Sequence record: OR352955.1
Source of the DNA: Escherichia phage AV125
Strand: one strand, 5' to 3'
Length of the DNA: 64,000 bases
Shown: positions 1 through 64,000 of the stretch, one piece after another
Layout of the letters: each line of letters opens with the position of its first letter
Numbering within the stretch: position 1 is the stretch's first letter
Notes under the pieces: model-generated
What the model saw: only the letters and a program-made list of their open reading frames with translations
What the model was told of the DNA's origin: nothing
The model's database searches: none
Translations under genes and position numbers: made by a program

Positions 1-1485
1 GTTACTGGGAATAGCGGCAAGTCTCGTCTGCTATTGCTGAAAGCTTTAAAATACGCCTACAAAGACCCTTTGTTTGGTGGAATACTTTTCCGTAAGAACA
101 CCACTGCTCACCGTAAACCAGGTGGTCTGTTTACAGAAGCAAAACGTTTGTATCTTCCTTTACAACCGCACGTAAAAGAAAGTACAATGGATATCATTTT
201 TGAAGCCACTGGCGGCGGAACCCTCAAATTTGACCATTTGGAAAACGATAACGTAACCGCAGAAACAAACCATCAGGGTACACAGTATTCAATGGTAGGT
301 TTTGACGAGTTAACCCACTTCACACAGTATGAAATGCTCTATCTTCTGGGACGTATGCGTTCAGAATCAGAAACAAGCTTCATGTTGTGCACATGTAACC
401 CCGATGCAGATAGTTGGGTTTTGAATTGGGTACTACCTTATCTCGATGAGGGCGGTTATCCTAGAGAAGATATGTGTGGTAAACAAAAATATTTCATCAT
501 TGTTAACGATGAACCTGTTTTTGCTGACACACCTGAAGAACTGAAAGAAAAATATCCAGAAAACTGTTTCATGGAAAACCCTAATACAGGGGAGACAGTT
601 GTTATTGAACCACAAACTTTCGTATTTATCGGTGGGACAATATTTGATAACCCAGAATTGATTAGGCTTAACCCTAATTATTTAGCACAGCTTAAATCAC
701 AAACAGCAATCAAAAGAGCACAACTCTTGGACGGCTGTTGGTTTGCACGTATACAGAAAGAGTCTTTCTTCCAACGTGAATGGTTGCATAAGATATCTTA
801 TAAAGATGTTCCTAATAATCTTAAACTAATGCGAGCATGGGATAAAGCTGTTTCAGTTCCTACAGAAACTTATCGTTATCCAGACTATACAACATCTGTC
901 AAAATGGGTAAAGACCAAGATGGTAATATCTACATCTTTGGTGACTATGATTATGATGCTGTGGATGAGAAAAGTAAAATTTTCGGAAGGTTTCGAAGAT
1001 TACCTGGGGAAAGGGATAACCTGATTCTAAATCAATGTAAGATTGATGGACCAGAAGTTACAGTAGTTCTTCCTAAAGACCCATCTGGTGCTGGGACAAT
1101 AGAATATACAGAGTCTGCAAAGAAACTTATTCTAGAGGGTTTTGTTGTTAAACCAGATGCTATGCCAGGCAACAAGAAAAAGCTTCAGCGTTTTATGCCT
1201 TTTAGTAGTGCGTGTCAAAACGGTTTTGTTTATATTGTTGAAGATTCTTTCCCTAATGTGGAAACTTTAACCCACTTTTATAAAGAATTGGAATCTTTCA
1301 ATGGTGAAAGATCTACAGCCACTATTAAAGATGACATTCCCGATGCTGCTGCTTCTTGTTTCAATACTCTGTCAAAAGAGAATACTTTCAAAGCAGTAGC
1401 TATCCCTGCAACAACAAATGCTCCTACAGGATACAGTAGAATGAACAGCGGATTTCACCAACCGTATAGTGTCCGTAAAAGATAA
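1..1485 (+). CDS. Terminase large subunit, 5' partial (reading frame open from window start)
   Basis: Frame 1 has no stop from position 1, so the track ORF at 34 is a truncation. P-loop-like GNSGKS at the window edge, Walker B-like MVGFDELTHF, CTCNP motif, C-terminal nuclease-like segment; sits directly upstream of the portal gene. Confidence 0.6.
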   Translation, partial: VTGNSGKSRLLLLKALKYAYKDPLFGGILFRKNTTAHRKPGGLFTEAKRLYLPLQPHVKESTMDIIFEATGGGTLKFDHLENDNVTAETNHQGTQYSMVGFDELTHFTQYEMLYLLGRMRSESETSFMLCTCNPDADSWVLNWVLPYLDEGGYPREDMCGKQKYFIIVNDEPVFADTPEELKEKYPENCFMENPNTGETVVIEPQTFVFIGGTIFDNPELIRLNPNYLAQLKSQTAIKRAQLLDGCWFARIQKESFFQREWLHKISYKDVPNNLKLMRAWDKAVSVPTETYRYPDYTTSVKMGKDQDGNIYIFGDYDYDAVDEKSKIFGRFRRLPGERDNLILNQCKIDGPEVTVVLPKDPSGAGTIEYTESAKKLILEGFVVKPDAMPGNKKKLQRFMPFSSACQNGFVYIVEDSFPNVETLTHFYKELESFNGERSTATIKDDIPDAAASCFNTLSKENTFKAVAIPATTNAPTGYSRMNSGFHQPYSVRKR

Positions 1486-1488
1486 TTG

Positions 1489-1517
1489 TTGACAAAAGTC
1501 ACTTTAAAGTGTATTAT
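1489..1517 (+). promoter_or_regulatory. sigma70-like promoter (TTGACA-17-TATTAT) upstream of portal gene
   Basis: -35 TTGACA at 1489-1494, 17-nt spacer, -10 TATTAT at 1512-1517, in the intergenic gap after the terminase stop. Confidence 0.5.
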
Positions 1518-1586
1518 AACTAGATAGGTGAGGTTGTATATAATACAGCCTTGCCTTAACGATTTTATACCTGACTGGAGGAACAA

Positions 1587-3152
1587 GTGTCAACAGGAAA
1601 AAGAACGTACACTAAAAAGTCAGAATACTGGGACAAAGGTGCTGCAAATAAAGCTGCTCTCTCTCCAACAAAAGAGGCAGAGAAAGAGAAAACGTTACTC
1701 CTGTCACCTGAAATAGGAACGATCGGATTAAACTCAATCAAAGCATTTACGAATTTCATGCAACCTTATGAGACTCGTTTCCCAGAATGTATTCGCACTT
1801 TTAAAGAGATGGGTGAAGACCCTGATGTAGCTACTGCTCTTGACGCTACATATATCTTTGTAGATAGAGCATTCTTTGATTTCAAGATAAAATACAATGT
1901 AAACTCGGCAAAGTCAAGAAAAGCTGCTAAGTTTATTGATTACATGTTACGCAATATGCAAGCCCCTCTACGTCAATATGTTAGATCACTTTTGACATAT
2001 AAGCAATATGGTTTTGCATTCGCAGAGAAAGTTTATGAGTTGGATGAAGATCCTAAAAGTCCTTACTTTGGGTATTGGCGATTGACCAAACTGGCTTTTA
2101 GACCACAAGACACTCTTCACATGGCTCAACCTTTTACATATTCGGCAGACGGACGTTCTATTCTATCTGTTAACCAGAATATCACCAATACGATGTTAGC
2201 TCCAGGTAATACAACTTTAGAAACTGGTATTAAAGAAATTCCTTTCAGTAAAGTTTTATTTGTTGGTAGCAACATTACAGAGAATAACCCACTAGGAGTT
2301 AGTCCGCTTTTAGCTGTATATCGTAGCTGGCGTGAAAAATCTCTTATTCAGGAATTTGAGGTTATTGGGGTATCTAAAGATTTAGGTGGTATGCCAGTTC
2401 TTAAGGTTCCAAGTGACATTCTAAACAGAGCATCTTTAGATCCTGCTGGGGATGAAGCACAATCTCTTCGAGTTCTCCAAGCCAACATCGCTAACCTGCA
2501 CTCTGGTGAGCAAGCCTACATGGTATTGCCTTCAGACGTTTATGAAGGCACAGTGATGCGTCAATACGATCTTGTATTCCAAGGTGTTGATGGCACGGGT
2601 AAACAGTTTGACACTCAAGCACTAATCAAACAACGCAAGCTAGATATTTATAACCGCTTTGGTGCGGGTGTGTTGATTATGGGTGATGGTGATGCAGGAA
2701 GTTTTGCGCTTTCTGACAACAAACAAACACTATTGTCTCATTTTATTGAGCGAGATGTAGATATTGTTGTAGAAGCTATAAACTCTCAACTGATCCCTCA
2801 AACACTACGACTAAACAATATCTTCCTTTCTGATGAAGATATGCCTAAGTTTGTCAGTGGTGAAATGGGTGATCCTGATATTGAAGTAAATGCTAAAGCT
2901 ATTCAGCAGTTGGTAGCCTCTGGTGCAATACCTTTAACCCCAGAAGTTATTAACGAGTTCCTTGAAAAAATTGGTTTTGAATATCGTATCCCTGACGATA
3001 TTGTTGCCAATAAAGAGAAATTCTTTGAATTCATGGATAACTATATGCCTGACAAAACTTCACGATCAGGAGATGGTTTAGCTACAGCGGGAACTGGAAC
3101 GTCTGATACTGTTTCTGCTTTAGATCCTTCAGCACAAAACCTGTCGAATTAA
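1587..3152 (+). CDS. Portal protein (putative)
   Basis: 521-aa ORF immediately after terminase; GTG start with GGAGG RBS; acidic C-terminus; position and size typical of portals. Confidence 0.5.
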   Translation: MSTGKRTYTKKSEYWDKGAANKAALSPTKEAEKEKTLLLSPEIGTIGLNSIKAFTNFMQPYETRFPECIRTFKEMGEDPDVATALDATYIFVDRAFFDFKIKYNVNSAKSRKAAKFIDYMLRNMQAPLRQYVRSLLTYKQYGFAFAEKVYELDEDPKSPYFGYWRLTKLAFRPQDTLHMAQPFTYSADGRSILSVNQNITNTMLAPGNTTLETGIKEIPFSKVLFVGSNITENNPLGVSPLLAVYRSWREKSLIQEFEVIGVSKDLGGMPVLKVPSDILNRASLDPAGDEAQSLRVLQANIANLHSGEQAYMVLPSDVYEGTVMRQYDLVFQGVDGTGKQFDTQALIKQRKLDIYNRFGAGVLIMGDGDAGSFALSDNKQTLLSHFIERDVDIVVEAINSQLIPQTLRLNNIFLSDEDMPKFVSGEMGDPDIEVNAKAIQQLVASGAIPLTPEVINEFLEKIGFEYRIPDDIVANKEKFFEFMDNYMPDKTSRSGDGLATAGTGTSDTVSALDPSAQNLSN

Positions 3153-3180
3153 AAATATTTAATATTTTTTAATTTTTCTA

Positions 3181-3209
3181 TTGACAAAACAACAAATATC
3201 CTGTAGACT
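3181..3209 (+). promoter_or_regulatory. sigma70-like promoter (TTGACA-17-TAGACT) with AT-rich upstream element
   Basis: -35 TTGACA 3181-3186, 17-nt spacer, -10 TAGACT 3204-3209; AT-rich run 3150-3180; followed by RBS and ATG at 3246. Confidence 0.45.
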
Positions 3210-3245
3210 AAGATTTATGGGATATCTGTTTTTAAGAGGTTTCAA

Positions 3246-3725
3246 ATGGAACTCAATAAAGATACACTGTGGGAACTCTTCAAAACCTTCGCTGGTTTTA
3301 AAGAGAATTCTGAATCCCAACAAGATTCTATACCATCTCAAAAACCTGAAACTCTAGTCAAACAAAATAAATTTGATGAAGAAAAGATGCAGGTTATTGA
3401 GGTCTTGTATTGTCCACCTGAAGAAGACGATCTCCACGGAGAGCGCATGTCTGATTTGGAAATCAGGAAGATGGTTGACAACTTCAATGAGAATATTACC
3501 AACATTAGTGGTAATCTTGGTCACATGAAGAACACCGATAAGTTTTCTCCAATTAAAGCTTGGGTAAATGAAGTCGATTGTTACATTGGTGACGAACTCG
3601 TTGTGGAAGGAACTCCCCTCGTTAAAATCCAATTCAACGACCCTGAATTATATCAAGCTCGTAAAGACGGCGTTCTTAAAGGTTTGAGTATAGGCGCAAT
3701 GGGCGTTAAAGTCAAGAAGGACTAA
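3246..3725 (+). CDS. Head morphogenesis protein (unassigned; possible prohead protease or assembly factor)
   Basis: 159-aa ORF between portal and scaffold-like gene; good RBS; no diagnostic motif recognised. Confidence 0.3.
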   Translation: MELNKDTLWELFKTFAGFKENSESQQDSIPSQKPETLVKQNKFDEEKMQVIEVLYCPPEEDDLHGERMSDLEIRKMVDNFNENITNISGNLGHMKNTDKFSPIKAWVNEVDCYIGDELVVEGTPLVKIQFNDPELYQARKDGVLKGLSIGAMGVKVKKD

Positions 3726-3727
3726 TC

Positions 3728-4843
3728 GTGGCAAATACATATTTAACTAACGTAGACTTTTCTGGAAAAGCTACGGAAGAGTCACTAGGTGCTCATATTG
3801 CTTACACTTTTGATTTTCAAGGTGGAGCGGCATCTGGTTATAATACCCCCCTTTTATTTAAGTCAGACGGATCTCCAGACATAACTTTTGAAAAGTTAGA
3901 AGCTCTCACTAAAATGGGAGAAGATGTTACAGAGTTACGTAAAAGCTATATTCAACAAGTGATGGATCGCATTTCTGAAAAAGTGCGTGAAAAATTTGAA
4001 GCTGGTTGGGATTGGGTTTACGTTATTGATGCTGACTTCGATGCGAACGTTGCAATTTTCTGTTCAGATAACGGTATGTTCTCTGTTGGCTTTAAAGTTG
4101 ACGGACTGAATGTTGAAGTTGAAGAGGTTGCTAAACCTGTTGTTCGTGTTACTGATTATCAAGTTGTTGATGGTGATGTAATGATCTCCATTGATTTCTT
4201 TGAGGACGTTTTAGACGATGCTTTGAGTAATCTCGTTAAGAGTTCCTTGAAACAAAGTCAAGTTAAAGATTATTTAGTGAAAGCTCACGCTAAAGCTAAT
4301 ACAAACTCTGTGGATGCAGAGGCTAACCCCGCAGGTGATAAATCTGCAAACACAACTGGAATCAATAAAGGAGAAACCCCTTTGGAAAATATCAACAAAG
4401 AAGAATTCCTGAAATCTGCTGAATTCCAAGAACTGATGAAAGCACAGATCGCTGAAGCTGTAGAAAAAGCAGCCGCAGATGCACGTGCAGCCGCAGAACT
4501 TGAAGCACAGGAAAAAATCGCTAAGGCAGAACAGGAAGCAGAAGAACTTCGTAAAGCTGAACAAGCTCGTATCGAAGAAGAATATACAACTGTTGTTAAA
4601 TCCTATTCTTTCGTAGAAGAAGACAAAGTTGAAGCTCTCGTTAAATATCTGGTAGACAATAAAGATATCGCTGAAACTATCGTCAAAGCATTCGAAAAAG
4701 CACGTGCAGAAGTGGACGCAGTTAAGAAAGAATTTGGAACAGAACGTGGTGTTGATGTGATCAATACTCAACCTGTAGCTAAATCTTCTTCTGAACTGAT
4801 TAGTCAGAAAGCTGCTGAACTTAAAAAAGCCCAGAAACAATAA
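3728..4843 (+). CDS. Scaffolding protein-like (C-terminal Ala/Glu/Lys-rich coiled coil)
   Basis: GTG start; C-terminal half is a heptad-like acidic/basic helix (AEAVEKAAADARAAAELEAQEKIAKAEQEAEELRKAEQ); sits between portal and capsid genes. Confidence 0.45.
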   Translation: MANTYLTNVDFSGKATEESLGAHIAYTFDFQGGAASGYNTPLLFKSDGSPDITFEKLEALTKMGEDVTELRKSYIQQVMDRISEKVREKFEAGWDWVYVIDADFDANVAIFCSDNGMFSVGFKVDGLNVEVEEVAKPVVRVTDYQVVDGDVMISIDFFEDVLDDALSNLVKSSLKQSQVKDYLVKAHAKANTNSVDAEANPAGDKSANTTGINKGETPLENINKEEFLKSAEFQELMKAQIAEAVEKAAADARAAAELEAQEKIAKAEQEAEELRKAEQARIEEEYTTVVKSYSFVEEDKVEALVKYLVDNKDIAETIVKAFEKARAEVDAVKKEFGTERGVDVINTQPVAKSSSELISQKAAELKKAQKQ

Positions 4844-4862
4844 TCTTAGGAGATTAAATTAA

Positions 4863-5261
4863 ATGGCTAAAGGAATTACTTTATCTAACTCTCGCCAGGA
4901 ATTCGGACACCTGGTTCTGGGTGGAGTGTTTAGCTCTGACCTTGGACACTGTGTACGTGAAGTTAACCTGGTTAAAACAGCAACCATGAAAATTGGTTCT
5001 ATCCTGAAAGCTGACAACACTGAAGCTGCTAAAGCTGAAGCTGCCGATGCTGCTAAAGTTCTGATTTGGACTGATGCTCTGTTCGGTATTGACGATGTAG
5101 CAGTAGGTGACACTTTCACCGCAGTTGTTGGCGTACGTGATCTTACTCTGAACCGCTTTGCAGTATACTACAAAGATGGCTCCCTGGTAGATGACGCTGG
5201 CGTAGCAGCACTGGAAACACATGATCTGAAACTGACCGAAAAAGTCGTTTTCACTTCTTAA
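4863..5261 (+). CDS. Head decoration protein-like
   Basis: 132-aa ORF immediately upstream of the major capsid gene with a strong RBS (TAGGAGA); size and position as for decoration proteins paired with E-type capsid proteins. Confidence 0.4.
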   Translation: MAKGITLSNSRQEFGHLVLGGVFSSDLGHCVREVNLVKTATMKIGSILKADNTEAAKAEAADAAKVLIWTDALFGIDDVAVGDTFTAVVGVRDLTLNRFAVYYKDGSLVDDAGVAALETHDLKLTEKVVFTS

Positions 5262-5282
5262 TTTTAATAGGAGATTAATATA

Positions 5283-6284
5283 ATGCCAGCAGTAATTTTA
5301 GATCAGGTTGTAGATTTCAGCCCTATGATCGAACTTCAGGATTCCCCTGATACACTGATTGCCAGCCTGAATCTGTTCAGTGTTGACTATCATTCAACTA
5401 CCGCTATTGAAATCGGTAAAGAAAAAGCTGAAGATGCTCTGATCTCCGCTCGTGAGCGTGGTGGTGAGCGTAACTTCCTGACCATGAAAAATCCAGAACT
5501 GAAAGCGTTCCGCATTCCGTTCTTCCCTCTGGATAAAAACATCAAAGCTCAAGATATTCAATCTTTCCGTAGCTTTGCAATGGCAGGAATCAATGACTCT
5601 CTGCGCACAGACGCTGAAGTTGTTAACCGCTATATGTCCCAGATTCTGCGTGACGTAGCAAAAACCAAAGAAAAAATCTTTGCAGAAGCAGTTATGGGTC
5701 GTGCCTATAACGGCGTAGGTGGTGCAGCTAACTCTGCATACAACTGGTATACCGAATGGGGTGCTACCCAGAAATCTGTTGCTGTAGACTTTGCTTCTAC
5801 CACTGTTTCTCCAGCAGCCACTATCGAGCAAGAAGCTCGTGCTTACATCATCGATACTAAACAAGATGGCTCTACCGCTACTCGTATCGTAGCTCTGTGT
5901 TCTCGTGAATTTTTCGCATCTCTGGTTAACTCTCCATTTGTTCGCCAGGCGTATCAGTATTTCCAGGGAACTCCTAACCTTCTGCGTGACCGCCTTAGCG
6001 GTAACATGGATGTTCAGGTGTTCGAATGGAACGGTGTAACTTACATTGAAGATATCCACGGTAACATTCCTGCTGGTGAAGCATATGTTCTGCCTATGGG
6101 TATCGAAGGTATGTTCCAGGCGCACTACGCTCCTGCGGATACTCCAGAACTGGCTAACACCCAGGCTCGTGAACTGTATACCTTCATGATCAGCCAGCAC
6201 CGCACTATTCAGCTTCAGTCTGAATTCTCGCTGCTCGCAGTTAACACCCGTCCAGAACTGGTAGTTAAACTGACTACGGCTTAA
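5283..6284 (+). CDS. Major capsid protein
   Basis: 333-aa ORF with strong RBS (TAGGAGAT), followed by a strong terminator; position after scaffold and decoration genes; size typical of E-type capsid proteins. Confidence 0.6.
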   Translation: MPAVILDQVVDFSPMIELQDSPDTLIASLNLFSVDYHSTTAIEIGKEKAEDALISARERGGERNFLTMKNPELKAFRIPFFPLDKNIKAQDIQSFRSFAMAGINDSLRTDAEVVNRYMSQILRDVAKTKEKIFAEAVMGRAYNGVGGAANSAYNWYTEWGATQKSVAVDFASTTVSPAATIEQEARAYIIDTKQDGSTATRIVALCSREFFASLVNSPFVRQAYQYFQGTPNLLRDRLSGNMDVQVFEWNGVTYIEDIHGNIPAGEAYVLPMGIEGMFQAHYAPADTPELANTQARELYTFMISQHRTIQLQSEFSLLAVNTRPELVVKLTTA

Positions 6285-6304
6285 TAGAACTCTGTTAAGA
6301 TTAG

Positions 6305-6338
6305 AGGCTCGTCCGTGATGGGCGAGCCTTTTCTGTTT
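6305..6338 (+). terminator. Rho-independent terminator after major capsid gene
   Basis: Stem AGGCTCG (6305-6311) / CGAGCCT (6323-6329) followed by a T-rich tract TTTCTGTTT. Confidence 0.6.
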
Positions 6339-6368
6339 ACAATAAGAGTTTACAACGAGGAGATTGAT

Positions 6369-6713
6369 ATGTCAAACCCAGAATTGAAACGTTACTTTAG
6401 TTATCACGAAATGATTCGTGATTTCGAATCGCTTTCACCACTGATCGATGCTGATAAAACATTAGTATCTGCGCCACCAATGTCTTTCTATCTGAAAGAT
6501 GGTCGTATTGCATTAGGTGGAAACTTCATTCACTTCCTCACGCGTTTGAGAGAAGAAACAGGTATTCTTGTGCATCCTTTTGCAAGTGAAGAACACATGG
6601 GTTACTATCTTGTAAGTTACGAAGACTATGCACCTGTAAAAATCAAAGAAGAAGTTTTAAAAGTAGAAGCGGTAGACACTCCAGCTAAAAAACGTTCCCT
6701 TCGTAAAAAATAA
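6369..6713 (+). CDS. Hypothetical head/neck protein
   Basis: Track ORF 6315-6713 trimmed to the ATG at 6369 preceded by AGGAG; the upstream part of the track ORF overlaps the terminator hairpin. Confidence 0.35.
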   Translation: MSNPELKRYFSYHEMIRDFESLSPLIDADKTLVSAPPMSFYLKDGRIALGGNFIHFLTRLREETGILVHPFASEEHMGYYLVSYEDYAPVKIKEEVLKVEAVDTPAKKRSLRKK

Positions 6714-6722
6714 GGTGGGCTT

Positions 6723-7271
6723 ATGCTGAATGCGGTAGAGTTGGCACCACTGATCCGAATTCTTGTTTATAACCCTTCTCAAGAAGTATTGCCAGATGCA
6801 ATGCTGATTCAGATCATCCAAACTTGGATTGATATTATAGGGAATGAAGATAGGGATAAGTGTGCAGTATTGTGGAACAGCTTGATTTCTGTTTTAGAGT
6901 ATCTATGGAACAACGATGTTCTTAACAACAGTACTCAAACAGGAGGAGCTATGTCCCGCAGAGAAAAGATGGGTGAAGTCGAAGTTGAAGTTAAATTTAA
7001 CAACGGTCAAGTAACTTATAAGTCTCCGTGGGAAGATATCTATCATAACTATTTAAATGGTCTTATGGTCATTCCTGGGTGCACGGCAGGACGAGGAGCA
7101 ACCAGCAAAGTTCTTATTGGCGGTGTGGATGCTCGTGAGATTGATCGAGTAAACAGCGATCCTAACTCTGTGAATGGTCTTGGTAATGTTGCAAGTGTTG
7201 ATCGTAATACCCGCAACGTTAATTATTTGCGAAATTACGGACCTGTTTCTTTTTATCGTAGGGACAAATAA
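6723..7271 (+). CDS. Hypothetical head-tail connector/neck protein
   Basis: 182-aa ORF in the neck module; RBS AAGGTGGG. Confidence 0.3.
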   Translation: MLNAVELAPLIRILVYNPSQEVLPDAMLIQIIQTWIDIIGNEDRDKCAVLWNSLISVLEYLWNNDVLNNSTQTGGAMSRREKMGEVEVEVKFNNGQVTYKSPWEDIYHNYLNGLMVIPGCTAGRGATSKVLIGGVDAREIDRVNSDPNSVNGLGNVASVDRNTRNVNYLRNYGPVSFYRRDK

Positions 7272-7759
7272 TGGAAAGTGAGATCTTACCAGGTGACGAT
7301 ACAGATTGGGAAACCATTATCAAAAAGATGATGGACCTTGAACAAGTTCAAATCGAAGCTGGTTTTTTAACAAACAAAAGGCATCCTGAATCAGATCTCA
7401 CTATTCCTGCAATAGCAGCTATTCAACAATATGGTAATGAAACAAATAACATACCTGCTCGCCCTTTTATAACAGATGGTGCTGTTATCTCACAGAAAGA
7501 TATCGCTAAAAAGATGAAGCAGGTGTTTGCAAATTACCTAATGAATAATGTCGGGTTAGCTGTTTTTGAGCCTATAGCGAGAGCCTCTAGAGAAGGAATA
7601 GCTCAAGCGATTGCAATGCAACGTTATCGTCCTTTATCTCCTGTGACAATTAAGATACGACAAGATAAAGGCAACTATTCTAATCATATCTTAATAGATA
7701 CGGCACACATGATAAATGCAATCGAAACAAAAATCACAAAAAGCAAGTCTAAAAAATAA
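7271..7759 (+). CDS. Hypothetical head-tail joining protein
   Basis: 162-aa ORF with start overlapping the upstream stop (translational coupling). Confidence 0.3.
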   Translation: MESEILPGDDTDWETIIKKMMDLEQVQIEAGFLTNKRHPESDLTIPAIAAIQQYGNETNNIPARPFITDGAVISQKDIAKKMKQVFANYLMNNVGLAVFEPIARASREGIAQAIAMQRYRPLSPVTIKIRQDKGNYSNHILIDTAHMINAIETKITKSKSKK

Positions 7760-7760
7760 C

Positions 7761-7789
7761 TTGCATAAACTTTGTTTTTGATGTATACT
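7761..7789 (+). promoter_or_regulatory. sigma70-like promoter (TTGCAT-17-TATACT)
   Basis: -35 TTGCAT 7761-7766, 17-nt spacer, -10 TATACT 7784-7789, in the intergenic gap before the next gene. Confidence 0.45.
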
Positions 7790-7804
7790 AAAAAGGAGAT
7801 ACAA

Positions 7805-8221
7805 GTGTTACTAGATCAATTTACTCTCCTTGATCTAACTGAATACCAAGGTCGTAGACGAGTCTACAAAGAGGCAGTTGGTTCAGTTATTGCTAACTTA
7901 GAAAGTAGTGTAGAGTATGAACCATTTACTATCGAAGCAGCAAGCTTACAACCGATATCTGGTAAAACACTGAATGCACTACCTGAAGGTTACAGATCTA
8001 AGGCTCAATATAGTTTCTGGACTAAAACAGAAATGAAGGGGTTACAACAAGGAACAGAACAGTTATCAGATCAGATATTGATAGATGGTAAATGGTATTC
8101 TGTTTATTCCCTTAAAGATTGGACCAGAACATCTTTCTTAGTCCATCATCACTGTGTTGCAATATTAGACGATCAAAACAACTCCTGGTCTTATGGAACA
8201 GAAGGAGGAAACTTTGGCTAA
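7805..8221 (+). CDS. Hypothetical neck/tail completion protein
   Basis: Track ORF 7772-8221 trimmed to the GTG at 7805, which lies 6 nt after an AAGGAG RBS and downstream of the promoter. Confidence 0.3.
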   Translation: MLLDQFTLLDLTEYQGRRRVYKEAVGSVIANLESSVEYEPFTIEAASLQPISGKTLNALPEGYRSKAQYSFWTKTEMKGLQQGTEQLSDQILIDGKWYSVYSLKDWTRTSFLVHHHCVAILDDQNNSWSYGTEGGNFG

Positions 8222-8852
8222 TATTTACCAACAAATAGAAGCATACGAAAATGCCATCTACTTAAATATAGGTGGCTTCCTTCAAGAATTAGTGGGGTTG
8301 CCAGTCTATGTTATGGATAAGCCATTCATTAAACCGGATACTCCTTACCTAGCACTACGTATTATCACTTCCAGCGATTCTGGAGGTTGGTCTTACCGAA
8401 GTTCTATTCAAAATGATATGTATTCCTACGAGATGGATAATACCTACGAGATTGAACTTGTAGCCTATCGTGGAAGACCTACCACTTTGATGAGCTATGT
8501 TCTGGCTGCTCTCCGTGGTGCAGAGGAATTAAAATACAAACATCTCTATTCTAAAGGTCTTGGTTTTTTAGGAGCCTCTAATATAGCTCAAGCCAATACA
8601 ATTGTAGACGGAGATAAGACTGAATTAAGAGCGCGTATGGTTATGACGTTCAACACTCGCATGAGTATTGAAGATATTGCTACTACACCAATAGAAGCAA
8701 TCAACATGCACATCCGTTCATTCAGAGATAGTTACAATGATCCTATCCCTTTAGATTTAATTCTAAACAGGGTTTATGCAATTACTTTGGTTCCAGGCGA
8801 ATACTCGTCAGTTAATCAAAATGGATCATTATTTAACAACCCTACCGAATAA
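8193..8852 (+). CDS. Hypothetical neck/tail protein
   Basis: 219-aa ORF; the ATG at 8193 has no RBS, whereas a TTG at 8214 lies 5 nt after AGGAGG, so the true start may be 8214. Confidence 0.3.
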   Translation: MEQKEETLANIYQQIEAYENAIYLNIGGFLQELVGLPVYVMDKPFIKPDTPYLALRIITSSDSGGWSYRSSIQNDMYSYEMDNTYEIELVAYRGRPTTLMSYVLAALRGAEELKYKHLYSKGLGFLGASNIAQANTIVDGDKTELRARMVMTFNTRMSIEDIATTPIEAINMHIRSFRDSYNDPIPLDLILNRVYAITLVPGEYSSVNQNGSLFNNPTE

Positions 8853-8886
8853 ACTCATTGGAATTAAGTTTCTAACAGGAGCATAA

Positions 8887-10260
8887 ATGGCAACTTTTCG
8901 TGAAAAGGTAGCAACCGTAACTTTACTGTATGGTGCTACATCAATTCGTGAAACCCAGTTCGATATTCCCCTGATCCTTACAGGTCAGAACGTAACTGGC
9001 GAAGCGATTCAATATTACTCTTCTTCCGATGCACTTTTGGAAGCAGGTTATGGATTAAATGATCCAGCGTATATTATGGCAGTCAAACTGTTTAACGGTT
9101 TGTTCCCACCAGATCAAGTTATGGTTGGTAAGCGTGAAGTTACAAACTTTACTCTAACTCCAATCGTAGAAGATAGTGCAACTTACACAATTACCATCAA
9201 AAATGGTACCAAGAAAAAAGAATTTAAATTCATTGCTGATGACACTGCAACTGCACAAGAGATTGTAGTTGGTCTGACTGAAATGATCAATGCAGATCTT
9301 GTTTATGGCCCACTGTTTACAGTAGCTAACAACGGCGCTGCAATGACTTTCACTCCAGTAGAAGGTAAGTTTGGTTCTATTGACAGCACAGGTTTCACTC
9401 AAGAAACTGTCTATGCTAATGCTATTACGGAAGATATTGCTGCTCTGCATGATATTGATAGTAGCTGGTTCTGGACCCTTTCAGATTCCCATGAAACAGA
9501 AGATATTCTAGCTTTGGCTGCATGGGTAGAAGAGAATGATAAAGTTTACTTCTTCTCTAGTTCTGAACCTGGAATTAAAACGAAAGCAGAAGATAACGTT
9601 CTGGAACGACTGAATGATCTCGGTTATAATAACACTTGCTTTGCATTGTGGATGACCGATGCAGATTCTGTATTCCCAGAAGCAGCAGTTGTTGGTGCTA
9701 TCTGTTCTCGTCAACCTGGTTTAACTACCCTTCACGGTAAAACACTGGTAGGTGTAGAGATCGAGAAACTGGATCAGACTTCGGAAAACAATATTGTTCA
9801 ACAGAACGGTAACATCTATCGTAAAGAGCATGGAACTCTGTTCTATCGTGATGGATTGATGGTTAGCGGTTTCTTTGTTGACTATGTTGTTCATGCTTTG
9901 TGGTTTAAAGCTCGCACAGAAGAATCACTGTTTACACTGTTTAAACAACAGTCTATGCTGGGTGGTGGTGTTCGTGCTACTTCAAACGGTCTAGCTTTGA
10001 TTCGACAAGCTGTTCTGGCTAACCCGATCCAAGTAGGTATCCTCAACGGTTCCATCGCTAATGAAGTTGTTACTTCTGAAGAGACTGGTTTGCGTGTCGA
10101 TCTGAAACCTATTGTTTATATTCCTTCTCGTGCCGATATGACCGATGCGCAAATCAATGCTCGTCTGGTTGATGGGATGAAGATTGAATATGTTTACGCT
10201 GGCTTCTTCCATTACGTTAAAGTTCAGGTCAACGTCCTGACTAACCGTACTGCAAACTAA
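8887..10260 (+). CDS. Tail sheath protein (putative)
   Basis: 457-aa ORF immediately upstream of the tube-like gene, chaperone pair and tape measure; followed by a strong terminator; RBS AGGAGCA. Confidence 0.5.
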   Translation: MATFREKVATVTLLYGATSIRETQFDIPLILTGQNVTGEAIQYYSSSDALLEAGYGLNDPAYIMAVKLFNGLFPPDQVMVGKREVTNFTLTPIVEDSATYTITIKNGTKKKEFKFIADDTATAQEIVVGLTEMINADLVYGPLFTVANNGAAMTFTPVEGKFGSIDSTGFTQETVYANAITEDIAALHDIDSSWFWTLSDSHETEDILALAAWVEENDKVYFFSSSEPGIKTKAEDNVLERLNDLGYNNTCFALWMTDADSVFPEAAVVGAICSRQPGLTTLHGKTLVGVEIEKLDQTSENNIVQQNGNIYRKEHGTLFYRDGLMVSGFFVDYVVHALWFKARTEESLFTLFKQQSMLGGGVRATSNGLALIRQAVLANPIQVGILNGSIANEVVTSEETGLRVDLKPIVYIPSRADMTDAQINARLVDGMKIEYVYAGFFHYVKVQVNVLTNRTAN

Positions 10261-10265
10261 TACGG

Positions 10266-10290
10266 CGGGGGTTAAGCCCCCGTTATCAAA
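10266..10290 (+). terminator. Rho-independent terminator after sheath gene
   Basis: Stem CGGGGG / CCCCCG (10266-10282) with loop TTAAG, then TTATCAAAAT. Confidence 0.5.
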
Positions 10291-10306
10291 ATAAAGAGGA
10301 TCTATA

Positions 10307-10786
10307 ATGGATAAAATGCTTACTGGCGTAATGGCCTACGACCCATCTCAAGTTATCCTTTCATTAGGTGGTTGGGAACCGTGGGGTTTTGCGGCTGATA
10401 CTAAAATCGTTATTGCTAAATCTAACGATATTATCAACCCTTATTCAGGGACTGATGGGGACGTTTCACTAGCTTTGAGTCGTAACCGTTTGGGAACACT
10501 CACAATGTCTTTGCAACGCACATCTCCAGCTAACGAAGTACTTGCAACATATGCACAAACAATGTATTCTACTCGTCAAGTAGCATTCAGTGTTTACTTG
10601 GAAGACCCACGTGGCTATTACATTAGCACGATTGGATGGATTCAAAGTCAACCTGAAGATACTATTGGCGAAATGATTACAGAGAACCAATGGGTTATTG
10701 GTCTTAAAGATGCAAGCCTTCTGCGTAATGAAGTTGGTGTAGGTTTGAGCACCCTTAACTCAATCTCTGCTCTGACAATTCAATAA
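10307..10786 (+). CDS. Tail tube protein (putative)
   Basis: 159-aa ORF between the sheath and chaperone genes; followed by a terminator. Confidence 0.45.
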   Translation: MDKMLTGVMAYDPSQVILSLGGWEPWGFAADTKIVIAKSNDIINPYSGTDGDVSLALSRNRLGTLTMSLQRTSPANEVLATYAQTMYSTRQVAFSVYLEDPRGYYISTIGWIQSQPEDTIGEMITENQWVIGLKDASLLRNEVGVGLSTLNSISALTIQ

Positions 10787-10791
10787 TAAAT

Positions 10792-10814
10792 AAAGGGCAG
10801 AAATGCCCTTTTTA
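10792..10814 (+). terminator. Rho-independent terminator after tube gene
   Basis: Stem AAAGGGCA / TGCCCTTT with loop GAAA, followed by TTTAT. Confidence 0.55.
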
Positions 10815-10831
10815 TCATTAGAGAGGAAAAT

Positions 10832-11314
10832 ATGTCACAAGAACAAGATAACACAATTCAAAAATATGCTCGACCAGAAGAAGTAGTTGAGATTCCGTTA
10901 GATGGAAACAGATCTGTTACTTTCCGTATTATGAAGTGGAGTCCATCTAAAGTGTTTGACAGGATTCCAGAATTAGGTAGTGTTCTGGTTGTTCCTATGA
11001 CTATGTATAGCACAGCAACAATGTCCGCAGACGAAGACCTTGAGTCACGTATTGCTATGGCACTGATCCAACTTTTTGCAGGTTTGGAAGAAAAGAATTT
11101 AACTGTCTTTTTGCGTAAAATTTTAGATGAGGTTTATACCCAAGACGGTTATAACGTTGCAGAAAATTTTGATGAATTATTTATGGCTCACCCAGAACTA
11201 GTGTTAGATCTTACTGCTAAAGTTCTGGAGGTAAACTACGGCCCTTTTTTCAAACGAGGTTTCGGAAAACTGTTCACACAGCTTCAGGCGATGACGAGTT
11301 TAGCAGCAAATTAA
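10832..11314 (+). CDS. Tail assembly chaperone (G-like, zero-frame product)
   Basis: 160-aa ORF directly upstream of the tape measure gene; contains a slippery heptamer near its 3' end. Confidence 0.5.
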   Translation: MSQEQDNTIQKYARPEEVVEIPLDGNRSVTFRIMKWSPSKVFDRIPELGSVLVVPMTMYSTATMSADEDLESRIAMALIQLFAGLEEKNLTVFLRKILDEVYTQDGYNVAENFDELFMAHPELVLDLTAKVLEVNYGPFFKRGFGKLFTQLQAMTSLAAN

Positions 11315-11580
11315 CACCTGCGATTGAACATGCTATCGACACAGCAACGAAAACCCTTACTTTGAAGTGGTATGAGGTTATTCTTTGCAAAGTCGTTAAA
11401 GATACCTCGGAAACACTGAAAACATTAGATAACTACGGTGTAGATTATCTTTTAAAACTATATGAGTATTTAACATACGAAGAGTATGTTGAAGCCATGT
11501 ATGTTAAAGACACTTCAATAAAGAGAAAACATCAAAACCAGACAAATAAAATGTCAGATTTGTTTAAGAAACTTGTTTAA
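11245..11580 (+). other. -1 programmed frameshift site (T_TTT_TTC at 11245-11251) and -1 frame extension giving a GT-like chaperone fusion
   Basis: Heptamer is in X_XXY_YYZ register in the zero frame. The -1 frame is open from at least 11221 through the track ORF 11362-11580 with no stop. Position between tube and tape measure matches the conserved G/GT arrangement. Confidence 0.5.
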
Positions 11581-11600
11581 TCCAACACGAGGAACATACT

Positions 11601-13589
11601 TTGTTAGAAATTAACGCCTCCAGAATTAGTAACGTGGTTACGTTTAAGGTGGACAAGAACAGTCTCAAGGAAGCAAAAGATGCCGTGTTGAGTGTTCAGA
11701 AGTTTGCAAATAAAATGCAACCCACTATGAACATGACCAAGTTTAGACAACAAATGAAAGAGATTGAGCGTGAACTTAAGAAAGCTCAAACTCAAAGCCA
11801 AAAACCTATGCGAGCACCTACTCCCGCTGGAGCGGGTGCTCCTGTAGGTGGTTCTGGTAGACCTAGAACTCCTAAAACCCCACAAGGTAGAGAAGAAGAA
11901 AAAGCTCGTAAAGCGGCTGAACGCGAAGCTAAAGCAGCAGCACGTAGGGAAGACTTAGGTAATCTTCGTTTACAGAACTTTAACTATCGAGCAAGAGCAT
12001 TTAGTAAAGCCAGTCCTGGAGCTATGCAAGAAGCTAGAGACGTTATGGGTAAAGCTGTAGAGCAATACAAAAAGGGTGAAATAACTCTTCAACGTATGAA
12101 CCAAGCTCTTGCTCACCAGTTAGATGCTTTACGCAGATCTCATCGTGAAAAGAATGCTGAAATAGAAGATGAGGTTCGCGGTCGTCGCCGTATTCGTAGA
12201 GAGCTAGAAGCAGAAGCTAAAATGCGTATACGTATGCGAAATCGTGAACTTAGGGATATAGAACGAAATCGTAAGCGTGAATTGGCACAACAAAAACGTG
12301 ATCGTGATCGTAGATATGGACAACTAAAAGAAGGTGCAGCAGGTCTTAATCCACGTATGATTGCATCCTCTTTGATAGGTGCTGGACTGTTTGCAGGTGG
12401 TTCTGTAGTAGGTAACACGTTGATGAATACTAACGAAAGAATTAAACTTGTAAGCCGTGGTGCTGAAAACGTACAGACAAACGCCAACTCTATTTTAACA
12501 ATGACAGCTTGGGGTGAACAGAACGGTGTAGACTCTGCAAATATTATTAAATCAATAGATAATATTAAAGACGTTCGTGAACGTCTTGGTAATACCGTTT
12601 TAGCTGCAAAGTGGAATGAGAAAGAAGGGAAGTGGAAAGGCGGTGATAATGGCATAACTGACATTATGAACTTGTTTGGATGGAATCCAGAACAGCTTAA
12701 ACCTTTACAGAACGATCCTTTAGCTTTTATTCAGGCTACTGTTAATGAAGGTGAGCGTCGAGGTATGAACTCTGCTCAAATCGGGCGACTTCTTGAAAAC
12801 CTTGGTGATGACCTTATGCACTACCAACGTATGTTTAGTAAAAACGGCGAAGGCTACAATGAAACATTGAAAATGCTTCAAAGAACAGGTGCAACATTAA
12901 CTCAAGAACAAATAGATGCTTCTAAAGAGTTTACTCGTTTTGCTGCAACAGTTCAGCTTGTAGGTCAAGGTATGCAGAACCACTTCTTAGAGGGTTTTGT
13001 GAAAGCCTTACCTAAAGATGATTCTTGGTTGGATAACGTTAAAGTGCTAGATCAGTTTGCCAAAGATTTAGGTGAAGAACTTGGTAAGACAACAGTTCAA
13101 TTAGGAGGTTTTGCTAAAGAATTGGGAGATGGTTTCGGATCTTTTACCAATTGGCTTAAAGAAACATTCCCAGATACCTTCGGAGACAACACAGATCCTA
13201 ATAAATCTATGGCACAAAAAGCATACGAGGCAACGCAAAGTGGAGATAGCAATCCTGTAGCAGATTGGTTGTACAATTTAACAGGTATTGATACACAAGA
13301 CATTGGTCGTATGTGGAGAGGAGAACAAACAAGGACACGTGCTTTTGGATTTGGTAATCCTCTTGAAGATTTACGTGAATCAGCCTATACACCTAACGTA
13401 AGTTTGGCTCGTAATCAACCTGTTGTTGAGAATACGGTAGCAATACCAAGTGATCTTATCAAAGTTACGATCAGCCCTTCTTCAGAGTTTGGAAATATTC
13501 TTGATGCAAGAATTCAAAATAGCGGAAATAGCATTTTCCAACGTTTATCTCTTTCAACTCTAAGTGGACAATCTAACACTGGTGGTTAA
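11601..13589 (+). CDS. Tail tape measure protein
   Basis: 662-aa ORF; N-terminal half Arg/Glu/Ala-rich helical; central hydrophobic Gly-rich segment (IASSLIGAGLFAGGSVVGN); TTG start after GAGGA; sits after the chaperone pair; followed by a terminator. Confidence 0.6.
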   Translation: MLEINASRISNVVTFKVDKNSLKEAKDAVLSVQKFANKMQPTMNMTKFRQQMKEIERELKKAQTQSQKPMRAPTPAGAGAPVGGSGRPRTPKTPQGREEEKARKAAEREAKAAARREDLGNLRLQNFNYRARAFSKASPGAMQEARDVMGKAVEQYKKGEITLQRMNQALAHQLDALRRSHREKNAEIEDEVRGRRRIRRELEAEAKMRIRMRNRELRDIERNRKRELAQQKRDRDRRYGQLKEGAAGLNPRMIASSLIGAGLFAGGSVVGNTLMNTNERIKLVSRGAENVQTNANSILTMTAWGEQNGVDSANIIKSIDNIKDVRERLGNTVLAAKWNEKEGKWKGGDNGITDIMNLFGWNPEQLKPLQNDPLAFIQATVNEGERRGMNSAQIGRLLENLGDDLMHYQRMFSKNGEGYNETLKMLQRTGATLTQEQIDASKEFTRFAATVQLVGQGMQNHFLEGFVKALPKDDSWLDNVKVLDQFAKDLGEELGKTTVQLGGFAKELGDGFGSFTNWLKETFPDTFGDNTDPNKSMAQKAYEATQSGDSNPVADWLYNLTGIDTQDIGRMWRGEQTRTRAFGFGNPLEDLRESAYTPNVSLARNQPVVENTVAIPSDLIKVTISPSSEFGNILDARIQNSGNSIFQRLSLSTLSGQSNTGG

Positions 13590-13596
13590 TAAAATA

Positions 13597-13618
13597 CCTC
13601 GCTTCGGCGAGGTTTTTT
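13597..13618 (+). terminator. Rho-independent terminator after tape measure gene
   Basis: Stem CCTCGC / GCGAGG with loop TTCG, followed by TTTTTT. Confidence 0.7.
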
Positions 13619-13626
13619 CGTTTCCC

Positions 13627-13656
13627 TTGACACGAAGTTTCTATATGTGTTACAAT
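13627..13656 (+). promoter_or_regulatory. sigma70-like promoter (TTGACA-18-TACAAT) upstream of baseplate cluster
   Basis: -35 TTGACA 13627-13632, 18-nt spacer, -10 TACAAT 13651-13656, immediately after the terminator. Confidence 0.5.
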
Positions 13657-13715
13657 AATCAATATGGGAAGATCTTGCATCTTCCTTTTGGCATTATCAT
13701 TACTACGAGGTTATC

Positions 13716-14417
13716 ATGGCAGCAATGACTCCACAACAGTCGGTGAGAGCCGTCTATAAGGCAGAACAGGAAATCAACTCTACCGAGAATAAAAATACCT
13801 CGGCATCTACTGTAAAGGGTGATAATGGTTTCTGCATTTTAGCAAGTGTTTATAATAGTTCAAGTGATCAATACATTCAAAACTTTAAAGCAATTACTTT
13901 CGATTCGGTCCCTGAAATAGGTGTAACTCGTGAGGCAGATGTTACAAGTTTTCCAGTAGAATCAGGATCGGATGTAAGTGACCACGTTCAAATAAAAAAC
14001 AACAGATTTAAACTTTCAGGTATAATTACCGAAACACCAATTCGGCTTATGCGAGATCAATTATACAGTGCAGGTGTAAATGGTGCAAGGATTTCTCAAG
14101 CAATAGAATATCTAGATCAAATATTTGAGTCAAGACAACCAATAGTTCTTTTGACAGAACACAGAACTTTTGAAAATGTTATTCTCAAAGGTTATTCGTA
14201 TGATTATAAATCTGAATTTGCTATGCAATTTGATTTAGAGTTTGAACAAATCCGTCTCGTTTCTAAGGCCACTACTAATGCTATTGCTGTAAAAACAGCA
14301 CCAAATAAATCGACGGGTGGTGATGTGAAAGGTCAAGTTGCTTCGAATGGTCCTAAGTCAGATATTACAGTAAGAACTGCTGAAGCTACTAATACCCCAA
14401 CAAACAACGGAGGTTAA
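13716..14417 (+). CDS. Baseplate/tail assembly protein (unassigned)
   Basis: 233-aa ORF, first gene after tape measure; RBS ACGAGG. Confidence 0.3.
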   Translation: MAAMTPQQSVRAVYKAEQEINSTENKNTSASTVKGDNGFCILASVYNSSSDQYIQNFKAITFDSVPEIGVTREADVTSFPVESGSDVSDHVQIKNNRFKLSGIITETPIRLMRDQLYSAGVNGARISQAIEYLDQIFESRQPIVLLTEHRTFENVILKGYSYDYKSEFAMQFDLEFEQIRLVSKATTNAIAVKTAPNKSTGGDVKGQVASNGPKSDITVRTAEATNTPTNNGG

Positions 14418-14419
14418 TA

Positions 14420-14833
14420 GTGACAACTTATTCTAAAACAACAAGGTCTACAAGTAATACAGGCTACAGTGCAGTTTATCTAGAGGACCATTCTACTTAT
14501 TTTGCATGGTACCTGAAAACTGAAGAGTATCCTGATCAAACATATACAGTTACATTGGATGGGGTTGATTATGATATTCGTTTAAGGTGGAACACTAGGG
14601 ACGAGTCTTGGCAATGTCAGATTGGATTATCTGGAGATGATCCAAGTATAAGTTTCAAAGTTACAAATGGTTTAGATCTTCTTAAACCTTATAAATATCT
14701 TGAAAGTGTGCCAGATGGTCAATTATATATAGTAGATACAGTTAAGATTAATGGTCGTCCTGGGTATACAACTACAGGTCGAGATAAACGTTTTGTATTG
14801 GTTTATATTGATAACAAACCTAATCAGGCGTAA
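14420..14833 (+). CDS. Baseplate protein (unassigned)
   Basis: 137-aa ORF with GTG start after GGAGG; within the baseplate cluster. Confidence 0.3.
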   Translation: MTTYSKTTRSTSNTGYSAVYLEDHSTYFAWYLKTEEYPDQTYTVTLDGVDYDIRLRWNTRDESWQCQIGLSGDDPSISFKVTNGLDLLKPYKYLESVPDGQLYIVDTVKINGRPGYTTTGRDKRFVLVYIDNKPNQA

Positions 14834-14842
14834 GGAGATAAT

Positions 14843-15853
14843 ATGGCAGAAAGAGAGTATACAAAAGCTCCTGCCCCTAATTTAAACAGGGCATACAAAT
14901 TATTAATTGGTTCTGCCACAAACACAATACAGAAGAGAACTAAGAACTCGGCATTTAAATCTACAGTAGATTTGGATACCAAGTTAGGGACAACAGAAAA
15001 ATCCTCTTCTAATTTGTATTTGTTGCAAGACCATCAAATAACCTTCAGTATTAAGAAAGATAATAACAAAGATCCTAACCAAGCAGAGATTGTAGTTTAT
15101 AACCTTTCGGATGATACTGTTAACTATATAAACCGTGGTATCCGAAATAACTTGGCTGTTGCTTTAGCGGTAGGATACGAAGGTGAAGAGTTGGTTATGG
15201 TCTTCAAAGGAACTATCCAGTGGGTTAGTGATACTTTTGACTCGGTAGACAGGAAAACCACTTTACACTGTTTGGATGGCGGTATTAACATTGCAGAAGC
15301 AAGAACAAGCCGCAGTTATCCAAAAGGAACTAAAATCAAACGTGTTGTGACAGATTTGGTAAAGGATTTAGGAACTACAGAAGGTAATATACACGTAGAT
15401 AATGATCAAACCTTATCTTCAGCAACAGCTATGTGTGGAAACACTTCACATTACCTAGAACATATTTGTAAAAGTATTGATCACAATGTGTCGATACAAG
15501 ATGGATCTGTTTATGTCACTCCTCGTTCACAAATGTCTAGTGCACGTAGCGCCTACATTAGCCCTGAAACTGGTCTGATAGGAAGTCCAGAACCATTCCA
15601 CAACGATATAAAACCTACTAAAAAAGTTACCAAGTCCTCTAAGAAGGCAAAGAAACCTACAGATGGTGTTAAATTCAAATGCCAAATGAATGGTGCAATA
15701 CTACCAGAAAAAACAATCTGGTTAAAAAGCCGAGATTATGATGGTCCATTTAAAGTTGTTTCTGTTTCTCACAATGGTGATAAAGAGGGTAAAGAGTGGG
15801 TTACTGAAGTGGAGTGTGTATCCGTGTCTGAAATAATGACTAAGGAGAAATAA
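14843..15853 (+). CDS. Baseplate hub-like protein (putative)
   Basis: 336-aa ORF immediately upstream of the spike gene, the position occupied by hub proteins in contractile-tail baseplates. Confidence 0.3.
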   Translation: MAEREYTKAPAPNLNRAYKLLIGSATNTIQKRTKNSAFKSTVDLDTKLGTTEKSSSNLYLLQDHQITFSIKKDNNKDPNQAEIVVYNLSDDTVNYINRGIRNNLAVALAVGYEGEELVMVFKGTIQWVSDTFDSVDRKTTLHCLDGGINIAEARTSRSYPKGTKIKRVVTDLVKDLGTTEGNIHVDNDQTLSSATAMCGNTSHYLEHICKSIDHNVSIQDGSVYVTPRSQMSSARSAYISPETGLIGSPEPFHNDIKPTKKVTKSSKKAKKPTDGVKFKCQMNGAILPEKTIWLKSRDYDGPFKVVSVSHNGDKEGKEWVTEVECVSVSEIMTKEK

Positions 15854-16587
15854 TGGATGCATTGAATTTTGTCACAGCAATGCGCGGATTAATGACAGAA
15901 CAATTAGCAGAAGTCCATACAGCCCTGCCAGTCCGTGTGACTGGCGTTAATTATGGTGCTAAAACTGTCACTTTAGAATCTATTGTTAAAAACACACGAT
16001 CTAGTGAAGATGAAATAGATTATCCTACTTTTGAAGATGTTCCTTTTATGGTTAATGGGGGTGGGACAGGAAGAATCTCATTCCCTATTAAAGCTGGCGA
16101 TTTAGGAACTGTTATATTTTCTGAAAGAGATCCTTCTAATGCACTGCAAACTAGTGGAGAAACCTCTTCATCATCCACTTTTATGCAGCCTTGTGGATTA
16201 TACCCTATTTGTTTTATTCCCAAAATAGCTACAGGAACAGATTCAACAGAAGCCGTAGATTCTGAAAAGGTAGTTATTTCTAATAACAAAAACACGTACG
16301 CTTCTTTCGACCCTACAGGTAATATTTCAATATGGAATAGTCAAGGGATGAAAATAGATATTACTACCTCCGGTATTACTATTACAGATGGCACAGGGAC
16401 TTTGGATCTAAAAGGTGGTAATTTAACTTTCAAAGGCGGCGTGGCAGATATCAATGGTCTTAAAATAGATCAGAACGGTTTGATGACAGATGGTAATGGC
16501 ATCGGATTCCATACTCACACGCACACGGTTCGTAACATTCAGAGCGGTAACTCAAGTGCCGAGTCCTTAAAACCAACAGGAGCCTAA
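15853..16587 (+). CDS. Baseplate central spike protein (gpV/gp5-like) with HxHxH tip
   Basis: N-terminal OB-fold-like region, Gly/Thr-rich beta-rich C-terminal part, terminal GIGFHTHTHT motif resembling metal-binding spike apexes. Confidence 0.5.
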   Translation: MDALNFVTAMRGLMTEQLAEVHTALPVRVTGVNYGAKTVTLESIVKNTRSSEDEIDYPTFEDVPFMVNGGGTGRISFPIKAGDLGTVIFSERDPSNALQTSGETSSSSTFMQPCGLYPICFIPKIATGTDSTEAVDSEKVVISNNKNTYASFDPTGNISIWNSQGMKIDITTSGITITDGTGTLDLKGGNLTFKGGVADINGLKIDQNGLMTDGNGIGFHTHTHTVRNIQSGNSSAESLKPTGA

Positions 16588-16588
16588 C

Positions 16589-17215
16589 ATGGGAATCCCT
16601 TTTGACTTAAAACTTGGGCCAAACAACGACCTCATTATGGATGATGGGGATTTGGTCCTCACTACAACCAGAACAGAAATTGCAGCACAAACTCTTGGGA
16701 TAACTCTGAACACGTATCGTGGGGAGTGGTTTTTAAATACTAACTTCGGTGTTCCTTACTTACAAGAGATTATTGGTGTTGCTAGAAAGAAAGATATTGT
16801 AGACAGAATATTTTTAGCAGAGATTGCCAAAAACGTTTACATAGATACAATAAACAGTTATAAATCTGCTTATGACATGGATCAACGTTATTACTCAATG
16901 ACAGTTATGGTCACAGTTGGAGCAGATACAGTAACATCTATATTCAATACTCAACCTTCTGAAGAGTTTATTTACCCTGAAGCTGGTGAAGACAATGCAG
17001 CGATCACTTGTGAAGCTTACAGTATTGTTGAGAATTCGAATAGACTTTATCGCTTTATCAACTTTGTTGGTTTGCCACGTGATACCTACTCTACTTGGTG
17101 GAATGAATGGTCTACAGAGTCAGCAGTGGAAAGAATCATGGTTAACGAAAAAGGTGATGCATTAGCTACAAACAATAATTTCGGTATAACAGCTATGACA
17201 GGAGTAGAAGAGTAA
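16589..17215 (+). CDS. Baseplate wedge protein (gp25/W-like, putative)
   Basis: 208-aa ORF directly after the spike gene, as for W/gp25-like proteins; no diagnostic motif. Confidence 0.3.
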   Translation: MGIPFDLKLGPNNDLIMDDGDLVLTTTRTEIAAQTLGITLNTYRGEWFLNTNFGVPYLQEIIGVARKKDIVDRIFLAEIAKNVYIDTINSYKSAYDMDQRYYSMTVMVTVGADTVTSIFNTQPSEEFIYPEAGEDNAAITCEAYSIVENSNRLYRFINFVGLPRDTYSTWWNEWSTESAVERIMVNEKGDALATNNNFGITAMTGVEE

Positions 17216-17688
17216 TGGCAGATTTAACTACGATCAAAGTTTCTGATCTTACACAAACAACCTCTGTGTCTGATACAGATTTCTTTGTAACAGATCAGGC
17301 TGGAATAACAAAGAAAACTTCTTTGAAAGTGCTGTTGAGTGGTGCAGGGGTAACTAGAAACCGTCTGAATGCACGGGGAACAGTAACTAGCACATTGGCA
17401 TTAGATATTAGTTCAGCAGAATATTTTTCAGCAACTTTATCTTCTGAAACGTGCACAATTAGTTTTACTAATATTCCAGTAGCAACAAATGCAGTTTTAA
17501 ACTTTACTTTAGCTTTGCGTCAAGGAAGTGGTGCAAATAAAGTCGTATGGCCTTCTTCTGTAAAATGGAGTTTTGGTCGTTCCCCAGTTTTGAGTTATCG
17601 TCAAGGTGCAACAGACACTTTTGAGTTTATCAGTTATGATAATGGTGCAACTTGGACAGGTAGCTTAGTTTTAGCAGGAGTTATTTAA
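17215..17688 (+). CDS. Small tail protein carrying a fiber N-terminal anchor-like motif
   Basis: N-terminus VSDTDFFVTDQAGITKKTSLKVL resembles the N-termini of the 22735 tailspike and the 45-aa ORF at 25189. Confidence 0.3.
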   Translation: MADLTTIKVSDLTQTTSVSDTDFFVTDQAGITKKTSLKVLLSGAGVTRNRLNARGTVTSTLALDISSAEYFSATLSSETCTISFTNIPVATNAVLNFTLALRQGSGANKVVWPSSVKWSFGRSPVLSYRQGATDTFEFISYDNGATWTGSLVLAGVI

Positions 17689-20564
17689 TGTCAAGAGTTA
17701 AGCACAATATTGACAACACGTTTCAGTTGATTGAAGGGTTGGTTCAGTTTTTGGAAAGAAATACTGGGCTTACCATAGATCCTACGGTTCAGCATTACAT
17801 TATCAACCCACAAAACGTATTGGCGAACAACAGACACTTTATTAACTGGACAGCGCAGGAAGGGCAACCAAACGGTGACGCTACTACCGAAGGTCAATCT
17901 GTGCTTATCACTGGTTTTGCTTATGCATATTTGGCTACAGGGGATAAAAAATATCTTGAATCTGCCGAGAAGTATTGGCAAGCCTATATAGATCACTTCT
18001 TCGGGGGCCAACCTATTCCTGATCCTCCGGCTAAGTATCGTCCCAACTGGATCATCAATGGTAAAGAACCACGTTTAGCACATTACCCTCTCACAGATGA
18101 TGGGTATCCTACGCACGGTGGGTTCAAAGGTAGCATGATGACTTGGATTAACGGAAGGACTGTTATTCCTAAAGGTGCACCGCATTGGGGAGAATACTTA
18201 GATAAAGCTTGGTTTGCTTTCAATGGTAATCTTGGTTGGAACTCCGTTAACGCAACAGTTTATGCAACTAACCCAGATGGTTCAACTAACTGGAAAGAAT
18301 ATGGAGATCAGTGGGACGTTGAATGGATTATAGATCGTCTAGGACGTAAAGTTGATTGGGATGGTAACATTTTATCTGCAGGGCACAGCTTCGCAGAATA
18401 TGGAACAGTGCAACTTAAAAATGCTTCTGTGAACGGTGATTATAAATTCAACTACGCTACATGCAACCCTGTAGAACACGGTGGATATCTGCTTAAGCGT
18501 AATGAGATGTGGCATAACCGTCCTGTAAACGTTCCGGTAGAGTTAGGCTATCAAGATAATGCTTCCGATGCTGAAACGTGGTGGTGTGATGCAAACTACT
18601 TGATGTATCAGATCACAGGAGAGAGAAAATACTGGCTTTGCTGGCAATCTTCTTTATTGTTGTGTCAAGACTACTCAAACATCGATATGTTTGATAAATT
18701 CTTCCGTAGATCTACGACAGCAATAATTCCTTTTACAGATGGTATCTCGTATGATTACTCATACCCATCTACAGCAATACCTAAATATTCTCGTGACGAA
18801 TTAGGATATACAGTAATTCGCCAAGATGTTTCAGCACAAACAACTCTAGAACAACAGGCAGTTTGGTTCAGAGTGGATCAGAATTCAAAACTGCGTATTG
18901 AGTTTCAAGGTGTAGATGATGCAGGGGAAGGTGTTCTTTTCCGTCCAGAGTTAGAATTAAGCAAGACTAAGAGTGAAACAGACACAGTGACATATCGTTG
19001 TGGCTTACCTCTTGGTGCAGCTAATATGACTAAGATGGATATACCTTTATCTAGTTTTATGCGCACCGAACCTCCTGGAGGTGGTGTATATATTATTGCT
19101 GAACCTAGAATCATTGTTGACTGGGGAAGCAATACTGTGATACAATATAAATATGCAACTGGTATTGCTGGGACAAATAGTGATCAGATAGTTTCTGCTA
19201 ATATGGATTCAGATGGTGGTTTTACTATTGGATTTTGGTTAACACCAACTAAAACAGCCAATTTAAAATCTATTACCTATCGTTCATACGCAGATGATTT
19301 TAACATCACTATTACGGATTCCGCAGGTTGGAGATGGTGGGCCATGTTAGAAAAAACAAATTCTGCATGGGTTACTAAAGCTTTAAGTCCTGCTGATTTC
19401 AAATTAAGCACTTGGCAACCTAATCACAATGACACAGAGACAAAACCTTCGTCAATAAACCTGACTGCTGTTGATCAGATCAACATTGCATTGGATTCTG
19501 AACCTGCAAATGGCTTGACAGGGGCAATCGACTTTTATTGCGTTAACGATATCCCATCTTTGTATTCTTCAGCCGCTGGTGATGATTACACAATGTATTT
19601 CAGGGTTACAGTTTCATCTGAAAATCCTTATACAGCAAAACTTGGAGATTGTACAATACTGGACTACAAACTTGACAGTTTGAATTATACTCCAGGAATC
19701 ATTCCATTTTCCAATATTAGTGATCCTAACACAGCATTATATGACGGTTGGCGTGGTATTCCTTACCCAGGTTATCAATACCCATCCTTATATTGTTTTA
19801 AAGGGAGAGATATTGACTGGGTTCGTATGAACAACAGTATAGACTTTTTATATGATTCACAAATGTGGTTTTATAATAAGTTTGCCCCTGTGATGCCTGG
19901 GCCAATGGCACAAGCTTATGTTTGGGATCGTTGGGATGCTCATAAATACGGAAACAAGAATGAGTTCACAATGTATCATTGGAACGATAAAGCTTGGGAT
20001 GGTTATGAAGCACGAGCATTCTTCTGTGCATGTCATACAGTATACGAACTGAAACAACGAGGAGCAGAAGTTCCTGCAAAACTTTTAACAGTTTGTAAAA
20101 ACTGGATCAACTATCTGAAATGGTTCCAAGATAACAACGAAGGAAGAACACCAACAATATTTTATCCCAATGGAGAAGTGGCTGCGCCTGTAGATGACTT
20201 TACAAGTCACATGTCTGCGCTCTTTATGGCGGGATGTGCTATAATGGGGATGGCTGGATATGATTCAGAAATTCCTAACATTAGAATAGTAGCAGACCGC
20301 TGTTTTGAACTTATTCAGGAAAACTATATTGTTCTTGGTCCTAATCACGTCATGAATGGTTGTTGGAGTGCCGCTCCTAGACCAGACAGTGATAACGGAG
20401 TCTTCTTTGGCTTCCACGCTGGAGAGTTGTTACGTGGTTTTGGGTTGTATGCTTTATACAAAAAACTTAATCCCCAAAATGCATTACCTGTTTTGGATTC
20501 GAGCAATATTCCTGCACTTACTGTTTTGACAATGGCAAACATTAGTGTGGACGTTACCGAGTAA
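17688..20564 (+). CDS. Large tail/baseplate-associated protein (958 aa), possible enzymatic receptor-binding protein
   Basis: Large ORF in the tail cluster; Trp/Tyr-rich; segment ITGFAYAYLATGDKKYLESAEKYWQAY is suggestive of a glycoside-hydrolase-like helical barrel (weak). Confidence 0.3.
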   Translation: MSRVKHNIDNTFQLIEGLVQFLERNTGLTIDPTVQHYIINPQNVLANNRHFINWTAQEGQPNGDATTEGQSVLITGFAYAYLATGDKKYLESAEKYWQAYIDHFFGGQPIPDPPAKYRPNWIINGKEPRLAHYPLTDDGYPTHGGFKGSMMTWINGRTVIPKGAPHWGEYLDKAWFAFNGNLGWNSVNATVYATNPDGSTNWKEYGDQWDVEWIIDRLGRKVDWDGNILSAGHSFAEYGTVQLKNASVNGDYKFNYATCNPVEHGGYLLKRNEMWHNRPVNVPVELGYQDNASDAETWWCDANYLMYQITGERKYWLCWQSSLLLCQDYSNIDMFDKFFRRSTTAIIPFTDGISYDYSYPSTAIPKYSRDELGYTVIRQDVSAQTTLEQQAVWFRVDQNSKLRIEFQGVDDAGEGVLFRPELELSKTKSETDTVTYRCGLPLGAANMTKMDIPLSSFMRTEPPGGGVYIIAEPRIIVDWGSNTVIQYKYATGIAGTNSDQIVSANMDSDGGFTIGFWLTPTKTANLKSITYRSYADDFNITITDSAGWRWWAMLEKTNSAWVTKALSPADFKLSTWQPNHNDTETKPSSINLTAVDQINIALDSEPANGLTGAIDFYCVNDIPSLYSSAAGDDYTMYFRVTVSSENPYTAKLGDCTILDYKLDSLNYTPGIIPFSNISDPNTALYDGWRGIPYPGYQYPSLYCFKGRDIDWVRMNNSIDFLYDSQMWFYNKFAPVMPGPMAQAYVWDRWDAHKYGNKNEFTMYHWNDKAWDGYEARAFFCACHTVYELKQRGAEVPAKLLTVCKNWINYLKWFQDNNEGRTPTIFYPNGEVAAPVDDFTSHMSALFMAGCAIMGMAGYDSEIPNIRIVADRCFELIQENYIVLGPNHVMNGCWSAAPRPDSDNGVFFGFHAGELLRGFGLYALYKKLNPQNALPVLDSSNIPALTVLTMANISVDVTE

Positions 20565-20572
20565 GGGGTAAA

Positions 20573-22726
20573 ATGAAACAAGCTATATTTACTGTCACGC
20601 GAGACAAGAGAGTAAATGCGAGTTCATTTAACTACACGACTGTTGACGGAACAGCAGTCGCTGGTAGAGATTATATAGCAAAATCGGGAACACTTGTGTT
20701 CCCTGATGATGCTGATTCTGCTACCATTGTGGTTGAAGTATTTGAACGACCAAAGAACTCAATAGATCTTAACTTCTCCCTCCAAGTTTCAGGGATTAGT
20801 CAAAATAACATGATGGTTGAAACGACCATCAATTGTATTATAACTACTATCCAAGAAAACACTACTCCAATAACTTGGACTACAAAAGACGTTAAAATGT
20901 TCTCTCCTATGTATTGGACAATAGACTCTCAAGCAACGGAAAGTTGTTCTATTGTATCTCATGGAGACTCTTTTACTGCAAGATTTGTAAACAGAACAGC
21001 AGCAGGTTTGGCAGGGGTTATCTGGAGCACAGTTGACAAATATGATCACAAAGGTGTTGGGTATTTACCCCACACAGATTTAAGTTCAGAGAAACTTTGG
21101 TTTAAAATGGAAATTAGTCAAAACATGCCAGGTTTTAAAGAAGAACCTTTGGTGCCGACTTTGACTGTAACTCTCCTGGATAAAAGTGTTCATTATGTCA
21201 GTTTAGGATTCTACGCTTCAGATATTTCAGAAGATGGTAAAACAGCCACAATCAAGTTAGATTTTGGTAATATCTTTTCTGGCCCTAATAATGATATTCC
21301 TTTGGATATGAGTGCTGTAGATAATATTTTCTTCTCTTTGATTACAGCAAGGTATGAAGAAATAGAAGAGATTGTACCTATTGCCAGTCAAGAGGCTTGG
21401 TTTACTTTCACTCTTCTTGAACCTACTTCTGGTTACAGTATGATGAAAGTCAGCAACCTTGTTCAGCCTGAACATGATATTCGCATGTGCACATCTTATG
21501 ATGATATGTATAACCTGACTCCAGAGAGAGTTATTTATAATACGTATGCACTAGGTTATCGTGGAATGATTAACCATTACAACGGAATGTCTCACTATTA
21601 TGAGTTCTCATGGAACGGAACATCTTGGGCTTTAAATAGATCTGTTTTCCTGAATCCGGCTACAGAAGCTTGGCTTAACAGTTTCCATTCTATAGCTAAT
21701 GAAAATGGCTACACAATAATGAACTCTTTGAGTTTTGAGTTGATGAGCACAGTTTGTCCTGTAGAATGGGTTCAACATGATTGGAACGATGCTCTTGCAG
21801 CAACAGGTTATGAGCCGCCTAGTTATGTGTTATCTCCAACAATTGATGAAGGTATGGAATATTTGCAAAATGTTATTAACAAAATAGCATCTATTTCTCA
21901 AGCTAACAATATTCCAGTCGTCATTCAAATTGGTGAACCTTGGTGGTGGTATAATACAGCAAGTAAAATGCCTTGCATATACGATTACACTACCAAACTG
22001 GCATTCAACACAGAAACTGGCTTATTTGCACAAGATGCAGGAACAATAGATAATTATAAAACAGGAACGCCGTTTGACGAATACTATGCGTTTTTGTCTC
22101 GTAAACTAGGATTAAGAGTTACAAAGTTTGCAACAGATACTAGAGCAACTTACCCAGGAGCTAAAGTAACATTGCTTCCGTTCTTACCATCGATTATCGG
22201 CAACGGTTTGATGGAGAAAGTTAACTTTCCGTCTGATTACTACATTCCTGAAACTTTTGATTTTTACTGTTCAGAGTGTTACGACTGGCTTCTGGAAGGT
22301 AAAATGATGAAAGCATTCGATGCAATTACCATACCACGTGAAAAATTAGGTTTTGAATATTCTGATATTCACTATCTTTCAGGTTTTGTTCCAGATGCTA
22401 CTCTTGCGCCTTTGTATGGCTTCGATCCTGAATCAAACTACCGCACGTATCTTTGGAAAATGATTATAGGTAATATAGTGTTGAACGCCAATAAGTTCAA
22501 TGGGCTTACACAATATATATGGGCCTATCCTCAAATAATGCATGATTCCATCACGGTAGTTAATTCTCAATCCCAAGTTTTCTATATGGGTAACGTGCCT
22601 TTGAACGTTTATTTACAGGATATCACGCTTAAACAGGTAAATGTTGAGATTGCCACCATAAGTGGAATTACATTAGCCACTAAATCTGGAGAAGATTTAG
22701 TAACAACACAAAAATTTTATATATAG
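20573..22726 (+). CDS. Tail-associated protein with N-terminal Calx-beta-like domain
   Basis: N-terminus FTVTRDKRVNASSFNYTTVDGTAVAGRDYIAKSGTLVF matches the Calx-beta pattern (R, DG, TA.AG.DY, G.L.F); 717 aa, in the tail cluster. Confidence 0.35.
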   Translation: MKQAIFTVTRDKRVNASSFNYTTVDGTAVAGRDYIAKSGTLVFPDDADSATIVVEVFERPKNSIDLNFSLQVSGISQNNMMVETTINCIITTIQENTTPITWTTKDVKMFSPMYWTIDSQATESCSIVSHGDSFTARFVNRTAAGLAGVIWSTVDKYDHKGVGYLPHTDLSSEKLWFKMEISQNMPGFKEEPLVPTLTVTLLDKSVHYVSLGFYASDISEDGKTATIKLDFGNIFSGPNNDIPLDMSAVDNIFFSLITARYEEIEEIVPIASQEAWFTFTLLEPTSGYSMMKVSNLVQPEHDIRMCTSYDDMYNLTPERVIYNTYALGYRGMINHYNGMSHYYEFSWNGTSWALNRSVFLNPATEAWLNSFHSIANENGYTIMNSLSFELMSTVCPVEWVQHDWNDALAATGYEPPSYVLSPTIDEGMEYLQNVINKIASISQANNIPVVIQIGEPWWWYNTASKMPCIYDYTTKLAFNTETGLFAQDAGTIDNYKTGTPFDEYYAFLSRKLGLRVTKFATDTRATYPGAKVTLLPFLPSIIGNGLMEKVNFPSDYYIPETFDFYCSECYDWLLEGKMMKAFDAITIPREKLGFEYSDIHYLSGFVPDATLAPLYGFDPESNYRTYLWKMIIGNIVLNANKFNGLTQYIWAYPQIMHDSITVVNSQSQVFYMGNVPLNVYLQDITLKQVNVEIATISGITLATKSGEDLVTTQKFYI

Positions 22727-22734
22727 GAGTAAAA

Positions 22735-24930
22735 ATGTCAACTACAATTACTAATTTACCCGAAACATCAAAAGTTAATGGTTCTGATTACCTGGTTTTA
22801 GACCAAGCTGACAAGACTGTTAAAAGCACAGTTTCCAACTTTCTTACTGACACTGGGGTGGTTTTAGCCACCCAGTTGAAAGATACAGATGGAGCAGATT
22901 TAATACAATCCTCAAATGGTAATACTGTTCAGGAAGAGTTGAATAACAATCTTCTTAATGATCGTGAACTATGGCGTCGTAGTCTTGCTGAGGCAGGGTT
23001 AACTCTTGTCAACGGTAGCTTTGAAGATGGCGCTATATTAAATAATAAGACGGATGCTGTTTGGTATATTGCAGGTGGACAGTGCTATACATGGGGTGGT
23101 GCTTTCCCTAAAGCTGTTCCCGCTGACTCAACCCCTGAAACATCCGGTGGTGTTGGGCCGGGTGCGTGGGTTTTGGTGAACGCCACCACCCAGCTACCTT
23201 ATGTCACCCCTGAAATTTATGGTGCAAAGGGTGATGGCGTAACTGACGACTTGACCGCGATACAAGCGGCATTAGATTCAGGTAAAGATGTAATTTTTTC
23301 TAAAAAATATACAGTATCAGCCCGTTTAACTTTGAAAACTAATAACCAGACTCTACAATTTATTAATGGGTCTTCTTTGATGTGCAATGTACCGACAGTT
23401 ACCTTGCTGTATGGTTCTGGTGTTACAGGTGTCAAAATCTTTAATGCTCGTCTTGCCTCCAGTTCAGGTTCTACCAACACATATAATGGTTCTTGTGTTT
23501 GGTTAGATACATGCTCATATTGTTGCATTGAAGATTGTGTGTTTTCTAACTATAAAGCCTCGGCGGTATTTCTAAATAACTCAAGTTATTGTAATGTTGT
23601 GAGATGCACATTTTTGGGATCTCCGGGGGCTGCTGGTGACGTGACTATGTGGCGTTCCAATGTGGGGCACTTGATTTCTGATAACAATATGGTTTCTGGT
23701 TCAGATACTGCTATTGTTTTGCAAACAATTGATGATGGGGACCATTCTAATGCCAACAGAATAGTTAACAATACTATTGAAAATTGTACGCGGTATGGTA
23801 TAGTCGTTTATAACAATCTGGAAACAAAGACAGGGACACTCACCAATACATTGGTACAAGGGAACACCATTAAGAATATTTATGGTAATGTTCTTAATAC
23901 CACAACCCAAACATATACTTACGGATCAGGGATATACATTTTGTCTGCCGAAGGTATCAAAGTGATTGGGAATACCATAGATCTCACAAATCAAAACACC
24001 GATTCTACGACACTTTCACCAGCGTGTATTGGTGTGAACGCAACATCTGAAGCCATTATTTCCAATAATATAATTTCTCGTGGGGCTTATTATGGGATTA
24101 TGATTTCAGATGCACTACAGCAGGGGGTAGGGACTAACGCCAATTCTGAATCATTTAAACCAAATTCTACTGTCGTTGTTGCTAACAATATTATTAAAGC
24201 ATGTTCCCGTAGCGGGTTGTATATCTTTAATCATCATAATGTTAAATGTGTGGGTAATATCACTATTTCCAACACACAAAATGGGGTTCTCACAGGTGCT
24301 GATAATGCGTTATATCCAACTTTAAACAATATTGAAATTCTTTCGCACACTTCCAGAGAAAATACTATGGCTGGTCTGTCAATAACAAAATGTGATACCC
24401 CTACGATTGATGTATCAGAATGTAAGGATAATTCGGGAGATGGAATCTATTGTTCTTCAATAAATGCTGTTATCAAAGTGGGGAGCGTAATTCGGAACAA
24501 CAGAGGGATCGTGATTGCAGCTTCCGGTTGTTCAATAATGGGCGGTAGAGTCACAGGGAATACTACAGGAATATTATCTACTCTTAGTTATAAGTTGATT
24601 TCTGCTTATGTAGCTGGTAATACTACAGATTATTCTGGGGATTTCGGTCCAATTTTGTCCTACAAAGGTAACTCTACACCATCAGTCAAAGACAGAGATA
24701 CGATCATCCTGAGCGATGCCACTACCATAACCGATTTCACTGATGGTGTGTTGGGCCAGACAATTAAGATTAGGGCCACAGTTAATGGAACGGTTATTTC
24801 TCATAATTCATCCGGTATACGTCTTAAAGGGAATACCTCATTCTCTATGCAAGCTGGAGAAACATTGACGTTAACTAAATTTTACACGAACCAATGGGAT
24901 GAAATATCTAGAAAAACCGTAACCGAATAA
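22735..24930 (+). CDS. Tailspike with right-handed parallel beta-helix (pectate-lyase-like)
   Basis: N-terminal anchor motif SDYLVLDQADKTVKSTV; motif FPKAVPADSTPETSGGVGPGAWV; repeated N/G-x-I-x-N beta-helix rungs (NNTIENCTRYGIVVYNN, GNTIKNIYGN, SNNIISRGAYYGIMISD). Confidence 0.5.
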   Translation: MSTTITNLPETSKVNGSDYLVLDQADKTVKSTVSNFLTDTGVVLATQLKDTDGADLIQSSNGNTVQEELNNNLLNDRELWRRSLAEAGLTLVNGSFEDGAILNNKTDAVWYIAGGQCYTWGGAFPKAVPADSTPETSGGVGPGAWVLVNATTQLPYVTPEIYGAKGDGVTDDLTAIQAALDSGKDVIFSKKYTVSARLTLKTNNQTLQFINGSSLMCNVPTVTLLYGSGVTGVKIFNARLASSSGSTNTYNGSCVWLDTCSYCCIEDCVFSNYKASAVFLNNSSYCNVVRCTFLGSPGAAGDVTMWRSNVGHLISDNNMVSGSDTAIVLQTIDDGDHSNANRIVNNTIENCTRYGIVVYNNLETKTGTLTNTLVQGNTIKNIYGNVLNTTTQTYTYGSGIYILSAEGIKVIGNTIDLTNQNTDSTTLSPACIGVNATSEAIISNNIISRGAYYGIMISDALQQGVGTNANSESFKPNSTVVVANNIIKACSRSGLYIFNHHNVKCVGNITISNTQNGVLTGADNALYPTLNNIEILSHTSRENTMAGLSITKCDTPTIDVSECKDNSGDGIYCSSINAVIKVGSVIRNNRGIVIAASGCSIMGGRVTGNTTGILSTLSYKLISAYVAGNTTDYSGDFGPILSYKGNSTPSVKDRDTIILSDATTITDFTDGVLGQTIKIRATVNGTVISHNSSGIRLKGNTSFSMQAGETLTLTKFYTNQWDEISRKTVTE

Positions 24931-25018
24931 ATATTGATCAATAGGGGTTAAGTGCTCCTCTTCTTTTGATGCTATTTATCAAAACAGAGTATCATCACAC
25001 CGCAATGTTTCAAAAACA

Positions 25019-25047
25019 TTGACAACTTTGTGTGCACAAGTTATAAT
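25019..25047 (+). promoter_or_regulatory. Consensus sigma70 promoter (TTGACA-17-TATAAT) with palindrome across the -10
   Basis: Perfect -35 and -10 hexamers with 17-nt spacing; inverted repeat TGTGTGCA (25029-25036) / TGCACACA (25047-25054) brackets the -10 element. Confidence 0.65.
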
Positions 25048-25188
25048 GCACACACGTTAATAGATGGTTTGTGTGGCTTGCCGCACTTTACGACACAACA
25101 AGAACAAGCGACTGAGTATCATCACCCTGAAGGGGAAATCATCTCCTTCAGGTGGTGTTCAGTGCATAACGTATAAAAGGAAAAGTAA

Positions 25189-25326
25189 ATGTTAAATTAC
25201 ACCACTAGTCGCCCAACAGTAGCTATCTCAGATCTTGATAGCACTGGGGTTGTAACTTTATCAAACGATCTTGTCGTGGATCAACCTGATGCCACGAGAA
25301 AGGCCTCTTTAGCCTCTGTTCTGTAG
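25189..25326 (+). CDS. 45-aa ORF resembling a tail fiber N-terminal anchor module
   Basis: ATG at 25189 after AAAGGAAAAG; translation MLNYTTSRPTVAISDLDSTGVVTLSNDLVVDQPDATRKASLASVL shares the D-x-LVxDQxxxTxK motif with ORFs 17215 and 22735; not in the track because it is under 60 aa. Confidence 0.3.
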   Translation: MLNYTTSRPTVAISDLDSTGVVTLSNDLVVDQPDATRKASLASVL

Positions 25327-25378
25327 ACCTTGGGGAATTAGCTGTATATCGTGATTTAAAAAGTAATGAGAACGCACC

Positions 25379-25621
25379 ATGAGAAAGTTTTTAATCGGAA
25401 TGTTTTGTACTTATCCAAACAACAAAATCAGTTCTACTAAAGTGTGGAACGCACTGGGAATGCTAACCATGACAGGCATGTTTATCTTTTTAGGAATAGA
25501 AAAAGAAATTCCTGAATGGATGGGTTGGGCTTTTGTTTTCATGATAACTCCTTCTCGCCTCATGAAAAATCTTATTGATTTACGCTGGGGCAGATCACAA
25601 TCTACCAAAGAGGATGAATAA
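25379..25621 (+). CDS. Small membrane protein (two predicted TM helices)
   Basis: 80-aa ORF with two hydrophobic segments (LIGMFCTY...; MTGMFIFLGI...WMGWAFVFMI). Confidence 0.3.
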   Translation: MRKFLIGMFCTYPNNKISSTKVWNALGMLTMTGMFIFLGIEKEIPEWMGWAFVFMITPSRLMKNLIDLRWGRSQSTKEDE

Positions 25622-27108
25622 TGGACGAATATGGTTTGACAGATGCGGGATTTGTAATCCCGACTTTTGACGATGTTTTAAACAACTACATGACAGCAGT
25701 AAAAAACACATTTGGTGCAGATGCAGCCACTTCGGAAGATACTGTGATCGGACAACTGTTTAGAATAATTGCATACACAGATTACACATTGTGGGAAGGT
25801 ATGCAAGGGGTTTATAATACTCAAACACTGGATGGTGCAGAAGGTATTTATCTTGATGAAATCTTTTCTAAACGCGGTTTCTATCGAGCAGGTGCAGCAG
25901 CAAGTACAGGTTATGCATATGTTAAGAGTAATAACAAAGCAGCTTGGACTTATGAGCTAGGCACGGATATTTACTTCAACTCTGACAGTGATATGAACTA
26001 CTATGTTAGCACACCAACTATGTTGAATGCTAAGATTGCAGCTTATCAAATCTCTCGTGCTAATGCAACTGCTACAGGTGTTCCAAATATTACTTTTTAT
26101 GCACAAAGTGCGGTGGATGGAGGACTAAACAGTAAAACACTTGCACCTGGTTCTTCTACATTTATAACCGATCTTGAAACTTTTATCAAGGCGAATTTAA
26201 CAGAAGCTGATCGTAGTCTTGTATTTTCTGATTCAGGTAACTTATCAATTGGTTTTACTTCTTTAACCAGTGATACTCCAGTGGGGCTGGTAACTCCTAT
26301 TAAATTTTATGCTAGTGTTCCGGTTGGAACCAAGTGGAGTGAGATTCCGGTAGTTGCAGCAGAGAAAGGATACAATCCTGTTGGTGTGGAGTCTATTACA
26401 GGGATATCTTCTACCTTTACAGGTTATCTTGATAGTGGTAACTTCTATTCATTTTCCCCTGGTCGAGATGTTGAGACAGACGCAGAATTCCGCTCTCGTT
26501 TCAATGACAACGTTGACGAAGCTAACGCAGGGACACGAGCAGCTATTGTGAAAGCTCTGCTACTTACAGATGGTGTTACTAAGGTGAAGATTTATGATAA
26601 CCCTACATTACATGATCAAGAACATGCTCCAGCTATGACTTTCCAGACTATAGTTTATGGTGGCAGTGCAGAAGAAATTGCAAATGTTATCTATAAAACC
26701 AAACCAATCAACACTTTGACACACGGAACAACAAACATAACAGTTACAACAGAAGATGGAGGACAAGAAATTATTCGCTTCTCTCCTGGTGCTTCTGCTA
26801 TGTATTCCGTAAAACTTGTTTATCAAACTGTCAACGGAACAACTTTAAGTGGAACAGAAAAACAAAACATCGTAGAAGCTTTACAAAACCTGCAAGCTTA
26901 CTTTGAGTTAGGTTCTTCAGTAACGAACGATCAAATCAAAGGTGTTATTTATGCAGCACTTGCTTTTGGACGCTTGACTTCTCTTCGTGTTTATGTTAAA
27001 CTTAATACTGAGGATGACAGTAAATATACAGAGAATAATATAGTTCCTGCTTATAATGTTGTCCCTTCTTTTGACCTTGATAACATTTCTTACGAGTATG
27101 GAGTGTAA
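25621..27108 (+). CDS. Baseplate J-like protein
   Basis: N-terminus (GLTDAGFVIPTFDDVLNNYMTAVKNTFGADAATSEDTVIGQLFRIIAY) resembles baseplate J-family N-termini; 495 aa; followed by an I-like gene and a tail fiber. Confidence 0.45.
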   Translation: MDEYGLTDAGFVIPTFDDVLNNYMTAVKNTFGADAATSEDTVIGQLFRIIAYTDYTLWEGMQGVYNTQTLDGAEGIYLDEIFSKRGFYRAGAAASTGYAYVKSNNKAAWTYELGTDIYFNSDSDMNYYVSTPTMLNAKIAAYQISRANATATGVPNITFYAQSAVDGGLNSKTLAPGSSTFITDLETFIKANLTEADRSLVFSDSGNLSIGFTSLTSDTPVGLVTPIKFYASVPVGTKWSEIPVVAAEKGYNPVGVESITGISSTFTGYLDSGNFYSFSPGRDVETDAEFRSRFNDNVDEANAGTRAAIVKALLLTDGVTKVKIYDNPTLHDQEHAPAMTFQTIVYGGSAEEIANVIYKTKPINTLTHGTTNITVTTEDGGQEIIRFSPGASAMYSVKLVYQTVNGTTLSGTEKQNIVEALQNLQAYFELGSSVTNDQIKGVIYAALAFGRLTSLRVYVKLNTEDDSKYTENNIVPAYNVVPSFDLDNISYEYGV

Positions 27109-27110
27109 AA

Positions 27111-27740
27111 ATGGCAGTGAGTGTTGACCATGTAACAACTTGGGCCAGTATCAATGAAGATGTTAAAAACCTTCTGATTGAAGATTTTAAATCTTCTCCT
27201 AACATTGTCAAGCTCCTCTACATCGTATCCAGTGAAAAGCAAAAGATAGATCAGGCAATGATCTATCTTGCTAAACACCGCTTGATCTCTACAGCCACAG
27301 GCAAATACCTAGATATTCTAGGGGAAGAAATGGGGATCGAACGTAATGGCTCTGATGATGAAGAGTATAGAACAATATTAAAAATCAGGGCTTACCGCGT
27401 AGCCTCATCGGGGACTCGTGGTGACATAATTGATATCTTCGCCCGTTTCACAGGAACAGAGCGTGAAACGCTTAATACTTACGTAGGTTTGAATAAAACC
27501 TTTGATGTGTTTTTCTACAACCTGTGTCTTCAATCTGATCAAGCTTTAGAGCAGTTGCTAAGTGTTTTCCCTATTATTAGTAGCTACCGTCTTGGAGCAA
27601 AAGCAGGATCAGCTTTTGGTTTTAGTTCTTATTATGCTACCAAACCGCCTCATGGTATTGGTGGTTTAGGTTCCCTGTACATGGAATCTACTGGGGATGA
27701 AACAGGACGCATGTGTACGCTTCTCAAGCAAATAGATTAA
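27111..27740 (+). CDS. Baseplate/tail protein I-like
   Basis: 209-aa ORF between the J-like and tail fiber genes, the conserved J-I-H order. Confidence 0.35.
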   Translation: MAVSVDHVTTWASINEDVKNLLIEDFKSSPNIVKLLYIVSSEKQKIDQAMIYLAKHRLISTATGKYLDILGEEMGIERNGSDDEEYRTILKIRAYRVASSGTRGDIIDIFARFTGTERETLNTYVGLNKTFDVFFYNLCLQSDQALEQLLSVFPIISSYRLGAKAGSAFGFSSYYATKPPHGIGGLGSLYMESTGDETGRMCTLLKQID

Positions 27741-27749
27741 GGAGTTTAA

Positions 27750-28811
27750 ATGGCGAAGCCAATATATTATCCTGACTGGGCTACACAAACTGTAACGCTC
27801 CCAGGAACTTTAAACACAAACAAAATTAGACCTAAAGAAACCATCCGCACAATTGGTATGGATTATGGTCAAATCATGACTTGCGAAGAAATGAACTGGA
27901 TTCTTAATAATATCGGTTTATGGATTCGCTATTTGGTGGATGACTTTCTTCCAACTTTACCTAATACCTACTTGCCTTTAGTGGGAACTAAGATTACAAT
28001 GGCAGGTGATGCTACTGGTGAGGCTACTTGGAACGGTAACAAAGAAGTTACTTTATCTATCCAGGTTCAAGATAACAGTCATAATCACTTGTCGGCAAAC
28101 ATTACAGATGCCACTAGTTCAACAGTAACACCAAACGTGTTGGTAAAACGTGATGCGGGTGGTGCTATTTATGGTGGCGATGTTTATGTTAACGGTACTT
28201 CCACAACAGATCCTGCAACACTGTTCTTCAAAAACTTTGCAGGACAAACAAATGGTGAGATTTCTGCCGAGTATCAAAGCGGAGGTCAGCTTTATATTTA
28301 TCGTAGAAATCCTAGCACAGGTAGTGTATCGGCAGGTGTTCGTTTATATGATGCAGGTTATGTTCTAATAGATAATCCAAGATCAAACAGTGGACAAGAT
28401 ACTTCTAACGGAAATGCTTTAGTTCGTTTAGATTATCTGAACTCTCGTTTGACTTCCCTTCAGAACACATTGCAGACGAATATTAACACTGTTCAAAACA
28501 ACTTGAATAATGTTAACAACAACCTCTCTTCTCGTATAAACAATGTAGAAAGTAATCATCAAAGTCAGATTACAAATAACTACAACTATGCTAACGGAAC
28601 CTTTGTAAGAGATATTCGTTATACTAGCCAAGGTGTGTATTATCCACCAGGGAACGAGGTTTCTTGGACTTATATCTGTTCTTCTGGTTATGTTCTTTCT
28701 GGTATTATCGTACAGGAAACAGGACGTAGCTCTGCGGATAACATCGGTGGGGTTTACTTCAAACGCCTCCAGCGCAACGTTAACGGAAACTGGTACGATA
28801 TTGGAGGCTAA
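27750..28811 (+). CDS. Tail fiber protein
   Basis: 353-aa Gly/Asn/Thr/Ser-rich ORF with an N/Q/L-rich helical stretch (LQNTLQTNINTVQNNLNNVNNNLSSRINNVESN) typical of fiber shafts; followed by a chaperone-sized gene. Confidence 0.5.
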   Translation: MAKPIYYPDWATQTVTLPGTLNTNKIRPKETIRTIGMDYGQIMTCEEMNWILNNIGLWIRYLVDDFLPTLPNTYLPLVGTKITMAGDATGEATWNGNKEVTLSIQVQDNSHNHLSANITDATSSTVTPNVLVKRDAGGAIYGGDVYVNGTSTTDPATLFFKNFAGQTNGEISAEYQSGGQLYIYRRNPSTGSVSAGVRLYDAGYVLIDNPRSNSGQDTSNGNALVRLDYLNSRLTSLQNTLQTNINTVQNNLNNVNNNLSSRINNVESNHQSQITNNYNYANGTFVRDIRYTSQGVYYPPGNEVSWTYICSSGYVLSGIIVQETGRSSADNIGGVYFKRLQRNVNGNWYDIGG

Positions 28812-29357
28812 ATGATATTTACAAACTTTAAAAAATATATTCCTGAAGATCCTGAACTAAAAGAATTGGTAGAAGCAGAGAACATTCTTTTTCTTCGTTG
28901 CGATCAAGGTTACGATTGGTATTATTTACGTAGCACAGAATTCAATAACGATAAAATGAAAGTCGTTTTTGATGATCAAAATCGTATTGTGTTTTGGAAT
29001 ACTGATCCTACCCTACTTTGCCCTGAAGATCTTTCTATAGCACAAGTAGACTTTAATATAGATACTTTTGAGGATATTAGAAACAAGGTTCTGGATTTAG
29101 AAACCTTAACTCTTAAAGATAAAGAGTATTCCCGTGAAGAGTTGATGACACAAGCTAGTGCAAAAATTCGCTCTTTACAAGAAACAGCAGTAGCACTTAT
29201 AACACCTTTACAGTATGCTAAAGATTTAGAAATGGCTACTGAAGACGAATTAGCTTATCTTAAAAATCTTCAAGTTTATGTAGTTAAACTAAATCGTGTT
29301 CCGCTTCAAAAAGACTATCCTTACGCTATAGATTGGCCTACATTACCGACAGAATAA
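28812..29357 (+). CDS. Tail fiber assembly protein (putative)
   Basis: 181-aa ORF immediately downstream of and coupled to the tail fiber gene (ATG overlaps the upstream stop). Confidence 0.4.
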   Translation: MIFTNFKKYIPEDPELKELVEAENILFLRCDQGYDWYYLRSTEFNNDKMKVVFDDQNRIVFWNTDPTLLCPEDLSIAQVDFNIDTFEDIRNKVLDLETLTLKDKEYSREELMTQASAKIRSLQETAVALITPLQYAKDLEMATEDELAYLKNLQVYVVKLNRVPLQKDYPYAIDWPTLPTE

Positions 29358-29366
29358 GGGATCACT

Positions 29367-29702
29367 ATGGAATTTCAAGAAGCATGGGGACTTGCAAAGG
29401 ATGCAATAATCCCTTTAATAGGAGTCATCTGGTTCTTTTTCAAACAAAAAATGGATAAATTCGGCTCTGATCTTGAGGAAATGGAGGAGAAAAGTCGAGA
29501 GCTAGAGAAGAAGTTGGTCTTTGTTGAATCAACTTATGCAACTAAAGCCGAACTTACCCAGATGCTAAATCAAATTAACTCTACATTAATGGCAAATAAT
29601 AACACCCTTGAGCAAAAAATTGAAAAGATTATGGACCTCAAGAATGCGACTATCCAAATGATGCTAGATGACATAGTTAAACGTACACAGAATAAGGGGT
29701 AA
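29367..29702 (+). CDS. Small protein with N-terminal TM helix and coiled coil
   Basis: Hydrophobic segment AIIPLIGVIWFFF followed by a charged helical region. Confidence 0.3.
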   Translation: MEFQEAWGLAKDAIIPLIGVIWFFFKQKMDKFGSDLEEMEEKSRELEKKLVFVESTYATKAELTQMLNQINSTLMANNNTLEQKIEKIMDLKNATIQMMLDDIVKRTQNKG

Positions 29703-29705
29703 TTA

Positions 29706-32700
29706 ATGGCAACATTCCCAACATATCCAGCAACGTCTCTCGAACAGGGCGTAGACCTGGTTATTTTCTCATCTAACCAACTCCATGATGTTATTAATGG
29801 AAGTGCTACAGAGAGTATTGAAACAGAATCAGGGTTGATACCAACCCTGAGAAAAGCCCTTGTTGACAACTTTTTCTTTAAAAGCCCATTGGATTGGGCG
29901 CAAGGCACAAACGAAACAGTTTTTAACCAACTTCGTTATTTCCAGAATGGAGTGTTGAGTGGTTATTACTATGCGCCTAATGCTACACTGGTAAACCCAA
30001 TTCCTATGCAAGGGACTCCAGTAGGAGATAACAACTGGGTATTGTGGGGACTGAAGACAGAACAACTAGCAACAGAAGTCACCCCTTGGGTATATTCTGG
30101 TGCAACTGGTTATGAAACAGTAATCAGTCCTCCCTACATCTTTGATAGTGCTATTGTTACAATCAATGGTGTTATTCAGGTTCTGGGAGAAGCTTTCCGC
30201 ATAGAAGATAGTAAAATCATTTTATCTGAACCTTTGGGACATGATCCTGCAACAGGACTGCCAAACAAGCTTTTTGCCTATATTGGTAAAATCGTAGCTT
30301 CCGCAGATACAGATCCTAACTTAGAAAACCGTCTTGTCAGTTTAGAAACAAAAACTGAAGAACTGACAGAAAGCATGGATAAAGTACCTTTACAAACTAT
30401 TGCTCGTAAATACGGTTTGTTGGATGATGAAGTAGCTTACGCAACAGCGGGTCAATCATTAACAGGGATTAAAGCTCTGTATGATCCAGTAGCACAATCT
30501 TCCTACACATTGCCTCCTAACATCACAGGGACTTTAACATCTTTGTCTGTTTCTGGAGTAATGACTTATTCTGGCGGATCTGTAGATCTTTCTGCATTAG
30601 CTGTTGAACGTGGACAGTTTGTTCATTTGCCTACAAGCTTTGGTAATAATGTAACTCTGACAGCTAAAAATCAGACGATTGGACGTGGTGCTGGTCGTTA
30701 TCGTTGGGCTGGAAGTTTACCAAAAAGTATTTTGGCCTCTGACACGTTAGAGACAAGTGGTGGATTAGGTCCAAACGCATGGGTTCTAACTAATACGGAA
30801 GGACTGTTAACCCCTCGTGGTGGAACATACAACGATTTATTCGATGTTGTCTACTTGTCAGAATTTGCTAACAATACAACTACCTATACCACACCAGAAG
30901 CAGCTTTCCAGGCGGCACTGTTAGCAGCAAAAGCTTCGAAAAGTAAGATTCTCGATGCTTACGGTTGCGATATGACTTTCACGACAAGCTCTTTTGATAT
31001 TCAAGGTATCACTTTGCGTGGTGGTGTGTTCCGTGGTCAACGCGACTATCGTGTGCAGAATGCTACAGTAGAAGGCACAACTTTCCGTAACTCTCGTGTT
31101 ATGTATTGGGGTGGTGCTGTGCGCATGTTCGATTGTTTGTGGGACGGTGCTCCTCGCGCAGGTCAAGTTGGTAGCTTGGTATTCCAAGGCAACCCAATAT
31201 CAGGTACTTTTGAAATTGATAATTGTACTTTTAAAAACGGGTTATATGGCATCCTTCAACAAGGGACAGGAGAACCAGTAACACGCGGTGTCTTCCGTAA
31301 CCTTACCTTCATGGACATGCAAGGTGATGCGATAGAACTGAACGTCATCAATAAACATTATGATGATGGTTGTGTGATTGAGAATATTTACCTGTCTAAT
31401 ATCGATGGGACTAACGCTCCTATTCCTCTGTCCAACTGGGGTATCGGTATCGGTGTAGCTGGTAAAGGACCATATGGTTACGGAATCCCTGATGATCAAT
31501 ATTGCAAGAATATTACAATTCGTAACGTTTTTGCAAAACGTTGCCGTCAGATTGTCCACGTAGAAGTTGGTCGTAATATTTCTATCGAAAACATTCATGG
31601 CGATCCAGATCAAACCGTATCTGTTGGGACAGGTTTGGCAACTGGCGCAGTTGTAATGTATGGAAGTAAAGATTTTACGATTGACGGTGTTTATGGAGAG
31701 CCTAAAACAGACGGTAGCACACTTGCAAGTAATATCCGTATGATTTATTTGGAGTGGGGAACTAACGCAGTTCTGGACGAAGAGGGTAATCCGGTAGTTC
31801 CGGCACAGGGTAGACCTTCAAACCCATGTTTTAACTATTCTGTTCGTAACATTCACACCAAAACTGGGCGTGTTTTTGCGGGAGTTTCCGCTGGGCCAGG
31901 TTATGAAAACAGAGTTAGCTTTGAAAATATTCGTTGCGCTGCATTGCAGTTGTTCGGTATAGCTTCTTGGCTTTCAATGTCTAACATCACCTGTAATATC
32001 TTCGATTGTGTTGGTCAACCTGAATCTGGTCCAGGAACATTTTATGATGGATTCTTCCGTAGAGAAAAATCTGTTCTTGAAATGGTTAACGTAAACTGTT
32101 ACCCAGATGGCAAGACGATGGTTACTGGTCGTCCACAGTGGAGCCGTTGCCGTTACTCGGATATTCATCGTGTCAACTGTAATGTTGAAGCTAATATGTA
32201 TACCAATATCGCAGGTGGTATTGGAGCTATTGTAGGGACAACGGGCAAAGTTTATTACTTAGAGCCTAATCCTAGTCGAAACATTGATGGAATGCATTTC
32301 CCAACAGGGAAAGAGTTTGACAAAGGTGATATGATAGTCAAAGCGGATAATACGTTCTTCCTTGTAACAACAAGTGGGGCATATATTCCAGATATCCCAG
32401 CTTTCGGTATTCGAGCTACACAGGCAGGAGATACCTTCCTGACACAGAACTTGACTCCTAACGGGACAGCAACAAATGCTTCTTGGTTGTATCATTACCC
32501 TCTGTCAGCAGGGACACGTATCCGTATTCCTGGTGCTGGTGTAGGTGGAGCAGATTTGGACACAGTTATTACTCGTGCACCTTATCAAGATAATGATACG
32601 TGGACTAACCCAGTTAAAATAGACATTGCAGATCCAATTGTAACGCCTACAAGTGCTGGAGTTAGAATTAAAACCATACCTAATGATTCCAGTAATGTTT

Positions 32701-32759
32701 CTGTAGGTAATACTGCGGTTATTCGCCCAACGCCAGTAGTAGATGTGCCAACAACCTAA
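29706..32759 (+). CDS. Tailspike/tail fiber (1017 aa) with beta-helix-like region
   Basis: Internal module RYRWAGSLPKSILASDTLETSGGLGPNAWVLTN shared with two other fiber genes; beta-helix-like repeats (ITIRNVFAKRC, ISIENIHGDP, SVRNIHTKTG); followed by a terminator. Confidence 0.5.
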   Translation: MATFPTYPATSLEQGVDLVIFSSNQLHDVINGSATESIETESGLIPTLRKALVDNFFFKSPLDWAQGTNETVFNQLRYFQNGVLSGYYYAPNATLVNPIPMQGTPVGDNNWVLWGLKTEQLATEVTPWVYSGATGYETVISPPYIFDSAIVTINGVIQVLGEAFRIEDSKIILSEPLGHDPATGLPNKLFAYIGKIVASADTDPNLENRLVSLETKTEELTESMDKVPLQTIARKYGLLDDEVAYATAGQSLTGIKALYDPVAQSSYTLPPNITGTLTSLSVSGVMTYSGGSVDLSALAVERGQFVHLPTSFGNNVTLTAKNQTIGRGAGRYRWAGSLPKSILASDTLETSGGLGPNAWVLTNTEGLLTPRGGTYNDLFDVVYLSEFANNTTTYTTPEAAFQAALLAAKASKSKILDAYGCDMTFTTSSFDIQGITLRGGVFRGQRDYRVQNATVEGTTFRNSRVMYWGGAVRMFDCLWDGAPRAGQVGSLVFQGNPISGTFEIDNCTFKNGLYGILQQGTGEPVTRGVFRNLTFMDMQGDAIELNVINKHYDDGCVIENIYLSNIDGTNAPIPLSNWGIGIGVAGKGPYGYGIPDDQYCKNITIRNVFAKRCRQIVHVEVGRNISIENIHGDPDQTVSVGTGLATGAVVMYGSKDFTIDGVYGEPKTDGSTLASNIRMIYLEWGTNAVLDEEGNPVVPAQGRPSNPCFNYSVRNIHTKTGRVFAGVSAGPGYENRVSFENIRCAALQLFGIASWLSMSNITCNIFDCVGQPESGPGTFYDGFFRREKSVLEMVNVNCYPDGKTMVTGRPQWSRCRYSDIHRVNCNVEANMYTNIAGGIGAIVGTTGKVYYLEPNPSRNIDGMHFPTGKEFDKGDMIVKADNTFFLVTTSGAYIPDIPAFGIRATQAGDTFLTQNLTPNGTATNASWLYHYPLSAGTRIRIPGAGVGGADLDTVITRAPYQDNDTWTNPVKIDIADPIVTPTSAGVRIKTIPNDSSNVSVGNTAVIRPTPVVDVPTT

Positions 32760-32765
32760 TGGAAT

Positions 32766-32790
32766 AGAGGGGGATTCCCCCTCTTCTTCC
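32766..32790 (+). terminator. Terminator hairpin after tailspike gene
   Basis: Stem AGAGGGGG / CCCCCTCT with a 3-nt loop, followed by TCTTCC. Confidence 0.45.
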
Positions 32791-32820
32791 AATAGAATGG
32801 TCTAATGATAGGAGAGATAA

Positions 32821-34845
32821 ATGAATTTAACAAGACCTAATAGTGCGATAGCCGATCTGGTAGAAGCTACTTATCGAAAACGTCGCAGCTTTGAGGCAGG
32901 TTTTACATTACGTAATTCCCGTGAAGTTTTGCTGTTAGCAGCAGAAGGGAATTATTACCAATGGAAAGGAACTTTTCCTAAAGTGGTTCCAGCAAACTCT
33001 ACGCCAGCCACCACAGGTGGTATTTCTTCCCTTGCATGGCAAAGTGTTGGGACCGCTGATGATATAGCAATTATCAATGCCAAGTTTACGGCAATGCAGC
33101 AACAAATTGATGATCTGTCGGAAACAATACCTGAAGCTGGTAAATCGGCTTATCAGATCGCACTTGATAATGGTTTTGTTGGAACAGAAGCACAGTGGCT
33201 TGCCTCTTTGAAAGGGGATACTGGTGCTCAACTTAATATTAAAGGATCATTAGCAAGTACTAGTGAACTACCATCCACAGGTAACGTTGCAGGGGATGGT
33301 TATATCGTAGGTGATGTAATCTACGCTTGGGATGGTTCTGTTTGGAAACTTATTTCTTCTCTTGGGCCAGAAGGTAAATCAGCTTACGAGGTATGGTTGG
33401 CAGATGGTAATACAGGATCTGTTTATGATTTCCTTACCTCTATAAAAGGTGATAAAGGCGATGTTGGTCCTACAGGGCCACAGGGAGCACCTGGTGTTAA
33501 CGCCAACGGTTTTGATTATCGTGGAGATTTGCCTTCTACAAGTAACTTACCACAACCTACCTCTGAAAACGTAAGCCAAGCTTATTCTATCAATGGTAAT
33601 CTTTATGTCTCTAATGGGACAGCTTGGGTCAACATGGGTAATATTGTTGGTCCTCAAGGTCCACAAGGCGAGGCAGGAAAAGACGGTCTAGATGGAACAG
33701 ATGGAGATGAAGGGAAATCTGCATATCAAAGTTGGCTGGATGCTGGTAATGAAGGGACAGAAGTAGATTTTATTGCCTCACTTAAAGGTCCAAAAGGAGA
33801 CAAGGGTGATCAAGGAGAGCGAGGTCCACAAGGTGAACTAGGTCCACAAGGACCAGTGGGTGCAACAGGATCAGGCTTAGAGATTATCGGGGTTCTGAAC
33901 AGCGAAGCTGAACTTCCTCCGACTGGAGAAGTAGGTGACGCATATAAAATTAATAATGATTTATATGTTTGGGTCCAAGATGCTACGGAATGGATGAATG
34001 TTGGCAGTCTTGGAGGAACATCAATTACAGCTAAAGGTCATGTTCCGAACAGTGAAGCTCTCCCTGTTTACAATAACTATGGTGATGCTTACTTAACTGA
34101 AGACACTAGTAATCTTTACATCTATACCTACGATCAAGACACCAATTCCGCATCTTTTGTTGACATGGGAAGTATTAAAGGCGACAAAGGTGAAAAAGGG
34201 GATAAAGGAGATAAGGGTGATCCTGGAACAAACGGAACCAACGGTACTGATGGGACCAACGGTAAGGACGGCGCACAGTGGTTTGTAGCAACAACTAATC
34301 CAGTCGCAGGAGACGGTGTTATCAATGATTACGCCTTCAATACTACCACTGGAGCAGTGTTTAAGAAAACAGATTCTTCTACGTGGACGCTTATAGGCAC
34401 TCTTCCTAGTATACCAGAAGCCCCTCAAGACGGCTTGACGTATGGTAGGTCTGATGGAAATTGGATCGAAATATCAGGATCAGATCCTACGGAAGCTATA
34501 ACACCAACTAGAGTTACAGCAGGTTTCATGGAACTTGAAACAACTACTGCCAACTCTGGAGCATCTTGGACTCCTTCTGGAACTTCCAATATGTATGTTG
34601 TTACAGTAACTGACGCTCTGACAGTTGGAGCATGGCCTGGTGTCACTGGCTCTACAAAACCTAAAGCGTTTTCAGCAATGATTTATTTGATTCAAGATAC
34701 AACGGGACACACGGTTACACTAGATGCGTCTTATGGAGCACTAAATGATACAGAAATAGCAACTACTGCTAACGCAGTAACAATTTTGCAATTAACGTAT
34801 CCTGGTGTGGGTGATATCGTGGACATGGTTGTTGTAACACGATAA
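32821..34845 (+). CDS. Tail fiber with collagen-like G-X-Y repeats
   Basis: Motif FPKVVPANSTPATTGG near the N-terminus; three GKSAY-x-WL-x-G-x-G repeats; several G-X-Y tracts (GPQGPQGEAGKDGLDGTDG; KGDKGEKGDKGDKGDPGTNGTNGTDGTNGKDG). Confidence 0.55.
   Translation: MNLTRPNSAIADLVEATYRKRRSFEAGFTLRNSREVLLLAAEGNYYQWKGTFPKVVPANSTPATTGGISSLAWQSVGTADDIAIINAKFTAMQQQIDDLSETIPEAGKSAYQIALDNGFVGTEAQWLASLKGDTGAQLNIKGSLASTSELPSTGNVAGDGYIVGDVIYAWDGSVWKLISSLGPEGKSAYEVWLADGNTGSVYDFLTSIKGDKGDVGPTGPQGAPGVNANGFDYRGDLPSTSNLPQPTSENVSQAYSINGNLYVSNGTAWVNMGNIVGPQGPQGEAGKDGLDGTDGDEGKSAYQSWLDAGNEGTEVDFIASLKGPKGDKGDQGERGPQGELGPQGPVGATGSGLEIIGVLNSEAELPPTGEVGDAYKINNDLYVWVQDATEWMNVGSLGGTSITAKGHVPNSEALPVYNNYGDAYLTEDTSNLYIYTYDQDTNSASFVDMGSIKGDKGEKGDKGDKGDPGTNGTNGTDGTNGKDGAQWFVATTNPVAGDGVINDYAFNTTTGAVFKKTDSSTWTLIGTLPSIPEAPQDGLTYGRSDGNWIEISGSDPTEAITPTRVTAGFMELETTTANSGASWTPSGTSNMYVVTVTDALTVGAWPGVTGSTKPKAFSAMIYLIQDTTGHTVTLDASYGALNDTEIATTANAVTILQLTYPGVGDIVDMVVVTR
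33448..34270 (+). repeat. Collagen-like G-X-Y triplet repeat region, coding
   Basis: Four interrupted G-X-Y tracts encoded within the 32821-34845 gene. Confidence 0.5.
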
Positions 34846-34849
34846 CAGA

Positions 34850-34874
34850 AGCCCCGAAAGGGGCTTTCTTTTTA
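34850..34874 (+). terminator. Rho-independent terminator after collagen-like fiber gene
   Basis: Stem AGCCCC / GGGGCT with loop GAAA, followed by TTCTTTTTA. Confidence 0.65.
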
Positions 34875-34886
34875 TGGAGGGTTTAA

Positions 34887-37559
34887 ATGTTTCCAATTCC
34901 AATATTTACTATTATGACCAGCACTGGTGTCGTTCCTCTGCCAGCAGGTATTGTTAAAAAAGTAATCACTTTAGATTACCCAGATAATGCTGGTAATTCT
35001 AATAGCAGTTTAGCAATTTTGCTTAATGATGGTAGATTGTTTACTCAAGGCGCAAACCTTTTTGGTGAGATTGCAGATGGAACTCGTAGTGCACGATTCA
35101 ATAATTTCCACTTAGCTTCTACTGTAGTAGCGGATGTGTTTACCGCAGATCGTTGTTTTGTTATTAAAACTAACAGTGGAGGATGGCAATATTCAGGATT
35201 GACAGCAGGATTGGTAGGATCTATAGCAGCAGGTGGTACGGACGCATGTGTAACTACTTGGACCAGCTTTCCATCTGTAATAACAGGGACTATCTCTTTA
35301 GCTAATCTTAAAGAGGTTAAGGGAGGATATAACAATACTCTCTGGTTAATGAATAGTGGTGTTCTTTATGGATCAGGTCAAAACACAGTAGGTAGTTTAG
35401 GTGCAAGTACTACTAACGAAGTTTCTACTCCTCGTCAGATAACAAGTGCAGCAGTTGCTTTTGATGCAGGTTACAACCAATGTTCTTATGTCAACAATGT
35501 GGGAACCTTGCGTGTTTGTGGAGCCAGTAAAGGTTTAGCAGGTAATAATAACACAACAACAGCTTTTGTCAATGCCAAGATATCCGCTACTGAAACAGTG
35601 TATGTCAAAGATTACATCAATACAGTTTCCCAGACAATAGTTGTAGGAGATACCTCCGGTGGCACGGGTGCAGTAAACTACTTATATGTTAGATCTAATA
35701 CAGAAACAACCTATACTAAACTGGATACCTTTGCAGCAGGTTTCTCAACATGGAAATTTCCACCAAGCCGCCACTCTTTTTTCGTTGGGATCAATAATTC
35801 CTTGTGGGCTATTGGTAAGAACTACACTGCAAACTTAGGTTTGGGGTATGATTCTGCGAGCGGAGATCCACTTCAAGTGGGAAAACCAGTTAAACCTGAA
35901 GGAGTGGGTTCCTGGGATATAAACAAGCTCACAAGCGTTCATACGCTGAATATGGATGTTACTAACCAATTAGGTTATCAAGGAACCTTTTTCGTTTATA
36001 ATGGAGATATGTATTATTCCGGTATTTGGAAAGATGGGAAAGCCTCGTATCTGTTCAATAGCGGTCTAAACTATAATAAATTCACACCAATAGCAAGCTC
36101 TGTGATTACAGGGGATGTGCTGGCAACTAGCTTAACTACAGATTCTTTAGGAATTTGTATTGTAGGTGGAACTAAACAGTTGACACATTCTGTTAGCCCA
36201 GAAGGAGGTAAACTTTTCAATATTAAATACACTTCTTCTGCCCCTGCAAACATGACAATATCATCTACTGGTTTAATGACTTTCCATGCAGAAGGTGGTT
36301 TTGATGCAGGTATGACATCCTTAAACGCTGAAGGAACAACTTTATCAGATACCTCTGGAGGATATGCTTCAACATTGAGCGTTTACACCCCTAGCTTATC
36401 TGCGATGGATGTAGGAACAACACAAACAATGGTAGCAGAAATAACGCCAACAGGAGCAGCAAGCTTACCTGGCATGGTTGTTGAGTATACAACTACAGAT
36501 CCTAGTGTTGCTACAGTAGATCCTACAACTGGTGTAATAACTGGTGTTGGTGATGGTGGTTGTAGGATTGGTTGCACAGCTACGTATCAAGGTGTTGTTA
36601 CCGCTTCCGATAGTTCTTATTTAACGGTGAATGCTGTTGCGGGAAAGGAGTTAGCTCCATCTCCGAGTAGTAGTTTAACGGTTCTAAACGGATATTTCAA
36701 CCACTCGGCAGATGGGGCAATTACGTTCCCAATTTTATCGGGTACTGTCACACCAGCTAACTTTGTAGTTAAGGTGGATGACGTTGTAATACCTTCAAAT
36801 AAAGTAATATTTAGAAATAAAGCTTTCTCTACAGTGGATAGTTATCCAGCAGGAGAATATAGACTGGCTATTGAATTTGCAAGTGCTTCAGTAGTGAATA
36901 GTGTTGATGTGTCTATGGAAGCAAATCCAAATCTTTTAGAATTATGGGGCGGCAACAGAATTGGTTATTCTACAAGCCCAGCCTCACAATTCTTAAAAGG
37001 TTGTGCTAACTTAAGACGAATAACTTCTGATTGTTTTAGTAACACATCTTACACCGGAACATCTATAAGTGGTATCTTCTCTGGCTGTACAAGTTTGACA
37101 GCTATCCCTGAAGGTTTATTCAGTGATACTTTATTTCCTTCAATGACAACAATGTCAAGCACGTTTGAAGGTTGTACATCTTTAACATCTATTCCTTCAG
37201 ATTTATTTAAGAATCTATCAAAAGTTACAAGATATTCTTACACCTTTAAAGATTGCACGTCTCTTGCAGAAGTTCCAGCAGGAATGTTTGATAATATTCC
37301 AACGAAAGTGACCTCTTTAACAGCTACATTCCAAGGTTGTTTAGCACTTACAGATTTTAATAAAATCTTTAATGACAACCCAGGGTTAACTGTTTGTGGT
37401 AAACGTGGAGCATTATCTTCTTTCTTTAGTGGATGCACAAATCTTACAGGAACAGGAACAACATTAACAAATACATTAGGCGGAGTAGCTAATAGTTACC
37501 TATTCAGGTATTGCACAAAACTTTCTGATTATAACAACATTCCTTCCAATTATAAATAA
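34887..37559 (+). CDS. Tail fiber-like protein with Ig-like (Big_2-type) and BspA-type leucine-rich repeat regions
   Basis: Ig-like segment TTDPSVATVDPTTGVITGVGDGGCRIGCTATYQGVV; C-terminal repeats of the form F-x-GCTSLT-x-IP (FSGCTSLTAIPEGLF, FEGCTSLTSIPSDLF, FKDCTSLAEVPAGMF, FQGCLALTDF); 890 aa. Confidence 0.45.
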   Translation: MFPIPIFTIMTSTGVVPLPAGIVKKVITLDYPDNAGNSNSSLAILLNDGRLFTQGANLFGEIADGTRSARFNNFHLASTVVADVFTADRCFVIKTNSGGWQYSGLTAGLVGSIAAGGTDACVTTWTSFPSVITGTISLANLKEVKGGYNNTLWLMNSGVLYGSGQNTVGSLGASTTNEVSTPRQITSAAVAFDAGYNQCSYVNNVGTLRVCGASKGLAGNNNTTTAFVNAKISATETVYVKDYINTVSQTIVVGDTSGGTGAVNYLYVRSNTETTYTKLDTFAAGFSTWKFPPSRHSFFVGINNSLWAIGKNYTANLGLGYDSASGDPLQVGKPVKPEGVGSWDINKLTSVHTLNMDVTNQLGYQGTFFVYNGDMYYSGIWKDGKASYLFNSGLNYNKFTPIASSVITGDVLATSLTTDSLGICIVGGTKQLTHSVSPEGGKLFNIKYTSSAPANMTISSTGLMTFHAEGGFDAGMTSLNAEGTTLSDTSGGYASTLSVYTPSLSAMDVGTTQTMVAEITPTGAASLPGMVVEYTTTDPSVATVDPTTGVITGVGDGGCRIGCTATYQGVVTASDSSYLTVNAVAGKELAPSPSSSLTVLNGYFNHSADGAITFPILSGTVTPANFVVKVDDVVIPSNKVIFRNKAFSTVDSYPAGEYRLAIEFASASVVNSVDVSMEANPNLLELWGGNRIGYSTSPASQFLKGCANLRRITSDCFSNTSYTGTSISGIFSGCTSLTAIPEGLFSDTLFPSMTTMSSTFEGCTSLTSIPSDLFKNLSKVTRYSYTFKDCTSLAEVPAGMFDNIPTKVTSLTATFQGCLALTDFNKIFNDNPGLTVCGKRGALSSFFSGCTNLTGTGTTLTNTLGGVANSYLFRYCTKLSDYNNIPSNYK

Positions 37560-37561
37560 GA

Positions 37562-37590
37562 AAAGGAGCCAAATGGCTCCTTTCTTTTAT
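37562..37590. terminator. Bidirectional terminator at the convergent junction
   Basis: 9-bp stem AAAGGAGCC / GGCTCCTTT with loop AAAT, flanked by A-rich sequence upstream and T-rich downstream; between the end of the plus-strand fiber gene and the end of the minus-strand HNH gene. Confidence 0.6.
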
Positions 37591-38018
37591 TCAGCGTTCA
37601 ACCCTTCACCATGTTCTTGATGCCAAGCCTCATGGTGTAGAGGGCACAGCCATAGAACATCTAACGGTTTATCATAATCACAATGATGAGCATGAACATC
37701 AACAGACCCACACACTTGGCAAGGTTGTTTTACTAACTTTCCATCTCGGAGTGCGTTACCAACTAAAACGTGAACACTACGCTTCTTGGGATTCTTTTCT
37801 TGCCAACGTTTTTTAGCCGCGTCCGCTTTATCCTTTCCTTTTCCTTTTACATACTTTTCTTTTGCTGCTTTACGATTAGGGTCTTGATCTCGTATACGGT
37901 CACGTTCTTTTAAGCAAGCTTTACAGGACGCCGTATAGCCATCTTTAGAAGCCTTCCTTACTTGGAACATGTTGAGAGGCTTTTCAGCCCCACAACACGA
38001 GCATAACTTACTGATCAA
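37587..38018 (-). CDS. HNH homing endonuclease (free-standing)
   Basis: C-terminal HNH motif HAHHCDYDKPLDVLWLCPLHHEAWH; N-terminal Cys cluster CSCCG...SCKAC. Confidence 0.6.
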   Translation of the reverse strand: MISKLCSCCGAEKPLNMFQVRKASKDGYTASCKACLKERDRIRDQDPNRKAAKEKYVKGKGKDKADAAKKRWQEKNPKKRSVHVLVGNALRDGKLVKQPCQVCGSVDVHAHHCDYDKPLDVLWLCPLHHEAWHQEHGEGLNAE

Positions 38019-38902
38019 AAAGGAATATCTTCGTCGAAGTCCATTGGAGGTTCTTCTTGATTACTTGGAGTTGGTTCTGGTTGTGGTTCAGGTTTCTTAA
38101 CTTCTTTCTTCTCTTCTTTCTTAGGCTGTTCTGCGGAACCACGAATGGCAGCAGCAACTTTATCAGACAGAGCCAGAACTTTACGAGCAGAATCAATCAG
38201 ATCTTCTACAGAGACAGTCTTGATGGTATGGTCTTTACAAGCATTGAGAATAGCGTGACCAACAGATGCCCCAAGATCATAATCATTAATATCAACGCCA
38301 CGAGATTCAGCAATTTCAGATTTCAGCGTGACAGTTGCAGATTGAACAACCCCAGCGATATCGAAAGCATCGCCTTTAACACCATTACGAATCAGTTCCA
38401 GTGCACCATTTACTGCGTGACCAGTTTCCAGACCTACAGTATCACGTTTTTTATAGGACTGCTTAGGAGCAGCATCGTTGGAACCTTTATTGCCAGAAGA
38501 TTTGTTAGACTTCTGAACACCATCGGTAGACAATACTGTAATACGAGATTTTTTAGTATTGTAGTAAGTTTTACCGCCTTTATTATCAACGCGATCAATA
38601 TCAATACTTACTTCTACACCTTTTTCAATAGTGATCCAATTATCACCTTCTTTGACTTGCAGGTTTTCATAACCTTCTTTCAGTTCAATGTCACCAAGAG
38701 AAATCCAAACACCTTTCTCATCTGGTTTAGCACCTTTCTCTTTCAGAACAAGAGAAGCTCGGTGAGTTGAAACAATCGTTTTTCCTTCCCAATGGAAGGT
38801 TTTAGGTTCAGCGAATTTATCCAGTTTAACGTAGTCTACGATACCAGTTGCATAAGTTACGGTTTTGCCTTTACGATCAGTTTCAGTATTAATTACGGAC
38901 AT
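38015..38902 (-). CDS. ssb: Single-stranded DNA-binding protein with E. coli SSB-like acidic C-terminal tip
   Basis: 295 aa; Pro/Glu/Lys-rich linker then terminal PMDFDEDIPF, closely resembling the bacterial SSB tip DFDDDIPF; located in the replication module. Confidence 0.5.
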   Translation of the reverse strand: MSVINTETDRKGKTVTYATGIVDYVKLDKFAEPKTFHWEGKTIVSTHRASLVLKEKGAKPDEKGVWISLGDIELKEGYENLQVKEGDNWITIEKGVEVSIDIDRVDNKGGKTYYNTKKSRITVLSTDGVQKSNKSSGNKGSNDAAPKQSYKKRDTVGLETGHAVNGALELIRNGVKGDAFDIAGVVQSATVTLKSEIAESRGVDINDYDLGASVGHAILNACKDHTIKTVSVEDLIDSARKVLALSDKVAAAIRGSAEQPKKEEKKEVKKPEPQPEPTPSNQEEPPMDFDEDIPF

Positions 38903-38918
38903 TATTATCTCCTCTACA

Positions 38919-39311
38919 TTACATTAATTTTGCACAGAAAGAGCGGAGTCTTTCCATATCATCTTGCTCTAACAGGTATTTACCTTTACCTATTCCAACC
39001 CCAATTTCACCATTAGGAAAATGAACTATTTGCACTGGGAAACCTCCGAGTTTAATTGTGGCAGCTTTGCCTTCTTCGTCTATAACGTTTCGGATTGTAT
39101 CTTGCAGTGAAATGAATTCTTTGTTTGTAACAGTGGTTTCAATTATTTCAGATGTTTCAACACGAGCAGTTAGCTTCTTGTTTCCACCTTGAATAACCAA
39201 AATTTGAAAATAAAAAGAGTTGTCAAGACCTACAACATTTTTCTCAACTAGTGTCAAACTGGTATAGTTTCCATAAACAGTTTCAACAGCTATCTTAGAA
39301 CGTTCAGTCAT
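38919..39311 (-). CDS. Hypothetical protein
   Basis: 130-aa ORF with consistent strand and spacing; no motif recognised. Confidence 0.3.
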   Translation of the reverse strand: MTERSKIAVETVYGNYTSLTLVEKNVVGLDNSFYFQILVIQGGNKKLTARVETSEIIETTVTNKEFISLQDTIRNVIDEEGKAATIKLGGFPVQIVHFPNGEIGVGIGKGKYLLEQDDMERLRSFCAKLM

Positions 39312-39356
39312 TGAATGCTATCCTATCATAAAATGTTTAATATTGTCAAGCTTTAA

Positions 39357-39953
39357 TTACCAAGGAATATCATCTTCTTCTTCCGATTTGGTATCTACTT
39401 GAGGTGGACGTGGAACCTTAACCTCTTTAACAAAGCGAAGATATGGGAAACGCGTAGCGATTTTAATAACATGTTTGGCATCTTCTCTAACATCTTTGTG
39501 CAAGAAGCAGATCCCTGTTTCCAAAGTTGTTTCAAAATCTTTAGAGTAATAACAATCCTTTCCATCAAATGCAGCCTGGCAGATGGACAGATCAAACTCA
39601 TTCAGAAAGGTTGTCATTACATTTGGGTCCATAATCATAAGGTTGCAAAGCTGACCATCACGTTCAAATTCAAAAACGTGTTTAAGACCAGTAACACCCT
39701 CGTAGTTATCAGAAGCCTCTTTGTTTCCTAGTTTACGAATATTAGTTCCCATCAAAGCAGATGCAATCAAGTCTTGTATTTGCTCTTCTGATCGATGTGC
39801 AGGAAGAGACGTGTAAAAATCCAGATCACGTCCGGCAATATCAAGAATACGCCAATCACGAACAGCACCGCCAGCCAAGACAGAATTAGGATCAGCGATC
39901 TTTAATACGGTAAGAATTTCTTTGGCAATATTGATTTGTTTTGATTTAGTCAT
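39357..39953 (-). CDS. Pol-beta superfamily nucleotidyltransferase (CCA-adding/poly(A) polymerase head-like) with SSB-like C-terminal tip
   Basis: Motif LAGGAVRDWRILDIAGRDLDF matches the GGAVRD...D.D head-domain signature of class II CCA-adding enzymes; C-terminus ...SEEEDDIPW mimics the SSB tip. Confidence 0.45.
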   Translation of the reverse strand: MTKSKQINIAKEILTVLKIADPNSVLAGGAVRDWRILDIAGRDLDFYTSLPAHRSEEQIQDLIASALMGTNIRKLGNKEASDNYEGVTGLKHVFEFERDGQLCNLMIMDPNVMTTFLNEFDLSICQAAFDGKDCYYSKDFETTLETGICFLHKDVREDAKHVIKIATRFPYLRFVKEVKVPRPPQVDTKSEEEDDIPW

Positions 39954-40164
39954 TGATACGCTCCACAGTTACTTTAACAATATCGTCCATATTAATCTCA
40001 TCTCTCAAGACTTCAATAACACCTTTCTCATAAAGTCGAGCACATTCTTCCCATACTTCTGCTTCCGTCATTCCACCTTCAATCTTATTTGCAAGACCTT
40101 TAATAACATCTTCATTTTGTTCATCAATAAGAATTGAAACATTAAAGCTCACTAGTTTACGCAT
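39946..40164 (-). CDS. Hypothetical small protein
   Basis: 72-aa ORF with ATG and AAGGAG RBS; overlaps the downstream gene by 8 nt. Confidence 0.3.
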   Translation of the reverse strand: MRKLVSFNVSILIDEQNEDVIKGLANKIEGGMTEAEVWEECARLYEKGVIEVLRDEINMDDIVKVTVERIND

Positions 40165-40174
40165 TGTTTTCTCC

Positions 40175-40327
40175 TTATACCTCTAAACGGAAAGTTTCTT
40201 TAGATACAAAATCGTATCCACCTTTTTCAAGCCAGTCATTGTAAACCTCATCGGCTTGAGACTCTATCATAAAATACCGAGTGGTAATTTCGTCTCCGAC
40301 AATACGCACAATTTTATAGCAAATCAT
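40175..40327 (-). CDS. Hypothetical small protein (50 aa; not in ORF track)
   Basis: Manual translation MICYKIVRIVGDEITTRYFMIESQADEVYNDWLEKGGYDFVSKETFRLEV; fills an otherwise empty 160-nt gap in a tightly packed operon. Confidence 0.2.
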   Translation of the reverse strand: MICYKIVRIVGDEITTRYFMIESQADEVYNDWLEKGGYDFVSKETFRLEV

Positions 40328-40341
40328 GATACCATTTCCCA

Positions 40342-40533
40342 TTAATCTTCCTCCAGATCAATTTCATTATAGCAATGTATGCAGTAGCCATCGTTGTGCA
40401 TATGCTGTTCATAAGACATATCTTTACCACAAGACCAACAACGAATATCACCATCGTCCCATTCACGTTCTTCTTCGCCTTCAAATGCATCTGGTAGGTA
40501 AGGCATACCAAGACAATCTAAATCGTAATGCAT
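40342..40533 (-). CDS. Small zinc-ribbon-like protein
   Basis: Track ORF trimmed to the ATG at 40533 preceded by AGGAGG; the upstream part of the track ORF overlaps the polymerase 3' end and terminator. Cys pairs CWSCG...CIHC. Confidence 0.35.
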   Translation of the reverse strand: MHYDLDCLGMPYLPDAFEGEEEREWDDGDIRCWSCGKDMSYEQHMHNDGYCIHCYNEIDLEED

Positions 40534-40546
40534 ATCTCCTCCTATA

Positions 40547-40564
40547 AAGGGGCAGAAGCCCCTT
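40547..40564 (-). terminator. Terminator hairpin after DNA polymerase gene
   Basis: Perfect stem AAGGGGC / GCCCCTT with loop AGAA, between the polymerase stop and the next RBS. Confidence 0.45.
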
Positions 40565-40582
40565 ATAAAACAATATGTTAGA

Positions 40583-43500
40583 TCAATGACAGGATGCCCA
40601 GGAATTACCCACATCATATCCGGCAGTAAGCTGAACGTTAAGATTGTAAAATTCTCCAGCCTTAGTAACAGCTAAAGCAGCAAGTTCACCTGCCCGACTA
40701 TAGGCTGTAAACCATCCACCTTTGGGAGATTCATGAATGTTAGCCCAAATTTGCCCTGTCTCTTTTTCCTTATTATGCTTCCATTCTTCGACTTTAGCAA
40801 GACATTCTTTATCAATTTTCTTTTGTTCTTCAGGATCGTCTACTTTCTTCCAACCTAATGATTCAGGTGAAAACCATTTGAATTCTACAAGGTTACGAGA
40901 AACTTCAAGCTGGGCTTCATCGTGGTATGCAATCATTTGTTGCACGAAGTCTTTATTCTTCCAGTCATCTTTAAAGAAGTCAACACTTAGCCCTTCTTCT
41001 TCGATCATGTCGTCATAAATAACCATTGCACGTTTAGCACAGATAACCCCACCACTTTGGAACAGAGAGTTAAGAATCGCGTGAGCAGAACGAGTAGGAA
41101 CCTTACGACCGTCAATACCCAAAACATACTGTTTACCAGTCTTAACCCAGAAATCGTTTAAACGTTCTTTAAGACGCGCCAGTGGGAATGCAGCTTCCCA
41201 GAAAGCATCGAACACCAGTTGCCCTGTGTATTTATCGCTACCAATTGTTTTAGCAACCTTGTCTGCTTGTGCACCATAAGTGATCCCGTATTTAACAGAT
41301 TTCGCCGGACTACGTTCAAACTTACGCCCAATAGTATCTGTAATACGTTTTGCCATCATGGTATGAACATCGTTAGGCTTCTCTAACAAGAGAGCGTTAC
41401 AGTATTCATGAGGCTCCGGTTCGTAGCGCCAACAGTTTCCTGTGATGGTAATGCAGTCTTTCTGACGCATGACCCACGTACCAAGTTCTGTTTGTGGACA
41501 CCAAACATCCTCTACACCCCACTCTTCAATAGTCAAACTTTGAACAGGAATGTGAGAGCGGTTAGTCAATGTTGCCACTTTTACTTTCTGCTCTTTTGTA
41601 TTGAAAGCTACAGAGATATTGCCTCCATGCACCAGGTACGAGGCAGTTAAAGCTGCTTCAAAAAGTTCACCTGGGTTCTGCGCCCAACGCCAAACAGGTT
41701 TTTGTTTATGTTCATGCCAGTAACCATCTGCAATCAAGAAACCTTCCAAGAAAGCTACACGCTCGGCATGAGACATATTAACTACACGCTCTACCCACGG
41801 AACATCCCATTTACCTTGTTGAACAGAAGTTAAACTATTTACCTGATCTTGTTCCATGTTAAATGGAGCATTACAAATAATATTATCTCCTGTGCAAAGA
41901 TCGGCAGTTGTTCTGACTTTAGGCACATAAGTATTCCCTTTACTACGGGTATTAACATACCAACGGTGATCTGCTGTTGCACGGTAAGTGTGTGATTTCC
42001 CTTTAATCTCAAACGTCTTACTATTTTTATAGAAGACCTTACCTTTTACTTTAGTCCATTCTTTCATACCTGTTTCAGCATTGTACCCTAAAATCTCATC
42101 CCCTTCCTTCAGGTCGTGATATCCTACCCAACCTTTACGAGTCAAAGCTTGAGCATCCATCGGCACACAGTAATGCGACTCAATCTTTGCTTCCAAAGAG
42201 TCGAAGTCATAACCGATCTGGAAGTATTTAGGAACCTCTACACCAAACAAGTTACGCATCTCCCATCCAAACAAAGATGTGACACGAGGAATATTAGCTA
42301 CAGACCTATGCTTCATACGAGAGGTTGCAGCATCACATGTAGCTGCTGGGGTAGGAATACGACCATCCGCCCTTACTGCGGCTAAGAAACCTTTATCGTA
42401 TTCTTGATCTTCTTCGTCTTCTTCCCAATCGGCACCACCACCTAAAATAGAGTTCCTACGGTGTTTATACGTTAAGTATTCTACAATCTGTGTAGCATAA
42501 GGAAATTTCTCACCCAAAGCTTGCAGGTTAGGACAAATTTCTTTTTCCTGACCTTTGGTAAAACATGGGTTAGTCAATACTTTAAGACCGCGACCTTTAC
42601 CTTTTGCTATACGCTCTTGAATCTTCCTTTCCAAGGTTTCCGGTGTGCACTCCAGATGATCACAACGATCCTGACAAAAATTAGAAGATAGAGTTTGCTC
42701 AACGTAAGCTCGAATACCTTTCTGAAGTTCTTCCTCGCTCTTTTTAATCTTGGTGCCAGATTTAAGAGTCAAGTCTTTATCTTTATATTCAGACGGTACC
42801 CAACCTAACCCTACAAGCCAGTTTTTAATATGGGTTGTATCGTTCAATGTTGCAGGGATATTAGGATCACACAAAGGCTCATCTGCTGCAACTGGCAGTT
42901 TCCACTCTTTCCCCAACATAACTAACCACCAATCTCCATCCCTCTCTTCCAAATGACCATCATGTTTCTTAGCAAAATTGATCATATGGTTAGTTGGCTC
43001 TAAGTTCTTTTTAATTTGCAACTTAGGTGGAATAAAAGCCTTAAGATAGCCTTTTGTTGCTGGTTTAGGTGGCAAAATAGGCTCAACGAGTAAACGAAGA
43101 CGCTCCATTTCTGCATCCAAAAAAGCAAGGTTCTCTTCTGCTTGCTTCATGTTAAAAGCAAATCCACGGTGTTCCTGGCGTGTAATAATGTCTGCTACAC
43201 GTTGTTCAAGTTCAAATGGACCTTCCCATTTATCATAATCACCCCACTCTTCCATAAGGTAATTATATACGCTTGTATTAGCTTTGTTGTCATAGATACA
43301 GTAATAAAGCATATCCGCAGCAAAAGTCTTAAATCGATCTTCTTCTGGAATCTCTTTACGGAAATCTATTTTTACATCACCACCTGCTTTTCGAGAAAGT
43401 GCTGCCAAGCTATGTCCTGATTTGCCCTCAATCTTTCGATCTGGGTTTAACACTTTACTCAAAATCAAGGAGTCAATAAGTTTTACCTTATTTTTGCCCC

Positions 43501-43915
43501 ACGTATTATATTTAACACTGTAATCTAATCCATAAAACAGTTTTGTAGCCAACCAGTCGTAGTTGATACCGTTGTGAGCCACAGCCATTTCAACCAGATA
43601 TTCAGGCTTGTCTTCAAAATAACCTTCATGATTAATAAAGTCTGGGAAATCTTTTAGTTGAAAATGCGTGTAATCTTGCGCCACATACTCTTTAAGAACA
43701 TATGTGTATTTACCATCTGACTCTTCATAAGGACGCCCATCAAAGATGTATTTAGGGCCATCGTGGAAAGCTACTATTTCTCCTGTTTCATGGTTCTCTA
43801 AGACAATACAGTGCATTTGAAATGTGTCTTTGAGACGATAAGGACTAGCTAAATAATCAATAGTGTCATTATTCAACAATCCGTTTGCTTCAATATCCCA
43901 TGTAAACTTACTCAC
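40583..43915 (-). CDS. Family A DNA polymerase with 3'-5' exonuclease domain, interrupted by an intein-like insertion
   Basis: Exo I motif DIEANGL; polymerase motif A DFDSLEAKI, motif B RSPAKSVKYGITYG, motif C YHDEAQLEV; about 245 extra residues between motifs A and B; GTG start overlapping the upstream stop. Confidence 0.75.
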   Translation of the reverse strand: MSKFTWDIEANGLLNNDTIDYLASPYRLKDTFQMHCIVLENHETGEIVAFHDGPKYIFDGRPYEESDGKYTYVLKEYVAQDYTHFQLKDFPDFINHEGYFEDKPEYLVEMAVAHNGINYDWLATKLFYGLDYSVKYNTWGKNKVKLIDSLILSKVLNPDRKIEGKSGHSLAALSRKAGGDVKIDFRKEIPEEDRFKTFAADMLYYCIYDNKANTSVYNYLMEEWGDYDKWEGPFELEQRVADIITRQEHRGFAFNMKQAEENLAFLDAEMERLRLLVEPILPPKPATKGYLKAFIPPKLQIKKNLEPTNHMINFAKKHDGHLEERDGDWWLVMLGKEWKLPVAADEPLCDPNIPATLNDTTHIKNWLVGLGWVPSEYKDKDLTLKSGTKIKKSEEELQKGIRAYVEQTLSSNFCQDRCDHLECTPETLERKIQERIAKGKGRGLKVLTNPCFTKGQEKEICPNLQALGEKFPYATQIVEYLTYKHRRNSILGGGADWEEDEEDQEYDKGFLAAVRADGRIPTPAATCDAATSRMKHRSVANIPRVTSLFGWEMRNLFGVEVPKYFQIGYDFDSLEAKIESHYCVPMDAQALTRKGWVGYHDLKEGDEILGYNAETGMKEWTKVKGKVFYKNSKTFEIKGKSHTYRATADHRWYVNTRSKGNTYVPKVRTTADLCTGDNIICNAPFNMEQDQVNSLTSVQQGKWDVPWVERVVNMSHAERVAFLEGFLIADGYWHEHKQKPVWRWAQNPGELFEAALTASYLVHGGNISVAFNTKEQKVKVATLTNRSHIPVQSLTIEEWGVEDVWCPQTELGTWVMRQKDCITITGNCWRYEPEPHEYCNALLLEKPNDVHTMMAKRITDTIGRKFERSPAKSVKYGITYGAQADKVAKTIGSDKYTGQLVFDAFWEAAFPLARLKERLNDFWVKTGKQYVLGIDGRKVPTRSAHAILNSLFQSGGVICAKRAMVIYDDMIEEEGLSVDFFKDDWKNKDFVQQMIAYHDEAQLEVSRNLVEFKWFSPESLGWKKVDDPEEQKKIDKECLAKVEEWKHNKEKETGQIWANIHESPKGGWFTAYSRAGELAALAVTKAGEFYNLNVQLTAGYDVGNSWASCH
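41435..42169 (-). other. Intein-like insertion (Hint domain with a single LAGLIDADG-like motif) within the DNA polymerase
   Basis: Begins with Cys583 right after motif A (ESHY|CVPMDAQ); TxxH block (TADH); LAGLIDADG-like AFLEGFLIADGYW (nt 41723-41752); ends ...ITGN followed by Cys828 as +1 nucleophile. Other family A polymerases have about 30 residues here. Confidence 0.5.
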
Positions 43916-44709
43916 TATTCCTCCTTTCTAATGTTCTCCAGAACCCACTGAAGTTCTTTTAAACTTAAACTTCTTACTCCCGCAGTTTTACTAGCTTCAG
44001 CTTTAAGTAACGGGTAAGCCTCAATGATACGCGTTTTAAGATCAGAAGTCAAGGCTTTTAAAAAATAGGTAGATGCTTCAGATAAAGAATCTTCTTCTGA
44101 TAACACTTTACCTGCACTTGCTCCCGCTCTCCTAACGGCTATATCGTAGTCTTTACTGTTACCTAATACGAATAGTCGATTCTCTCCTAAAACAACGGGA
44201 GAACGCTTCTCGTTGCGTTTAATCCATATCTGGAATACACAAGGAACATCCCAAGGTTCTCCATGAAGAATAAAAGATCCTTTTGGACATTCTTCTTCGT
44301 AAAGAAGATGCATATGGGGATTTAGTTTGTGTGCAAAAAAGATTTTTTGAAATGTGCGAGGCAAGATAAAACAAATACCACCTTCGTTATCCAGCATTTC
44401 AGCACAATGGTTAAAGAATTTAATGGCAAGACTAGCATTTTTTCCAAATGGAGGATTACCGACAAAAGCAGTTACACTACCAACAGACTCAACAGATTGA
44501 GCTAAAAAATCTGCCTCAATACAATCTTCAAACTTAGGGTCAATATCAAAAGAAGTTATGTTTTTAAAACAAGAAGAGAAAGCTCCTTCTCCCGCAGATG
44601 GTTCTACGTAGTTAGCTTCCTCTCCAAAAATTTCTTTGATCTTATCACATAAGAACCCCGCATAAGCGGGGTTAGTGTAATATTGATCAAGTGTGTTCAA
44701 CTTGCTCAA
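43915..44709 (-). CDS. N6-adenine DNA methyltransferase (gamma-class motif order; orphan)
   Basis: Motifs DQYYTNPAYAGFL, EPSAGEGAF (AdoMet-binding) and VGNPPFGK (NPPF catalytic motif); no adjacent restriction endonuclease; stop overlaps the polymerase start. Confidence 0.5.
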   Translation of the reverse strand: MSKLNTLDQYYTNPAYAGFLCDKIKEIFGEEANYVEPSAGEGAFSSCFKNITSFDIDPKFEDCIEADFLAQSVESVGSVTAFVGNPPFGKNASLAIKFFNHCAEMLDNEGGICFILPRTFQKIFFAHKLNPHMHLLYEEECPKGSFILHGEPWDVPCVFQIWIKRNEKRSPVVLGENRLFVLGNSKDYDIAVRRAGASAGKVLSEEDSLSEASTYFLKALTSDLKTRIIEAYPLLKAEASKTAGVRSLSLKELQWVLENIRKEE

Positions 44710-44718
44710 TAGTCCTCC

Positions 44719-45150
44719 TTAGTTGTTAGCGAACTCAATAGTGAGGTCCACTTTACCATCATCAGAAATAACCATGTTTTTGGTATTTTTAAAGATGATA
44801 TCTACTTTACCTTCACTTACACGACAGAATGCAACACCATCTGCAACTTTATCAATATAATATTTGTAAGAAAGAATACCCACTTTACTACGACCAGCAC
44901 CTTTTGTGAAAGAAGGGCTTACATCGAAACGGAAACCTTTAGAAGAAACAACACGGTAAGAACGTCCAGTTGGAAGATGTTCAATAACAGAGACATTGTT
45001 CTCAACAACTTTTACAGCAAACTCTTCAGGATGATCCTCAACAATCATGTGTGGGATGGCAAACGCCAACGCTTGTTTGTGTTTAATAACACCAGCACCC
45101 AGAGCACCAGCAGCTTTAACTTTTGCATTCAGATCGATTGTCATACGCAT
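44719..45150 (-). CDS. Hypothetical protein (first gene of the promoter-proximal MTase/polymerase operon)
   Basis: 143-aa ORF with AGGAG RBS, downstream of a strong minus-strand promoter. Confidence 0.3.
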   Translation of the reverse strand: MRMTIDLNAKVKAAGALGAGVIKHKQALAFAIPHMIVEDHPEEFAVKVVENNVSVIEHLPTGRSYRVVSSKGFRFDVSPSFTKGAGRSKVGILSYKYYIDKVADGVAFCRVSEGKVDIIFKNTKNMVISDDGKVDLTIEFANN

Positions 45151-45184
45151 TTTTTACTTCTCCTCTTGTTTGGTTGATGAGACA

Positions 45185-45213
45185 AGTATAAGTCCCTTCC
45201 GTAAAGTTGTCAA
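45185..45213 (-). promoter_or_regulatory. sigma70-like promoter (TTGACA-17-TATACT) on minus strand
   Basis: Minus-strand -35 TTGACA (plus 45208-45213), 17-nt spacer, -10 TATACT (plus 45185-45190); between the primase-helicase terminator and the next gene. Confidence 0.55.
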
Positions 45214-45229
45214 CAGGTATTTTTAATAA

Positions 45230-45245
45230 AAGGGCCGAAGCCCTT
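45230..45245 (-). terminator. Terminator hairpin at 3' end of primase-helicase gene
   Basis: Stem AAGGGC / GCCCTT with loop CGAA, followed on the minus strand by TTATTAAAAAT; overlaps the stop codon. Confidence 0.4.
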
Positions 45246-47022
45246 AATAATTGCTATCCGTAGGCAAATTAGCAGGATTGTTGAAATACTGCTCTTTGTC
45301 ATGCAGAGTTGCAGTTCTAATGTCATAGTAAAACTGCCCTGCCGGACCAGTTTCCGAGAACTCACGGTTTTTTAGGATAAAGCAATGAGTCGTATTGCGT
45401 TCTACAGGGTCTTCAGCGGCTTTATCTCGTTCCAAAGCCAAGGTAATACCAGCACCTTTAGCCAAGAAACTACTACCCATTGCATCGTCCTCTGTTAAGT
45501 GTTCATTGCCACCATTAGCCGATTTCTTAACGTGTGAGATGACGATAATAGTTATAGCATACTCTTTCATGATGCGCTTCAACCATGTTGCTAACTCTTC
45601 CTGGGCTTGAACATCCATACCAGAAAGCAAATCAGAATAAGGGTCGATAACAAGAATTGTTACTCCAAAATAGATGATCATCTCCAAAACTTTTTCTTTG
45701 ATAGACTCCACATCTGCTCCACGATCATCACACACATAAAAACGTGGTGATCCATCTTCTCTTTCGTAAAAATCTAGGATTTTTTCTTTATTCTCTTCCA
45801 AGATTTGAAATTTCTCTTCCGGTGTTTTCCTGTGTAGAGGAATATGCAGGAACGAGGACAACAGGTTACGAGAATATTTCTTATAAGTTGCTTCCAAGGA
45901 CAGAATACCTAGGGTATGTTCTGGGTGCGCAACAATAATATGTTTGGTGATCTCGTTCACCATCAAAGTTTTACCGATACTGGTCTTTGCCAGGATGACT
46001 GTAATCTCTTCCTCTACTAAACCACCACCCAGCATATTTGCAGCAACACGCATAAAAGGAGGCAAGGTAATCATCTTGGATTCCAAGCATTCTAATGCAG
46101 CTTCATACAAGACATTAGAAGCATAAACACCTGCTGGGGTGTATAGACGAGCACTCCAAAAAGCTTTTACGAAATCTTTTGCACGACCTTCTTCCAGATA
46201 CTGATTGGCATCCTTAAGATCCATCTGCATACGGTAGACTTTGTTACGAGGCAGCACCTTAACAATATTTTCAAATGCCTCATTACCTGCTTTGTCATTA
46301 TCCATGCAAACAATAATCTTCTTAAATTTTTCAAAGAAAGGGTATTGTGCCTGAACTTGTTTATACATACTGGTTTCACCAGTTGTGCCACTAACTACTG
46401 CTGGAAGTTCATATTTGTTGTCCAAGTTTTCAGACAGCATTTGATAAGCTGCCAGAGCATCGTGTTCACCACCTGTAATTACCACAGTATGAGAACGGTC
46501 TGCAAAACGAATTTGTCCAAAAAGATCTACATCTTTACCTACTTGACCAATAGGTTTACTGAAATCTTTAGGATGAATACGACGCTTAAAACCAACCAAT
46601 TCTTTACCGATGGTAGTTGGATATAAACAACTTTCTACTACCATCTGATCCCCTTCCTGACGGTATTCATAACGAACACCATAGAAAGATGAAACTTTTT
46701 CTTTAATGCCTCGATAACCACGTGGGTTGGTTGATGTTTCTTGAACAATTTTACGATGAATCTGTTTATTAAATTCCGAACCCACAATCTCCTCCTCTTC
46801 TTCTAAAACTTCACCATTTTCTCGTAACCATTCTACGCTAGGAATAGTGTATTCACACGCAAAGCACTTAGCACCTTTATGCTCTCCATTAGAATCTAAT
46901 CCATAAACCATCAGGTTATTACGAGAGCGATCCTTGCCATTTTTCATGCAGCGCGGACAACCTGTATGTCCTTCCTTGCTAAGATCAACATCAAATCCAT
47001 ATTTAGTTATAATGTGCGACAC
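45244..47022 (-). CDS. Bifunctional DNA primase-helicase (T7 gp4-like)
   Basis: N-terminal zinc finger CPRC...CFAC; TOPRIM-like VVITGGEHDALAAY and VCMDNDKAGNEA; helicase Walker A KTSIGKT and Walker B ILVIDPYSD. Confidence 0.7.
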   Translation of the reverse strand: MSHIITKYGFDVDLSKEGHTGCPRCMKNGKDRSRNNLMVYGLDSNGEHKGAKCFACEYTIPSVEWLRENGEVLEEEEEIVGSEFNKQIHRKIVQETSTNPRGYRGIKEKVSSFYGVRYEYRQEGDQMVVESCLYPTTIGKELVGFKRRIHPKDFSKPIGQVGKDVDLFGQIRFADRSHTVVITGGEHDALAAYQMLSENLDNKYELPAVVSGTTGETSMYKQVQAQYPFFEKFKKIIVCMDNDKAGNEAFENIVKVLPRNKVYRMQMDLKDANQYLEEGRAKDFVKAFWSARLYTPAGVYASNVLYEAALECLESKMITLPPFMRVAANMLGGGLVEEEITVILAKTSIGKTLMVNEITKHIIVAHPEHTLGILSLEATYKKYSRNLLSSFLHIPLHRKTPEEKFQILEENKEKILDFYEREDGSPRFYVCDDRGADVESIKEKVLEMIIYFGVTILVIDPYSDLLSGMDVQAQEELATWLKRIMKEYAITIIVISHVKKSANGGNEHLTEDDAMGSSFLAKGAGITLALERDKAAEDPVERNTTHCFILKNREFSETGPAGQFYYDIRTATLHDKEQYFNNPANLPTDSNY

Positions 47023-47034
47023 TTTGTTCTCCTG

Positions 47035-47313
47035 TTAAAATGGTTCGTTAGTCTCCATCATATATTCTGCTTCTAGTTCTTCCATGTGCTTTCTAAATTG
47101 GAAAGCAATTTCTGCTACAGTTACATTTAAATCTTTTTCAAAAACTTCTGTAGATCCTTCATAAAAACGAATACCGTCAATTAAAAGCCCTCCGTGGTAA
47201 TCCCAATCGCTTTCACGAGAAAGTGGATTAGGTTCTTCATAATAGTAATCCACCTCCACGACCAAGGCTTTCCCGTTACGAGTGGTGTATTCAAAATCAA
47301 AAGTGTTAATCAT
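47035..47313 (-). CDS. Hypothetical protein
   Basis: 92-aa ORF, coupled to the upstream gene. Confidence 0.3.
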   Translation of the reverse strand: MINTFDFEYTTRNGKALVVEVDYYYEEPNPLSRESDWDYHGGLLIDGIRFYEGSTEVFEKDLNVTVAEIAFQFRKHMEELEAEYMMETNEPF

Positions 47314-48257
47314 TATAGCTCCTCAAATAAAAGTCTACGACGCTCATTCAACACATCAATGTGATAATGAGTCCTGACATACTTAGCTAATGCTAATCCT
47401 TTCTCCATGCAAACATCGGGAGCACTTGATAAGTATTCCGTAATATCTTTCCACTCGGAAGGTGTTTCAGCAAAGAATAACAAATCTTTAAACTCTTGTG
47501 TATGATAATTCTCACGAGGAGAGCAGATTAAAGGTAAACCCTTAGCACCTGCCTCAAGAATTTTAAGATTGCTTTTTGCATTATTAAACACGTTATCGAT
47601 CAATGGTGCAAGACTGATTTGATGACCATCGTAAGATTCCATGTAGTTGGCATATGGTCTTACACCTTCATAAACACAAGTTGGTGCTACATTTTCCCTG
47701 ATTAAAGACCATTCACGACTACTTAAAACTTCAGAATCCCTACGAAAACCACATATTGTAAGATCTTTACCAAAATCGGGCAAGATAGCCAAATCTTGTT
47801 TATGTGTTTCACTTCCAGCCCAGACTAATGGAGTTTTGGAGTAGCGATCACGGGTCAACACAAATTGACCTTCATCGTAAGGAAGTCCATTAGGGATTAT
47901 GTGCACATTATCATTGTATTGTGAAAGTTCAACTTGCAAGGCAGGTGTCGTAGTTGTAACAAGATCACTGTGCTCTAAAAACCATTTTAAATGTTCACGA
48001 ATACCTGATTCAAAAATACCTTCTAACATGTGTCCTTTTGGAATAACTAAAGAGTCATCCAAATCCATAACCATTTTAAAGCCCAGGTTTTTAAGGGCTA
48101 AAAAGCCCTCTTTACCTTTTGTTGGCACTCCGTTAAAAACGAAAACGTTGTGTTTAGGTTGTGAAGAGAACTGCCTTGAGTAAGGCAGCACTACCCTATG
48201 GAAATCGCAGACACTATAATTGATTCCGTTACGATTGTCAAGAATTATTTGTCCCAT
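47313..48257 (-). CDS. Glycosyltransferase (GT-B fold-like), paralog 1
   Basis: C-terminal motif KSNLKILEAGAKGLPLICS typical of GT-B donor-binding domains; paralogous to the adjacent gene. Confidence 0.45.
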   Translation of the reverse strand: MGQIILDNRNGINYSVCDFHRVVLPYSRQFSSQPKHNVFVFNGVPTKGKEGFLALKNLGFKMVMDLDDSLVIPKGHMLEGIFESGIREHLKWFLEHSDLVTTTTPALQVELSQYNDNVHIIPNGLPYDEGQFVLTRDRYSKTPLVWAGSETHKQDLAILPDFGKDLTICGFRRDSEVLSSREWSLIRENVAPTCVYEGVRPYANYMESYDGHQISLAPLIDNVFNNAKSNLKILEAGAKGLPLICSPRENYHTQEFKDLLFFAETPSEWKDITEYLSSAPDVCMEKGLALAKYVRTHYHIDVLNERRRLLFEEL

Positions 48258-48264
48258 ACTTCAC

Positions 48265-49251
48265 CTACAAACTTTCAATAACCTGGCGTCGCAATTCGTT
48301 TGCATCTGCCAGATTATAATGTGTTCGAACATGTTCCGCTAAGAACAAGCCGCGATCTTCCCGATAGTTCGGATTTCGAAGAAGCTTAACAATTTCGTAA
48401 TGCCATTCTGCTTTATTCTCTGCATAAGCAACAGCGCGAGCATCTACAGGGTTAAAATAAGGTAATACCTTAGAACAAACAATCGGAATACCTTTTGCCC
48501 CAGCTTCAAGGATTTTGAGATTACTTTTACAATTATTAAAATCATTATCTACCAAAGGAGCTATAGCAATAGCATGACTTTCGTAAACACTCATGTAATT
48601 ATCTAAATCTTTTACAGCAGCTTTATATTTGGCATTTGGTAAATTTCTACGGATCTTAATCCACTCTTGCCCTGTGATACTCTGCGATGCTTCATATCCT
48701 GCAATAGTAAGAAGTTCATCATCGAAAGTATTAGAGACTAGTCGTAAATCGGGTTCGTGACTAGCACCGCCAGCCCATACAACAGGGGTACCGGATGAAC
48801 GATCATTTGACAAAGTGAATTGTCCGCTATCAAAAGGAAGTGCATTTCGGATCACAACAACATTCCTATTTAAGTGACGGATCTTATATGCCAAATATTC
48901 CGTAGTCACAATGACCACATCGGCAAGCTTAACCATAGCTACAATAGCATGAGTGTTTGACTCATATAAACTTGCTAAATAATGTTCTGGATTAAGTTGG
49001 TAGAAATCATCTAAATCTACAACAATCTTAACACCTTGACGTTTCAGGGACAGAACATATTCTGCCCCTTTAGAATGAATACGGTTAAACACGACAACAT
49101 CTTTCTTAGGCTGAAAATTATTGTTGTTAAATGGTATAACAATACGATGATAATCACAACCACTGTGAGGTTTTGCATCAATTTTCAGTTTAGTCCATTT
49201 TTTATTTGACATGTGCCAGTGCCTCCTCATAAGAAATTCGGATTTTCCCAT
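48265..49251 (-). CDS. Glycosyltransferase (GT-B fold-like), paralog 2
   Basis: Collinear similarity to the 47313 gene (DYHRIVIPF vs DFHRVVLPY; KSNLKILEAGAKGIPIVCS). Confidence 0.45.
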   Translation of the reverse strand: MGKSEFLMRRHWHMSNKKWTKLKIDAKPHSGCDYHRIVIPFNNNNFQPKKDVVVFNRIHSKGAEYVLSLKRQGVKIVVDLDDFYQLNPEHYLASLYESNTHAIVAMVKLADVVIVTTEYLAYKIRHLNRNVVVIRNALPFDSGQFTLSNDRSSGTPVVWAGGASHEPDLRLVSNTFDDELLTIAGYEASQSITGQEWIKIRRNLPNAKYKAAVKDLDNYMSVYESHAIAIAPLVDNDFNNCKSNLKILEAGAKGIPIVCSKVLPYFNPVDARAVAYAENKAEWHYEIVKLLRNPNYREDRGLFLAEHVRTHYNLADANELRRQVIESL

Positions 49252-49885
49252 TTTTAATATCTTCTAAAGACGCTTTATATTCTTCCCAGTTAATGCCAAT
49301 AGCAGCTTCTTTCTCTTCTTTTGTCAGATTAGCAAAAGGCATAGGATTGTTTCCAAAAACATCGTCTGGGTGGATATAAGCCATGATACGAAGTGGACAA
49401 GGTATTGCCTGAATGCCCTGATTCAAACCAGCAGCTTTCAAACGGTGTACCCATTCAGCATCTTCAAAACCATAGCCGTGAGTGTAAGGGCGGAAATAAC
49501 CCATCTTCTCAACAACGGCACGAGAATACATTGCAAATTGACACATTGCAAGTTCCCAGAGAATAACTTCTCCTTTACTCCCAACAACTTTATCTTTGAA
49601 ATACTCCGGCATACCAAAGAAATCCCATCCTCCAGAGACAGCTTGATCTACAAAATATGTTTCCCATCCCTCCATGATTGGGTAGCAATCGTCGTCAAAA
49701 ATAAACCAATAATCATAACCTTCTTCATAAAACTGGTGCATAAGTTCATTCCTGGCGTAAGCTACACCTTTACGATCTGGATCGTTGAATATTCGAAAAT
49801 CTGCATGTGGATCTGTTACAAGATAGTCTTTAAGTGGACGGACACCTACAGTGATAACACCCACTCCGATTTTAATATTTTCCAT
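49202..49885 (-). CDS. Glycosyltransferase (GT-A fold-like, DxD)
   Basis: FIFDDDCYP (DxD) and YGFEDAEW motifs; the 3' end overlaps the next gene by about 50 nt. Confidence 0.45.
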   Translation of the reverse strand: MENIKIGVGVITVGVRPLKDYLVTDPHADFRIFNDPDRKGVAYARNELMHQFYEEGYDYWFIFDDDCYPIMEGWETYFVDQAVSGGWDFFGMPEYFKDKVVGSKGEVILWELAMCQFAMYSRAVVEKMGYFRPYTHGYGFEDAEWVHRLKAAGLNQGIQAIPCPLRIMAYIHPDDVFGNNPMPFANLTKEEKEAAIGINWEEYKASLEDIKNGKIRISYEEALAHVK

Positions 49886-49893
49886 TTTCTCTC

Positions 49894-50457
49894 CTAGATA
49901 GTTTTACTGTGATCGTGACAGTGTAATAAATGATGTATAGACCGTTGAGGATTTGTTTGACCTAATCTGTAAATGTGAAACAGATACATTCCCCGCATCA
50001 ATCCTAACCTTTTTCCTTTTTCATGTAAAGTGCGAGAGAAAATTAGGTCGAATTGGATAGATTTTTCTTCGAAAGGAATTTCATTCCACAATGATTTTCT
50101 AAAAAGCAAAAAGAAACCTGCCAGAGGTGTTCCGAAAGGAACTTCTTCAACACTCACTTTATGATATTCTCTTGCAATCTTAGCATATTCTATATGGTTT
50201 AGAATATTTGGATCATCGTTAATTTGGTTAGAGAAAAGCTGATAACCACTACCTAACCTGTTACAAGTTGCACCTATTACATCAAAAGGCGGGTTTGACA
50301 TAATAAGCTCTTCAAGCATAGATGGTTGATCAGGCAGGAGGAACATTGTATCGGTATCTCTTAAGCACACCCAACTATCATCTGGAAGAACGGCAATAGC
50401 TTCATTGATAGCCTTGCCGATATTTCCTGTCAGATAGGGAGTAATATAATAAATCAT
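49894..50457 (-). CDS. Putative glycosyltransferase (GT-A-like, DxD motif CLRDTDTMF)
   Basis: N-terminal YITPY..GNIGKAINEAI then DTD motif; fourth member of a glycosyltransferase cluster. Confidence 0.3.
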   Translation of the reverse strand: MIYYITPYLTGNIGKAINEAIAVLPDDSWVCLRDTDTMFLLPDQPSMLEELIMSNPPFDVIGATCNRLGSGYQLFSNQINDDPNILNHIEYAKIAREYHKVSVEEVPFGTPLAGFFLLFRKSLWNEIPFEEKSIQFDLIFSRTLHEKGKRLGLMRGMYLFHIYRLGQTNPQRSIHHLLHCHDHSKTI

Positions 50458-50473
50458 TCTCCCCTCCGTTATA

Positions 50474-50665
50474 TTAACTGTCAGCTACAATCCCACGTTT
50501 AATCATTTCTTGTTGGATTTGGATGACACGATCTCGTGCTTCCATATATTCTTTAAAAGATTCTTGGAGATGGTCACGAGCTACATCCCGTAGTTTAATC
50601 AGCTTGTCGTTTGTCACTTCTTGAAGAGAGATCTCGCCAGTTTCATTGGTCCCAAGCGTTTTCAT
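50474..50665 (-). CDS. Hypothetical small protein
   Basis: 63-aa helical, charged ORF. Confidence 0.3.
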   Translation of the reverse strand: MKTLGTNETGEISLQEVTNDKLIKLRDVARDHLQESFKEYMEARDRVIQIQQEMIKRGIVADS

Positions 50666-50873
50666 TTACAACCTCCTTAATAGCTACTGCACAGTTCTTA
50701 CAAATACATTGACCTTTGTTCTTAGAAATTTCAATGTAAGGTTCATTTTCGTTTTCTCCGCGTCGTGAATCGTATATTACAGTATTGAAGCAGACAACGC
50801 AAATGTTTTTAATAACAACATATTTTTGCACTTTTTGTTTAGTGCGAAAATTTACTTCAATGACTTCTCCCAT
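50643..50873 (-). CDS. Small zinc-ribbon protein
   Basis: Track ORF trimmed to the ATG at 50873 that overlaps the upstream stop; Cys pairs CVVC...CICKNC. Confidence 0.3.
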   Translation of the reverse strand: MGEVIEVNFRTKQKVQKYVVIKNICVVCFNTVIYDSRRGENENEPYIEISKNKGQCICKNCAVAIKEVVNENAWDQ

Positions 50874-51157
50874 CAGTGAATCTCCCCTAAAATGTTGTTT
50901 TGAGACATTACTGCGGAGCATTCTACAGCATCATGAGTCCTTGCAAAACGCTCCCACAGCACAGCATCTACTTTAAGAACCATACAAGGATAAATACTGT
51001 CGTTGATCATATCAATGCTATATTTATCTACATCCTTTTCATCTTCCATAAACAAAGTAGCGTATGCTTCCAAATGTTTACGGGTGTAGTATACGTCCTC
51101 TTCGGTAAGACCGACAACCAGGTAACTTGCTACAACAACAGTATTATCTTCTTGCAT
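50873..51157 (-). CDS. Hypothetical protein
   Basis: Track ORF trimmed to the ATG at 51157, the first start after the upstream gene's stop, with AAGGGGAG RBS. Confidence 0.3.
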   Translation of the reverse strand: MQEDNTVVVASYLVVGLTEEDVYYTRKHLEAYATLFMEDEKDVDKYSIDMINDSIYPCMVLKVDAVLWERFARTHDAVECSAVMSQNNILGEIH

Positions 51158-51158
51158 T

Positions 51159-51680
51159 TTAACTCCCCTTTGGTAGATAGAAACCATGCACTTTATCTCG
51201 ATAAACAAGACGCATATCACGCTCCCAGTGTGTCCTTATATTCCGTTTCTTGAAGTATAGAGCACCTTTAGTAACATCTAAAACAGACCGCAATTCAGGA
51301 AAATGTTTCTCTAAATAAAGTAAACGCTCCGCTATTGCTTTTGCTTCCTGCCACTTATCTTTCTCTGTCACGTTAAAAGTTTTCGCATATGAGAATTGCC
51401 CTTTCTGGAACAAGACTCCCTTGACTGTGTTAGGGAAGTAGGCATCATTTCTTCTGTTGATTACCACATTCCCAACGGCATTCATTCCTTTTTTACCCAG
51501 ACCGCGACCTTCTGCGTAAATTGCACAAGCTAATAGAATTTTATCATTATATTGCTTTGTACATTTGTGAACTACTTTAGCGGTTTTTACGTTTGCAGCT
51601 TCGGCTTTCGCCACAACAGGTGTAAATGTAAAAGCAGTTAAGGATAGTAACGCAACTGTTACAAAGTTTTTTATCAGCAA
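51159..51680 (-). CDS. Secreted cell-wall hydrolase, SleB/CwlJ-like (candidate endolysin)
   Basis: N-terminal signal peptide (LIKNFVTVALLSLTAFTFTPVVAKA); Hydrolase_2-like core LLACAIYAEGRGLGKKGMNAVGNVVINRR; TTG start 8 nt after AAGGAGG; own promoter. Confidence 0.5.
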   Translation of the reverse strand: MLIKNFVTVALLSLTAFTFTPVVAKAEAANVKTAKVVHKCTKQYNDKILLACAIYAEGRGLGKKGMNAVGNVVINRRNDAYFPNTVKGVLFQKGQFSYAKTFNVTEKDKWQEAKAIAERLLYLEKHFPELRSVLDVTKGALYFKKRNIRTHWERDMRLVYRDKVHGFYLPKGS

Positions 51681-51712
51681 ATTTTGCCTCCTTTTTAAGT
51701 TAACGAACTTCT

Positions 51713-51741
51713 AGTATAACACGATAGAGGCTTTATTGCAA
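51713..51741 (-). promoter_or_regulatory. sigma70-like promoter (TTGCAA-17-TATACT) on minus strand upstream of the SleB-like gene
   Basis: Minus-strand -35 TTGCAA (plus 51736-51741), 17-nt spacer, -10 TATACT (plus 51713-51718). Confidence 0.45.
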
Positions 51742-51762
51742 GAGGGGGGACTTCTCCCCCTC
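51742..51762 (-). terminator. Terminator hairpin after TerD gene
   Basis: Stem GAGGGGG / CCCCCTC with a 7-nt loop, immediately downstream of the TerD stop and abutting the promoter. Confidence 0.4.
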
Positions 51763-51780
51763 AAAATCATTTGTTAATTA

Positions 51781-52383
51781 TTATGGACATTCATACCATT
51801 CTTTTTTACCACCGAAGGCCATCACCACATCGCAAATATCCAGACCAGCTTTACCTACACCATATGCTTTCAGCTTCCATTCTCCATCTTCACGAACCAG
51901 GGAAGCCACGTGGCAGATTGTGTTGCCAGCTACTTCAGGAGCCAGGAAGTCAAAATCCAGAATTTCCACATTGCGCTCGGAGTCGAAGATTTTAAGCATA
52001 CCTTCAGAAGCATGACCAAAACGTTTCAGACCTGTATCATCATCAATGGTCAGAACAAAGGCAATCTCTTGTGCATCAGGAGAGATTTTAGCCAGAGTAA
52101 TATCAATCTGCTCCATGCTGCCAGTTCCATCACGAACATCGTCACCAGCGAAGGTAGAACGTTCAGGATCAAACTTGTTAGCATAGCAAACCAGATGACG
52201 TGCAGACAGCATTTCAGGATTGCCAGCGGCATTGTGACGACAAACCAGTGCACTTACATCCAGATCCAGTTTAGAATCAGATTTCCAAGAGAATTCCAGA
52301 CGCAGTTCTTTCAGAGCCGGAGCAACTTTCTTCAGGGAAATTTTTTCGCTAGAACCTTTTTTCAGGGAAATTTTATCAGTCAT
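51781..52383 (-). CDS. terD: TerD-domain protein (tellurite-resistance TerD family)
   Basis: N-terminal ISLKK repeats; core TFAGDDVRDGTGSMEQIDITLAKISPDAQEIAFVLTIDD matches the TerD GDxxxG..GDDE..I...L pattern; about 200 aa. Confidence 0.6.
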   Translation of the reverse strand: MTDKISLKKGSSEKISLKKVAPALKELRLEFSWKSDSKLDLDVSALVCRHNAAGNPEMLSARHLVCYANKFDPERSTFAGDDVRDGTGSMEQIDITLAKISPDAQEIAFVLTIDDDTGLKRFGHASEGMLKIFDSERNVEILDFDFLAPEVAGNTICHVASLVREDGEWKLKAYGVGKAGLDICDVVMAFGGKKEWYECP

Positions 52384-52398
52384 CTTTTGTCTCCTCTA

Positions 52399-52668
52399 TT
52401 ATTTAAGTGTAATACCAGTTACAGTCAATTCTACTTCCAAAAGCTTAGATGTGTTTTGGATTGATACTAATTGTGCATGATGGTTTAGTTCTACAGCAGA
52501 ATAATCATTTTCCCCATCATCTACTTTTAAATAAACAATGATTTCACTAAGGTCTAAACCATTTTCGTCAAATGCATTTTCATAGACGAAAGTATCTCCT
52601 ACATCCAAATCTTTGATGGTAAGGCATCGTTTATTTACTTTTTGCTCATCAATTTCGAAGTTTAACAC
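52399..52668 (-). CDS. Small protein, paralog B of a two-member family (precedes TerD)
   Basis: KDLDVGDTFVYENAFDENGLD...LEVELTVTGITLK aligns with the 53690 ORF (EDLGIGATFMYYDAYEDAGLD...VEVDLEVTNITLK). Confidence 0.35.
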   Translation of the reverse strand: MLNFEIDEQKVNKRCLTIKDLDVGDTFVYENAFDENGLDLSEIIVYLKVDDGENDYSAVELNHHAQLVSIQNTSKLLEVELTVTGITLK

Positions 52669-52897
52669 TTCTTCCTCCTAATGTTATCTCCGGTTTGTAT
52701 ATACGAAGAATTATAACATTTTCATTTTCTTTGTCAACCCATTCTTCATAATCAGGCCATACATGAATCTCTACTCTACTTACAATATCTTCCATTCGCA
52801 CAGTCCCAATGAAATACTCTTTGAGACTGCGCATAATGAAAGCTTCTCTCTCGCGCCAATAATTTTCTATGACTTGAGAGGCAAGCTCGTCGATCAT
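52649..52897 (-). CDS. Hypothetical small protein
   Basis: 82-aa ORF between the vWA gene and paralog B; overlapping coupled starts. Confidence 0.3.
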   Translation of the reverse strand: MIDELASQVIENYWREREAFIMRSLKEYFIGTVRMEDIVSRVEIHVWPDYEEWVDKENENVIILRIYKPEITLGGRSVKLRN

Positions 52898-53688
52898 TTT
52901 TTAGCACCTACTTTAACAACCCACTCTCCGAACTCTTCAGATAAGAGTTTGTCATAAAGCTCTGAATCTGTCAAGTCTAAATCTTTAATGCCAATAAAAC
53001 CAACATTATCATAAGCATTTGCCAGTTCTTTCAGGAAGCCAAACTTCTCATTACCAACGCCAACCATGAACCAATAAATAGGTTTATTCTTATTCTCTTC
53101 AATAAGACGACGAACAGCACTAGGATCACCATTCTCACCATCCGTCTGGAAGAATACAACACCAGGGGTAACGTCAGCACCTGGTTCAGACACAGCTACA
53201 ACCTTTTCACGCTCTACAGATACTGTTTCAGTTTTACCAAGCAGACGATTAAAGAAGCCTTTCTTTGGAGCCTCCTCTTGTACCACTTGTTTAGTGGTAA
53301 TATATTTGGTAACAGTGCCAAAATACTCATCGTAGATATCTGCCATTACAGGGGCGTAATTTGTTCCACCTCCGATACGAACATTGCGCATACATTTACC
53401 AACATAGTCATCGTAAACGTCTGCTGTTGCTGGAGTAAGCTCTTGGGAACTCGTATTGAAGGCCCACATATCAATTTGTTGATTATCGTCGAACAGCATA
53501 CCAAAAGGAAGCAGTTTACCTACAAAATCACTCACTACCCCACTAGAATATAGACCATGCATACTACCAGAAATATCTAGAGCACATGCTACACGAAGAA
53601 CAATCTTACCTTCATTCAGGTTCTTATTCTTTTTCAGAGAGAAAGCAAGGTTTTCTTGACGTTTTTTCAGGCTGATTTTCTCGGACAT
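52894..53688 (-). CDS. von Willebrand factor A (vWA) domain protein with TerD-like N-terminal leader
   Basis: MIDAS motif DISGSM in LRVACALDISGSMHG; N-terminus MSEKISLKKRQENLAFSLKK parallels the TerD N-terminus MTDKISLKKGSSEKISLKK. Confidence 0.55.
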   Translation of the reverse strand: MSEKISLKKRQENLAFSLKKNKNLNEGKIVLRVACALDISGSMHGLYSSGVVSDFVGKLLPFGMLFDDNQQIDMWAFNTSSQELTPATADVYDDYVGKCMRNVRIGGGTNYAPVMADIYDEYFGTVTKYITTKQVVQEEAPKKGFFNRLLGKTETVSVEREKVVAVSEPGADVTPGVVFFQTDGENGDPSAVRRLIEENKNKPIYWFMVGVGNEKFGFLKELANAYDNVGFIGIKDLDLTDSELYDKLLSEEFGEWVVKVGAKK

Positions 53689-53689
53689 A

Positions 53690-53986
53690 TTATTTCTCCT
53701 TCTTAAGTGTAATATTGGTAACTTCTAAATCTACTTCCACCATATTTGTATCTGGCGGGATGCAATGAGTATAGCCTCGTTGTGCTAGTGATCCATTAAT
53801 ACAGATCGCACTGTTTGTGGAATTTTTAATGAACACCAAGTTACGGTAGGTATCCAACCCTGCGTCTTCATAGGCATCATAATACATGAATGTGGCCCCT
53901 ATGCCAAGATCTTCGAAAGCAATAGGTAAATCCTGACACTTTTCTTCTTGAATATTGAATCTAAACACGCATACCTCCTCTACCAA
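53690..53986 (-). CDS. Small protein, paralog A (precedes the vWA gene)
   Basis: See paralog B; 98 aa. Confidence 0.35.
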   Translation of the reverse strand: MVEEVCVFRFNIQEEKCQDLPIAFEDLGIGATFMYYDAYEDAGLDTYRNLVFIKNSTNSAICINGSLAQRGYTHCIPPDTNMVEVDLEVTNITLKKEK

Positions 53987-54524
53987 TTTTGAAGCCCAAA
54001 TCGTAAGCTTCTTTAGTGATCTTTTGCAACTCGCTTATAGGAAGTGTTACAAGAGGATCATCTTCTTCAATTTCCATCTTGTCATCTTCTGTTTCAATGA
54101 GAGTATTATGCACTTTATGATAAGGGTTGTCAACACGTTTAAACTTATTCTTTTCTGTGCTGAAGAAACAATCTGGATCTTCTTCACCATCACCCCAACC
54201 TTGATTAGGATCTCTGTCAGATTGTTCTGTAGGGATCTCACCTGTAAAGTACTCTTCCAGCACCATAGCGATGCCGTCCCTTGGATTTGAGGAATGCATC
54301 AAATCACAAACCTTACTCCAATCCATAGCCCAGTCGAACCGTTCACGAACGCCATTTTCATCCTCTTTTCCAGAGAAAACACAACCATAACTATCATAGT
54401 TGCCATACATCTCTTCAATAACAACACCGTCCTTCAAAAGAAAGAGGTAGCAAGGTGATCCGTCGAAAGAAGTAGAAAGGGCAGCTTTGCCCGATTCTTT
54501 GCACAAAAAGCTAAAACAACCCAT
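53961..54524 (-). CDS. Hypothetical acidic protein
   Basis: 187-aa ORF rich in Asp/Glu (EEDPDCFF, ETEDDKMEIEEDDP). Confidence 0.3.
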   Translation of the reverse strand: MGCFSFLCKESGKAALSTSFDGSPCYLFLLKDGVVIEEMYGNYDSYGCVFSGKEDENGVRERFDWAMDWSKVCDLMHSSNPRDGIAMVLEEYFTGEIPTEQSDRDPNQGWGDGEEDPDCFFSTEKNKFKRVDNPYHKVHNTLIETEDDKMEIEEDDPLVTLPISELQKITKEAYDLGFKIGRGGMRV

Positions 54525-54727
54525 TACAAACCCTCCTTCAGATTATCAAGAGCTACAGTGGTTTCACAAAATTCTCCATAAGCTTTATGATGTTCCAGAA
54601 AAGCTTCGGGTCCACCCCAATCATTGTCTTGTGTATTCCAGCCATCAATAAAAGCATCTTCAATGATTGTGATCAGTTCTTGTCGGGTTAACTGGATAAT
54701 ATTAGGGTCGTTATCGTAGTTAAACAT
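54524..54727 (-). CDS. Hypothetical small acidic protein
   Basis: 67-aa ORF; ATG with GAGGAGGAAG RBS. Confidence 0.3.
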   Translation of the reverse strand: MFNYDNDPNIIQLTRQELITIIEDAFIDGWNTQDNDWGGPEAFLEHHKAYGEFCETTVALDNLKEGL

Positions 54728-54893
54728 CCTCTTCCTCCTCTAAAATATGGAACCCGTAATTACAATAGTCCTGAAAGGTTTCGTGTGCAAGATCTTCTAT
54801 ATCCTCTTGAGACATATCATCTTCAATTTCGATATCCACAACCTCATTGCATCCACACCAAGCAGTTTCAATATTCACTCGTAATATTTTCAT
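54720..54893 (-). CDS. Hypothetical small acidic protein (57 aa; not in ORF track)
   Basis: Manual translation MKILRVNIETAWCGCNEVVDIEIEDDMSQEDIEDLAHETFQDYCNYGFHILEEEEDV; ATG overlaps the upstream stop (TAATG) and follows a GGAGGAGGAG RBS. Confidence 0.25.
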   Translation of the reverse strand: MKILRVNIETAWCGCNEVVDIEIEDDMSQEDIEDLAHETFQDYCNYGFHILEEEEDV

Positions 54894-55090
54894 TACTCCT
54901 CCTCCTCATTGAAGTCAATATCTGCAAGGAGTTCGAATTTACGGAAGTTACGACAACCTTCATAAATATAACAATCACGACAAACTGCTAGAACACTTGG
55001 GGGATATATGCCTCCCATCGGCGCGAATCGTTTTTCGTCATCATAACGGACACCAATGTCCTCATCAATTATATAGATACGGATTCTCAT
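54893..55090 (-). CDS. Hypothetical small protein with acidic C-terminus
   Basis: 65-aa ORF ending ...DIDFNEEEE; start overlaps the TelA stop. Confidence 0.3.
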   Translation of the reverse strand: MRIRIYIIDEDIGVRYDDEKRFAPMGGIYPPSVLAVCRDCYIYEGCRNFRKFELLADIDFNEEEE

Positions 55091-56199
55091 TTACCAAGCC
55101 CTCGTTTCACAGCAGCTACCATCCCGTCTTCCAAAGATTGAACTTCATTAATATAATCAACACGAGCAGCACGGGCTTCCGTATTGATGCGGTTAGTTTC
55201 TTCCAACATCTTAACCAAGTTTTCCTGATCGTGACGCAGAGTTTCAATATCCAACACTTGACGGTTAGCCAGTGCTGCTGCTTCGATCTGATTCTGTGTG
55301 GCAAGATCGCTACCCAGTTTAATTGCCAGGTTAAATTCATCAAGAACGTTATTCTGCGACTCTGCTGCTTTCATTTGACGTAAGCTCTCGATATACATTG
55401 AGAAGTTAGCAGAGTAAGCAGGAATAACATTATTTACTATGTTACGCGCAGATCGCATTAAGCTTGCAGAAACTTTTTGCATACCTTGTACACGCGGTCC
55501 CATTTGGACACACAGTAGGCGCAATGCTTTTAAATCTGCAATACGAATCTCCAGAAGATCCAAAGTATCTCGGATCACTTGTCGCTGTTCTACTGCATCT
55601 TCTGGAAGAGCAGCCAAAGCTTGTTCTTCTTTTTCATAGGTTGCTGTTAGAAGCTGCATATCTCGGTTCAAACTTGCAGCATATTGTCCAATAGCTTGAT
55701 GTAGCTTTTCAAGATATACCAAGGAATCTTCTTCTTTGCGAATATCCATTTGAAGGTTTTTTACCAACTCTTCAATACGGTTATTAACATTATCAAACTC
55801 CCCAAACAGATCTTCTTTCATACCCATAACTTTTTTAATGAGTTTAGTAATACCCTTGCTTTGTTTAATAGAGTTTGGATCAAGTTGTTTTGCCTGTTTA
55901 ATCAAAGCTGTGAGTCGTTCACTCATCTGATCGCCTTGATTACTACGTTGATGTTTTAATACCTCGGCATTCAAGGAACGCAAGGTTGTTCCTGCCTCTG
56001 CCCCAATCTCTTCGATCTCCTGTCGGGTCATAGAAGGCAAAACTGGAACTTCTTGCGGTGCCGCTGGTGCATAAACAGGACTGGCATCTAACACGCTTGG
56101 AGCGAATACAGATTTACTTGCATCTGTTGTTGCAGCAAATACGCTCATTTCAGGTTTCTTCTGACAGCCAGTAGCTGCTTTTAAAAATGGACTTGTCAT
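55087..56199 (-). CDS. telA: TelA-like toxic anion resistance family protein
   Basis: 370 aa, largely helical with long heptad-like segments; size and composition as for TelA/KlaA; lies in a cluster with TerD, vWA and TerC homologs. Confidence 0.5.
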   Translation of the reverse strand: MTSPFLKAATGCQKKPEMSVFAATTDASKSVFAPSVLDASPVYAPAAPQEVPVLPSMTRQEIEEIGAEAGTTLRSLNAEVLKHQRSNQGDQMSERLTALIKQAKQLDPNSIKQSKGITKLIKKVMGMKEDLFGEFDNVNNRIEELVKNLQMDIRKEEDSLVYLEKLHQAIGQYAASLNRDMQLLTATYEKEEQALAALPEDAVEQRQVIRDTLDLLEIRIADLKALRLLCVQMGPRVQGMQKVSASLMRSARNIVNNVIPAYSANFSMYIESLRQMKAAESQNNVLDEFNLAIKLGSDLATQNQIEAAALANRQVLDIETLRHDQENLVKMLEETNRINTEARAARVDYINEVQSLEDGMVAAVKRGLGK

Positions 56200-56786
56200 T
56201 CTTCATTCTCCTCTTCTGCATCTCTTATATATGGTGAAACACCGTACTCTTTAGCTACTTTAACCCAATCGTCCCATTTATACAACCATAATTTTCCTTC
56301 GGTCCCTTCTTTATCTGATTTCAACCACATATTAGGTTGCTTACCTGGGTACATGCGATTAGGTTTACGATTATAACCTCTAACACATCTTGTCGCAAAC
56401 CTATCTACCAGAACAAGAACATATTTATATTCGTGGTTCAACGGCTCTTTGGAAGTGGCTTTAGGATTAGCCCCTAACTCTGCTGCCAGTTTTTGCCAAT
56501 GAGCACCGTGTCTACTAAACTTACCCATACAACCATCAATAGCATGAGCAATTTCGTGCTTCATTGTATCCACGATCATATCTCTTGTAGAGTTCTTATG
56601 CAAGTGCCAATTTACAACAACAATTTTATCTCGGTAGTTGCACCAACCGAAAGAGTTATTCACTTTGTTTCTAACACAAGCTTTATATCCTGCTTCACGT
56701 AACATGTTGTAGTAAACAGGAAAATCTTCTTTTATTTCCTGCATCACTTCCCACCACAAGAGTTGCAAGTCTCTCTCGGTATACAT
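56196..56786 (-). CDS. SprT-like zinc metalloprotease domain protein
   Basis: HExxH motif in MKHEIAHAIDGCMGKFSRHGAHWQKLAAELG; acidic C-terminal tail. Confidence 0.5.
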   Translation of the reverse strand: MYTERDLQLLWWEVMQEIKEDFPVYYNMLREAGYKACVRNKVNNSFGWCNYRDKIVVVNWHLHKNSTRDMIVDTMKHEIAHAIDGCMGKFSRHGAHWQKLAAELGANPKATSKEPLNHEYKYVLVLVDRFATRCVRGYNRKPNRMYPGKQPNMWLKSDKEGTEGKLWLYKWDDWVKVAKEYGVSPYIRDAEEENEE

Positions 56787-56789
56787 AAC

Positions 56790-57383
56790 TTACACCTTAA
56801 AAGTGAAATGCGTGGTCGTGGTTTCAAAATCAGGACCAGATAAACGTGCACTGAAATCTGAAATATTTGTAATTAAAAAGCTTTTATGCATACCTAACAC
56901 AGCTACGCTTTCAATATCTTCTACTAACATTTCAATCATGTTAGAAACATGGCTGAACGTAGAGTTTTGTTTTTTGATGGTGTAGAAAGAAAGATTCCCA
57001 CCTGCTGTATAAGATACCTCTTCAAAATCTTTAATGGTATATTGTGTGCCATCAGTAAAGAAAATGGTAGCTTTATTAGTAGCACGTTTCTTGTTTTTTG
57101 GTCCTTTTTTACGTTTACTGCGAGTAGGCAAACCGTTTGGGAACACCATAGCTACAAATTCTTCAGCAGAAACCTCCTTACCGAAATCATAACCATAAGA
57201 AACAGCGTCTATAAACTCGTCATCTTCATTTTTAAAATAATGGAAATAGGGCCAATTTGAAAGATTATCAAGCATCTTATGCTCGTCCACAGCAGAGAAT
57301 GTATCCCTCAAAGCGCGTGTGATTTGCAAAGCATTAGGCAACCTTTTAACACCTACGATGGAAGTACGAATAGAAATTGTCAT
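56790..57383 (-). CDS. Hypothetical protein
   Basis: 197-aa ORF with a basic stretch (RSKRKKGPKNKKRATNK). Confidence 0.3.
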   Translation of the reverse strand: MTISIRTSIVGVKRLPNALQITRALRDTFSAVDEHKMLDNLSNWPYFHYFKNEDDEFIDAVSYGYDFGKEVSAEEFVAMVFPNGLPTRSKRKKGPKNKKRATNKATIFFTDGTQYTIKDFEEVSYTAGGNLSFYTIKKQNSTFSHVSNMIEMLVEDIESVAVLGMHKSFLITNISDFSARLSGPDFETTTTHFTFKV

Positions 57384-57397
57384 TGTTTTTCTCCTTA

Positions 57398-57835
57398 TTA
57401 ACGTCGCTTGCTACGAGATGAACTCTTTTTACTTAAAGGGCTATTGTAAGATTTACGAGTTGTATAGCTACTATTTGTTTTAAAAGTTTGTCTCGGCTTT
57501 TCATAAGTTTTTATCTCTTGTTTAGGCTTACTATAAAAATTAGTTTTCGGTTTAGGTGTATTATAATGCTTATTAATAATCGTTCTGTTATCGTTATAAT
57601 CCCCACTGCTACGATTACTACCGCCACTCATCATATGCCCTAACAACATACCTGTAGCAAACTCACCAACACCGCTACTACTAGAACCGCCACCATTGTT
57701 GATAATAGTTGTATCTCCGTCAGATCCTTGTTGAGCGTATTGTTGAGGAGGTTGTTGGTATTGTGCAGGATTTGTTTCATCCTCGCAAGCTGTTAAAAAG
57801 ATACAACCAATTAAAATCAGGGCTAGTTTTTTCAT
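57398..57835 (-). CDS. Lipoprotein (lipobox LTAC), Gly/Ser-rich
   Basis: Track ORF trimmed to the ATG at 57835; signal peptide MKKLALILIGCIFLTAC with lipobox Cys; overlaps the 3' end of the upstream TM-protein gene in another frame. Confidence 0.4.
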   Translation of the reverse strand: MKKLALILIGCIFLTACEDETNPAQYQQPPQQYAQQGSDGDTTIINNGGGSSSSGVGEFATGMLLGHMMSGGSNRSSGDYNDNRTIINKHYNTPKPKTNFYSKPKQEIKTYEKPRQTFKTNSSYTTRKSYNSPLSKKSSSRSKRR

Positions 57836-58022
57836 ATTTGCTTTCCTCGTTTTGGCTATTAATACATCTGTGTTTGAAATCTCCAGAGAAGCAATAAAGT
57901 TGCTCTCCATCTCGGTATAAACTCACTTTACTGCCGTTGATTACGCTTGTCAATACAAAAATTACAACAAACAACCCTATTGCAAAACAAATATTTTCAA
58001 ACACAACCAACAAGTATTTCAT
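57777..58022 (-). CDS. Small membrane protein with N-terminal TM helix
   Basis: 81-aa ORF; hydrophobic segment LVVFENICFAIGLFVVIFVLTSVI; ATG with GAGGT RBS. Confidence 0.3.
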   Translation of the reverse strand: MKYLLVVFENICFAIGLFVVIFVLTSVINGSKVSLYRDGEQLYCFSGDFKHRCINSQNEESKYEKTSPDFNWLYLFNSLRG

Positions 58023-58369
58023 TTTAAAAATACCTCATCATCAGTTTCATTATCCCAGAAGAACAAGTCCCAACCATTCGGATCATTCCATTTAGCTGCT
58101 GGAGAAGTCCATATTTGCTCGATATCAATATTCAAAACTTCACCGTTTCGTTTTGAAACAGCTTTAGTTAATTCCCAACGGGATACAGGCTCCACTTCCC
58201 CTGAACCACTCCCACAACAAGCTACCACATTAGGAGGCAAATTAATTGGATCTTTGGTCACGATCATAACGCTTACCCCAGGGTAAACTTTTGAAAGATA
58301 ATCTAAAACGTAATCCACATCACCAGATAAATCCCAAACAAGTTCTTGAATTTCATCAAAATTACTCAT
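58019..58369 (-). CDS. Hypothetical protein
   Basis: 116-aa ORF; start after a terminator hairpin. Confidence 0.3.
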   Translation of the reverse strand: MSNFDEIQELVWDLSGDVDYVLDYLSKVYPGVSVMIVTKDPINLPPNVVACCGSGSGEVEPVSRWELTKAVSKRNGEVLNIDIEQIWTSPAAKWNDPNGWDLFFWDNETDDEVFLK

Positions 58370-58387
58370 AAGTCTCTCCTATAAAAT

Positions 58388-58405
58388 AGCCTCCCGAAGG
58401 AGGCT
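58388..58405 (-). terminator. Terminator hairpin after TerC gene
   Basis: Stem AGCCTCC / GGAGGCT with loop CGAA, followed on the minus strand by ATTTTAT. Confidence 0.5.
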
Positions 58406-58411
58406 CATTTA

Positions 58412-59386
58412 TTAAACAGTAGCTTCTTCTTTTTCAGGGAAGATAAAGCTTGCAATAACACCAAGAGATAATGTGCCTAGAACAATCATCAGACTTACGT
58501 TAGGGGAAATATCATGCGGGAGGAATGACCACTTGGCATGAAGTGTTTCACCGAACGGGTGATACATAAGTTTAGCACCAACAAACACCAGAACCACAGC
58601 AACAGCTTTCTCTAAGTGAACCAGATATTTCACAGCTACACTTAACACAAAGAAAAGTGCACGTAAACCAAGAACAGCCATCAGCATTGCAGAATAAACT
58701 AGCAGAGGTTCTTGTGTCACACCGATCACAGCCGGAACTGAATCAAAAGAGAAGACAATATCTGTAAGCTCAATAACAAACACACAAAGAAGAGCAGGAG
58801 TTGCATATTTAATACCATTCTTAATGGTGATGAACTTTTCACCATCCAGTGCATTGTGCACAGGCAGAACTTTACCTACTAAACGAACAGCCCAATGTTT
58901 AGAGTAATCAATATCCTCTTCTTCGTCACCACCTTTGATGATAGCCACGGCAGACCAAGCTACAATCAAACCGAACAACACTTGGACCGACCAATGAAGG
59001 TTAAACAAAGCGGTCCCTGCTGCAACAAAAATACCTCGGAAGACAATGGCTCCTGCAATCCCCCAAAGTAGAATCTTATGTTGGAGATGTGTGCTCTTAA
59101 TTCCAAAGCTTGCAAAAATTGCCATGAACACCATTAGGTTATCTACAGAAAGACTCTTTTCCAACACATAGCCACTTAGGAAAAGCGCGGCAAACTCTTT
59201 ACCATGTTCTACCCAAATGAATGCGTAATACCCTAAAGCTAAAGCAATCCAAAAAACAGACCAAAGCAAAGCAGATTTAATTCCAATTTCTTTATTCTCT
59301 TTATGACCAAAGAAATCGATACCAATAGACAATGCTAAAATACCAACTAAAACAACTACATCAATAATTGGGAAACCGAGTTGCAT
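58412..59386 (-). CDS. terC: TerC-family integral membrane protein
   Basis: 324 aa with multiple hydrophobic helices throughout; size and topology consistent with the TerC family; in the Ter-like cluster. Confidence 0.45.
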   Translation of the reverse strand: MQLGFPIIDVVVLVGILALSIGIDFFGHKENKEIGIKSALLWSVFWIALALGYYAFIWVEHGKEFAALFLSGYVLEKSLSVDNLMVFMAIFASFGIKSTHLQHKILLWGIAGAIVFRGIFVAAGTALFNLHWSVQVLFGLIVAWSAVAIIKGGDEEEDIDYSKHWAVRLVGKVLPVHNALDGEKFITIKNGIKYATPALLCVFVIELTDIVFSFDSVPAVIGVTQEPLLVYSAMLMAVLGLRALFFVLSVAVKYLVHLEKAVAVVLVFVGAKLMYHPFGETLHAKWSFLPHDISPNVSLMIVLGTLSLGVIASFIFPEKEEATV

Positions 59387-59403
59387 TCTTTTCTCCTCTC
59401 TTT

Positions 59404-59422
59404 GCGGGGAACTATTCCCCGC
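59404..59422 (-). other. GC-rich hairpin in intergenic region (possible terminator or processing site)
   Basis: Stem GCGGGGA / TCCCCGC with a 5-nt loop, between the small membrane protein gene and the TerC RBS; no clear U-tract. Confidence 0.3.
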
Positions 59423-59465
59423 TTCATGTGATATATCTTACTCTTTTTAAGAACTATGTCAACAC

Positions 59466-59687
59466 TTATTTTGTTGAATGAGAGGAAAAGATTCCTCGTA
59501 ATACCGCCAAAATAAACGAAACACAAACCACGGTCCAGAAGGTTACTGGGACAGTGATATCTGCATGACCCATAACTTCAGCAACATAGTTGTAAGCCAG
59601 CAACAGTAACCAAGCTGGAATCAAACTAAGCATAAAAGCAATAACAAAAAAGCTTACCACTGCAACAATACCTGCAAAAACACCCAT
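59466..59687 (-). CDS. Small membrane protein (two TM helices)
   Basis: 73-aa ORF with two hydrophobic segments; immediately upstream of TerC. Confidence 0.3.
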   Translation of the reverse strand: MGVFAGIVAVVSFFVIAFMLSLIPAWLLLLAYNYVAEVMGHADITVPVTFWTVVCVSFILAVLRGIFSSHSTK

Positions 59688-59699
59688 ACTAATCTCCTC

Positions 59700-60173
59700 T
59701 TAAAGTTTATAAATAGTCACATCGTGGCCTGTTTTTACTAAAGTTTCTTCAATCATCACTTGGATGATAGCCCAATTACCTCCGGCATGTCCCGCTCCAA
59801 TCATAGGTAAACCGATCTTACATTTTTGGTCACGGAGAAGCAAATCATTAGCCATAGCTATTAGTGCATCGTAAAGTGCATCATAGTCCAACTGACGACC
59901 TTTAGCATTGTATCCGTAACGGTATTGCCCGTATAGATTATATACCAAAGGGTCTGATTGTTCGTCTGGCACCCCTAAACTAAAAGAACCTAACTTACTT
60001 TGATCACCAGCCATTGTGTCTAAATCTGCCGCATATGCATAAGGGAATGCTCGTTTAATTTGCGGAGCAATTCCTGCTCCCATATTACACATACAATTGC
60101 AACAATGAGCAATAACAGTTACTTCACCTGCTTTAGCGGCATCAATAAGATTACCTGTTTTCATTTTAAGCAT
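59700..60173 (-). CDS. Macro-domain-like protein (putative ADP-ribose/nucleotide-binding)
   Basis: Track ORF trimmed to the ATG at 60173 after AAGGAG. Segments VIAHCCNCMCNMGAGIAPQIKRAF and KIGLPMIGAGHAGGNW parallel the macro-domain NAAN..GGGV..AI and AFPAISTGVYG blocks (divergent). Confidence 0.3.
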   Translation of the reverse strand: MLKMKTGNLIDAAKAGEVTVIAHCCNCMCNMGAGIAPQIKRAFPYAYAADLDTMAGDQSKLGSFSLGVPDEQSDPLVYNLYGQYRYGYNAKGRQLDYDALYDALIAMANDLLLRDQKCKIGLPMIGAGHAGGNWAIIQVMIEETLVKTGHDVTIYKL

Positions 60174-60186
60174 TTTTAGCTCCTTA

Positions 60187-61014
60187 TTACAGAATGTGTT
60201 GTTTTGTGTAACGATCCAAGAATTCAAAGTTTTCAGCATACTTTGAAATTCGGTTGTAACCTTCTCCCAAACATCCGAAGAAAAGTTGCTCTACATAGTA
60301 GTGTGGCAATTGGCTAAGAATGATTTTGAAGTCTTCGTGATTTTGGCCCATAAGATACTTAATAGGACGAACAAGACACTGTGCATCACGTTCTTCATTA
60401 ATCATTTTAACAAACGCTTCTGGTGTATTGATGTAGTTAAAATTCAGTTTAGCTTCAGTATCTGCTTGATTACCTTCATATTTTGCAAAATACAAGAAGT
60501 AAACATCATTTTTAACTTGATTTTCATCAAGAATCTCAATCAGTTTGTCTTCATGAGTTCCGGTGATATTTACATCATCAATGAACACAAGCTTCTTATC
60601 ACCCCAGAATTCTTTGTTGCAGTAGAATGTATCCCCATCAATAAGTTTCTTACGACTAGCTTTATCCAAGAAACCATAATCGTTGATATAGCTAACTTTA
60701 CGATGAATAATATCCAGTTCTGCTGAACGACCTTGATCATATTGTGCTTGCAACATATTAAAGTAATTAATAAAATGATCTGTCATCATTGTTGCAGCAT
60801 TGTGCACATGGTTATAAGGAGAAGGGATGATAACAAATTGTTCCCCAATATGTTTCATTGCCACTTGAGCAAAAAACTGAAGTGCCAATTCTTTACCCAT
60901 ACGACGCGCAGCTTGGTTACTACCAAATTTCAATTTTGAATAGTCTTTGATATCAAAAGTAGCAGTTTCCAGGTCATCAAATTTATTTGCAAAAATTTGA
61001 GTTTGATTACGCAT
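60187..61014 (-). CDS. Phosphoribosyltransferase (type I PRTase fold)
   Basis: PRPP-binding motif KLVFIDDVNITGTHEDK (hhhhDDhhtTGxT). Confidence 0.55.
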   Translation of the reverse strand: MRNQTQIFANKFDDLETATFDIKDYSKLKFGSNQAARRMGKELALQFFAQVAMKHIGEQFVIIPSPYNHVHNAATMMTDHFINYFNMLQAQYDQGRSAELDIIHRKVSYINDYGFLDKASRKKLIDGDTFYCNKEFWGDKKLVFIDDVNITGTHEDKLIEILDENQVKNDVYFLYFAKYEGNQADTEAKLNFNYINTPEAFVKMINEERDAQCLVRPIKYLMGQNHEDFKIILSQLPHYYVEQLFFGCLGEGYNRISKYAENFEFLDRYTKQHIL

Positions 61015-61663
61015 TTACAATTTCTCCTCTTTTAAGTTTCTCTAGTAAGTCGTTAGGGTTCTTAATATGACAGAAGTTAATCCCTATGTCAACACATTTA
61101 CCATCAAATTCTTCGCTGTCCCCAACATGTAAAATCTCTTCAGCCTTCAAAGGAATGCTTGAATATGTGGCGGTCCTAACAAAGAATCTAGGATCTGGTT
61201 TACATAACAGATGTTCGTCTGAAAAATGCATAAATTCAAAACAATTCCAACTGTCGAACATACAAGCACGACGCAAAATATCCCCAGATATAAAATTAGT
61301 ATTGCTTTTAATACTAAGATCATATTTACCAGACAAGTATAGCAAACAAACTGGCAAATCTAAAGCGATATGTGGAGGAAATTTAAGAAACCATTGCTCA
61401 CACTCAAAACGCATTTGTGCAGATTCTACAGGGGTTAAACCTATCTTTCTTCCCAACATATTCCATGCATATGCTACACCTTCTGCACACCCATTTAGTG
61501 CAGCATTATCCATAATTTCTTTGGCATCTTTATATGCTTCTTTTGCCGCACGTTCAGACATTCTACCATATGTAGCAATAGTGTGCGTACGTGCATCTGC
61601 ATAGTTTTGATTGGCAGAAATAAGAGTATTCCATACATCAAAAGAAATATGTTTTATTGTCAT
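61007..61663 (-). CDS. HAD-superfamily hydrolase (phosphatase-like)
   Basis: Motif I-like ISFDVWNTL (DxYGT variant), motif III KPDP, motif IV HVGDS. Track ORF begins at a TTG (61684); the ATG at 61663 follows the upstream stop and a GGTGGG RBS. Confidence 0.5.
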   Translation of the reverse strand: MTIKHISFDVWNTLISANQNYADARTHTIATYGRMSERAAKEAYKDAKEIMDNAALNGCAEGVAYAWNMLGRKIGLTPVESAQMRFECEQWFLKFPPHIALDLPVCLLYLSGKYDLSIKSNTNFISGDILRRACMFDSWNCFEFMHFSDEHLLCKPDPRFFVRTATYSSIPLKAEEILHVGDSEEFDGKCVDIGINFCHIKNPNDLLEKLKRGEIVNA

Positions 61664-61664
61664 A

Positions 61665-62270
61665 CTAGGCCCACCACGCATCAAGATTTAAGTTACTGTC
61701 TACCACAACTTGTTCTATGTGGTAGCCTTTTATCTGTATCCCACTGTTCAAGAGCATATCATACGCTTCATTGAAACGCAACTTATCTTCTGCGGAATAT
61801 AAGCGAGCATTATAAAATCGGTAATCAATTTCTTCAGCATTAGAAGAAATACGGAAGAAGTTTGTTTCTACTTCAGGATCACTTGCTGAAGTTTTAATGT
61901 GAACTTCTCCGTAATTTTCTTTGCTTAGATCCATGAAAAGAACACAGGCAACATGTTTGAACATTCGTTCTAGTTTGTAACGAACAACATTGAAACCTGC
62001 ATTCTCAAGTTTTTCTACACATTGCAACATTAACGTAGTGTCGAGATCGCTTTGATACTTTGTTAACATACGATCACGTTGAGACTTTGTATCCCGATGT
62101 AAATCAATTGTTGTGCATTTGGCACCAATGATCTTAGCTGCTTTCATCAACTCTTCAGAACTAACGTTAGATAAAGTAAGATGAAAATGGGCTTTCCACA
62201 CTTTTTTAGCAGGGACACCAAAAGATTTATCCCCACTATTCGGCATGTTGACTACTACACTATGTTGCAT
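61665..62270 (-). CDS. Hypothetical protein (weak 2H-phosphoesterase-like H-x-T-x motif)
   Basis: 201-aa ORF with HFHLTL near the N-terminus and a second, imperfect HIKTS; assignment tentative. Confidence 0.25.
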   Translation of the reverse strand: MQHSVVVNMPNSGDKSFGVPAKKVWKAHFHLTLSNVSSEELMKAAKIIGAKCTTIDLHRDTKSQRDRMLTKYQSDLDTTLMLQCVEKLENAGFNVVRYKLERMFKHVACVLFMDLSKENYGEVHIKTSASDPEVETNFFRISSNAEEIDYRFYNARLYSAEDKLRFNEAYDMLLNSGIQIKGYHIEQVVVDSNLNLDAWWA

Positions 62271-62285
62271 TACTTATCTCCTCAC

Positions 62286-62477
62286 TTAAAATGGAAGTCT
62301 TTGAAGTTCATCTCCTCCGATATCAAGTAATTTAGCAACATCTCGATCAGAAAGCAACTCTTTTCTTTGTAAAATATCCACAAGGGTTGCAAGAATGTCC
62401 TTAACGTCCCGATCACTGTTCTTCAAAAGTTCTCCTGCCGTCCCTACCCTATCTCCTACAGCAAAATATGTAACCAT
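62286..62477 (-). CDS. Hypothetical small protein
   Basis: Track ORF trimmed to the ATG at 62477 preceded by AGGAGG. Confidence 0.3.
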   Translation of the reverse strand: MVTYFAVGDRVGTAGELLKNSDRDVKDILATLVDILQRKELLSDRDVAKLLDIGGDELQRLPF

Positions 62478-62490
62478 AAAACCTCCTACG

Positions 62491-62961
62491 CTAATCTGAT
62501 TGCCAACCACTCGCCGTTTTGGTCCATAATCTTTGATTATCTGACCCTCTGAAAGGTTTTGTGGTTGGATTGTTTATTTCATACTTTCCGTCTACAATAA
62601 TGTCAACAAGATTTTTAATATACAAAGGCACTTCCTCAAAAGTATATCCTGTATACACCATTATATCTTTGCTTGACCCATAAACGTCTCTAACCTTTTC
62701 TATAAGGTTTTTAACATTGTAAATATTCTGCGGATCTAATGGTTCTCCTCCTAAAATTGTTAAACCTTTTACAAACGGTCTTGACAAATCTTTTAAAACT
62801 TGCTCTACATTTTCGTTAGTGAACGGTTTCCCATAAGAATAAGACCAGGCTTTCTGGTTAAAACAGCCACGACAACCGTGGCTACAACCACTAACCCAGA
62901 GGGAGCACCTAACTCCCTCACCATTAATAAGATCTACAGGTTCATATCCTGCAAAATTCAA
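62491..62961 (-). CDS. nrdG: Anaerobic ribonucleotide reductase activating protein (radical SAM)
   Basis: Cluster motif CSHGCRGC (Cx3Cx2C) near the N-terminus, GGEPL motif, 156 aa; start overlaps the NrdD stop (ATGA). Confidence 0.65.
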   Translation of the reverse strand: MNFAGYEPVDLINGEGVRCSLWVSGCSHGCRGCFNQKAWSYSYGKPFTNENVEQVLKDLSRPFVKGLTILGGEPLDPQNIYNVKNLIEKVRDVYGSSKDIMVYTGYTFEEVPLYIKNLVDIIVDGKYEINNPTTKPFRGSDNQRLWTKTASGWQSD

Positions 62962-64000
62962 AGATGTTTCTCCCTTTGCAAAACTTCCTGCATTTTACCT
63001 TTGTTATAAGGCCGTGAATTAGGGGCAGAAAGATACCCTGATACACGTCTAACTACAGAAATAGTTTCTTCTTCATGGTTGCCACAATTAGGACACTCAA
63101 ACCCTTTAGCCGTTGCCTTAAATTCTCCATGAAAACCACACTTAAAGCATTGATCCACGGGCTGATTAATACCAAAATAGTGAATATGTTCATAAGCGTA
63201 GTCTACTAAAGTCTCCAAAGCTTCTAAGTTATTCTTTAAGTTTGGTGTTTCGACATAACTTATGTTACCACCATTGCTAATCTGTGCAAAACCTGCTTCA
63301 TAATCCCATTTTTCAAAAGGATTTGTTACCAACCATACAGGTTGATGAAAAGAATTAGTAAGATAGTCTCTTTCTACCAGACCTGGATATTTTTCATTTA
63401 AAGCTGTTGCAAATTTATAGCACAAGGATTCTGCTGGAGTTCCATAAAGACTAAATGCCAACTTAGATCGTTCTTTAAACACAGCACACACATCTTTCAT
63501 ATGTTGCAGAATGTTTTTACCTAGTTCCTTTTTATCTTTTTCTTCTGGATAAAGGATTTCCAAAGCTTCGGCAAGACCTACATAACCAATACTAATAGAA
63601 GCATAACCACCTTCAAACAAAACACCAATTTCATCATTGGCATTTAAACGCGCTAAAGCCCCTTCCATGAAAAGAATAGGGTTTTCAGATGCTTTGGTAT
63701 GCCTAATACGGTTTACACGTAACATGTGAGCATCGTAGGCTATCTCCATATGTTTATTAAGGAGGTCGGTGAAAGATTCTCCTTTACTTCTCGCTTCCGC
63801 AGCAATCAGAGGTAAATTGATAGAAACTACTCCAAGGTTGAATCGTCCATCATATTTTTCTCCTTGTTCGGTGGCATAGTACGACAAAAAGGAACGACAA
63901 CCCATACTCGTAACAGTACCCTCTGCTGATCCCGTAACTTCTTTGTTCAAAGGAACAGAAATAAAATCTGGATAAATACGATCAGCACAACATGCCAAAG
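62958..64000 (-). CDS. nrdD: Anaerobic ribonucleoside-triphosphate reductase, 5' partial (N-terminus beyond window end)
   Basis: C-terminal zinc ribbon CFKCG...CPNCG followed by glycyl-radical motif RRVSGYL; only the C-terminal 346 aa are in the window. Confidence 0.7.
   Translation of the reverse strand, partial: LACCADRIYPDFISVPLNKEVTGSAEGTVTSMGCRSFLSYYATEQGEKYDGRFNLGVVSINLPLIAAEARSKGESFTDLLNKHMEIAYDAHMLRVNRIRHTKASENPILFMEGALARLNANDEIGVLFEGGYASISIGYVGLAEALEILYPEEKDKKELGKNILQHMKDVCAVFKERSKLAFSLYGTPAESLCYKFATALNEKYPGLVERDYLTNSFHQPVWLVTNPFEKWDYEAGFAQISNGGNISYVETPNLKNNLEALETLVDYAYEHIHYFGINQPVDQCFKCGFHGEFKATAKGFECPNCGNHEEETISVVRRVSGYLSAPNSRPYNKGKMQEVLQREKHL

Follow-up and report, generated by a model that had tools for sequence, protein, structure and literature searches.

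Two short genes in the Ter module of Escherichia phage AV125 raise the question of what they do for their neighbours: one, smallB, stands directly in front of the gene for a TerF-type vWA protein, and the other, smallA, in front of TerD. An earlier note on the 64,000-nucleotide stretch of DNA analysed here (the window) took this repeated arrangement to suggest that each effector has a dedicated partner or chaperone. The comparison with related phages points elsewhere. Judged from the sequences and their distribution, the small proteins may be co-expressed, dispensable accessories of the vWA–TerD pair, a reading to which we give a probability of about one half.

A 2.9-kb region of the window is 99.9% identical to ESCO25 (Escherichia phage vB_EcoM_ESCO25) and 97–99% identical to approximately 60 further phAPEC8-like phages (Phapecoctavirus, Stephanstirmvirinae). 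The window is a Phapecoctavirus genome, that of a phAPEC8-like E. coli phage, with a shortened Ter module. All genes between ∼ 47 and 60 kb lie on the minus strand, and the order of transcription is TerC, SprT, TelA, smallB, vWA (TerF-type), an 82-aa ORF, smallA, TerD and a cell-wall hydrolase. The outer members were assigned with Pfam: a TerC/Alx-family membrane protein (58412–59386, minus strand; Pfam TerC E 3e-40; TIGR03718 318.6 bits against a cut-off of 246.4), a SprT-like protein (56196–56786, minus strand), TelA (55087–56199, minus strand; Pfam TelA E 2.2e-33; PHROG 5890, 'tellurite resistance') and a Hydrolase_2 cell-wall hydrolase (51159–51680, minus strand). An Rfam search of the whole window gave zero matches, including no riboswitch 5' of the Alx-type TerC gene. 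PADLOC models matched none of TerD, vWA, smallA, smallB, the 82-aa ORF, TelA, TerC or a 187-aa ORF upstream of smallB.

TerD itself is a 200-aa TerD-domain protein (51781–52383, minus strand). Residues 5–179 match profile positions 3–177 of 187 in Pfam TerD (PF02342), above the gathering cut-off (E 3.2e-28; 98.9 bits against 25.3), and the protein aligns with TerD of Klebsiella pneumoniae (2KXT) and of Streptomyces (3IBZ) over residues 5–183. The phage protein differs in one loop, where it carries GDDVRDGTGSMEQ in place of GDNRTGEGDGDDES of 2KXT, a segment that we take to be part of the Ca2+ site of Klebsiella TerD; some acidic positions are kept and several acidic residues are lost. The vWA protein (264 aa; 52894–53688, minus strand) matches the Pfam family vWA-TerF-like, PF10138 (E 1.6e-37; 130.1 bits against a cut-off of 29.4). 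Its MIDAS-type DxSxS motif (D38-I-S40-G-S42 in LDISGSM) lies at the end of the first strand and is kept in nearly all homologs.

Of the two small ORFs that the earlier note had placed at 52399–52668 and 53690–53986, both exist and the first stands as described. smallA (89 aa, PHROG 11278; 52399–52668, minus strand) has a GTG start with AGGAGG upstream of it and ends 15 nt upstream of TerD. The second is probably shorter than proposed. TTG at 53986 gives the longest possible ORF (98 aa), whereas GTG at 53968 follows GAGGAGG by 6 nt and is where public annotations start the gene in near-identical phages; on these two grounds smallB probably starts at 53968 rather than 53986 and is a 92-aa protein (PHROG 11278; 53690–53968, minus strand) that ends 1 nt upstream of vWA. 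The proposed paralogy of the two proteins held up. BLASTP gave an ungapped alignment of 89 aa at 31% identity (E 1e-13), and the comparison with shuffled controls that the note had named as a check was significant, with a Smith–Waterman score of 116 against 26 ± 4.8 for shuffled sequences (0 of 5000 shuffles as high; z = 18.6). Both match the profile of PHROG 11278, a group without annotated function, over its length, smallA at E 7e-45 (positions 1–89 of 92) and smallB at E 5e-49 (1–92 of 92). Their ungapped DNA identity is just 48%, in agreement with the view that the conservation is at the protein level and that the duplication is not recent but old.

Between vWA and smallA lies the 82-aa ORF (PHROG 22387, no known function; 52649–52897, minus strand), which the earlier note did not include. 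It co-occurs with smallA only, in Phapecoctavirus, phiWec186 and PsgM04F, and is missing from phi92 and Klebsiella phage 05F01.

As the earlier note had described, the paralogs directly precede their neighbours. The short gap between the smallA stop and the TerD ATG contains GAGGAG. At the other junction (TAA-T-ATG) the last codons of smallB, AAG AAG GAG AAA TAA, hold the Shine–Dalgarno sequence of vWA. Four divergent B-type genes end in the same way, with …GAG AAA TAA serving as the vWA Shine–Dalgarno sequence and the stop codon either 1 nt before the ATG or overlapping it. This geometry, as far as it can be read from DNA, favours coupled translation, and smallB would be positioned for translational coupling to vWA. 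A sigma-70-type promoter match, TTGACA-16-TATAAT with an extended −10 TG (12/12; 52710–52737, minus strand), lies 41 nt ahead of the smallA start, within the 82-aa ORF, and recurs at 12/12 and the same distance in phiWec186 (L003) and PsgM04F (L005) at ∼ 73% DNA identity. The second match, TTGACA-17-CATAAT (11/12; 54105–54133, minus strand), lies inside the 187-aa ORF, 136 nt upstream of smallB; its hexamers, spacing and distance recur in phi92 (L001) and PsgM04F (L005). Both putative promoters are defined by consensus match and conservation. With two conserved promoter-like sites, the module can be divided into P-smallB-vWA-82aa and P-smallA-TerD, which would be two short transcription units, each opening with a sigma-70-type promoter close to the consensus and then a small paralog.

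The number and position of the small genes vary among relatives. Our own family HMM found exactly two ORFs in the window, one in each of the related loci L001, L004 and L007–L011, and none in L002. The order smallB-vWA-80aa-smallA-TerD is present in Phapecoctavirus, phiWec186, PsgM04F and L012–L014. A single B-type copy in the order small-vWA-TerD is found in phi92 (Justusliebigvirus) and Klebsiella phage 05F01, and a single copy in the order vWA-small-TerD in more distant metagenomic phages (the outgroup, 25–35% identity). A few Klebsiella relatives have zero copies (Klebsiella phage KP13-26). The double arrangement, whose presence in related genomes the earlier note had proposed to check, is not general. 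In a neighbour-joining tree of the small family, built on ∼ 90 columns, the A clade has 85% bootstrap support, the core B clade 92% and the outgroup 77%; support for the full B clade is just 54%. We infer that the ancestral state was one small copy between vWA and TerD and that a duplication within Stephanstirmvirinae gave rise to A before TerD and B before vWA. The phi92-like phages would later have lost A together with the 80-aa gene and retained B. This succession of one copy, duplication and loss is the simplest history.

Variation of this kind is also what would be expected if the small genes had no functional tie to vWA or TerD and simply occupied variable positions in a syntenic block, with local duplication and inherited order accounting for the rest. 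We regard this explanation, the strongest competitor of the one we favour, as possible but on the unlikely side. The same two positions are filled by unrelated ORFs in other relatives. A second, unrelated family of 110/116 aa (E 5e-10) alternates between both: in L018 it precedes vWA, in L019 it separates vWA from TerD. Elsewhere unrelated ORFs of 46–68 aa are found there. KP13-26 is copyless, yet its vWA and TerD are intact and the N-terminal leaders of both, described below, are unchanged. Taken together, the unrelated ORFs and the copyless genome suggest that small genes in general may come and go at these positions. The distribution is uneven as well: this vWA occurs in 209 phage records and the small family in 126, and in the Caulobacter, Pseudomonas, Rhizobium and Bacillus phages that have the vWA gene the small family is not detectable.

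Selection on the small genes is also looser. In close Phapecoctavirus genomes, pN/pS is 0.02 for TerD, 0.06 for vWA, 0.10 for the 82-aa ORF, 0.27 for smallA and 0.31 for smallB. smallA and smallB are real genes under purifying selection, which is 5–15 times more relaxed than that on TerD and vWA. Three observations speak against mere position. Firstly, vWA and/or TerD adjoins the small family in every recovered context, down to 25–30% identity, and the adjacency is kept through relocation or duplication of the small gene. This point carries a reservation, since all carriers are related and syntenic and the conserved adjacency may therefore reflect inherited gene order rather than function. Secondly, in four divergent lineages the vWA ribosome-binding site lies within the last codons of the B copy. 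Thirdly, the conserved promoter-like sites would make each paralog the leading gene of a unit that also holds an effector. On balance we prefer co-expressed accessories of the vWA–TerD pair to genes that merely share its neighbourhood.

The arrangement in the window alone would fit the earlier note's proposal well, namely that the roles split after duplication and that smallA became the dedicated partner or chaperone of TerD and smallB that of vWA. A and B form separate clades, each constant in its position, B is placed for coupling to vWA and A is close to TerD, and each pair has a promoter-like site of its own. The proposal fares poorly among relatives. Where only one copy is present, it stands before TerD in the outgroup and before vWA in phi92 and 05F01, KP13-26 has none, and the vWA gene is found in many more phage records than the small family. 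Genomes with one or zero copies are compatible with keeping both effectors, which weakens a scheme of one chaperone per effector. Bacterial TerD and TerF-type vWA, moreover, fold and function without such a protein. We consider strict one-to-one partnership improbable.

What, then, are the small proteins? They have no match among the models of Pfam, NCBIfam or PADLOC, and a public annotation pipeline with structure alignment likewise gave no match. All members of the family are acidic (pI 4.3–5.5; smallA 4.26). When 1.84 billion representative proteins were searched with a profile, only ∼ 15 clusters of 87–93-aa relatives were recovered. Giant repeat proteins (2000–5700 aa) that also came up were rejected as summed weak repeat matches, because Pfam assigns them unrelated folds (He_PIG Ig, DUF11, ankyrin, HYR). 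A search for related loci with the small-family query P0035 gave none, and a high-GC contig returned with query P0028 was discarded, as its only match, 'VYEAFGLD', falls within an unrelated protein. Among GenBank phages 126 records carry the family, all Stephanstirmvirinae save a few with other host labels or an unassigned subfamily; the other carriers are a few metagenomic relatives. No member was identified in bacterial genomes; wherever a source is named, it is a phage or a metagenome.

An AF2 model of smallB reached a pLDDT of 85.8 with a 17-sequence alignment; with a 7-sequence alignment the pLDDT was 45.7 and the model unusable. The predicted structure resembles an SH3-like small β-barrel. 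smallB ends in an ITLKK strand of its own. Foldseek searches with the model gave no match below E = 1 in the PDB. Against BFVD, ranks 1 and 2 were Phapecoctavirus phage entries, one of them the phAPEC8 ortholog, and the weak matches beyond these were mostly uncharacterised phage proteins. The C-terminal domain of ribosomal L2, EF-P domain I/KOW, FeoA, the C-terminal SH3 domain of DtxR and HspQ show no sequence similarity to the small protein (3–21% identity among the hits listed). The likeness of the model to SH3-like barrels is one of fold only and points to membership in none of those families. A role of the small barrels in binding nucleic acid and so regulating expression of the downstream gene, as might be suggested by KOW, Sm and L2-like SH3 barrels, is very unlikely, because the small proteins are acidic.

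The earlier note had also pointed out that TerD and the vWA protein start alike, and they do: the TerD leader (residues 1–19; 52327–52383, minus strand) reads MTDKISLKKGSSEKISLKK and the vWA leader (residues 1–20; 53629–53688, minus strand) MSEKISLKKRQENLAFSLKK. In the 51.7 k residues of the six-frame ORFs of the window the pattern [IVLF][ST]LKK has 6 matches, five of which lie in TerD (2), vWA (2) and the C-terminus of smallB (1). The similarity of TerD and vWA is confined to the leader; an alignment of the whole proteins is not significant (z = 2.4; 99 of 3000 shuffles as high). Within TerD the leader is inside the Pfam TerD match, and its segment ISLKKGSSEKISLKK is equivalent to the N-terminal VSLSKGG--NVSLSK of 2KXT and 3IBZ. 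The ISLKK repeat of TerD is an ordinary domain start, the first β-hairpin of every TerD domain. Residues 1–25 are basic (charge +4.5) on an otherwise acidic protein.

In the vWA protein the first vWA strand and the DxSxS motif come after two hxLxK units. This leader alone matches no Pfam family, including TerD even at E 10. The double hxLxK element is present in nearly all free-standing vWA homologs (62 homolog clusters). Phage proteins have the form ISLxK...ISLxK, which is weakened to IDLxKK...VLEKK in distant bacterial homologs, a Neobacillus protein among them. The distant homologs P0105–P0108 are TerD+vWA fusions of the TerF type, and they carry hxLxK copies in the linker from TerD to vWA, for example VNLQKQRLVKLEKSGHPLVSLAKQARISLEK. 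Phage vWA thus has 2 hxLxK units and no TerD domain, and the TerF fusions have 3–4 units in the linker. As the element is found in free-standing and fused homologs alike, it is a property of the TerF-type vWA family rather than the remnant of a deleted TerD domain. The likeness of the vWA leader to the TerD N-terminus is real as a motif. When 567 ORFs of the window were searched with a leader HMM, TerD was the best non-self match, yet with E = 0.27; the motif is too short for a common origin with the TerD N-terminus to be statistically proven (E = 0.27; z = 2.4). We also considered whether the leader ties the two phage genes to each other in particular and rejected the idea, as it consists of a normal TerD N-terminus and an element found throughout the TerF-type vWA family.

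The reading that we favour, dispensable accessories expressed together with the vWA–TerD pair, can be put in mechanistic terms as follows. A small family of acidic, lineage-restricted proteins of 87–93 aa would travel with the vWA–TerD pair and act as an accessory or adaptor of a vWA–TerD complex, rather than as a one-to-one chaperone that each effector requires. The ISLKK leader of TerD and vWA is inherited on both sides, as the first hairpin of TerD and as the double hxLxK element in front of a TerF-type vWA domain. One more specific and quite speculative idea is that the acidic small barrels dock on the basic double hxLxK hairpin of TerD and vWA, for example by strand addition, and so control the assembly of a non-covalent TerD–vWA complex that replaces the covalent TerF fusion. 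If this were true, the hxLxK leader would gain its first defined role, as a docking peptide. If, on the other hand, the small genes are fillers in variable positions, they would be an instance of ordinary turnover in phage genomes.

Tellurite resistance has served as a marker for decades, yet how Ter systems work is, to our knowledge, still not understood. A dispensable small protein found only together with the vWA–TerD pair would offer an inexpensive handle on that pair for pull-downs and genetics, and the hxLxK units before TerF-type vWA domains, fused and free, are a conserved element that is worth testing. Our literature search found nothing relevant on structural work on TerD and TerF or on the Ter genes of Phapecoctavirus.

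Two known systems invite comparison. The first is bacterial TerF, encoded in terZABCDEF, in which a TerD domain is fused to a C-terminal vWA domain (PF10138). The phage vWA protein matches the same family, but it is not TerF proper: only a leader of 20–28 residues precedes the vWA domain, and TerD is a separate gene 510 nt downstream. What is one fusion polypeptide in TerF is divided in the phage between two genes with two small ORFs between them. The second comparison is with the shortened Ter operons (TerD, TerC, TerF-vWA, TelA) reported from large phages (Iyer et al. 2021, PMC7824862) and from Klebsiella phage phiKp34 (PMC8386662), for which a membrane-linked response to chemical stress or the exclusion of superinfecting phages has been proposed (PMC7824862, PMC8386662). 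The likeness is close, with the same four Pfam families found together in a large virulent phage. The passages of these two papers that were consulted do not mention a small accessory family, whereas here a predicted small barrel protein stands once or twice beside vWA and TerD. The kind of module is already known. What is added here is the link of PHROG 11278 to vWA and TerD, its predicted fold and its two positions. The gain is an unannotated, lineage-specific family of putative accessories, together with a fuller description of the hxLxK leader.

The promoter match that precedes smallA, the small-barrel gene in front of TerD, lies within a neighbouring gene. On the minus strand at window 52710-52737, a promoter that matches the sigma-70 consensus at 12/12 positions and carries the TG of an extended -10 element is embedded in the 82-aa ORF's coding region, and its counterparts are found at 4516-4543 in phiWec186 and 6229-6256 in PsgM04F. 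The match is kept exactly between phages whose DNA is only ~73% identical. This exact conservation of a consensus match inside the 82-aa ORF suggests that smallA-TerD is transcribed by the host polymerase as its own unit.

The small protein encoded before vWA, smallB, ends in a (K/E)EK tail that is the mark of B-type small proteins. Its coding DNA, GGAGAAATAA, doubles as the vWA Shine-Dalgarno sequence (window 53690-53704; ~7429 in phi92, ~5499 in phiWec186 and ~5252 in L004, a relative locus with a single copy), and the stop codon of the small gene is either 1 nt ahead of the vWA ATG or shares bases with it. This tail may owe its form to the ribosome-binding site instead of to protein function. 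The C-terminus of smallB (...VTNITLKKEK, window 53690-53710) also includes ITLKK, which fits the h-[ST]-L-K-K pattern of the N-terminal TerD and vWA leaders; other members of the small family end in ITLK, IKLK or ISVK. The likeness may be coincidence, or the strand may mimic or pair with the leaders.

A second family of 110-116-aa proteins, unrelated to the small-barrel family, occurs in two relatives (L018 3653-3985 and L019 4744-5094; 27% identity, E 5e-10). Of these metagenomic phages, L018 carries it ahead of vWA and L019 in the vWA-TerD interval, a change of position that parallels the alternation of the small-barrel family.

At the other end of the module, the phage TerC (58412-59386) scores above the NCBIfam cut-off for the riboswitch-controlled Alx-type TerC (318.6 bits vs 246.4). 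Across the whole window, Rfam gave no hit to yybP-ykoY or to a further RNA family. In the stretch upstream of TerC, considered as far as 59800, a promoter-like site (59462-59435) matches at 10/12 positions. Directly 3' of the TerC stop is a GC-rich hairpin, AGCCTCC-TTCG-GGAGGCT (window 58388-58405), which resembles a terminator on both strands but has a poor T tail. Just downstream of the module come four consecutive minus-strand ORFs (window 47313-50457). Their syntenic counterparts in phi92 carry annotations as predicted glycosyltransferase folds, and a weak Glyco_trans_1_2 match came from one relative; the proteins that the four ORFs encode may modify sugars on the surface of the host or of the phage.

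Four records labelled with the hosts Campylobacter, Acinetobacter, Pseudomonas and Klebsiella (MG065650.1, OP562383.1, OR584014.1 and MH252123.1) show 98% identity in this region to E. coli Phapecoctavirus genomes or exactly the same gene order; probably the labels are wrong or the samples were contaminated. In WPEC2 (PV691511.1) the region is in two parts: the TerD-to-vWA half maps to ~100 kb, and a partial match to vWA, covering 68% of the protein, maps to ~137 kb, indicating a rearrangement through the vWA gene.

In TerD itself (51781-52383), the loop at residues ~78-91 reads GDDVRDGTGSMEQ in the phage vs the aligned GDNRTGEGDGDDES in Klebsiella TerD. Several acidic residues of the Klebsiella loop are missing from the phage protein, so it may bind metal differently from its bacterial counterparts.

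Follow-up and report, generated by a model that had tools for sequence, protein, structure and literature searches.

Four small acidic genes in a variable slot of a phage Ter-like operon, and the conserved N-terminal domain of the largest product

What do the products of four consecutive small, acidic open reading frames (ORFs) between telA and a vWA gene of Escherichia phage AV125 do, and are they, as the initial annotation proposed, candidate DNA mimics or inhibitors of host defence and metabolism? The window analysed here is the whole 64,000-nucleotide stretch of this phage (record OR352955.1). Its positions 53600-55400 are 99.9% identical to Escherichia phage vB_EcoM_ESCO25 (ESCO25) and 97-99% identical to about 55 further Phapecoctavirus (phAPEC8-like, Stephanstirmvirinae) genomes. 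Four consecutive ORFs of 65, 57, 67 and 187 aa are present where the initial annotation had placed them, on the minus strand, which carries every gene in the slot part of the window. In transcription order, the features of the locus are as follows.

56196-56786, minus strand, SprT-like gene, upstream of telA in transcription order
55087-56199, minus strand, telA (PF05816, E 2e-33; phrog_5890), the upstream boundary of the slot
54893-55090, minus strand, 65-aa gene (phrog_24000), first after telA, with a start that overlaps the telA stop
54720-54893, minus strand, 57-aa gene (DUF7167 / phrog_1997 family)
54524-54727, minus strand, 67-aa gene (phrog_14200)
53961-54524, minus strand, 187-aa gene (phrog_14928)
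54111-54524, minus strand, N-terminal domain of the 187-aa gene (residues 1-138), a conserved acidic globular domain
53961-54110, minus strand, C-terminal part of the 187-aa gene (residues 139-187 and the stop), lineage-specific
53690-53968, minus strand, 92-aa gene (phrog_11278), with a GTG start that overlaps the 187-aa stop by 8 nt
52894-53688, minus strand, vWA-TerF-like gene (PF10138, E 1.6e-37), the downstream boundary of the slot
Between the vWA-TerF-like gene and TerD, minus strand, an 82-aa ORF and then an 89-aa ORF (the latter at 52399-52668)
51781-52383, minus strand, TerD, downstream of the 89-aa ORF

Genes for TerC, a Macro-domain protein and a ComF-like PRTase lie upstream of the SprT-like gene, and the operon order is PRTase, Macro, TerC, SprT-like, TelA, slot, vWA-TerF, TerD. 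Because PRTase, Macro, TerC, TelA, vWA-TerF and TerD genes flank the slot, the four genes sit mid-way in a fairly complete phage Ter-like operon. Phage Ter-like systems are known from jumbo and related phages, and a role in excluding superinfecting phages has been proposed for them (PMC7824862). The 92-aa gene and the 89-aa ORF at 52399-52668 are paralogues; the 92-aa product is 63% identical to phi92 gp174 and 39% identical to 05F01 gene_123, and its gene is probably the fifth ORF of the initial annotation, which had counted four or five. Public databases list all four acidic ORFs as hypothetical proteins, in more than 70 phage records, and every one of the four is assigned to a PHROG of its own. 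This applies also to the 57-aa ORF, which had been described as unannotated and is already in public records (ESCO25_00162, HOR21_gp218); it was probably missing from the ORF track because it is shorter than the 60-aa default of that mechanical list. The cluster consists of routine phage hypothetical proteins, annotated already in dozens of genomes.

Selection was assessed by Nei-Gojobori dN/dS between the window and phages ECO340P1, phiWec179, phiWec190, PsgM04F and phi92. The dS in these comparisons was 0.4-2.3, and dN/dS was 0.09-0.23, 0.07-0.11, 0.17-0.40 and 0.10-0.15 for the 65-, 57-, 67- and 187-aa genes, respectively. The corresponding values were 0.03-0.09 for telA, 0.15-0.29 for the 92-aa neighbour and 0.15 for the vWA gene; selection on the four genes is comparable with that on the 92-aa neighbour and the vWA gene, with dN/dS above that of telA. 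Reading frames were intact in all five diverged relatives wherever a homologue exists, and homologues of each gene were found in 70-176 phage records. Conservation across related phages had been named as a check by the initial annotation; the comparisons (intact frames where present, dN/dS 0.07-0.40) show all four to be protein-coding genes under purifying selection. That the ORFs are open merely by chance, or are relics of genes in an AT-rich genome, from which no functional protein is made, would suit their shortness and a search for proteomic or ribosome-profiling data that found none. Such an origin is exceedingly improbable and, because synonymous change lies far above non-synonymous change in frames that stay intact across diverged relatives and recur in scores of phage records, is effectively refuted by the selection analysis; each ORF also has a Shine-Dalgarno sequence at the right spacing and homologues in other phage genera or metagenomes, and two of the four proteins give confident structure predictions.

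Read from the sequence, telA and the 65-aa gene join at ATGA, the 65- and 57-aa genes at TAATG, the 57- and 67-aa genes by an 8-nt overlap, the 67- and 187-aa genes at TAATG, and the 187-aa gene and the 92-aa ORF by an 8-nt overlap. The ribosome-binding sites are GAGGAGGAGGAG, GAGGAGGAAGAGG and AAGGAGGG (GGAGG-type), with a weaker one, ACGAGGG, at the 65-aa ORF. The overlapping junctions of the initial annotation hold throughout, and its strong ribosome-binding sites hold for three of the ORFs, the 65-aa ORF being the exception. No convincing terminator was found inside the four-gene block. The four genes are probably translationally coupled, and they appear to share expression with the Ter-like operon.

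In the window and the relatives examined, five different arrangements of genes separate telA from vWA (product lengths in aa).

Window: 65-57-67-187-92
phi92: 68-66-187-89, without a DUF7167 gene
FKP3: 66-71-72-53, without the 187-aa gene
05F01: 64-239-90, with a TelA of only 40% identity; its 64-aa product is homologous to the 67-aa protein, and the 187-aa gene is absent
phiWec179: 68-56-132-90, without the 187-aa gene; the C-terminus of the 132-aa protein is the 67-aa domain

The 239-aa slot protein of 05F01 is unrelated to the 187-aa protein, and the other slot occupants in relatives are of unknown function throughout. In the four layouts compared for it, those of the window, phi92, 05F01 and phiWec179, a member of the 92-aa family immediately precedes the vWA gene. 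One patch of altered identity was detected within the slot.

Approximately 54150-54900, no strand assigned, recombination patch between ECO340P1 and the window (100-nt sliding identity)

Identity of ECO340P1 to the window is 97-100% on either side of this patch and 68-89% within it, and the values in the patch equal those of the phiWec190 lineage at each step of the sliding comparison. Gene by gene, ECO340P1 is 99% (TelA), 100% (65 aa) and 100% (vWA) identical to the window, with 95%, 73% and 83% for the 57-, 67- and 187-aa genes, respectively. The drop in identity, together with values equal to those of the phiWec190 lineage, shows that the 67-aa and 187-aa alleles were replaced in ECO340P1. 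The slot is variable and recombination-prone, and each of its four products comes from a separate family unrelated to the other three.

The strong Asp/Glu enrichment claimed for the ORFs was confirmed. The D+E fractions of the 65-, 57-, 67- and 187-aa proteins are 0.231, 0.316, 0.209 and 0.209, ranking 5th, 1st, 7th and 8th, respectively, among 73 annotated ESCO25 genes (median D+E 0.131, median pI 5.1). This background was computed on the ESCO25 loci themselves because ESCO25 coordinates do not run parallel to those of the window over its first 47 kb. Net charge, another check named by the initial annotation, is negative for all four (-6, -16, -11 and -19, in the same order), and pI spans 4.05-4.53 (4.5 for the 65-aa and 4.05 for the 67-aa protein). 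The four form the sole stretch of four consecutive genes with D+E of at least 0.20 in the ESCO25 gene set, with a permutation p of about 0.008 against all genes and 0.03 against minus-strand genes only. Acidity is kept within each family, net charge ranging from -7 to -18 in the 57-aa family and from -5 to -15 in the 67-aa family. Proteins of this phage of up to 120 aa are generally acidic (median D+E 0.19, pI 4.5), and only the 57-aa ORF stands out in acidity when set against small proteins. Glu-rich C-terminal tails (EEEE, EEEEDV) are present, and the EEEE-type tails of the 65-aa (NEEEE) and 57-aa proteins are coded by GAGGAGGAG repeats that are the Shine-Dalgarno of the next gene. Part of the acidity is dual-coded, since the tail-encoding GAG repeats double as the next Shine-Dalgarno. 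Because small proteins are acidic generally in this phage and its ribosome sites are GAG-rich, charge is weak evidence for a mimic or inhibitor.

T7 Ocr and Gp5.9, ArdA, PBS2 Ugi and phi29 p56 are small acidic phage inhibitors or DNA mimics. The window proteins are like them in small size, strong negative charge and place among non-structural genes; the likeness is one of composition and genome position only, with no sequence, profile or fold similarity detected. Searches with the four proteins found no Ocr, ArdA or known-function family in Pfam-A (E <= 0.1), no defence-system model in PADLOC-DB (E <= 0.1) and no match of note among PDB sequences (E <= 10), and with NCBIfam added there was still nothing of known function. 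None of the four could be linked by homology to an inhibitor, enzyme or anti-defence protein that has been characterised, and a literature search (DUF7167, the MGCFSF motif, the phage genera) found no report on these genes. Atd1, the sole anti-defence gene that the literature ties to Phapecoctavirus, was considered and set aside, being a MazG-like pyrophosphatase unrelated to these ORFs.

The 57-aa protein matched Pfam DUF7167 (PF23768) with 23.2 bits (E 7.5e-5, model positions 4-60 of 60), 1.2 bits under the gathering threshold of 24.4 bits, and weak AnkX_ins was its only other Pfam match. The DUF7167 model was matched by 12 of 15 aligned relatives (best E 2e-12), and P0130, an 84%-identical relative, has a precomputed PF23768 match. 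Membership in DUF7167 is likely through transitive homology and says nothing on mechanism, since that family has no known function. The structure is predicted as a beta-hairpin, a helix and an acidic tail, and the residues conserved in the family are mainly hydrophobic or aromatic, with a conserved F..YCNYG patch. In Salmonella Jerseyvirus, DUF7167 homologues have repressor/helicase genes on one side and the DNA polymerase gene on the other; further homologues lie among small ORFs between replication gene O and rusA in a lambdoid phage, in Stx2a-converting phages, and in the early regions of Enterococcus Herelleviridae.

One or more of the four proteins, chiefly the 57-aa protein, might be a DNA mimic that blocks restriction-modification, RecBCD or UDG. 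Its charge density is extreme (the most acidic of the 73 genes compared) and family-wide, its size is near that of Gp5.9 and p56, and the scatter of its family through accessory regions in unrelated phages of both Gram-negative and Gram-positive hosts would suit a target that many bacteria share. Among the marks of a DNA mimic, however, high net negative charge was the only one found; no fold resembling a known DNA mimic with a phosphate-like array of carboxylates was seen, and the 57-aa family differs from Ocr, Gp5.9, ArdA, Ugi and p56 in conserving mainly hydrophobic and aromatic residues. We regard mimicry as quite improbable.

The conserved, MGC-starting domain of the 187-aa protein is the most noteworthy part of the locus. 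The protein matches phrog_14928 over its full length (E 7e-125), and residues 1-138 are common to 312 metagenomic proteins (50-65% identity), most of them 125-145 aa long. In the alignment most homologues stop near residue 140, and the extensions beyond it are mutually unrelated. The C-terminal 49 residues of the window protein (D+E 0.245) comprise an acidic low-confidence linker (pLDDT 52-54, residues 141-160) and one helix (163-181), and the N-terminal domain is modelled confidently (pLDDT >90 over most of it). The homologues of this domain have a median net charge of -11. Across 120 of them, 37 positions are at least 95% conserved, the N-terminus is MGC in 113, and four Cys/His residues are retained (C3 99%, C8 99%, C73 93%, H136 98%), the other Cys and His residues not being conserved. 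As judged from this conservation, C3, C8, C73 and H136 could supply the four ligands of a Cys3-His zinc site, and the domain most likely binds metal through them or is catalytic. With 37 nearly invariant positions and conserved Cys/His residues, the protein is a poor fit to a DNA mimic; it has a strongly conserved Cys/His domain and is no mimic-like peptide.

A profile of the 187-aa family had no match in PDB or Pfam, and fold searches found no structural relative of the domain. The domain occurs almost exclusively on phage contigs; a scan of 185,579 bacterial and archaeal species genomes turned it up on just three contigs, all from MAGs, and the cultured phages with the family are Phapecoctavirus and Justusliebigvirus only. 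Six metagenome contexts of homologues are replication/nucleotide-metabolism neighbourhoods (DNA polymerase A, ribonucleotide reductase, DnaB, a methylase and a kinase), and clustering of the neighbours at 54 loci (48 from IMG/VR and the six from metagenomes) gave no conserved neighbour of known function. A link to RNA-repair genes (polynucleotide kinase, RNA ligase; locus L004) was seen once, did not recur and was dropped. The phage-contig distribution of the family, its unusually high conservation between very different phage contigs, the lack of a structural match, and an MGC start with Cys/His residues that suggest testable chemistry make it the best single target of the locus.

The 65-aa family (phrog_24000) was found in 70 Phapecoctavirus records, always adjoining telA, and has weak positional homologues in phi92 (gp177, 31% identity) and FKP3. 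A zinc finger in the 57-aa and 65-aa proteins was ruled out, since the Cys residues of both vary among relatives. The 67-aa family has the conserved motif LTRQELITI(I/M)EDAFIDGW, with homologues in phi92 (gp176, 50%) and 05F01 (gene_121, 55%), and in phiWec179, phiWec190 and PsgM04F it is part of a longer protein (132 aa), whose C-terminal domain it forms. It is spread across Stephanstirmvirinae and reaches Erwinia phage Hena1 (Vequintavirinae), where the homologue lies between a Sir2-like gene and a DNA ligase gene and telA is absent from the 10 kb shown.

The small proteins could also assist or regulate the phage Ter-like system as accessory subunits working with TelA, vWA and TerD, for example as adaptors of its proposed sub-membrane assembly. 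Their genes are embedded in an operon of the described Ter type (TerD, TerC, TelA, vWA-TerF, PRTase; PMC7824862) and have overlapping junctions with its genes, the 67-aa and 92-aa families stay between telA and vWA even in 05F01 with its divergent TelA, and the gene that comes after telA resembles the 65-aa gene in Phapecoctavirus, phi92 and FKP3 alike. Co-transcription and probable co-translation with Ter genes leave room for a Ter role, especially for the 65-aa and 67-aa proteins, which keep their position subfamily-wide. The 57-, 67- and 187-aa families, however, occur elsewhere with no Ter genes nearby: the Hena1 homologue has no telA near it, DUF7167 is found in Jerseyviruses of about 40 kb and in lambdoid phages with no Ter genes in the regions examined, the six metagenome contexts of 187-aa homologues hold no Ter Pfam family genes, and the 54 loci above share no neighbour of known function. 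Slot genes also vary between phages that share the Ter genes, the 187-aa gene being absent from FKP3, phiWec179 and 05F01, all of which have telA and vWA. By tblastn against cultured phages, the families were found in Stephanstirmvirinae only, plus Erwinia phages for the 67-aa family, and telA-carrying jumbo phages were not among the matches. Conserved co-occurrence with TerD, TelA, TerC or vWA across lineages was thus not seen for the 57-, 67- and 187-aa families; the 65-aa family, seen only beside telA in one genus, is uninformative on this point. On this evidence a subunit or regulatory role in the Ter-like system is unlikely.

The reading that we prefer, and to which we give about an even chance, is that the four genes are passengers of the Ter operon and not Ter components, the three small products being inhibitors or modulators and the 187-aa protein being metal-binding or catalytic. 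The 65-, 57- and 67-aa proteins would then be soluble, cytoplasmic accessory factors of the inhibitor or modulator type (host takeover or counter-defence), binding a host or phage macromolecule stoichiometrically, with their conserved negative charge as an interaction surface. The conserved F..YCNYG patch of the 57-aa DUF7167 protein would be displayed on a small beta-beta-alpha core, and the 187-aa protein, through its N-terminal 137 residues, may act on something common to many hosts. The anti-defence or host-takeover role proposed for the slot genes is a plausible candidate role, partly supported by circumstantial evidence, namely selection, the variable slot, the allele swap, conserved acidity and the distribution of DUF7167.

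Phapecoctavirus and Justusliebigvirus are frequent therapeutic and biocontrol candidates, and with four accessory genes in one small, readily exchanged slot, knock-out and expression screens against panels of defence systems would be inexpensive. A bolder proposal, which we consider unlikely, is that the N-terminal domain of the 187-aa protein is a new phage-specific fold with a functional N-terminal Gly-Cys and a Cys3-His site, acting as an enzyme or a tight inhibitor of a widely shared bacterial target, and that DUF7167 is an acidic inhibitor with a broad host range, directed at a bacterial protein of defence or DNA metabolism. If this were true, the slot between telA and vWA would be a counter-defence hotspot of the Stephanstirmvirinae.

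The minus strand of the window carries, at 51781-61014, a nearly complete Ter-like operon, present here in a phage of roughly 150 kb; it includes TelA, a vWA-TerF-like protein and a Ser/Asn/Gly-rich basic protein, and is followed by a gene for a SleB-like cell-wall hydrolase.

Genes of the Ter-like operon (minus strand).
60187-61014, minus: ComF-like PRTase (PF15610)
59700-60173, minus: Macro-domain protein (PF01661, 23 bits; cut-off 22)
58412-59386, minus: TerC
57398-57910, minus: Ser/Asn/Gly-rich basic protein, 145-170 aa by the start codon chosen, pI about 9.8
56196-56786, minus: SprT-like metallopeptidase
51781-52383, minus: TerD

The Macro domain occupies the place at which an HAD phosphoesterase is described in the Ter operon (PMC7824862). 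The annotation of the relatives gives this protein as a 'phosphatase'. The basic protein has no match in Pfam; the annotation of its counterpart in phage phi92, gp180, includes a signal peptide.

The vWA gene is flanked by two genes for small, acidic proteins, one on each side. Both match phi92 gp174 in a similar way (63% and 37%), which marks them as paralogues. A perfect sigma-70 consensus lies within an ORF of 82 aa, ahead of the genes for the 89-aa protein and TerD, and could be an internal promoter.

Features around the vWA gene (minus strand).
53690-53968, minus: 92-aa gene, phrog_11278, product small and acidic
52710-52737, minus: sigma-70 consensus, TTGACA, 16-nt spacer and TATAAT with an upstream TG, 12/12 matches
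52399-52668, minus: 89-aa gene, phrog_11278, product small and acidic

Because the 92-aa gene keeps its position immediately upstream of vWA not only in phi92 (63%) but also in 05F01 (39%), its product is a better candidate for a true partner of Ter or vWA than the four small acidic ORFs (65, 57, 67 and 187 aa) encoded between telA and the vWA gene.

At the ends of the 65-aa and 57-aa genes, translation signals and protein acidity are dual-coded. Repeats of GAGGAGGAG encode the Glu-rich C-termini of the two proteins (NEEEE and EEEEDV, respectively) and double as the Shine-Dalgarno site of the following gene.

Dual-coding sites, read from the sequence.
54896-54907, minus: tail of the 65-aa protein
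54728-54740, minus: tail of the 57-aa protein

Some of the public records matching this region look doubtful in their host labels. The sequence of E. coli Phapecoctavirus recurs here almost unchanged in the records labelled 'Campylobacter phage B15' (98.5% identity), 'Klebsiella phage ZCKP1' (97.8%) and 'Dompiswa phage TSP7_1' (98.1%). The 65-aa protein is identical in 'Acinetobacter phage vB_AbaM_ABPW7', and the TelA of 'Pseudomonas phage PsgM04F' is 90% identical.

A metagenome contig with a homologue of the 187-aa protein (L004, 1-2414) carries several tandem small genes of 63-92 aa with DUF7205, adjoining RlaP, polynucleotide-kinase-like, RNA-ligase-like and Metallophos genes, and this gene set looks like an RNA-repair type module of an uncultured phage.

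One Phapecoctavirus lineage encodes a 132-aa protein, the C-terminal half of which is the 67-aa domain.

Coding sequences of the 132-aa protein, by locus.
~4476-4874: phiWec179 (L014)
~4467-4865: PsgM04F (L016)
~2791-3189: phiWec190 (L017)

The N-terminal extension of roughly 70 residues has no match in Pfam and none of its own in PHROG. The occurrence of the 67-aa domain as half of a larger protein shows that domain fusion or fission has taken place within the variable gene set between telA and the vWA gene.
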